In this document: piece after piece, positions 1 to 9,876 of the stretch | Layout: the number at the start of each line of letters is the position of its first letter | Numbering within the stretch: position 1 is the stretch's first letter | The notes under the pieces: model-generated | The model's input: the letters and a program-made list of their open reading frames with translations, nothing else | Database searches by the model: none | Told to the model about the DNA's origin: nothing | IMG/VR virus record: IMGVR_UViG_2724679236_000015 | Source: a virus | Taxonomy: Duplodnaviria; Heunggongvirae; Uroviricota; Caudoviricetes | Length of the DNA: 9,876 nucleotides | Strand: one strand, 5' to 3' | Made by a program: the position numbers and the translations under genes

Positions 1-258
1 AAAATTGCAATATGTGGTGGACCCATACATCTCCTTGCCTTTCGGCACGTAAGAGGCTAACCTAGATTTGCCGTTCATAGATTGAGCCTCAGATTAATGT
101 TAAGCGTCTTGCAGGACGCGTAATGTTAACTGGGGCTTTTCTCTATCTGCCTTTTGGTATTCATGCCTGAGACAGATAGCCTCAAGCACCCGCAGCAATT
201 CTACTTAACTCCCGTAACCTCGCCAATATGAAATCAATCAGAAAGGTGATCCATAAAA

Positions 259-648
259 TCACTGCTTCTCTTCTTTACCGTAGTGGAGTTGACCAATTTT
301 GATAAGAGGGCGTCCCTGAGATTTGCGGTGTAGATTGGTATCGCGCAGAGAATGCACACAGCCACAATATTCCTGCTGATAGAATTGTTCGCGTTTGCTG
401 ATTTCAATCATGCGGGACAAGCCCCCCCCCTGCTTGCGCCAGTTATAATCCCAGTACACAATTCCCGGATAATGTGCGACAGCTCGCCGTCCGCAGTCGT
501 TAACCTGCTGCATATTTTTCCAGCGTGAAATGCCCAGTGAACTGCTGATCACACTGAAACCATTTTCAGCGGCGTACAGCGCTGTCCGCTCAAAACGCAT
601 GTCAAAACACATAGTACAACGCCTCCCACGTTCGGTCTCCCATTCCAT
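259..648 (-). CDS. QueH/DUF208-family (epoxyqueuosine reductase-like) protein, C-terminal portion; gene appears frame-split, with the N-terminal part at 702-845
   Basis: Translation contains [14 protein letters not shown]...[14 protein letters not shown]...YCGC, which I recognise as the C-terminal signature of DUF208/QueH. The frame stays open upstream to a stop at 751-753 with no alternative start codon, so the ATG at 648 is either an internal restart or the gene is disrupted. Confidence 0.55.
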
Positions 649-701
649 TCCTTTGGCTCGCTCAAACCAGTTGTCAGTGTCGTAATCAGCATCGATAAAC
701 G

Positions 702-845
702 CTACACCGTGTTGTTCTCGATTCCTGAGGCCTGAAGAGTCTCCATCACTTCACCGGAACATGGTGCACAACAAGAGTGTAATAGTAGTTTGTTTGCCCC
801 GTTTGGGAGCTCCAACTTAGGACGTTTGAAATCAGCAACTGTCAT
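702..845 (-). pseudogene. N-terminal fragment of the QueH/DUF208-like gene, in a different frame from the C-terminal ORF
   Basis: Minus-strand ORF ATG(845) to TAG(704-702) translates to [58 protein letters not shown] is the N-terminal Fe-S cysteine motif of QueH. Its frame differs from the 259-648 ORF; the two overlap at about 702-750. Confidence 0.5.
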
Positions 846-1116
846 AAATGTTTACGTCGGGGTAATGAAACTTGCAAGGAGTGTAGCATCAGAGTGTACT
901 GCCCCCAAAAGTTGGCAGTTAAACAAGAGGCTAGATATTTTGAGCAAAATTTCAAGATCAACTAATGCTCCTTTTTTGAACAAGCGTCCTGATTATACCA
1001 ATCAGATCGCATTACAATGCTATCTTTACTGATAAGTCAGTTGATTGTTTCGTTAAAATGCTTCTTAATACCGTAAACTTATTACTCCAGCACAGATAAC
1101 ATATAATGAAATAGCC

Positions 1117-1389
1117 ATGAAAATAGACATTAAAAATAAAAATGGGAATACACAACACCTAGACGTGTCATCGTTGATTATTACACTTAATAATGGAGAA
1201 ACTATTGAAATCACAGATGAAAACAAAAGTCGCCCAATTGATATACCTGAGGGGGTTACAGTGTGGGGAGGCCAAGCTCCCGATCAAGGAGCAAGCATAG
1301 ATCAACTAAAAAAGACAACTCGTGGCATAGGAATATATCCACTAGCCTCCAATATGGTGCACATATTCCCTTATTCTTTAAAAAAGTAA
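1117..1389 (+). CDS. Hypothetical 90-aa protein (moron-like, AT-rich, opposite strand to the surrounding operon)
   Basis: ORF sits in a visibly AT-rich island (about 1040-1520) with rare codons (ATA, CTA). A TATAAT hexamer at 1102-1107 lies 9 nt upstream of the ATG. No clear Shine-Dalgarno. No family recognised. Confidence 0.4.
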   Translation: MKIDIKNKNGNTQHLDVSSLIITLNNGETIEITDENKSRPIDIPEGVTVWGGQAPDQGASIDQLKKTTRGIGIYPLASNMVHIFPYSLKK

Positions 1390-1526
1390 AATCTTATGTA
1401 GCGTTTTAGTAGATACCAAATAAAGAGTGGAACTAAAATTTGATTTTAGCGCAGTGCCAGATGAGGCGATGGCTCTGCGCCGTAGATACACCAACTTAAA
1501 CTTGAGCTATTACATTTTGATTTTGC

Positions 1527-1949
1527 TTACCGAACAAATTTCTGGATATTTCCTCGATAAAACATCAGTACACGCTTCATCACTTCGCTCTTACGGCACT
1601 CGCTACAGATTATGTTTAGACGACTGTCGTAGCGACGTATTTCTCCGTCAGGAAATGACCAGATAAGGTCCGGATCAACCACAGCAGGTTTCTTCACCTT
1701 TGCCCTCGAGAGTTTTTTGCGGGCGTTTTGCCAGTCCTTACGCGCCTGTTCAGACGGGAATAACCCGTAGCCGGAGTTGTATACATCGCCACTGGCAACC
1801 AGCTCTCTGGCGAGAACACTCATCAGATATCTTGTCGCACCTGTTTTAGCTTCCAGTTGCCGTAACGTCTCTCGACCGCTCTGGCGCACGAGTTCCACCA
1901 CCTGCCCTTTAATTTTTTCTCGCTCTTCTTGTGTAAATACTTTTGCCAC
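1527..1949 (-). CDS. Hypothetical 140-aa protein with an HTH-like segment; occupies the position of a helicase loader downstream of the O-like gene
   Basis: GTG start at 1949 preceded by a perfect AGGAGG (rc of 1954-1959). The segment TLRQLEAKTGATRYLMSVLARELVASG looks helix-turn-helix-like. A 37-nt gap separates it from the upstream O-like gene. Confidence 0.65.
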   Translation of the reverse strand: MAKVFTQEEREKIKGQVVELVRQSGRETLRQLEAKTGATRYLMSVLARELVASGDVYNSGYGLFPSEQARKDWQNARKKLSRAKVKKPAVVDPDLIWSFPDGEIRRYDSRLNIICSECRKSEVMKRVLMFYRGNIQKFVR

Positions 1950-1989
1950 AAGCCCTCCTGAAAATTACCTCATGACCCGAAATAAACAC

Positions 1990-2955
1990 TTACCCCCTGA
2001 ACCCTGGGGGAATTTCGGTATCCGGTTCAGAAATATGATTCACACAACGCTGTACAGGTGAACGCCCCAGGCGGATGACCAGTTCGTCCCATTTTTCGCG
2101 GAGCTTTGACGGGCTCATGATGTTTTTTACCCAGAATGGATCCCGCTGTACCCGCCCAAACATTTCGCAAATTTGTCTGTGAGTTCTGCCATCCAGCATC
2201 CGCATTGTGCGCACATCATTGGCCCATGCGGTCCAGTTTGGTTCTTTCGGTCGCGTGATCTCGCCATCATCGCTGGCAGCCTGCTCGTAAAGACTCACGA
2301 TTCGTCCCCAGATCCACTGTGCGCACGCCAAATCTTCCTGACTTCCCCACTGGCGTTTTTTCGCACTGAACACAACCGCATCAGGGTGCCGAGTTAAAAA
2401 ATCCTGTTCAGCCGTCTGCAGGTCCGGTTGCGAAGCTTCCGGACGAGAAGTGTTTTTATTCTCTGTAGTAATCTCTGTTGTATTCTCTGTAAGATCATCA
2501 GACCATTTTGACCCGATGACATTGGGTCGTTTTGAACCAATGGAGCGTGCCATTTTGACCTCTTCCATCGTGTCATTTTGACCTGATGGAGCGACGCATT
2601 TTGACCTGATGGATTCGCTCACTTTGCCACCATCTAAAAGCTCACTCTCGTAATTAATCGTGTAAAAATTAGTCATATCACGCTTTGATTTGTTGAGCTT
2701 TTCGCAACGCAAAAGCCCCAGCGTTTTCAGACTTGCAAATGCACGTTTTAACGTTGATTCAGACCAGAACGGAAACTGTTCCAGCCATTGTTCCGTTGTG
2801 TTATAAATCCAGCGAACCCCGTCACATTCCATACCGGAATTGGTATCTCTCAACCAGTAATGCAGCTGCTGTAACACAATGGCTTCGTTCAGACCTATTT
2901 TCATCGCCAGCTGAGTGTTAATAACCAGTGGGCGTTCAGCAAAAAGAAGACTCAT
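1990..2955 (-). CDS. Phage replication initiation protein (O-like replisome organiser)
   Basis: N-terminal region MSLLFAERPLVINTQLAMKIGLNEAIVLQQLHYWL...NFYTINYE matches what I recognise as the phage replisome-organiser N-terminal domain. Iterons are embedded in the middle of the coding sequence. The ORF track extends to a TTG at 3009 and an ATG at 2997; I prefer the ATG at 2955 (GGA-containing motif upstream, short overlap with the upstream gene), but the start is uncertain. Confidence 0.8.
   Translation of the reverse strand: MSLLFAERPLVINTQLAMKIGLNEAIVLQQLHYWLRDTNSGMECDGVRWIYNTTEQWLEQFPFWSESTLKRAFASLKTLGLLRCEKLNKSKRDMTNFYTINYESELLDGGKVSESIRSKCVAPSGQNDTMEEVKMARSIGSKRPNVIGSKWSDDLTENTTEITTENKNTSRPEASQPDLQTAEQDFLTRHPDAVVFSAKKRQWGSQEDLACAQWIWGRIVSLYEQAASDDGEITRPKEPNWTAWANDVRTMRMLDGRTHRQICEMFGRVQRDPFWVKNIMSPSKLREKWDELVIRLGRSPVQRCVNHISEPDTEIPPGFRG
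2449..2635. repeat. Putative origin of replication: six about-23-bp iterons (core CATTTTGACC) plus an adjacent AT-rich segment with three TCTCTGT repeats, inside the O-like gene
   Basis: Direct repeats start at 2504, 2528, 2551, 2574, 2597 and 2620 (the last degenerate), spaced 23-24 bp. The AT-rich stretch 2449-2500 carries TCTCTGT three times. This mirrors lambda ori lying within gene O. Confidence 0.6.
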
Positions 2956-3457
2956 AATTCCATCCGGCTTTTTGTTGATATTGCTGACAATACGCATGCT
3001 TGAAAGCAATAGCTTTTTCTATAAGCTCGTCAGTCTCACGCTCCACAACAGCGGGATCTGCCAAAAGCAGACCGGACTCCACCACATCGCCATATTCTTT
3101 GTTTAACCCGGCGATCATGTACGTAATGCTTTTTCCGTCAGTAATTTCACGATACAACCTGAAATCACTTATCCGGATAGCCTCCATAATTGCCGGAATC
3201 AGCGCCGTGAATTTTTCCCGCTTATCCCTGGTATCAATAGCTTTCCAGCGTTCGAATATCTTCACCCGGTTGACGCCCAGCGCCCGTTGCTCAACCGCGC
3301 CATCATCAAACGTGACGCGTTGAACATCGATGTTCGGGCGTTCTTTCAGAGCCCAGAATGCTTCCGTGATTAATATCGTCGCCTGCTCCTGTGTCATTCC
3401 TGGTCGGCATACCCAGGCATCCAGAGCCTCACAAACATGTTCAGGGGTGATTTTCAT
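2936..3457 (-). CDS. YdaT-like protein (CII functional analog family of Rac/CP-933P-type prophages)
   Basis: 173-aa ORF immediately downstream of the cro-like gene, with a 17-nt overlap, in the cII position of the lambdoid map. The family assignment is from my recollection of YdaT sequences, not a search. Confidence 0.55.
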   Translation of the reverse strand: MKITPEHVCEALDAWVCRPGMTQEQATILITEAFWALKERPNIDVQRVTFDDGAVEQRALGVNRVKIFERWKAIDTRDKREKFTALIPAIMEAIRISDFRLYREITDGKSITYMIAGLNKEYGDVVESGLLLADPAVVERETDELIEKAIAFKHAYCQQYQQKAGWNYESSFC

Positions 3458-3671
3458 TGTTCAACCGCCCCGCCCGCTTTGCCTTACGATATTCGTCATA
3501 AACTTTGGGGTCGTACTGAAGTTCCCCGCCGGATGCATCTTGCAGGCGCATCGCGCGACCTTCAGGTACTAGCTCCCCTTTCCAGCTATAAAGCGAAGCC
3601 AAACGAATACCAGCAGCTTGTGCAAGTTTTGTTTTTGAACCGAAATACAAAAGTGCGTCAGTTTTAAGCAT
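3441..3671 (-). CDS. dicC: Cro-like transcriptional regulator DicC
   Basis: 76-aa protein MLKTDALLYFGSKTKLAQAAGIRLASLYSW... closely matches my recollection of E. coli DicC. AAGGTG Shine-Dalgarno 6 nt upstream of the ATG. Divergent from the dicA-like gene. Confidence 0.75.
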   Translation of the reverse strand: MLKTDALLYFGSKTKLAQAAGIRLASLYSWKGELVPEGRAMRLQDASGGELQYDPKVYDEYRKAKRAGRLNNENHP

Positions 3672-3685
3672 TTAAAGCACCTTAA

Positions 3686-3752
3686 TTGTTAGTCATAACT
3701 AACAAAATAAATGTTAACAAAAACATAGTCAATAAGATTTAGCATTAGCTAA
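3686..3752. promoter_or_regulatory. Divergent dicC/dicA control region with operator palindromes
   Basis: Perfect 8-bp-arm palindrome TTGTTAGT-cata-ACTAACAA at 3686-3705, and TTAGC-atta-GCTAA at 3739-3752 ending 2 nt before the dicA ATG. AT-rich 83-bp intergenic region between divergent genes. Confidence 0.5.
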
Positions 3753-3754
3753 CT

Positions 3755-4162
3755 ATGGATACAAAAAATTTAACCATTGGCGAACGCATTAGATATCGCC
3801 GAAAAAACCTCAAATACACCCAAAGGTCTCTTGCTAAAGCCCTGAAAATTTCTCATGTATCGGTTTCACAATGGGAACGGGATGATAGCGAACCTACAGG
3901 AAAGAATCTTTTTGCCCTCAGCAAAGTACTGCAGTGCTCGCCAACATGGATTCTATTTGGCGATGAAGACAAGCAGCCATCACCACCTATTGAGGAGCCA
4001 GTTGCTCTATCCCCCAAAGAACATGAGCTCCTTGAGCTTTTTAATGCATTGCCTGAATCAGAACAGGATGCTCAGCTCACCGAGATGCGCGCCCGAGTAA
4101 AAAATTTCAACAAACTCTTTGAAGAGTTATTAAAAGCCCGTCAACGAACAAACAAAAGATAA
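3755..4162 (+). CDS. dicA: XRE-family HTH repressor DicA (CI-like immunity repressor)
   Basis: 135-aa protein MDTKNLTIGERIRYRRKNLKYTQRSLAKALKISHVSVSQWERDDSEPTGKNLFALSKVL... closely matches my recollection of E. coli DicA (same length, classic HTH). Confidence 0.85.
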   Translation: MDTKNLTIGERIRYRRKNLKYTQRSLAKALKISHVSVSQWERDDSEPTGKNLFALSKVLQCSPTWILFGDEDKQPSPPIEEPVALSPKEHELLELFNALPESEQDAQLTEMRARVKNFNKLFEELLKARQRTNKR

Positions 4163-4186
4163 CGCAATCAATGCGTTATCTTTTTG
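4155..4186 (+). terminator. Rho-independent terminator downstream of dicA
   Basis: AGATAACGCA-atcaa-TGCGTTATCT: a perfect 10-bp stem (4157-4166 / 4172-4181) followed by a T-run (4181-4185), overlapping the dicA stop codon. Confidence 0.6.
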
Positions 4187-4197
4187 GTCGCCCAAAA

Positions 4198-4251
4198 TGT
4201 TAGTCATGGCAAACAAAAACACTTGACCAAATTGTTAGCTATGGCTAATCT
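4198..4251 (+). promoter_or_regulatory. Putative dicB-operon promoter overlapped by DicA-type operators
   Basis: TTGACC (4223-4228), 17-bp spacer, TAATCT (4246-4251). The palindrome TTAGC-tatg-GCTAA (4235-4248) overlaps the spacer and -10. An imperfect related site lies at 4200-4213. Confidence 0.45.
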
Positions 4252-4328
4252 TGCTTGCATCAAGACACCGCACGGTGTTCTCAGCAAACAGTTCCGCTAC
4301 CCCGGCGTTAAGGGGAAATAAGGTCAAC

Positions 4329-4481
4329 ATGGATACTATCAATCTTGGCAACAACGAATCTCTGGTGTGCGGCGTGTTCCCAAACCAAGACGGTACGTTC
4401 ACCGCAATGACGTATACCAAAAGCAAAACGCTTAAAACCGAATCTGGCGCGCGTCGCTGGTTAGCCAGAAACACTGACTGA
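4329..4481 (+). CDS. ydfA: YdfA-like small protein (DUF1391-type, 50 aa)
   Basis: MDTINLGNNESLVCGVFPNQDGTFTAMTYTKSKTLKTESGARRWLARNTD; AAGG Shine-Dalgarno 5 nt upstream of the ATG at 4329. The ORF-track start at 4251 lacks an RBS. Resembles my recollection of Qin YdfA. Confidence 0.6.
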   Translation: MDTINLGNNESLVCGVFPNQDGTFTAMTYTKSKTLKTESGARRWLARNTD

Positions 4482-4492
4482 TGAGGCTGACG

Positions 4493-4858
4493 ATGGAATT
4501 TAAAGATTTACCGTCTGATGTACAGAAAACAGCAGCTCATACATTGCATTCTGTGCTGCGAGAAATCGGGAAAGATATTGCAAGCGAGCCAGCAAAAGAT
4601 CTGGCCCGGAAAATCAAGACCGCTTTCGTTGAGCTTTATAATGTTGGCACTGACTCTGAAACTGTCGAGACCAAGACCGTAAGTTCACCAATATTCTCAC
4701 TTGAGCCAGGCGTATTATCAGGTGAAATATGCACCGAGATTTCCAGCGAACTGCTTCCGGTAATACGAGAAGCAATTTGCCGTCGCGGTTTGGATGGAAG
4801 TTACGATCATGACGTCCTGCAAGTTCTCAGGACAATGGTGACTTCACTGGGGATTTGA
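4493..4858 (+). CDS. Hypothetical acidic 121-aa protein of the dicB operon
   Basis: GAGG Shine-Dalgarno (4483-4486) 6 nt upstream of the ATG at 4493. An alternative ATG at 4481 overlaps the ydfA stop (TGATG). No family recognised. Confidence 0.55.
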   Translation: MEFKDLPSDVQKTAAHTLHSVLREIGKDIASEPAKDLARKIKTAFVELYNVGTDSETVETKTVSSPIFSLEPGVLSGEICTEISSELLPVIREAICRRGLDGSYDHDVLQVLRTMVTSLGI

Positions 4859-5027
4859 TCCCTGCGTCCTCTAACCTTTTGATATAGCGGTCCTCCAAGA
4901 AGCGGTAAATTTTGTCGAAATCATCTTTCCCCTCTGGTTTATTCAGAGGATTACAGGACCCGTAAGTAACGGCATACATTTCAACCGTTTTATCAAAAAT
5001 ATAAGAGACAAATTCTTCTTTAGTCAT
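4827..5027 (-). CDS. Hypothetical 66-aa protein encoded antisense to the dicB operon
   Basis: Minus-strand ATG at 5027 preceded by AAGGAAA with 7-nt spacing. It is the only open frame across about 170 bp where the plus strand has none. Translation: MTKEEFVSYIFDKTVEMYAVTYGSCNPLNKPEGKDDFDKIYRFLEDRYIKRLEDAGIKSPVKSPLS. Its 3' end overlaps the 121-aa ORF convergently. Confidence 0.45.
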   Translation of the reverse strand: MTKEEFVSYIFDKTVEMYAVTYGSCNPLNKPEGKDDFDKIYRFLEDRYIKRLEDAGIKSPVKSPLS

Positions 5028-5302
5028 ATAGATTTCCTTCTTGGTTATTCGGGATAAGAAGGATACCACCTCGCCTGACGTGGTTAAAAGCAGGCACACA
5101 ACACGAAAGCGCACGGCGAAGTTCGTCTCACTGTACGGTGTCGTTAAATTTAATTCGACCGTGCGCTTCCGGTTGTGGCAACCCGCGAAATGGCGCGGCG
5201 GTAAGTATGGCGGGGTTATTCCTTCCCCGTTGAGGACACCGGGTTGTCAGGTTGACCATACGCTTAAGTGACAACCCCGCTGCAACGCCCTCTGTTATCA
5301 AT

Positions 5303-5358
5303 TTTCTGGTGACGTTTGGCGGCATCTGTTTGCCCATGAACTGATGTCCGCCCTTTTT
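5303..5358 (+). ncRNA. dicF: DicF-like small RNA (cell-division inhibitor sRNA of the dicB operon)
   Basis: TTTCTGGTGACGTTTGGCGG matches the DicF 5' region as I recall it, followed by a GGCGGCATC...GATGtCCGCC hairpin and T5 (5354-5358). Located upstream of dicB as in Qin. Confidence 0.7.
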
Positions 5359-5527
5359 AAAGTGAATTTTGTGATGCGGTGAATGCGGCTAAGCGCACGC
5401 GGAACAGTTAAAGCTAAAAACAGTGTTATGGGTGGATTCTCTGTATCCGGCGTTAATTGTTAACTGGTTAACGTCACCTGGAGGCACCAGGCACCGCATC
5501 ACAAAATTCATTGTTGAGGACGCGATA

Positions 5528-5716
5528 ATGGAAACGTTATTACCAAACGTTAATACGTCTGAAGGTTGTTTTGAAATTGGTGTCACTATCAGCAATCAGA
5601 TATTTACTGAAGATGCCATTAATAAAAGAAAACACGAACAGGAACTGCTAAATAAAATATGCATTGTTTCGATGCTGGCCCGTTTACGTCTGATGCAAAC
5701 AGGATGCAGGCAATGA
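5528..5716 (+). CDS. dicB: Cell-division inhibitor DicB
   Basis: 62-aa protein METLLPNVNTSEGCFEIGVTISNQIFTEDAINKRKHEQELLNKICIVSMLARLRLMQTGCRQ; GAGGA Shine-Dalgarno 8 nt upstream. The ORF-track start at 5423 is an unsupported upstream extension. Confidence 0.85.
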   Translation: METLLPNVNTSEGCFEIGVTISNQIFTEDAINKRKHEQELLNKICIVSMLARLRLMQTGCRQ

Positions 5717-5915
5717 ATACGGCATTTGTACTCGTTCTGACTGTTTTTTTGTTTCTGGTGAACCGATTGATCTTGTTATTGACATACATGACTCAATGGA
5801 AGAATGCATGACTGCCGCGGCAGAGCAAAAAATTCCCGGTAACTGTTATCCGGTCGATAAAGTTATTCATATGGACAATAACGAAATCCCGGCAGGACTT
5901 AAAACAGCACCGTAA
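5713..5915 (+). pseudogene. ydfD-like small membrane (lysis-type) gene, split across two frames at a T7 tract
   Basis: ATG at 5713 overlaps the dicB stop (ATGA). Frame 0 gives a hydrophobic MNTAFVLVLTVFLFLVNRLILLLTYMTQWKNA and stops at 5809-5811. The -1 frame entered at the T-run 5744-5750 reads VSGEPIDLVIDIHDSMEECMTAAAEQKIPGNCYPVDKVIHMDNNEIPAGLKTAP to the TAA at 5913-5915. Confidence 0.45.
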
Positions 5916-5995
5916 TTAATATCCGATTTCATTTTTATATGCCAGCAATGGCAGGGATTTGTTCACACTTAAATCTGTAATGAGGTTAAAACAAA

Positions 5996-8455
5996 ATGAG
6001 TAAAGTCTTTATTTGCGCCGCCATTCCGGACGAACAGGCAACAGCAGAAGGCGCTAAACCTGTGGCCACTGCCATTGAAGCAGGCGACGAACGCCGGGCA
6101 AGAGCCAAATTTAGCTGGTTATTTCTGGAACAATACCCGGAAGCTCAGGACTGTGCTTATAAATTTCTTGTCTGCGAGGATAAACCCGGCATGGCCCGCC
6201 CTGCTCTCGATTCCTGGGATTCCGAATATATGCAGGAAAACCGCTGGAATGAGGAGTCGGCTTCCTTTGTTCCGGTCGACCCTGAACCGGACGCAGAAAT
6301 TGTTAACTTTAATCAGTTATCTGACGACAAGCGGGCTGCTGTCCTTGTCAGGTTCGGTACACATGAAAACATCACCGTGGATATGGTCATCAATGCAAGC
6401 GGGCTTCTCGGCGATGACGAGATGACGACTTTTGATGGACACCTCGCTGAAGCAATTATCCGGACCAGAGAAATTAACGCCATGTATCCAGAGCGTCAGA
6501 TTGAGTACATCAACGATGCCAGACGTGATTTAAAACCAACAGCCAAATGGCCCGACGTTCAGGCGTATTTTCTCGAACGTAAAAAACGCATGGAAAAGGA
6601 GCGCAAAGAAGGTGGCGCATATAATTCCGTCGTCGATCTTGCCCGCGCCAGAGTCAACCGGCAAGGCACTGAAAACTCTGCAGGAAAAACTGGCTCCGTA
6701 ACTGCTGTCATTCGTCGCGAATACAGGCAGACATGGAAAACACTGGATGACGAACTGGCCTACGCTCTCTGGCCTGGTGATGTGGATGCCGGAAACATTG
6801 ACGGCAGCATCCATCGCTGGGCAAAAAATGAAGTTATCGACAACGACCGCGAAGACTGGAAGCGTATCTCGGCATCAATGCGCAAACAGCCTGATGCCCT
6901 TCGCTACGACCGCCAGACTATTTTTGGCCTTGTCCGTGAACGTCCGATCGACATTCACAAAGACCCTGTGGCACTGAACAAATACATTACTGAATACCTG
7001 ACGACAAAAGGCGTGTTTGAAGATGAAGAAACGGATCAGAGTCCTGCTGATGTTCTCCGGTCGTCAGCAACACAAACTGATGCAGTGGAAACAGAAGTAT
7101 CTGGCACCCAAAAAAATGAAAGCGCACTGGAAGCTGAACCATCTGTAGAGCGTGAAGGACCGTTCTACTTCCTCTTTACCGATAAGGACGGCGAAAAATA
7201 CGGTCGCGCAAACAAACTGTCTGGTCTGAATAAGGCGCTGGCTGCCGGGGCTACTGAAATCACCAAAGAAGAATACGTCGCCCGAAAAAATGGCACATAC
7301 ACAGGCTTACCGCAAAATACCAATGCCGCACAAAACTCTGAACAACCAGAGCCGGTAAAAGTTAACACGGTCGAAACAAATAAAAAAATGGAGACAGAAA
7401 ATCTGCCTGATGCCGACAAAGTGCTTACTGCATCACGTGGTGAATTTGTTGAAGGAATTAGCGACCCGAATGATCCGAAGTGGGTTGAGGGGATCCAGAC
7501 TCGCGATTCTGTGTACCAGAATCAGCAAGAAATGGAACAGAACGACCAGAAAGCGGAACAAAACAGCCCGGATGCGCAACAAAACGGGCCAGAAGTGCAA
7601 CAGTCAGAGCCAACAGCACAACAGGAGACTGAAAAAAGCTGCAATACTTGCGGCCGGACTGGCGGTGGAAAATGTCCGGACTGCGGGCCTGTTATGGGTA
7701 ACACAACATATCAGGAAACATTCGATGAAGAAAATCTGGCTGAAAAAGATTCGGAGAAAATGGAAAGCACTGCGCATTCTCGTAAGGAGAGCGCTGGTGA
7801 CGCTCAGCATGGCAATAGCAGTGATGAAACTGGCGAGACGGCAAATCCCCTAATTCCGGTGAACAGTCATCATAAATACATATCCACCAGCAACAGAATG
7901 TGGACTCATATGATGATCGACCTGGAAACCATGGGAAAAAATCCTGATGCTGCAGTTATCTCAATAGGTGCAATATTTTTCGATCCGCAAACCGGAGATA
8001 TTGGGCCAGAATTCAGTAAGACCATCGATCTGGATACTGCTGGCGGTGTCATTGACAGGGACACCATTAAGTGGTGGCTGAAGCAATCGCGCGAAGCGCA
8101 GTCTGCCATTCTGGCTGATGAAATCCCGTTAGATGATGCACTGTTGCAATTACGGGAATTTATCGACGAAAACTCTGGTGAGTTTTTTGTTCAGGTCTGG
8201 GGCAACGGAACCAGTTTCGACAACGTAATTTTACGCCGTTCATACGAACGACAGGGAATCCCCTGCCCGTGGCACTACTGCAATGATCGCGATGTTCGCA
8301 CGATCGTTGAACTGGGAGGAGCCATGGACTTCGATGCCAGAACGGCTATTCCATTCGAAGGCGAGCGCCACAATGCACTTGATGACGCCCGTTACCAGGC
8401 AAAATACGTTTCAGCTATCTGGCAAAAACTGCTCCCAAGTCAGGCTGATTTTTAA
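5996..8455 (+). CDS. Prophage exonuclease: RecE-N-terminal/YdfE-like region fused to a C-terminal DEDDh (DnaQ-like) 3'-5' exonuclease domain
   Basis: 819-aa ORF with GAGG Shine-Dalgarno 10 nt upstream. The C-terminal roughly 190 aa carry DEDDh motifs: IDLETMG (Exo I), VWGNGTSFDNVIL (Exo II), HNALDDARY (Exo III). The segment ASRGEFVEGISDPNDPKWVEGIQTRDSVYQNQ resembles the RecE N-terminal region as I recall it. A C-x2-C-x9-C-x2-C motif (CNTCGRTGGGKCPDC) sits in an acidic, Q-rich linker. Confidence 0.85.
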   Translation: MSKVFICAAIPDEQATAEGAKPVATAIEAGDERRARAKFSWLFLEQYPEAQDCAYKFLVCEDKPGMARPALDSWDSEYMQENRWNEESASFVPVDPEPDAEIVNFNQLSDDKRAAVLVRFGTHENITVDMVINASGLLGDDEMTTFDGHLAEAIIRTREINAMYPERQIEYINDARRDLKPTAKWPDVQAYFLERKKRMEKERKEGGAYNSVVDLARARVNRQGTENSAGKTGSVTAVIRREYRQTWKTLDDELAYALWPGDVDAGNIDGSIHRWAKNEVIDNDREDWKRISASMRKQPDALRYDRQTIFGLVRERPIDIHKDPVALNKYITEYLTTKGVFEDEETDQSPADVLRSSATQTDAVETEVSGTQKNESALEAEPSVEREGPFYFLFTDKDGEKYGRANKLSGLNKALAAGATEITKEEYVARKNGTYTGLPQNTNAAQNSEQPEPVKVNTVETNKKMETENLPDADKVLTASRGEFVEGISDPNDPKWVEGIQTRDSVYQNQQEMEQNDQKAEQNSPDAQQNGPEVQQSEPTAQQETEKSCNTCGRTGGGKCPDCGPVMGNTTYQETFDEENLAEKDSEKMESTAHSRKESAGDAQHGNSSDETGETANPLIPVNSHHKYISTSNRMWTHMMIDLETMGKNPDAAVISIGAIFFDPQTGDIGPEFSKTIDLDTAGGVIDRDTIKWWLKQSREAQSAILADEIPLDDALLQLREFIDENSGEFFVQVWGNGTSFDNVILRRSYERQGIPCPWHYCNDRDVRTIVELGGAMDFDARTAIPFEGERHNALDDARYQAKYVSAIWQKLLPSQADF

Positions 8456-8519
8456 TGTTCAACCCCGGTTGTCGTCCACCAGCTATAGTGGCGGCGACCA
8501 TGATTAGCGAACAACGCTC

Positions 8520-8768
8520 ATGGCAAGACTTATTCTGCTCACTGAGTGGGCAAAAGAGGAATTCAGTGAACCGGTCCCTACTCCGGGTACATTAAGTAAA
8601 TACGCTAAAGCCGGAATGATATTTCCCCTCCCCAAAAAAGTTGGAAGACACTGGCGAGTGGATCCACGGGCTCGTTTTGTCGGAATGGTAAGCAAGCCTG
8701 AGGTGATCGCCACAGATCACCCGGCTTTAAAGAGGATACTGGAAGATGGCTCGCCCTCGAAAATATAA
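8520..8768 (+). CDS. xis: Excisionase (lambda Xis-like)
   Basis: 82-aa protein immediately upstream of int, overlapping its start by 23 nt. LTEWAKEEF...IFPLPKKVGRHWRV resembles the lambda Xis / Rac YdaQ-type winged-helix excisionases. Confidence 0.7.
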   Translation: MARLILLTEWAKEEFSEPVPTPGTLSKYAKAGMIFPLPKKVGRHWRVDPRARFVGMVSKPEVIATDHPALKRILEDGSPSKI

Positions 8769-9876
8769 AACCGATGTTCCGGGGTTATCTCCGTATTTTG
8801 ACAAAAGAAATAACAAAGTTTACTGGCGGTACAGGCATCCCATCACAGGCAAAAATCACGGACTCGGCAGTATTGACCAGAAACTGGCGGAAACCATTGC
8901 AGCAGAAGCAAACAGCCGCCTTGCCAGACAACAAATGGAACAAATGTTCAGTCTGCAGGAAAAAATTATTAGTGATACCGGCGGTTCATCAACCGTTTCA
9001 ATTTTTCTGAATAGTTACAGAAAAATTCAACAGGAAAGATATGAAAACGGAGAGATCAAACTCAACACGCTAAAACAGAAAGCGGCCCCTCTCAGAGTGT
9101 TTGATGAACGTTTTGGAGCCAGGCAATTAGATGCCATAACCGTAAAAGATATTGTATCGGTGTTGGAAGAATACAAAGCAAGAGGACATAACAGAATGGG
9201 ACAAATTTTCAGGAAAGTACTGATCGATGTTTTCCGGGAAGCTCAACAAACAGGCGATGTCCCGCCAGGGTTTAATCCGGCAGAATCGGCAAAAAAACCA
9301 CAGGTACGGGTATCAAGGCAACGACTGACCTTTGATGAGTGGATGATGATTTATAACGCAGCGGAAAAAGAGGGTTACTTTTTACAGCGTGGCATGTTGC
9401 TTGCGCTGATGACAGGGCAGCGTCTTTCGGATATTAGCAAAATGCAGTTTTCGGATATCCGGGATGGCTATCTTCATGTTGAACAGCAAAAAACGGGAGC
9501 CCGAATTGCTATCCCTCTGGCTCTGCGTTGCGATAAATTAAATCTTACCCTGGATGATGTAGTGTCATCCTGTCGCGATTGCGTTCTTAGTCCGTGGTTA
9601 TTGCACCACCATCACGCGAAAGGGACAGCTAAGCGCGGCGGAATGGTTAAACCAGCAACGTTAACTGTTGCATTTAAAAAAGCCCGGGATTCTGTAGATT
9701 ACAACTGGTGTGCCAATGGTACCCCACCCTCTTTCCATGAGCAGAGATCTTTATCAGAACGATTGTTCAGAGAACAGGGAATTGACACCAAAACTTTGCT
9801 GGGCCATTCGAATCAAAAAATGACCGATATTTACAACGACGCACGCGGTAAGGAGTGGAAAAAACTGGTCGTTTGA
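8746..9876 (+). CDS. int: Tyrosine site-specific integrase, lambda Int family
   Basis: 376 aa. Clear similarity to lambda Int as I recall it, including TGQR, KTG, FHEQRSL and LLGH...Y catalytic-region motifs (lambda: TGQR, KTG, FHELRSL, LLGH) and a YWRYRHPITGK N-terminal arm-type region. AGAGGA Shine-Dalgarno upstream. The stop codon is the last 3 nt of the window. Confidence 0.9.
   Translation: MARPRKYKTDVPGLSPYFDKRNNKVYWRYRHPITGKNHGLGSIDQKLAETIAAEANSRLARQQMEQMFSLQEKIISDTGGSSTVSIFLNSYRKIQQERYENGEIKLNTLKQKAAPLRVFDERFGARQLDAITVKDIVSVLEEYKARGHNRMGQIFRKVLIDVFREAQQTGDVPPGFNPAESAKKPQVRVSRQRLTFDEWMMIYNAAEKEGYFLQRGMLLALMTGQRLSDISKMQFSDIRDGYLHVEQQKTGARIAIPLALRCDKLNLTLDDVVSSCRDCVLSPWLLHHHHAKGTAKRGGMVKPATLTVAFKKARDSVDYNWCANGTPPSFHEQRSLSERLFREQGIDTKTLLGHSNQKMTDIYNDARGKEWKKLVV

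Follow-up and report, generated by a model that had tools for sequence, protein, structure and literature searches.

A deleted and frameshifted remnant of the queuosine gene queH in the early region of a lambdoid prophage

Prophage genes of the window

The stretch of DNA analysed here (the window, 9,876 nucleotides) is formed by the first 9876 bases of draft contig BBVS01000019.1 (GCA_001514845.1), which starts inside a hok/sok locus. It covers the early region of a lambdoid prophage, with int, xis, exo, dicB, cI, cro, ydaT, an O-like gene and a DUF977 gene (Table 1). Gene content, Pfam matches and synteny all agree with an earlier note, made from the sequence alone, that had placed the locus in a lambdoid prophage. 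On the minus strand at 259-845, ORF translation reveals both ends of a QueH/DUF208 gene, lying in two different frames; the gene shares its strand with the rightward early genes.

Table 1. Features of the window
Feature	Position	Strand	Evidence
sok antisense RNA of a hok/sok-type toxin-antitoxin locus	24..191	-	Rfam RF01794, 107.4 bits (gathering score 59)
queH pseudogene, 3' fragment	259..717	-	ORF, Pfam QueH, database gene call with PF02677
G9 homopolymer (C9 on the plus strand)	422..430	-	Alignment, shuffles, three assemblies
queH pseudogene, 5' fragment	702..845	-	ORF and translation, Pfam QueH, alignment to intact alleles
Deletion junction	717..718	-	Alignment to intact alleles; same junction in two independent read-set assemblies
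90-aa hypothetical ORF, divergent from queH	1117..1389	+	ORF
DUF977	1527-1949		Gene calls/Pfam
O-like gene	1990-3009		Gene calls/Pfam
ydaT	2936-3457		Gene calls/Pfam
cro	3441-3671		Gene calls/Pfam
cI-like repressor	3755-4162		Gene calls/Pfam
dicB	5528-5716		Gene calls/Pfam
819-aa YdfE/Rv2179c-like exonuclease	5996-8455	+	Pfam
Excisionase	8520-8768		Gene calls/Pfam
Integrase	8746-9876		Gene calls/Pfam

The match to the sok RNA is full-length and lies just downstream of queH, as a neighbour and not as part of the gene. In E. coli prophages hokD comes after queH or after the slot that queH would occupy, and the contig break at base 1 of the window is probably due to the recurrence of hokD-type loci in several prophages per genome. 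At the other end the integrase gene abuts ompW, so that the prophage adjoins this gene. From ompW to yciA, the chromosomal flank reaches no more than 88.8% identity to any of 5424 E. coli records, and Escherichia albertii is the probable host.

The slot between DUF977 and hokD has variable contents. A syntenic prophage at ompW in E. coli FUJ80154 matches 76% of the window, at 90.5% identity, and carries two other hypothetical genes in this slot instead of queH. Other prophages have queH in the DUF977-hokD slot, beside hokD, nin genes or others. Related prophages thus differ in whether they have the gene, and since slot contents differ between prophages, queH behaves as exchangeable cargo. In the window the slot holds the 90-aa ORF and the queH remnant; window positions 1000-1550 were compared with 4064-5085 of locus L127 and 4644-6013 of locus L002. 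In E. coli 755, an IS150 element is inserted directly upstream of an intact queH.

The 90-aa ORF that diverges from queH has no Pfam or NCBIfam match. The same arrangement of this ORF and queH recurs in locus L001; the ORF was rejected as a partner of queH, being found upstream of it in only 3 of 108 loci. A promoter and terminator scan of window positions 1-1600 gave nothing that exceeded shuffle expectation. The 819-aa protein of the early left region combines YdfE_N and YdfE_C domains with a C-terminal Rv2179c-like 3'-5' exoribonuclease domain (221.7 bits); its large and little-studied gene is labelled simply 'exonuclease' in E. coli relatives.

Two pieces of one queH gene

QueH (DUF208, PF02677) was defined by Zallot et al. 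(2017) as a cobalamin-independent epoxyqueuosine reductase, which performs the last step of tRNA queuosine synthesis. In the window, the 5' fragment follows the native gene over positions 845-718, through codons 1-42 and two bases into codon 43, and includes the cysteine motif HSCCAPCS. Past base 718 it continues with the out-of-frame residues ENNTV and ends at a TAG stop at 704-702, giving an ORF of 47 codons. The 3' fragment runs from native codon 71 to the native stop, ending in KEEKQ. Its frame is open from 750 to 259; the first ATG, at 648, gives a product of 129 aa for which no database record was found, while the database gene call starts further in (259-612, 117 aa, PF02677). The cysteine motifs RCTMC(F) and YCGCVHS are kept in this ORF.

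Both pieces exceed the gathering cut-off of the Pfam QueH profile PF02677 (23.5 bits): the 5' ORF scores 27.1 bits over profile positions 1-24 and the 3' frame 131.4 bits over positions 52-174. Both thus belong to one family, as the earlier note had suggested from two motif-bearing parts in different frames, and the HMM alignment that might have assigned them to different families did not do so. NCBIfam holds no model matching QueH. Profile positions 25-51 are matched by neither piece, so that instead of one continuous polypeptide over positions 1-175 there are two frames, interrupted by the stop at 704-702. All three cysteine motifs of the family (CCAPx, RCxxC and YCGC) are present, yet they are divided between the two ORFs. 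The FFYNPNI(H/Q)P block that follows the first strand is missing altogether and falls entirely within a deleted segment of 82 bp.

An 82-bp deletion

Alignment with intact PGAP-annotated queH genes of E. coli prophages (L001 6155-6823, 222 aa; L002 6089-6754, 221 aa) places the loss of 82 consecutive bases between window positions 718 and 717. The missing segment, CTACACCATC...CGATTTGCT, begins with CTACACC and ends with CGATTTGCT. In the window GGAATCGA is joined directly to GAACAACACGG, and the junction can be recognised by GGAATCGAGAACAACACGG. About 27 codons, flanked by (D) and (E) and including the FFYNPNIHP motif, are removed, and because 82 = 27x3+1 the frame is shifted (net +1). The TAG at 704-702 arises only in the shifted frame, and only through a private C-to-G change at 702.

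This gap replaces the single-nucleotide indel near 700-750 that the earlier note had proposed, a model ruled out by the alignment to intact alleles. With 27 codons gone, no one-base correction or slippage restores the enzyme. A deletion mediated by microhomology or repeats was also considered and rejected: the junction cannot be slid by even one base and therefore has no microhomology.

The junction is rare. Against E. coli, every top match to the junction region falls into two pieces spanning 233 nt, not 151. The junction was found as a single piece in none of 5426 complete E. coli genomes, and in none of 185,579 species-representative genomes (GTDB). The exact 117-aa product occurs on contigs of GCA_001514845.1 and of the Logan assemblies DRR017165 and SRR11059127; it is on record for 3-4 contigs, against at least 1000 contigs for each of two intact protein forms. 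In DRR017165 and SRR11059127 the DNA is identical to the window across both the junction and a downstream run of nine G, a comparison made at the level of assemblies that, like that of the window, were all built from short reads. Junction and run are reproduced in two read-set assemblies and are therefore not an assembly error. Resequencing might have yielded one uninterrupted frame, and the assemblies of independent read sets restore none.

Residues 20-196 of the intact prophage QueH align with residues 4-178 of Thermotoga maritima QueH (7LC5) with E=3e-22, and the deleted FFYNPNI.P stretch is among the best-conserved blocks of this alignment. With a conserved core segment lost and the cysteine motifs split over two ORFs, we infer that the remnant protein would be inactive.

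A homopolymer in the 3' fragment

The C9 run at 422-430, reported in the earlier note, is indeed the sole homopolymer of at least 8 bases in the window. Dinucleotide-preserving shuffles lead to an expectation of 0.04 such G9/C9 runs per window (5 of 200 shuffles had one). At this site intact alleles read GGGCGG or GGGAGG, from which the window differs by one substitution and three extra G. The codons CAG GGC/GGA GGC TCG (QGGS) of intact alleles thus correspond to CAG GGG GGG GGC TTG (QGGGL) in the window. The extra glycine codon adds three bases and stays in frame with the 3' ORF. A private C-to-T change at 419, S169L, adjoins the run. The A/C-to-G substitution, the GGG insertion and the C-to-T change all lie within about 10 nt, and this cluster at 422-419 may represent one complex event and not three separate ones.

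Among 126 loci compared, G9 is limited to four copies of this one allele; the other 122 have GGGCGGCTCG (115), GGGAGGCTCG (6) or GGGCGGTTCG (1) at the site. No G-run variants were seen among relatives, which comprised 120 IMG/VR loci, 2 E. coli loci and 5 species representatives. The run is therefore not a conserved feature of queH. A phase-variable locus has a tract whose length varies and sets the frame of an otherwise intact gene, and the window has G9 at one length in all three assemblies. Its role as a slippage hotspot, also put forward in the earlier note, is not borne out: the run is in frame, and slippage in it cannot mend a deletion that lies about 290 nt further upstream in the gene. 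The G9 tract is best read as a side effect of decay, not as a switch for phase variation.

Signs of decay and a mosaic allele

The remnant was compared with 30 distinct alleles from among the 117 intact copies, and seven of its substitutions are private to it. Six are nonsynonymous (A36T, P76A, P98T, M156I, S169L and Y191H) and the seventh lies inside the G run. Two of them affect conserved motifs, namely P98T in EWEPERG and Y191H in CGCVYS. Among the 30 intact alleles, 59 polymorphic codons vary only synonymously and 16 change the amino acid. Against this 16:59 background the private ratio of 6 out of 7 is a significant excess (Fisher p ~0.001), for a small count of private substitutions (n=7). 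The intact copies are thus under purifying selection and the window copy is under none.

The allele is also a mosaic: in its 5' part it resembles alleles of the 669-nt type, in its 3' part those of 666 nt. Mosaicism is usual for lambdoid phages. Some of the changes counted as private could therefore have come in with a donor allele outside the sample, rather than having been acquired once the gene was inactive.

Intact queH is common in prophages

A search with the gene alone detected queH in 995 of 5426 complete E. coli genomes (~18%), with at least 80% of the gene covered in 985. This count rests on the gene-only query; a query with window positions 150-1000 gave an inflated 3610 of 5426 via flanking sequence. 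The E. coli queH records listed are all named 'epoxyqueuosine reductase QueH' (PGAP). More than 120 IMG/VR viral contigs match a short conserved queH pattern, and all 120 loci retrieved hold the gene. Intact copies were found in E. albertii (type strain), Shigella flexneri and Enterobacter soli among species representatives, and one of the two widespread intact protein forms is named 'MULTISPECIES ... [Enterobacteriaceae]'. Among isolated phages, only Escherichia phage HannyBb has a close copy, annotated as hypothetical. Thus, the presence of QueH in a lambdoid prophage, which the earlier note regarded as unusual, is widespread in E. coli genomes, in viral contigs and in several Enterobacteriaceae species.

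The survey of related prophages for intact copies, which the earlier note had proposed, yielded 117 intact genes among 122 comparison loci. Three more are cut by locus ends and two have other, independent lesions, so that 117 of the 119 copies not cut off by a sequence end are intact. In locus L061 (12603-13257) a 1-nt gap reduces the queH ORF to 59 aa, and in locus L046 (6396-7011) a 40-nt gap reduces it to 158 aa. As these lesions differ, sporadic loss of queH recurs independently.

E. coli carriers of intact prophage queH include ST131, O157:H7 and APEC O18 strains. Two further occurrences fall under unexpected names. A 22.9-kb contig of a metagenome-assembled genome labelled Veillonella parvula (L132, JAGZPX010000007.1) carries an intact queH and prophage flanks 88-93% identical to the window, and looks like a mis-binned Enterobacteriaceae prophage contig. 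Two records of 328-378 kb named 'Acinetobacter phage MD-2021a' (CAKLQH020000001.1 and CAKLQF020000001.1) encode a QueH, annotated 'putative prophage protein', that is 78% identical to the Escherichia prophage protein; these records may represent bacterial DNA, or DNA that includes a prophage, and not the genomes of free phages.

Origin of the remnant

The best explanation, with a probability of about 0.9, is that the minus strand at 259-845 holds a decaying pseudogene of queH, a common prophage cargo gene that suffered an 82-bp deletion and then came under relaxed selection. The deletion took out 27 codons and shifted the frame, leaving the 47-codon 5' ORF and a 129-codon 3' ORF. Relaxed selection would then have let six private amino-acid changes build up, along with the cluster of mutations that turned GGG(A/C)GG into G9. 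The deletion presumably came first and the later mutations after it. The host presumably tolerates the loss since Escherichia has a chromosomal queG. Of the possibilities that the earlier note left side by side, it is the decaying remnant that agrees with the deletion, the frameshift and the six private changes.

Three other explanations were weighed. The real gene might be intact and the deletion, the G9 run or both might be draft-assembly errors near a contig end. The locus does sit near a contig start, at a distance of 259-845 nt, where the draft assembly is interrupted within a repeated hok/sok locus, and some sequencing platforms are error-prone at homopolymers. But two read sets that were assembled independently give an identical junction and an identical run, a loss of 82 bp with no repeats on either side is atypical of assembler or homopolymer errors, and the six private amino-acid changes fit a long-dead gene. 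An artefact is thus extremely improbable. The chance that the gene is phase-variable or recoded, with QueH toggled by slippage at G9 or by ribosomal frameshifting near 700-750, is next to negligible. A G9 run is a classic slippage substrate and rarely arises by chance (0.04 expected), but a frame change at either site cannot return the 27 codons that hold FFYNPNIHP, the run length is the same in the three assemblies, and 122 other queH loci have no run at this position.

A truncated protein could in principle be made from the 3' ORF, which is open to the native stop. Such a C-terminal product of 117-129 aa might have been neofunctionalised, being expressed in a new role such as binding of tRNA or epoxyqueuosine (oQ), or interference with the queuosine (Q) metabolism of the host. 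This would be in keeping with the retention of RCxxC and YCGC in the open frame and with an allele common to several read sets. Against it, the 3' ORF has neither the N-terminal CCAPC cysteines nor native start signals, conserved motifs have taken nonconservative private changes, an open remnant of 129 codons is expected by chance soon after a frameshift, and the allele is rare next to either intact form. A new function thus seems very unlikely for this ORF.

Significance

The queH remnant is an ordinary pseudogene of a known and annotated family, which pipelines tag as QueH or partial QueH. It offers two diagnostic lessons: a signal of a gene 'split across two frames' was due to a multi-codon deletion and not to a correctable one-base indel, and a striking run of one base inside coding sequence reflected decay rather than a switch.

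The intact prophage genes have a wider potential interest. By homology, their product is predicted to convert epoxyqueuosine in tRNA into queuosine with no need for cobalamin, and E. coli is not known to synthesise B12 de novo. If the prophage gene is active, lysogeny would change the queuosine status of host tRNAs when cobalamin is scarce. It is a tentative and somewhat doubtful proposal that intact prophage queH may be an undescribed lysogenic-conversion gene, one that would provide cobalamin-free completion of queuosine to hosts that rely on B12-requiring QueG and lack de novo B12 synthesis, and would thereby alter the decoding of Asn, Asp, His and Tyr codons in lysogens. If this proposal were true, the decayed allele would show that the trait is dispensable in some lineages. 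A literature search combining queH, DUF208 or epoxyqueuosine reductase with phage or prophage returned incidental mentions only and no paper on the prophage gene, and no paper was found that states or tests the idea of B12-independent Q maturation in lysogens via prophage queH.

Comparison with known systems

The window pieces resemble QueH, whose structure from T. maritima is 7LC5, in matching the family profile and in carrying CCAPC, RCxxC and YCGC. In that structure the cysteines of CCAPx, RCxxC and YCGC reportedly bind a [4Fe-4S] cluster and an extra iron. Intact sister alleles, with 95% DNA identity to the window copy, align with the structure over residues 20-196. The window copy differs from QueH in the loss of profile positions 25-51, the split into two frames, the changes P98T and Y191H, the extra glycine and further private changes. 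As judged from these alignments, it descends from the QueH family but is predicted not to be a functional member of it.

QueG (YjeS) of E. coli catalyses the same oQ to Q reaction. It is counted as a cobamide-dependent enzyme, with QueH as the cobamide-independent alternative; it also differs from QueH in belonging to an unrelated protein family and in being chromosomal.

Homopolymer contingency loci share with the window a run, here G9, inside a coding sequence. The window run differs from theirs in that it is not conserved in the family, has one length in all three assemblies and follows a deletion that slippage cannot repair.

The closest relatives are the intact prophage queH genes (WP_001595668.1, WP_000150294.1 and that of HannyBb), which are 92-97% identical to the window copy in DNA. 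They occupy the same slot, between the replication/DUF977 genes and the hok/sok-nin region, and are read in the direction of the early rightward operon. In E. coli, Shigella, E. albertii and Enterobacter these genes encode uninterrupted proteins of 221-222 aa, whereas the window copy is deleted and frameshifted.

Follow-up and report, generated by a model that had tools for sequence, protein, structure and literature searches.

The window, by which we mean the whole stretch of 9,876 nucleotides that was analysed, represents the early region of a lambdoid prophage of the Qin/Rac type. Table 1 compiles its genes and the features of the AT-rich island that lies between a DUF977/Ren-like gene and queH. 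On the left flank, queH is split by a 74-bp deletion (measured against locus L001) and should be regarded as a pseudogene in the lineage of the window; beyond it follows a hok/sok locus, with an Rfam match for sok at positions 24-191. The exact 90-aa protein encoded by the island is recorded from Escherichia albertii, where the prophage carrying the gene is integrated beside yccA and tusE and is 98% identical to positions 1-3578 of the window.

Table 1. Genes and sequence features of the window, in order of position.
Feature	Position	Strand	Remarks
queH, left flank, two ORFs	259-648 and 702-845 (span 259-845)	-	PF02677 matches both fragments
Island, relative to the empty site	895-1547		653 bp in place of an unrelated 149-bp spacer between DUF977 and queH
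5' region travelling with the gene (promoter/5'UTR region)	1027-1116	+	
Invariant TAATA box	1066-1070	+	TAATAC here (1066-1071), TAATAT in most relatives
Candidate -35 TTATTA	1079-1084	+	3/6 matches; 17-nt spacing from TATAAT; below scanner threshold
Perfect -10 hexamer TATAAT	1102-1107	+	9 nt (gaaatagcc) before the ATG
Mini-ORF ATG-AAA-TAG	1106-1114	+	ends 2 nt before the main ATG
ORF	1117-1389	+	ATG start, 90 aa
3' region	1390-1497	+	patches in common with cdt/RM-associated cassettes: TTTGATTTT, GATACAnCAACT
GC-rich hairpin, 6+4 bp, 10-nt loop	1449-1480		in the 137-bp convergent gap between ORF and DUF977
DUF977/Ren-like ('LygF'), right flank	1527-1949	-	final gene of the replication module; PF06163 2.5e-28; phrog_142 2e-46
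O-like replication initiator	1990-3009	-	
YdaT-like	2936-3457	-	
cro/DicC-like	3441-3671	-	
DicA/cI-like repressor, 135 aa	3755-4162	+	
DicF and DicB	around 5304-5716		
YdfE/RecE-like exonuclease, 819 aa	5996-8455		
DUF4224-type xis	8520-8768		
Integrase	8746-9876	+	

A first-pass annotation of the sequence had pointed to a sharp drop in local composition, a shift to rare codons and a 90-aa ORF on the plus strand opposite the minus-strand genes around it (DUF977/Ren-like, O-like and the queH fragments), and all three observations were borne out. A GC scan gave a value of 0.363 for positions 1040-1526, as compared to a mean of 0.463 (sd 0.038) for segments of the same size across the 9876 bases. 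Only 1.9% of these segments are equally GC-poor, every one of them overlaps the same region, and this region is the GC minimum of the whole window; at a segment length of 200 nt the minimum is 0.305, at positions 1001-1200. The ORF has a GC3 value of 0.297 (0.38-0.53 in neighbouring genes) and contains 15.4% rare codons, whereas 4.6-9.2% were counted in all neighbours except xis; the E. coli codons counted as rare were AGA, AGG, ATA, CTA, CGA, CGG, GGA, and CCC.

The location of the island was also confirmed, but its borders are slightly wider than the initially proposed 1040-1526. Homology to the prophage of E. coli N54 (L022) ends at position 894 and restarts at 1548, such that 653 bp, including the last ~7 codons of DUF977, stand where the N54 prophage has 149 unrelated bp; there, DUF977 and queH are 174 bp apart. 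The island is likewise absent from the phages HannyBb and PhiR42_1, in which the same cI-cro-cII-O-DUF977 module is followed by a methyltransferase gene on the same strand, and another E. coli prophage carries IS150 at the DUF977-queH spot. The position downstream of DUF977 is a variable slot. Island DNA was found in 43 of 5426 complete E. coli genomes, with ~96% identity and always in the same context; the query 900-1700, which includes flanking DUF977 DNA, was matched in 2597 E. coli genomes. When both ends of the island were searched for terminal repeats or target duplications, only matches of 11-19 nt turned up, which are probably due to chance (922-940 with 1533-1551; 891-901 with 1566-1576). 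Because convincing repeats or duplications of this kind were not seen, entry of the island would fit mosaic recombination and not transposition.

Coding signal and family of the 90-aa protein

Codon substitution across nine homologous CDSs gave a distinct coding signal, with dN/dS values of 0.07-0.18 (Nei-Gojobori; synonymous sites are near saturation). In a large protein collection the homologues form 14 clusters with 63-99% identity, which have start, length and end in common, and at the DNA level, the resemblance to distant copies does not reach beyond the CDS or ends at most about 90 nt upstream of it. The E. coli copy is carried in RefSeq as hypothetical protein WP_000686865.1. Its CDS differs from that of the window by 4 nonsynonymous and 7 synonymous substitutions, the neutral expectation for this comparison being about 77% nonsynonymous changes (binomial p = 0.005 against neutrality). 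The antisense ORFs and the other short ORFs of the island showed no conservation in the window, and the short ORFs overlap the constrained CDS. By these patterns of substitution, ORF 1117-1389 is a real gene under strong purifying selection.

The protein is a member of a very small family without a name, which is restricted to Enterobacterales. In a collection of 5.8 billion proteins the family forms 38 clusters, and an exhaustive search of 1.84 billion gave 34 representatives. There were no matches in 50,697 sequenced phage genomes; IMG/VR contains six contigs with the family, five of which are this Qin/Rac-type prophage. An intact ORF is present in E. albertii (64 collection blocks) and in 42-43 E. 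coli genomes. A literature search for the gene (WP_000686865, LygF, moron/leaderless, cdt-V P2-like prophages) found nothing.

The homologues occupy rather different contexts. Three of them (L009-L011) follow lambdoid-prophage tail-fibre genes and directly precede cdtABC; L008 is found at the same lambdoid position before restriction-modification cargo, and L012 lies beside the effector genes nleG and ospG in E. albertii. In P2-like prophages, L014 is located between gpD and cdtABC, and L007 at the edge of such a prophage in Citrobacter. Other homologues (L002, L003, L006, L019, L024, L025) are lone genes of islets on chromosomes or plasmids. Such genes occur in Enterobacter, Citrobacter, Pantoea, Mangrovibacter, Dryocola, and Scandinavium; further sites are Pantoea dispersa megaplasmids and one C. 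freundii plasmid. On an IncC plasmid of K. oxytoca, within a Citrobacter segment captured by ISCR1, L025, a member of ~104 aa, is situated directly upstream of qnrB. What these contexts have in common is the CDS together with about 60-90 nt upstream and 16-150 nt downstream: L007 aligns with the window from -91 nt, L007, L008 and L012 share -61 to -64 nt, and L008, L012 and L014 share +82 to +153 nt on the downstream side. Among the neighbours at 19 loci, only generic or phage genes recurred (SDR, Lom, tail fibre), and none is common between contexts.

The protein is soluble and beta-rich. It has a mass of 9.9 kDa, a pI of 6.7 and a maximum 19-residue hydropathy of 0.89, with neither a transmembrane segment nor a signal peptide. 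The family is characterised by the motifs NG(E/x)T(I/L)E, PEG(V/I)xVWGG(R/K)xP, and LGxYP(L/M)AxNxxHxFP(Y/L); in the window, the usual R/K of the WGGR motif is replaced by Q. Two forms exist, a single domain of 88-92 aa and a tandem two-domain form of ~175 aa (160-210 aa) that the query matches twice. Because the longer paralogues hold the domain twice, we infer that single-domain members work as homodimers. A Citrobacter form of 174 aa occupies an islet between rstB and rstA, beside DUF1294 and rcnA. These two-domain Citrobacter paralogues (P0018/P0049) and the P0021-like L025 have the domain and its motifs (NGxTLE, PEG..VWGGR.P, LG.YPLA.N..H.FPY) in common with the 90-aa protein and are just as uncharacterised; unlike the island gene, they are fixed at stable non-phage loci (rstB-rstA/rcnA; qnrB), and they are only 30-40% identical.

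Profile searches of Pfam, PHROGs, PADLOC and NCBIfam, run with the query by itself and with 29 family members, assigned the protein to no known family. The query had no Pfam match at E ≤ 0.1, and for 29 family members the best Pfam values were those of Myosin_N (0.015) and BapA_N (0.024), both below cut-off. NCBIfam gave at best 14.4 bits for the BapA prefix (cut-off 35), PHROGs nothing significant (best phrog_14215, E = 0.05), and the PADLOC-DB 2.0 defence HMMs no family at E ≤ 1. Residues 15-34 (LDVSSLIITLNNGETIEIT) weakly match the SH3-like hairpins of BapA_N, LapA, DUF2442, and myosin-N, but E-values of 0.015-0.15 lie below curated thresholds, and the likeness is limited to a hairpin of ~20 residues from unrelated folds. 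Homology to the giant LapA/BapA adhesins was rejected, as E-values down to 4e-9 arose from 5-19 summed repeats and concerned residues ~14-45 only; we judge the BapA/LapA-type matches to reflect resemblance of a beta-hairpin motif and not homology. A likeness to the swapped-hairpin barrels of MazE/AbrB was discarded likewise (hhalign against E. coli MazE, probability 0.3%), and a sequence-profile search of the PDB yielded nothing, the best value being E = 1.2 for an RNase J hairpin. A structure prediction by AlphaFold was unusable with a shallow alignment (pLDDT 54). With 29 sequences, the best model shows seven strands and one helix (pLDDT 86, pTM 0.71), but only one of five models reached this quality, the others having a pLDDT of 60-66; a fold search with this model found no neighbour in PDB or BFVD. 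We regard the structure model as uncertain.

Start signals of the gene

It had been noticed early on that a perfect TATAAT precedes the ATG by 9 nt without a Shine-Dalgarno sequence, and a reading of the sequence agrees: the intervening gaaatagcc contains no GGAG- or GAGG-like motif. The mini-ORF of Table 1 sits where the relatives have their GAGG Shine-Dalgarno. A perfect TATAAT occurs five times in the window, as compared to 3.96 expected, so that its count is not beyond chance, and the promoter scan listed no promoter for ORF 1117-1389, as the best -35 at 17-nt spacing agrees in only 3 of 6 positions.

An alignment of the upstream regions of closer homologues revealed a conserved (G)ATAACATA block and, 5-8 nt before the ATG, a GAGG-type Shine-Dalgarno in all homologues apart from two, the window and the E. 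coli copy. In this pair, GTGAGG has become ATGAAA and the adjacent TACCAG/TACAAG has become TATAAT, changes that also gave rise to the mini-ORF; at the Shine-Dalgarno position, the window and L001 read GAAAT. Because all other homologues keep GAGG, the missing Shine-Dalgarno and the TATAAT are derived, lineage-specific states. Positions 1055-1160 are free of differences between the window and the E. coli copy, whereas the CDS differs by 4% and positions 895-1026 by 8%. Although few sites are involved, this identity is suggestive of constraint.

Judging from the -10 hexamer, transcription is predicted to start at about 1113-1114, i.e. about 7 nt after the -10, which would leave a leader of 3-4 nt. 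The loss of the Shine-Dalgarno and the new -10 would have made translation leaderless or short-leader, or else Shine-Dalgarno-independent from a longer A/U-rich leader; according to a third reading, translation may simply be poor.

Readings of the island

The proposal of an opposite-strand moron that entered by horizontal transfer is supported by the related prophages and phages that lack it, by its deviant composition, by purifying selection on the gene and by the recurrence of the cassette in cargo slots of lambdoid and P2-like prophages. We regard it as quite probable that a foreign cassette occupies the DUF977-queH slot, is expressed independently in the lysogen, encodes a dimeric binding protein and has had its start signals remodelled. 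A cassette of ~470 bp (~90 nt of own 5' region, the 273-nt gene and ~100 nt of 3' region) would have been recombined, as part of the 653-bp replacement segment, into the slot between the DUF977/ren-like gene and queH; the recipient would be a Qin/Rac-type lambdoid prophage of Escherichia albertii and of about 1% of complete E. coli genomes. Since its orientation opposes the repressed early operon and since it has its own conserved upstream region, the gene would most likely be transcribed alone in the lysogen, as a gene for lysogenic conversion or as an accessory gene. The lineage of the window would have lost the ancestral GAGG Shine-Dalgarno and gained, 9 nt before the AUG, a consensus -10. 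The protein, presumably cytoplasmic, probably binds a cellular partner or ligand and is less likely an enzyme or a membrane protein; the fold search, with no PDB or BFVD neighbour and an uncertain model, lends no structural support to a binding role.

The first-pass annotation had further named exclusion, defence or host modulation as possible functions. No PADLOC, PHROG or Pfam match backs such a role, and against a function confined to phages stands the occurrence of the family at stable non-phage loci of Citrobacter and Pantoea. Because of these loci, we favour an accessory function at the level of the host, with the gene carried as lysogenic-conversion cargo, over a role dedicated to phage exclusion.

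A bolder joint reading is doubtful as a whole and is offered tentatively. The protein would be a founding member of an undescribed family with a new dimer fold, recurrent as phage cargo, and would confer a new host-level phenotype on the lysogen by way of some new binding target. Its expression would have been rewired, in the Qin-type lineage of E. albertii and E. coli, from a Shine-Dalgarno-led mRNA to a leaderless or short-leader one. Lambdoid and P2-like phages would capture the gene beside cdtABC, nleG/ospG and restriction-modification genes, and three G-to-A changes would have destroyed the Shine-Dalgarno, nearby changes having created the consensus -10.

Among the rival explanations, decay fares best, although we consider it unlikely: the gene would be intact yet largely silenced after loss of the Shine-Dalgarno and of the last T of TAATAT, the TATAAT being a by-product of AT drift. 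It would account for GAAAT in the window and L001 where the other homologues all have GAGG, a loss that could mean reduced expression, for the Q in the WGGR motif, and for a TATAAT no commoner than chance; the adjoining queH is already a pseudogene. Against decay, the ORF has stayed intact in the 64 E. albertii blocks and the 42-43 E. coli genomes, the ratio of 4 nonsynonymous to 7 synonymous changes (p = 0.005) arose after the shared loss of the Shine-Dalgarno, and positions 1055-1116 are without substitutions.

Less probable still is a superinfection-exclusion or anti-phage defence factor. The moron slot adjoins a homologue of the Ren-like exclusion gene and L008 adjoins restriction-modification cargo, but PADLOC remained empty even at E ≤ 1, and the homologues in Citrobacter and Pantoea are stable chromosomal or megaplasmid genes without defence neighbours. 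Moreover, the 90-aa protein is soluble and has no transmembrane segment, which sets it apart from the known membrane-bound exclusion factors (SieB, Cor, and HK97 gp15, for example).

It is very improbable that the island acts mainly as RNA, i.e. as an insulator or an oop-like antisense element, the opposite-strand unit and its hairpin interfering with or terminating leaky early-operon transcription before it reaches queH, the nin region and Q. The arrangement itself invites this idea: the ORF points towards DUF977 and the replication operon in a convergent layout, no terminator separates ORF and DUF977, and the hairpin in the convergent gap is fully kept in the E. coli copy. Neither a terminator scan nor folding of the 3' gap on both strands found a canonical intrinsic terminator 3' of the ORF. 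The hairpin, however, has no adjacent U-run on the plus strand, it is absent from the other cassettes and hence lineage-specific, and its minus-strand fold energy is unremarkable (z = -0.74). Rfam matched nothing in 895-1547, its matches in the window being sok (24-191), DicF and STnc100; by this result, and with short ORFs that overlap the constrained CDS, the island does not qualify as a type I toxin-antitoxin or small RNA locus. Finally, constraint acts on the protein, and the gene is found in unrelated orientations and contexts that have only the CDS and short flanks in common.

Virulence-linked cargo, for instance a factor that is secreted or translocated by a type III system, or an accessory to a toxin, is an even fainter prospect. 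Homologues are located directly upstream of cdtABC in lambdoid and P2-like prophages, in E. albertii another one adjoins the genes of the effectors NleG and OspG, and E. albertii, the host of the window, is an attaching-effacing pathogen. The cassette is separable from cdt, however, as L008 has restriction-modification genes on the same backbone and its homology ends 152 nt after the gene; the family also occupies non-virulence loci in Pantoea dispersa, Mangrovibacter, Dryocola, and Citrobacter, and the protein lacks a signal peptide.

An open frame that arose by chance in an intergenic, AT-rich spacer, to which the missing family annotation and the AT-rich, rare-codon composition might point, has a negligible probability and is the only rival that is effectively excluded, given dN/dS values of 0.07-0.18, ends and length kept across genera, DNA similarity to distant copies confined to the CDS, and antisense ORFs without conservation in the window.

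If the gene is expressed in lysogens, as the moron reading predicts, it would add a further lysogenic-conversion gene to the emerging pathogen E. albertii and to some E. coli, and it would offer a handle on a protein family without database name or structural match, whose relatives adjoin cdtABC, nleG and qnrB. With its Shine-Dalgarno exchanged for a -10 beside the start codon in this lineage, the gene would illustrate in a compact, natural case how the signals of a captured gene are remodelled. As morons with unknown payloads are common, the current view of prophage biology is unchanged.

Comparison with known systems

The mRNA of lambda cI transcribed from PRM is leaderless and expressed in the lysogen; a true leaderless mRNA starts at the A of the AUG or, by the criterion applied here, within 1-2 nt of it. 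The island gene is similar in that its -10 is close to the AUG (9 nt) and no Shine-Dalgarno is present. It differs in that a leader of 3-4 nt is predicted to remain, the start position itself being a prediction from the -10, and in that its relatives use a normal Shine-Dalgarno.

Accessory genes of the ren/nin slot (lambda ren, LygF, the methyltransferases of HannyBb and PhiR42_1) occupy the same variable position after the replication module; the island gene, in contrast, is on the opposite strand and unrelated in sequence.

The moron concept was defined for HK97, HK022 and lambda, with lambda lom, lambda bor and HK97 gp15 as examples. The classical anatomy of promoter, gene and terminator is only partly realised in the island, because the gene is not followed by a canonical terminator. 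An upstream stretch of 60-90 nt travels with it and contains the perfect TATAAT and a -35 with 3/6 matches, but the scanner lists neither a promoter nor a terminator for the ORF, and the promoter prediction is weak. Further differences are the replacement of 149 by 653 bp instead of a clean insertion, and a payload without similarity to any characterised moron product. As in these phages, the gene is an addition between two others that adjoin one another in related phages (here in a related prophage), with deviant composition (GC 0.363 versus 0.463; GC3 0.297) and its own upstream region, in an orientation that is predicted to permit expression while the phage operon is repressed, and it recurs in cargo slots of unrelated prophages. 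The class of the feature, a moron, is ordinary; its payload comes from an unnamed and apparently structurally unmatched family of small proteins.

Start of the 90-aa gene and borders of the island

The 90-aa gene, which lies on an island between queH and a DUF977 gene, is preceded by a mini-ORF of three codons (ATG-AAA-TAG). It overlaps the TATAAT element, stops 2 nt ahead of the main ATG, occupies the position at which relatives carry their Shine-Dalgarno sequence, and almost duplicates the start of the 90-aa gene (ATGAAAATAG). By both island breakpoints we noted short imperfect repeats, one inverted and one direct pair, which are probably due to chance, though close to positions 894 and 1548. 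These and all further features are compiled in the following table.

Features within the window and family members at other loci (L)
Feature	Position	Strand	Remarks
sok antitoxin RNA	24-191	-	strong Rfam match (RF01794, 107 bits, E = 3e-24)
queH (epoxyqueuosine reductase), prophage copy	259-845	-	two ORFs: 702-845 and 259-648
Inverted pair	891-901 and 1566-1576		11 nt, 91%; near 894 / 1548 junctions
Direct pair	922-940 and 1533-1551		19 nt, 74%; near 894 / 1548 junctions
Mini-ORF	1106-1114	+	overlaps TATAAT
O-like replication ORF	1990-3009	-	listed from TTG start
YdaT-like gene	2936-3457	-	
DicF sRNA, STnc100, DicB-like ORF	5304-5716	+	Rfam matches and ORF; STnc100 at 5351-5560, DicB-like ORF within 5423-5716
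174-aa paralogue, two domains	L015-L018, Citrobacter chromosome		in four-gene islet
104-aa family member with qnrB	L025 5001-6028, K. oxytoca IncC plasmid NZ_CP114306.1		the two genes are co-directional
~91-aa homologue	L009-L011 and L014		cdtA lies about 0.7-1.1 kb further downstream

Neighbouring prophage genes

Compared with the intact 222-aa gene of E. coli L001, queH of the window is split by a 74-bp deletion; for the window's prophage lineage, other E. albertii assemblies lack a full queH call. In one such assembly, an IS insertion adjoins queH. Just left of queH, the sok match marks a hok/sok type I toxin-antitoxin locus; in related prophages, hokD is annotated at the corresponding place. 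If read from its TTG, the O-like ORF has 74 nt in common with the YdaT-like gene, at the 3' end of the latter; because a 321-aa product is called in other assemblies, the true start probably lies further downstream. The DicF match (43.5 bits, slightly below the gathering score of 48), STnc100 and the DicB-like ORF constitute a Qin-type division-inhibition module.

Family members beside qnrB, cdtABC and rst genes

On the K. oxytoca plasmid, 68 nt separate the 104-aa family member from the downstream quinolone-resistance gene qnrB; both are located within an ISCR1-associated segment, for which capture from the chromosome of a Citrobacter is presumed. Lambdoid as well as P2-like prophages carry the ~91-aa homologue ahead of cdtABC. 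In lambdoid L009 and P2-like L014, the DNA is shared over a stretch that begins about -340 nt upstream of the homologue and ends +430 nt downstream, and once more over the cdt genes; judged from this common sequence, part of the cdt cargo region, the homologue included, seems to have passed from one type of phage to another. In Citrobacter, the islet comprises genes for DUF1294, the 174-aa paralogue, an rcnA-like NicO protein and an SDF transporter, and is flanked by genes resembling rstB and rstA, which are normally adjacent in E. coli.

Follow-up and report, generated by a model that had tools for sequence, protein, structure and literature searches.

A conserved small gene facing the dicB early-left operon of a Qin-like prophage: coding evidence, a convergent cassette and a candidate promoter

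In the stretch of viral DNA analysed here (9,876 nucleotides of IMG/VR record IMGVR_UViG_2724679236_000015, hereafter the window), dicA, ydfA and a gene for a 121-aa protein follow one another, and an ORF of 66 aa then converges on them from the opposite strand, running against the dicB early-left operon. The locus raises the questions of whether this ORF is a gene, how it came to lie in the operon, and what a protein encoded against the direction of early transcription might do. A sequence-only reading of the window had described the ORF as fitting either an inserted moron or an antisense-acting regulatory or toxin–antitoxin-like element. The features considered below are collected in Table 1.

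Table 1. Coordinates of the 66-aa gene, its partner and surrounding features in the window
Feature	Position	Strand	Remarks
sok antitoxin RNA	24–191	minus	Rfam RF01794, 107 bits; hok/sok locus, hokD region of Qin
Perfect 13-bp inverted repeat, AAAAGATAACGCA / TGCGTTATCTTTT	4154–4184		Spans the end of dicA
Two operator-like repeats	4195–4218, 4230–4248 (4195–4248)	plus	Match the dicC–dicA intergenic sequence 3684–3707
Partner gene, 121 aa ("Ybl81", PHROG 33007)	4493–4858	plus	PGAP start 4493; WP_001320327.1 in BL21(DE3)
Partner C-terminal domain	4697–4858	plus	Part always accompanying the 66-aa gene
Mobile cassette	4493 to about 5110 (~0.6 kb)	both genes	Replaces ydfB–ydfC of K-12 Qin
66-aa gene	4827–5027, including stop	minus	ATG 5027–5025; ORF and translation; PGAP call
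Tail-to-tail overlap of the 66-aa and 121-aa genes	4827–4858		32 nt; partner ends at 4858
Shine–Dalgarno sequence AAGGA	5039–5035	minus	Exactly 7 nt (AATCTAT) to the ATG of the 66-aa gene
Predicted extended −10, TGGTATCCT	5068–5060	minus	Upstream of the 66-aa gene
Long imperfect hairpin	5094–5178	both	Exactly at the cassette boundary; also in L004, 3670–3760
DicF	5304–5353		43.5 bits; Rfam gathering score 48
819-aa protein	5996–8455		At the site of the ydfE remnant in K-12 and of a truncated "exonuclease VIII" in BL21

Coding evidence for the 66-aa ORF

The translation of the minus-strand ORF is MTKEEFVSYIFDKTVEMYAVTYGSCNPLNKPEGKDDFDKIYRFLEDRYIKRLEDAGIKSPVKSPLS. Its coordinates and translation confirmed the local layout described in the sequence-only reading, namely an ORF with AAGGA at the claimed distance before its ATG, a gap in the plus-strand ORFs between the 121-aa gene and DicF (none of at least 30 aa was found at 4859–5040), and a 3′ overlap with the 121-aa gene of close to the 30 nt proposed. 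The reading had also seen no room for a terminator; a consensus scan gave no terminator-like site 3′ of the ORF on the minus strand, the sole such site on that strand between 4200 and 5800 being a weak one at 4405–4390. Rfam identified no RNA family within 4827–5100. In most of the homologues examined the Shine–Dalgarno sequence is AAGGA, GGAGG or GAGGA, and the coding tails of the two convergent genes overlap by 32–56 nt in every locus with a called partner ORF. The overlap itself is nearly invariant, with at most one change per sequence pair.

The same CDS is called by PGAP in BL21(DE3) as WP_000159335.1, a "hypothetical protein" that is 98.5% identical to the protein of the window and differs from it solely by A20V; the region as a whole shares 99.6% identity with the Qin-like prophage found in strains of E. 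coli B and C. A profile search matched PHROG 34441, a cluster of unassigned function, over residues 1–66 of 66 (E = 9.8e-50), and the homologue from Morganella matched the same PHROG (E = 5.7e-14). The gene had thus already been annotated in RefSeq and clustered in PHROG, with neither its cassette, its promoter nor its slot noted; its validation as a gene, the cassette, the candidate promoter, the slot and the polymorphism are reported here.

Full-length homologues were found in Cedecea (71% identity), in the metagenomic prophages L005 and L006 (54–57%), and in Morganella and Providencia (42–49%), and the reading frame is intact out to these distant members. For codons 1–55, which lie outside the overlap, all informative pairs gave a dN/dS of 0.06–0.29 (Nei–Gojobori), and the frame is still open in pairs whose synonymous sites are saturated. 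Residues 1–16 are invariant or nearly so among the homologues, even where their codons differ synonymously. On these comparisons the 66-aa ORF is almost certainly a real protein-coding gene, and the claim that a genuine gene runs against the dicB early-left operon is supported. Since selection acts on the protein sequence, a role solely as antisense RNA is unlikely.

Searches of 5.8 and 1.8 billion proteins confined the family to prophages of Enterobacterales, with close members in E. coli, E. albertii, E. ruysiae and Shigella. The scan of 1.8 billion proteins added one genuine distant homologue (P0024); its remaining matches, to eukaryotic WD40/repeat proteins, were judged spurious. Among complete E. 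coli genomes the gene is carried by 398 of 5426 (~7%), at ≥95% identity in all and ≥99% in all but one; no genome matched at 100%, each being at least one base off, which gives A20V. The carriers include BL21(DE3), other E. coli B derivatives and E. coli C, and the gene is also carried by mEp460_ev081, a functional temperate phage (PMC10448788). The exact protein variant of the window has been recorded mainly from Escherichia albertii, which may therefore be the species from which the window derives.

The gene has also been disrupted or lost on occasion. At the IMG/VR loci with the partner domain it is intact in 56 of 62, cut by an IS1-like sequence in four and deleted in two. The cutting sequence reads as the end of IS1, from its likeness to the IS1 terminal repeat. 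The interruption lies near codon 12 in L142, L143, L146 and L147 (about 2795–2845), and the shortened homologues of Shigella sonnei may be related to it. In L117 and L122 the partner is kept and the 66-aa gene lost, indicating that the gene is not indispensable in the repressed prophage. Three further loci (L067, L068 and L069) keep the candidate promoter and the first 15–16 codons, and their homology ends at window position 4981/4982; from this shared break it seems that deletion or recombination has recurred at one point within the gene.

The 66-aa protein is predicted to be acidic and soluble and to form a helical hairpin. It has a pI of 5.3, a GRAVY of −0.65 and a maximum 19-residue hydropathy of 0.43, no transmembrane segment was predicted, and the AF2 model is a helical hairpin with a mean pLDDT of 80. 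Catalytic features are absent. Pfam and NCBIfam gave nothing informative for this protein or its partner, PADLOC-DB gave no family for either at E values up to 1, and for the 66-aa protein fold matches and a profile search of PDB sequences yielded nothing useful; nor did it show similarity to known exclusion or defence proteins in the databases searched. Literature searches under the accession, the UniRef identifier, "ybl81" or the PHROG number returned nothing on these genes. The earlier remark that the protein belongs to no recognisable family therefore holds for families of known function, PHROG 34441 being unannotated.

The convergent cassette and the slot it occupies

The gene that faces the 66-aa gene is itself annotated as encoding a "hypothetical protein" in BL21(DE3), and its PHROG has no assigned function; an alternative upstream ATG at 4481 would lengthen its product to 125 aa. 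The helical-hairpin domain at the N-terminus of the protein (residues 1 to ~53) is common to many early-left genes; a disordered linker joins it to a C-terminal domain of ~50 aa. Its AF2 model is weak (pLDDT 58) and was unfit as a search query. The dN/dS of the C-terminal domain (0.28–1.04) is weakly below 1 and is based on few changes. Like the 66-aa protein, the partner is hydrophilic and not enzyme-like. Homology between the two proteins was considered and rejected on direct comparison.

Comparison with other prophages delimits the segment that has been exchanged. Homology to K-12 Qin runs through ydfA, breaks at 4472/4473 and resumes at 5085/5086; the intervening 613 bp differ, and K-12 has ydfB–ydfC there instead. 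Three unrelated lambdoid backbones (L007, L011/L062 and L066) resemble the window at the nucleotide level only over 4493 to 5102–5114, a span made up of the 121-aa gene, the 66-aa gene and ~80 nt upstream of the latter. Two Enterobacter prophages with a common backbone differ from the end of the partner N-terminal domain to the foot of the long hairpin: L071 has the C-terminal domain and the 66-aa gene, whereas E. kobei L072 has another C-terminus and lacks the 66-aa gene. In Cedecea only window positions 4736–5049 are kept, comprising the 66-aa gene and the C-terminal ~50 residues of the partner, and the C-terminal domain is there a separate ORF with its own Shine–Dalgarno sequence and ATG, located after cro in the rightward early operon. 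In L005/L006 another N-terminus precedes this C-terminal domain (36% identity over 39 aa, E = 5e-7). The 66-aa homologue of Morganella and Providencia converges on a small early-left gene with a 35-nt overlap; an unbiased profile comparison of these partners with the E. coli C-terminal domain was not significant (hhalign E = 0.038, probability 1.4%).

These comparisons show that two convergent genes were exchanged together, namely the 66-aa gene and the 121-aa gene, or at least the C-terminal domain of the latter. Co-inheritance of this domain with the 66-aa gene could partly reflect their physical overlap. The idea of an inserted moron is thus borne out in one respect, because some Qin-like prophages carry the segment and others, such as that of K-12, do not, and the Enterobacter prophages L071 and L072 differ in it as well, but the unit is the two-gene convergent cassette and not the 66-aa gene alone. 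The lambdoid morons bor, lom and rexAB resemble it in being present or absent between related prophages, in lying in the immunity or early region and, if the candidate promoter described below is genuine, in having a promoter of their own. They differ in that the 66-aa gene has no terminator of its own, the G+C content of the cassette is the same as that of its flanks, and the cassette is a convergent pair, one member of which forms part of an early gene.

The Cedecea ORF for the C-terminal domain (L002, 3568–3897, minus strand) has lost the usual stop after ..SLG and reads 56 codons further, antisense through the whole small gene, to give a product of 109 aa in total.

The sequence-only reading had treated the arrangement as embedded in the dicB operon, and it proved not to be peculiar to that operon. 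In lambda, sieB (34482–35036, plus) abuts the end of N (35037–35438, minus), and in Rac, where the order is racR–ydaG–ydaF–[sieB]–kilS–kilR, sieB (plus) overlaps the end of ydaF, a DUF1391 homologue of ydfA, by 4 nt and is transcribed against these early-left genes. The 66-aa gene holds the position and orientation that sieB holds in lambda and Rac. The likeness to SieB extends to the slot, the orientation and the convergent placement directly downstream of a repressor-controlled early-left gene. SieB is a much larger, membrane-associated protein of roughly 160–190 aa that is expressed from the prophage, whereas the protein described here has 66 aa and is predicted to be soluble, shows no connection with SieB in Pfam, NCBIfam or PHROG, and co-travels with a domain of the early gene that it faces.

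Other small genes occupy the same slot. Relatives of the partner N-terminal domain (PHROGs 9419, 1363 and 2151) bear various C-termini and are followed by convergent small genes of PHROGs 28250, 21180, 17494 and 4274 or by two unclassified ORFs; of six such alternative ORFs put to the test, four belong to recurrent PHROG families. The slot is thus a hot spot for small accessory genes facing the early operon. Counting an 81-aa Serratia protein, at least five other families occupy it, at loci L219, L156, L154/L155, L222/L223/L229, L225/L235/L236 and L072; all of these families are without assigned function. The antisense ORF of L072 (76 aa) had no PHROG and no relative in IMG/VR.

Regulation and a model for the 66-aa protein

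In all cases examined, the 66-aa gene is oriented against the early operon. In the window, operator-like repeats that match the dicC–dicA intergenic sequence are found ahead of ydfA, the gene immediately before the partner; in L071, L007 and L073, repeats resembling those of the repressor–cro intergenic region recur just ahead of the partner itself. The corresponding promoter of K-12, dicBp, is likewise situated upstream of ydfA, and DicA represses it (PMC10448788). The repeats of the window mark the repressor-controlled early-left promoter facing the 66-aa gene, and together with the position of K-12 dicBp they place the partner in the repressor-controlled early operon in all cases examined.

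Upstream of the 66-aa gene, the predicted extended −10 is preceded by a 16-nt spacer and a −35-like TTAACC at 5087–5082, the −35 region being poor; transcription would start near 5053 and give a leader of ~26 nt. The motif TGnTAnnnT is present 31–38 nt before the ATG in all nine loci compared, including Morganella L073, and also in Providencia L239, with a consensus of TGnTAYYCT. There is no other upstream similarity in L073, and we estimate the chance of finding the motif there at ~0.008, for an 8-nt position window and that locus alone. A strict consensus promoter scan did not list this extended −10. The motif is part of a block, GCCTG..CCACNTCAGGC..GTGGTATYCT, that is likewise found in front of two small genes of other families in the slot, those of L219 and L156. 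Inspection by eye found no LexA box or prophage operator at the candidate promoter, and no operator-like repeat was found near the block. Taken together, these features point to a constitutive sigma-70 extended −10 promoter for the 66-aa gene, although the inverted repeats within the block mean that it may also bind a protein or act as an RNA element. The block is located at 5060–5100 (minus) in the window, ~3135–3200 in L156, ~2605–2665 in L219 and 3420–3500 in L239; it is kept from E. coli to Providencia and contains two overlapping inverted repeats, GCCTG/CAGGC and CCAC/GTGG.

We therefore propose, with a probability of about one half, that the 66-aa gene supplies an accessory protein as long as the prophage is repressed, and that early transcription from the opposite direction silences it. 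Transcription of the gene would begin at a sigma-70 extended −10 promoter of its own, free of prophage operators, so that the protein would be made while the prophage is repressed. Once the early promoter fires, polymerases travelling head-on would cross the small gene and its promoter, and this head-on transcription, together with mRNAs complementary at their 3′ ends, would shut the small gene off as the partner protein appears. Because the 66-aa protein is without catalytic features, binding to another protein is its most likely mode of action, and the best candidate for a target would be the co-inherited C-terminal domain of the partner; a specific pairing of the two is nevertheless a tentative proposal that we consider rather doubtful. 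The pair might then consist of an accessory or exclusion factor of the prophage state and an early cognate that neutralises it, or the reverse.

The exclusion factor of P22 (sieB/esc) and BstA (BstA/aba) are prophage-expressed and are matched by an escape determinant of the same phage; the likeness to the present locus lies in the proposed logic only, and there is no homology. More broadly, and more speculatively still, the sieB slot of DicA/CI-type lambdoid prophages might be polymorphic, each version of it coding for a cognate pair of proteins. In the lysogen, a small soluble protein made from a portable extended −10 promoter would exclude or modulate an incoming or the resident phage, the variable C-terminal domain of the early protein would neutralise exactly that small protein, and convergent transcription would flip the balance at induction. 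The 66-aa protein and its C-terminal domain would then be one of at least five unrelated alleles (PHROGs 34441, 28250, 21180, 17494 and 4274).

The strongest rival to an accessory protein of the prophage state is a toxin–antidote arrangement in which the C-terminal domain of the partner harms the host and the 66-aa protein, constitutively present in the lysogen, neutralises partner protein that leaks from the operon. Co-inheritance of the domain and the small gene in several architectures would fit such an arrangement, as would the placement of the partner in a repressor-controlled operon and of the small gene behind a separate candidate promoter, and the locus lies among the toxic Qin genes dicB, dicF and ydfD (PMC10448788). 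We nevertheless regard it as unlikely, given that Pfam, NCBIfam and PADLOC show no homology to toxin or antitoxin families, that the genes are convergent and do not form an operon, that neither protein is hydrophobic or enzyme-like, and that the natural variants L117 and L122 keep the partner without the small gene. The same evidence bears on the toxin–antitoxin-like element of the sequence-only reading. A convergent 3′ overlap is a feature of type I systems, and to that extent the suggestion stands; against it, type II genes are co-directional, both products here are hydrophilic, and purifying selection marks the antisense unit as a protein gene.

Prophage units that overlap at their 3′ ends are known from lambda (OOP RNA and cII mRNA) and from the Bacillus type I loci txpA/ratA and bsrG/SR4. 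They share with the present locus the convergent 3′ overlap inside a prophage and the possibility of duplex formation and interference, but both partners here are hydrophilic proteins under selection, with no hydrophobic toxin or non-coding antisense RNA.

A second rival makes the peptide secondary and the minus-strand transcription itself the active agent, which by interference or antisense RNA would further silence dicF and dicB in cis. The candidate promoter does point head-on into the early operon, with no terminator and with overlapping 3′ ends, and the promoter block is the more constant element, preceding unrelated small ORFs in the slot. Such a device is improbable when set beside the dN/dS of the 66-aa gene, the near-invariance of its residues 1–16 despite synonymous differences, the conserved strong Shine–Dalgarno sequence and the recurrence of most of the alternative small ORFs as PHROG families. 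Finally, a chance ORF or over-annotation, in which conserved non-coding sequence happens to be open on the minus strand, would suit the short length, the missing functional annotation and the lack of a literature match, but is ruled out for practical purposes by purifying selection and by frames intact at synonymous saturation, with a conserved start and Shine–Dalgarno sequence, in several genera.

Presence of the gene in BL21(DE3), in ~7% of complete E. coli genomes and in a culturable phage makes an accessory role of the 66-aa protein readily testable. If it is an exclusion or regulatory factor of the prophage state, it would represent a new small-protein family at the classical sieB position and would point to unstudied, promoter-sharing small genes in the slot; if the pairing is real, the locus would be a compact case in which a factor and its cognate neutraliser are tied to opposite sides of the lysis–lysogeny switch. 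The cassette may also alter how tightly the toxic dicF–dicB genes are silenced in carrier strains as compared with K-12.

Neighbouring elements in the window

The long imperfect hairpin at the cassette boundary shows compensatory changes in 7 of 20 pairs across six loci, and is also found in backbones without detectable DicF (L007, L011 and L066). It is homologous to the K-12 hairpin region at which RNase III makes the 190-nt DicF precursor (PMC10448788), and belongs to the setting of the 66-aa gene, not to the gene itself. Early-left operons of this kind may be processed generally at the hairpin, or it may mark a boundary of recombination in them. DicF itself scored below the Rfam gathering score because of changes in its terminator stem-loop, and a default Rfam scan consequently misses it. 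A partial match to STnc100 (34 bits, below threshold) was seen at 5355–5500.

No Pfam match was obtained for the first ~630 residues of the 819-aa protein; its C-terminus is an Rv2179c-like 3′–5′ exoribonuclease domain (E = 7e-66). The perfect inverted repeat that spans the end of dicA is likely the dicA terminator, located just before the early-left operator-like repeats.

Follow-up and report, generated by a model that had tools for sequence, protein, structure and literature searches.

We analysed a stretch of 9,876 nt (hereafter the window), which corresponds to positions 1-9876 of BBVS01000019.1 in the draft genome of Escherichia albertii CB9791 (BBVS01), assembled with Platanus from 1.76 million Illumina MiSeq reads (PMC4700944, supplement). 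The window is the early-left arm of a lambdoid prophage that adjoins ompW, with the gene order repressor region, DicF-like small RNA, dicB, a ydfD-like gene, a ydfE-like exonuclease gene, excisionase and integrase. The features at and around the ydfD-like gene are as follows.

5304 to 5353, plus strand: DicF-like small RNA, 5' of dicB, as in a dicBF operon context (Rfam RF00039, 43.5 bits, E 6e-8, just below the gathering score of 48)
5528 to 5716, plus strand: dicB, 62 aa, intact (Pfam DicB, 132.5 bits; the identical protein is named DicB in relatives)
5701 to 5704, plus strand: AGGA, Shine-Dalgarno-like, within the 3' end of dicB and 8 nt before the ydfD ATG (read from the sequence)
5713 to 5716, plus strand: ATGA, in which the ydfD ATG (5713-5715) shares bases with the dicB TGA (5714-5716); PGAP uses the same start in relatives with eight Ts
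5713 to 5751, plus strand: native N-terminal codons 1-13 of the ydfD-like gene, MNTAFVLVLTVFL, fitting the family N-terminus MNTAF.LVLTVFL
5744 to 5750, plus strand: homopolymer of seven Ts (T7), the frameshift site, one T shorter than the in-frame allele of eight Ts (T8)
5745 to 5751, plus strand: T TTT TTG, an in-phase slippery-type heptamer by codon phase, a formal match only
5752 to 5811, plus strand: out-of-frame tail of frame 0, FLVNRLILLLTYMTQWKNA, ending at a TGA stop (5809-5811)
5751 to 5915, plus strand: 3' part of the ydfD-like gene in the -1 frame, VSGEP...AGLKTAP, 54 codons plus TAA (5913-5915), holding the conserved DUF1482 core EQKIPGNCYPVDKVI (Pfam DUF1482 on the fused translation)
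5996 to 8455, plus strand: ydfE-like exonuclease gene, 819 aa, intact, downstream (Pfam Rv2179c-like, 221.7 bits; YdfE_N and YdfE_C)

The ydfD-like gene thus lies between dicB and the ydfE-like exonuclease gene, the position occupied by the YdfD family in annotated relatives, which show the same order, and both of these neighbours are intact beside the broken ydfD. A weak STnc100-like match at 5351-5560 (plus strand) extends into the start of dicB. Elsewhere in the window, the sok antitoxin RNA family (RF01794) is matched over its full length at positions 24-191 (minus strand; 107 bits, E 3e-24), which points to a putative hok/sok-type toxin-antitoxin module at the prophage edge; it is adjoined by a 117-aa open reading frame at 259-612 (minus strand) that matches Pfam QueH (epoxyqueuosine reductase), a family unexpected here.

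Across the T run, the frame-0 codons are GTT (5743), TTT (5746) and TTG (5749), and the frame-0 product is a peptide of 32 aa, MNTAFVLVLTVFLFLVNRLILLLTYMTQWKNA, while the -1 frame begins with GTT at 5751. When the two parts were fused, the resulting 67-aa translation matched Pfam DUF1482 (PF07358) over positions 1-57 of the 57-position model, with 82.2 bits against a cutoff of 25 and an E value of 2.4e-23. An earlier note, made from the letters alone, had described the ATGA overlap of the dicB stop and the ydfD start, the seven-T tract, the frame-0 stop after 32 codons, the -1 frame of 54 codons leading to a product of about 67 aa and the in-phase X XXY YYZ heptamer, and all of these are present in the sequence at the positions given above. 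A single uninterrupted reading frame of about 63-67 codons is absent, and the window therefore holds a disrupted DUF1482/YdfD allele rather than an intact member of the family. Gene callers give just a 35-aa DUF1482 fragment (5808-5915) in the window. An in-frame ATG inside dicB, 18 codons 5' of the ydfD start (5659-5712, plus strand), yields DUF1482 calls of 81-85 aa (MHCF...) in many database entries; the longer call is probably a gene-caller artefact and not the true start. The sole Pfam match of the frame-0 peptide, to PspB, scored 17.9 bits against a cutoff of 25.6 and was taken as hydrophobic-composition noise. An Rfam scan gave no match over the T tract. Runs of seven Ts or As are not in excess in the window (four observed, 7.1 expected), and the other three sit inside open reading frames; the T7 run by itself is not unusual, and what is non-random is its place, exactly where a conserved gene changes frame.

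The best matches to positions 5520-5960 among E. coli complete genomes are one base longer than the window. In E. coli PK8241 and Z1323CEC0009, the whole gene is identical to that of the window except for one extra T, this single-T gap being the sole difference, and in such T8 relatives PGAP annotates an intact 67-aa DUF1482 protein. In E. coli CAU16175, the one T7 copy for which the annotation was fetched, PGAP labels the gene as frameshifted. A comparison with the ydfD alleles of other prophages had been proposed in the earlier note, which had set beforehand a T8 run giving a simple in-frame gene as an outcome that would speak against programmed slippage, and this is the state that the near-identical relatives carry. 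The similarity to PK8241 extends over the dicB-ydfD block at 5348-6290, which is nearly identical (one SNP plus the T run) while both flanks are at about 88 % identity, and indicates a putative recent recombination block common to E. albertii and E. coli prophages, the window being a mosaic. At the Z1323CEC0009 locus (5009-5196), dicB is annotated as frameshifted while ydfD is intact with T8; the dicB frameshift may reflect either a further homopolymer indel or a fault of the assembly.

To place the T7 allele among its relatives, tract lengths were collected at 38 loci, two of which are the window's own record. Fourteen loci carried T7, sixteen T8 and eight carried nine Ts (T9), proportions that are indicative only, as sampling was non-random and one look-up, with the 35-aa fragment, was conditioned on a disrupted gene; T6 or T10 was found at none of the 38. 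The exact DicB protein was found at ten places in complete genomes, with T7 in seven and T8 in three, two genomes holding one of each. A pattern scan for T6 to T10 returned 11 IMG/VR loci (three T7 and eight T8), and scans of metagenome and genome contigs gave one locus each, both T8, the latter being the E. albertii type-strain record. The allele class is present in 11 of 5,426 E. coli complete genomes (three T7, eight T8). The look-up of the 35-aa C-terminal fragment gave ten places, with T9 in eight and T7 in two, namely the record of the window itself and a contig from a chicken-gut metagenome, which carries the same T7 allele and flanking haplotype in a different prophage background (identity of 98.1 % to PK8241, 88.7 % to the window). 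The T9 frame-0 product is MNTAFVLVLTVFFCFW, and these alleles need a shift opposite to that of T7 for the frame to be restored. In the look-ups that were not conditioned on disruption, disrupted alleles made up 13 of 34 loci. The exact intact T8 proteins occur on 204, 123 and 89 contigs, counts that undercount disrupted alleles (nothing is called at six of the seven T7 loci in the complete-genome set) and were used just to show that intact T8 is common. In many E. albertii assemblies, PGAP lists 'partial' DUF1482 proteins, 49-50 aa long and starting exactly at (V)SGEP. One T9-bearing prophage (BLJL01000326.1, 684-3163) has its ydfE-like exonuclease gene split into open reading frames of 383 and 362 aa, a second broken gene of the operon.

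The T8 run itself is rare in the family. We read the DNA at codons 10-16 in the best 80 IMG/VR matches, all of them intact, a set with no control for the disruption rate of alleles that lack the run. In 76 of these 80, codons 11-13 are GTT TTT CTT (GTTTTTCTT), with no long run, and the typical E. coli allele reads ACG GTT TTT CTT GTT TCC; the others comprised three with T8 and one with an interrupted run. In the latter, the codons are GTT TTG TTT (TVLF), corresponding to a T8 run broken by a T-to-G change, with the frame kept and the hotspot gone. In an alignment of 20 family proteins, L13 is conserved at 90 % or more, while the T8 clade has F13. These comparisons show T8 to be a derived state, reached by one C-to-T change (L13F), in a small, mainly E. 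albertii clade. The frameshifted alleles would in turn derive from T8, a direction that we infer from the family norm.

To follow the tract on its flanking sequence, haplotypes were defined over 390 nt with the tract masked (220 nt upstream and 170 nt downstream), which resolved ten haplotypes. More than one tract length was found on five of the ten: T7, T8 and T9 on haplotype 1, and both T7 and T8 on haplotypes 2, 3, 6 and 7, the other five having one length each. This spread implies at least six length changes, independent of one another. A single T7 origin spread by recombination was considered and rejected for at least haplotypes 6 and 7. Haplotype 6 is told apart by SNPs that stand 16 nt before the tract and 8 nt past it, and haplotype 7 has one 21 nt downstream; these are so near the tract that recombination is a poor alternative there. 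Between haplotypes 1 and 3, which differ only from +90 onward, recombination is possible. Two substitutions, each nonsynonymous when read in the YdfD frame, are confined to T7 alleles: G62D strikes an invariant residue, and I19T introduces a residue absent at that position among the 20 aligned members. At all 14 T7 loci, no stop interrupts the -1 frame before the normal one, with at most four substitutions per allele. At so few substitutions, an open frame is what would be expected by chance and carries no weight, and it likewise shows no decay.

From these comparisons of sequence, we consider it quite likely that the ydfD of the window is a genuine frameshift null allele, which would have arisen when a T8 run prone to mutation lost one T, T7 being the length as assembled. 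The pseudogene reading, one of three offered in the earlier note, is the one supported by the near-identical T8 relatives with their simple in-frame gene. The C-to-T change (L13F) joined codons 11-13 into eight Ts, and replication slippage at this run would then repeatedly yield T7 and T9; the polymorphism in length is directly seen, and slippage is its probable mechanism. Translation of T7 stays in the native frame up to codon 13 and stops at a length of 32 codons, giving a product that keeps 13 native residues and is without the conserved C-terminal two-thirds.

In E. coli K-12, YdfD of the Qin prophage (PF07358, 63 aa) acts in lysis and reportedly binds IspG, inhibiting it; its killing is lowered by deleting even one to five residues at either end, and its N-terminal domain alone fails in cells (PMC8835842). 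The gene studied here belongs to the same family and shares with K-12 YdfD the dicB-ydfD-ydfE-like position, the hydrophobic N-terminus and the conserved core, while a 1-nt deletion following codon 13 splits it. In its in-frame form, the allele also differs from K-12 YdfD, having F13 in place of L13 and a C-terminus that makes it 67 aa rather than 63 aa. Because both ends of K-12 YdfD are needed (PMC8835842), the T7 product would be expected to have lost the lysis and IspG-inhibiting activity. Full-length protein would be made from T7 only by unprogrammed, low-level background slippage, and the toxicity of YdfD to the lysogen may be the reason that the loss of ydfD is tolerated or favoured.

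A different account of the same tract is that the frame change is programmed or exploited, with a -1 ribosome slip on U UUU UUG, or RNA polymerase adding a U, so that T7 supplies a membrane peptide of 32 aa together with full-length YdfD at a low but useful level. The phase of the heptamer is correct, the -1 product (MNTAFVLVLTVFLVSGEP...) regains the family-typical L13, the -1 frame is open at 14 of 14 T7 loci, and there are documented cases of homopolymers with low-level compensatory frameshifting, such as the G7 run of herpes simplex virus thymidine kinase (PMC5009743). However, homologues do not share the need for a shift: T8 is in frame, T9 would have to be corrected the other way, and the usual family sequence lacks any long run. 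Stimulators are also lacking on both sides of the tract: the 100 nt downstream (5751-5850) fold no better (-19.3 kcal/mol) than shuffled sequences do on average (-19.28 kcal/mol; z = -0.01), and there is no GGAG or AGGA in 5723-5743, the 20 nt before it. Efficient E. coli heptamers are of the type H_HH.U_UU.Y, heterogeneous ZZN codons shifting less well; U_UU.U_UU.G is not among them, being listed as efficient only for eukaryotic systems, and the U_UUG tetramer gave just 1.8-3.6 times background even with the IS3 pseudoknot (Sharma et al., PMC4066793). High-efficiency transcriptional slippage is reported for runs of nine As or Ts (PMC5009743), a length that the seven of the window fall short of and that the T9 sister alleles would reach. 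A slip at codon 13 would also occur with the nascent chain still in the ribosome and presumably with no membrane-insertion force, and the T7-only substitutions fall on conserved residues. The resemblance to the programmed -1 sites of bacteria (dnaX A AAA AAG and the IS3/IS911 family) is therefore confined to an in-phase X XXY YYZ and a longer -1 product, whereas the stimulatory Shine-Dalgarno element or downstream structure is missing here, the heptamer is of an inefficient type, and the requirement for a shift is absent in most homologues and reversed in T9. Programmed slippage, as raised in the earlier note, did not find support, and we regard programmed or exploited recoding as very improbable. 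A further likeness is to the 'savior indel' of the herpes simplex thymidine kinase G run, in which a homopolymer indel silences a gene that is harmful when fully expressed and trace read-through is mechanistically possible (PMC5009743), whereas for the ydfD T7 allele a trace product is a possibility only; a leaky, low-level rescue of the frame from T7 is possible. The remaining option of the earlier note was an error of sequencing or assembly, by which CB9791 would really carry T8 and an intact gene. The sole difference from the T8 relatives in the gene is one homopolymer base, a single assembly of CB9791 is on record, and the frameshifted dicB of the related complete genome could itself be an error of this kind. 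Against it, the CB9791 assembly rests on 1.76 million MiSeq reads and Platanus, indel errors of Illumina reads in runs of 7-8 nt are uncommon, the other three runs of seven in the window sit in open reading frames, and no fewer than 12 further independent records of varied origin share this T7 allele, among them complete genomes and a metagenome contig from Illumina data. A sequencing error thus appears an unlikely cause of T7, and an intact T8 gene in CB9791 would be a highly improbable state.

Related to the null-allele reading is that of a contingency locus, in which the T8 run reversibly flips the lysis gene between ON (T8) and OFF (T7, T9) and is kept because heterogeneity is useful; the slippage mechanism is common to both, and this one adds reversibility at a high rate and adaptive maintenance. 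A coding homopolymer that is polymorphic in length on otherwise identical sequences, as expected for such loci, was found in five of the ten haplotypes, with three tract lengths on haplotype 1 and T7/T8 pairs on four others; the tract lies early in the coding region, and disrupted alleles are frequent (the 13 of 34 loci from unconditioned look-ups). The likeness to homopolymer frameshift pseudogenes and contingency loci thus lies in coding-run lengths of 7, 8 and 9 on identical flanks, one of them in frame. In contrast to contingency loci that work by slipped-strand mispairing, the run is here short, at eight Ts, and arose recently as a derived feature within a small clade; eight Ts are few for classical phase variation in enterobacteria proficient in mismatch repair. 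The tract is moreover a rare derived state in the family rather than a conserved one, the run is interrupted in one allele (TVLF), and the T7-only haplotypes have gained damaging substitutions and spread between E. coli and E. albertii, which fits stable inactivation. We therefore hold a maintained contingency switch to be unlikely. The suggestion in the earlier note that the tract acts as a switch stands in the mutational sense, given the T7/T8/T9 polymorphism, and falls in the translational sense. A combination of these ideas, in which the T8 run created by L13F is a lysis-toxin switch whose OFF states are slightly leaky, by ribosomal slippage for T7 (U UUU UUG) or by RNA polymerase slippage for T9, such that the YdfD dose on dicBF derepression varies from cell to cell, would be less likely still.

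The frameshift null allele is a real but ordinary finding: it is a recurrent one, at a homopolymer hotspot within a prophage gene that is toxic. Its main bearing is on annotation: the appropriate label is a frameshifted ydfD/DUF1482 pseudogene allele and not a recoded gene, and an in-phase slippery heptamer beside a split open reading frame is insufficient to call programmed frameshifting. If switching between tract lengths proved fast and reversible, the locus would represent a contingency-type control of a prophage toxin in enterobacteria. As a modest point of biology, the results suggest that one synonymous-looking step, CTT to TTT, made an eight-T run, at which a toxic prophage gene of E. 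albertii and E. coli has since been broken again and again, in either direction.
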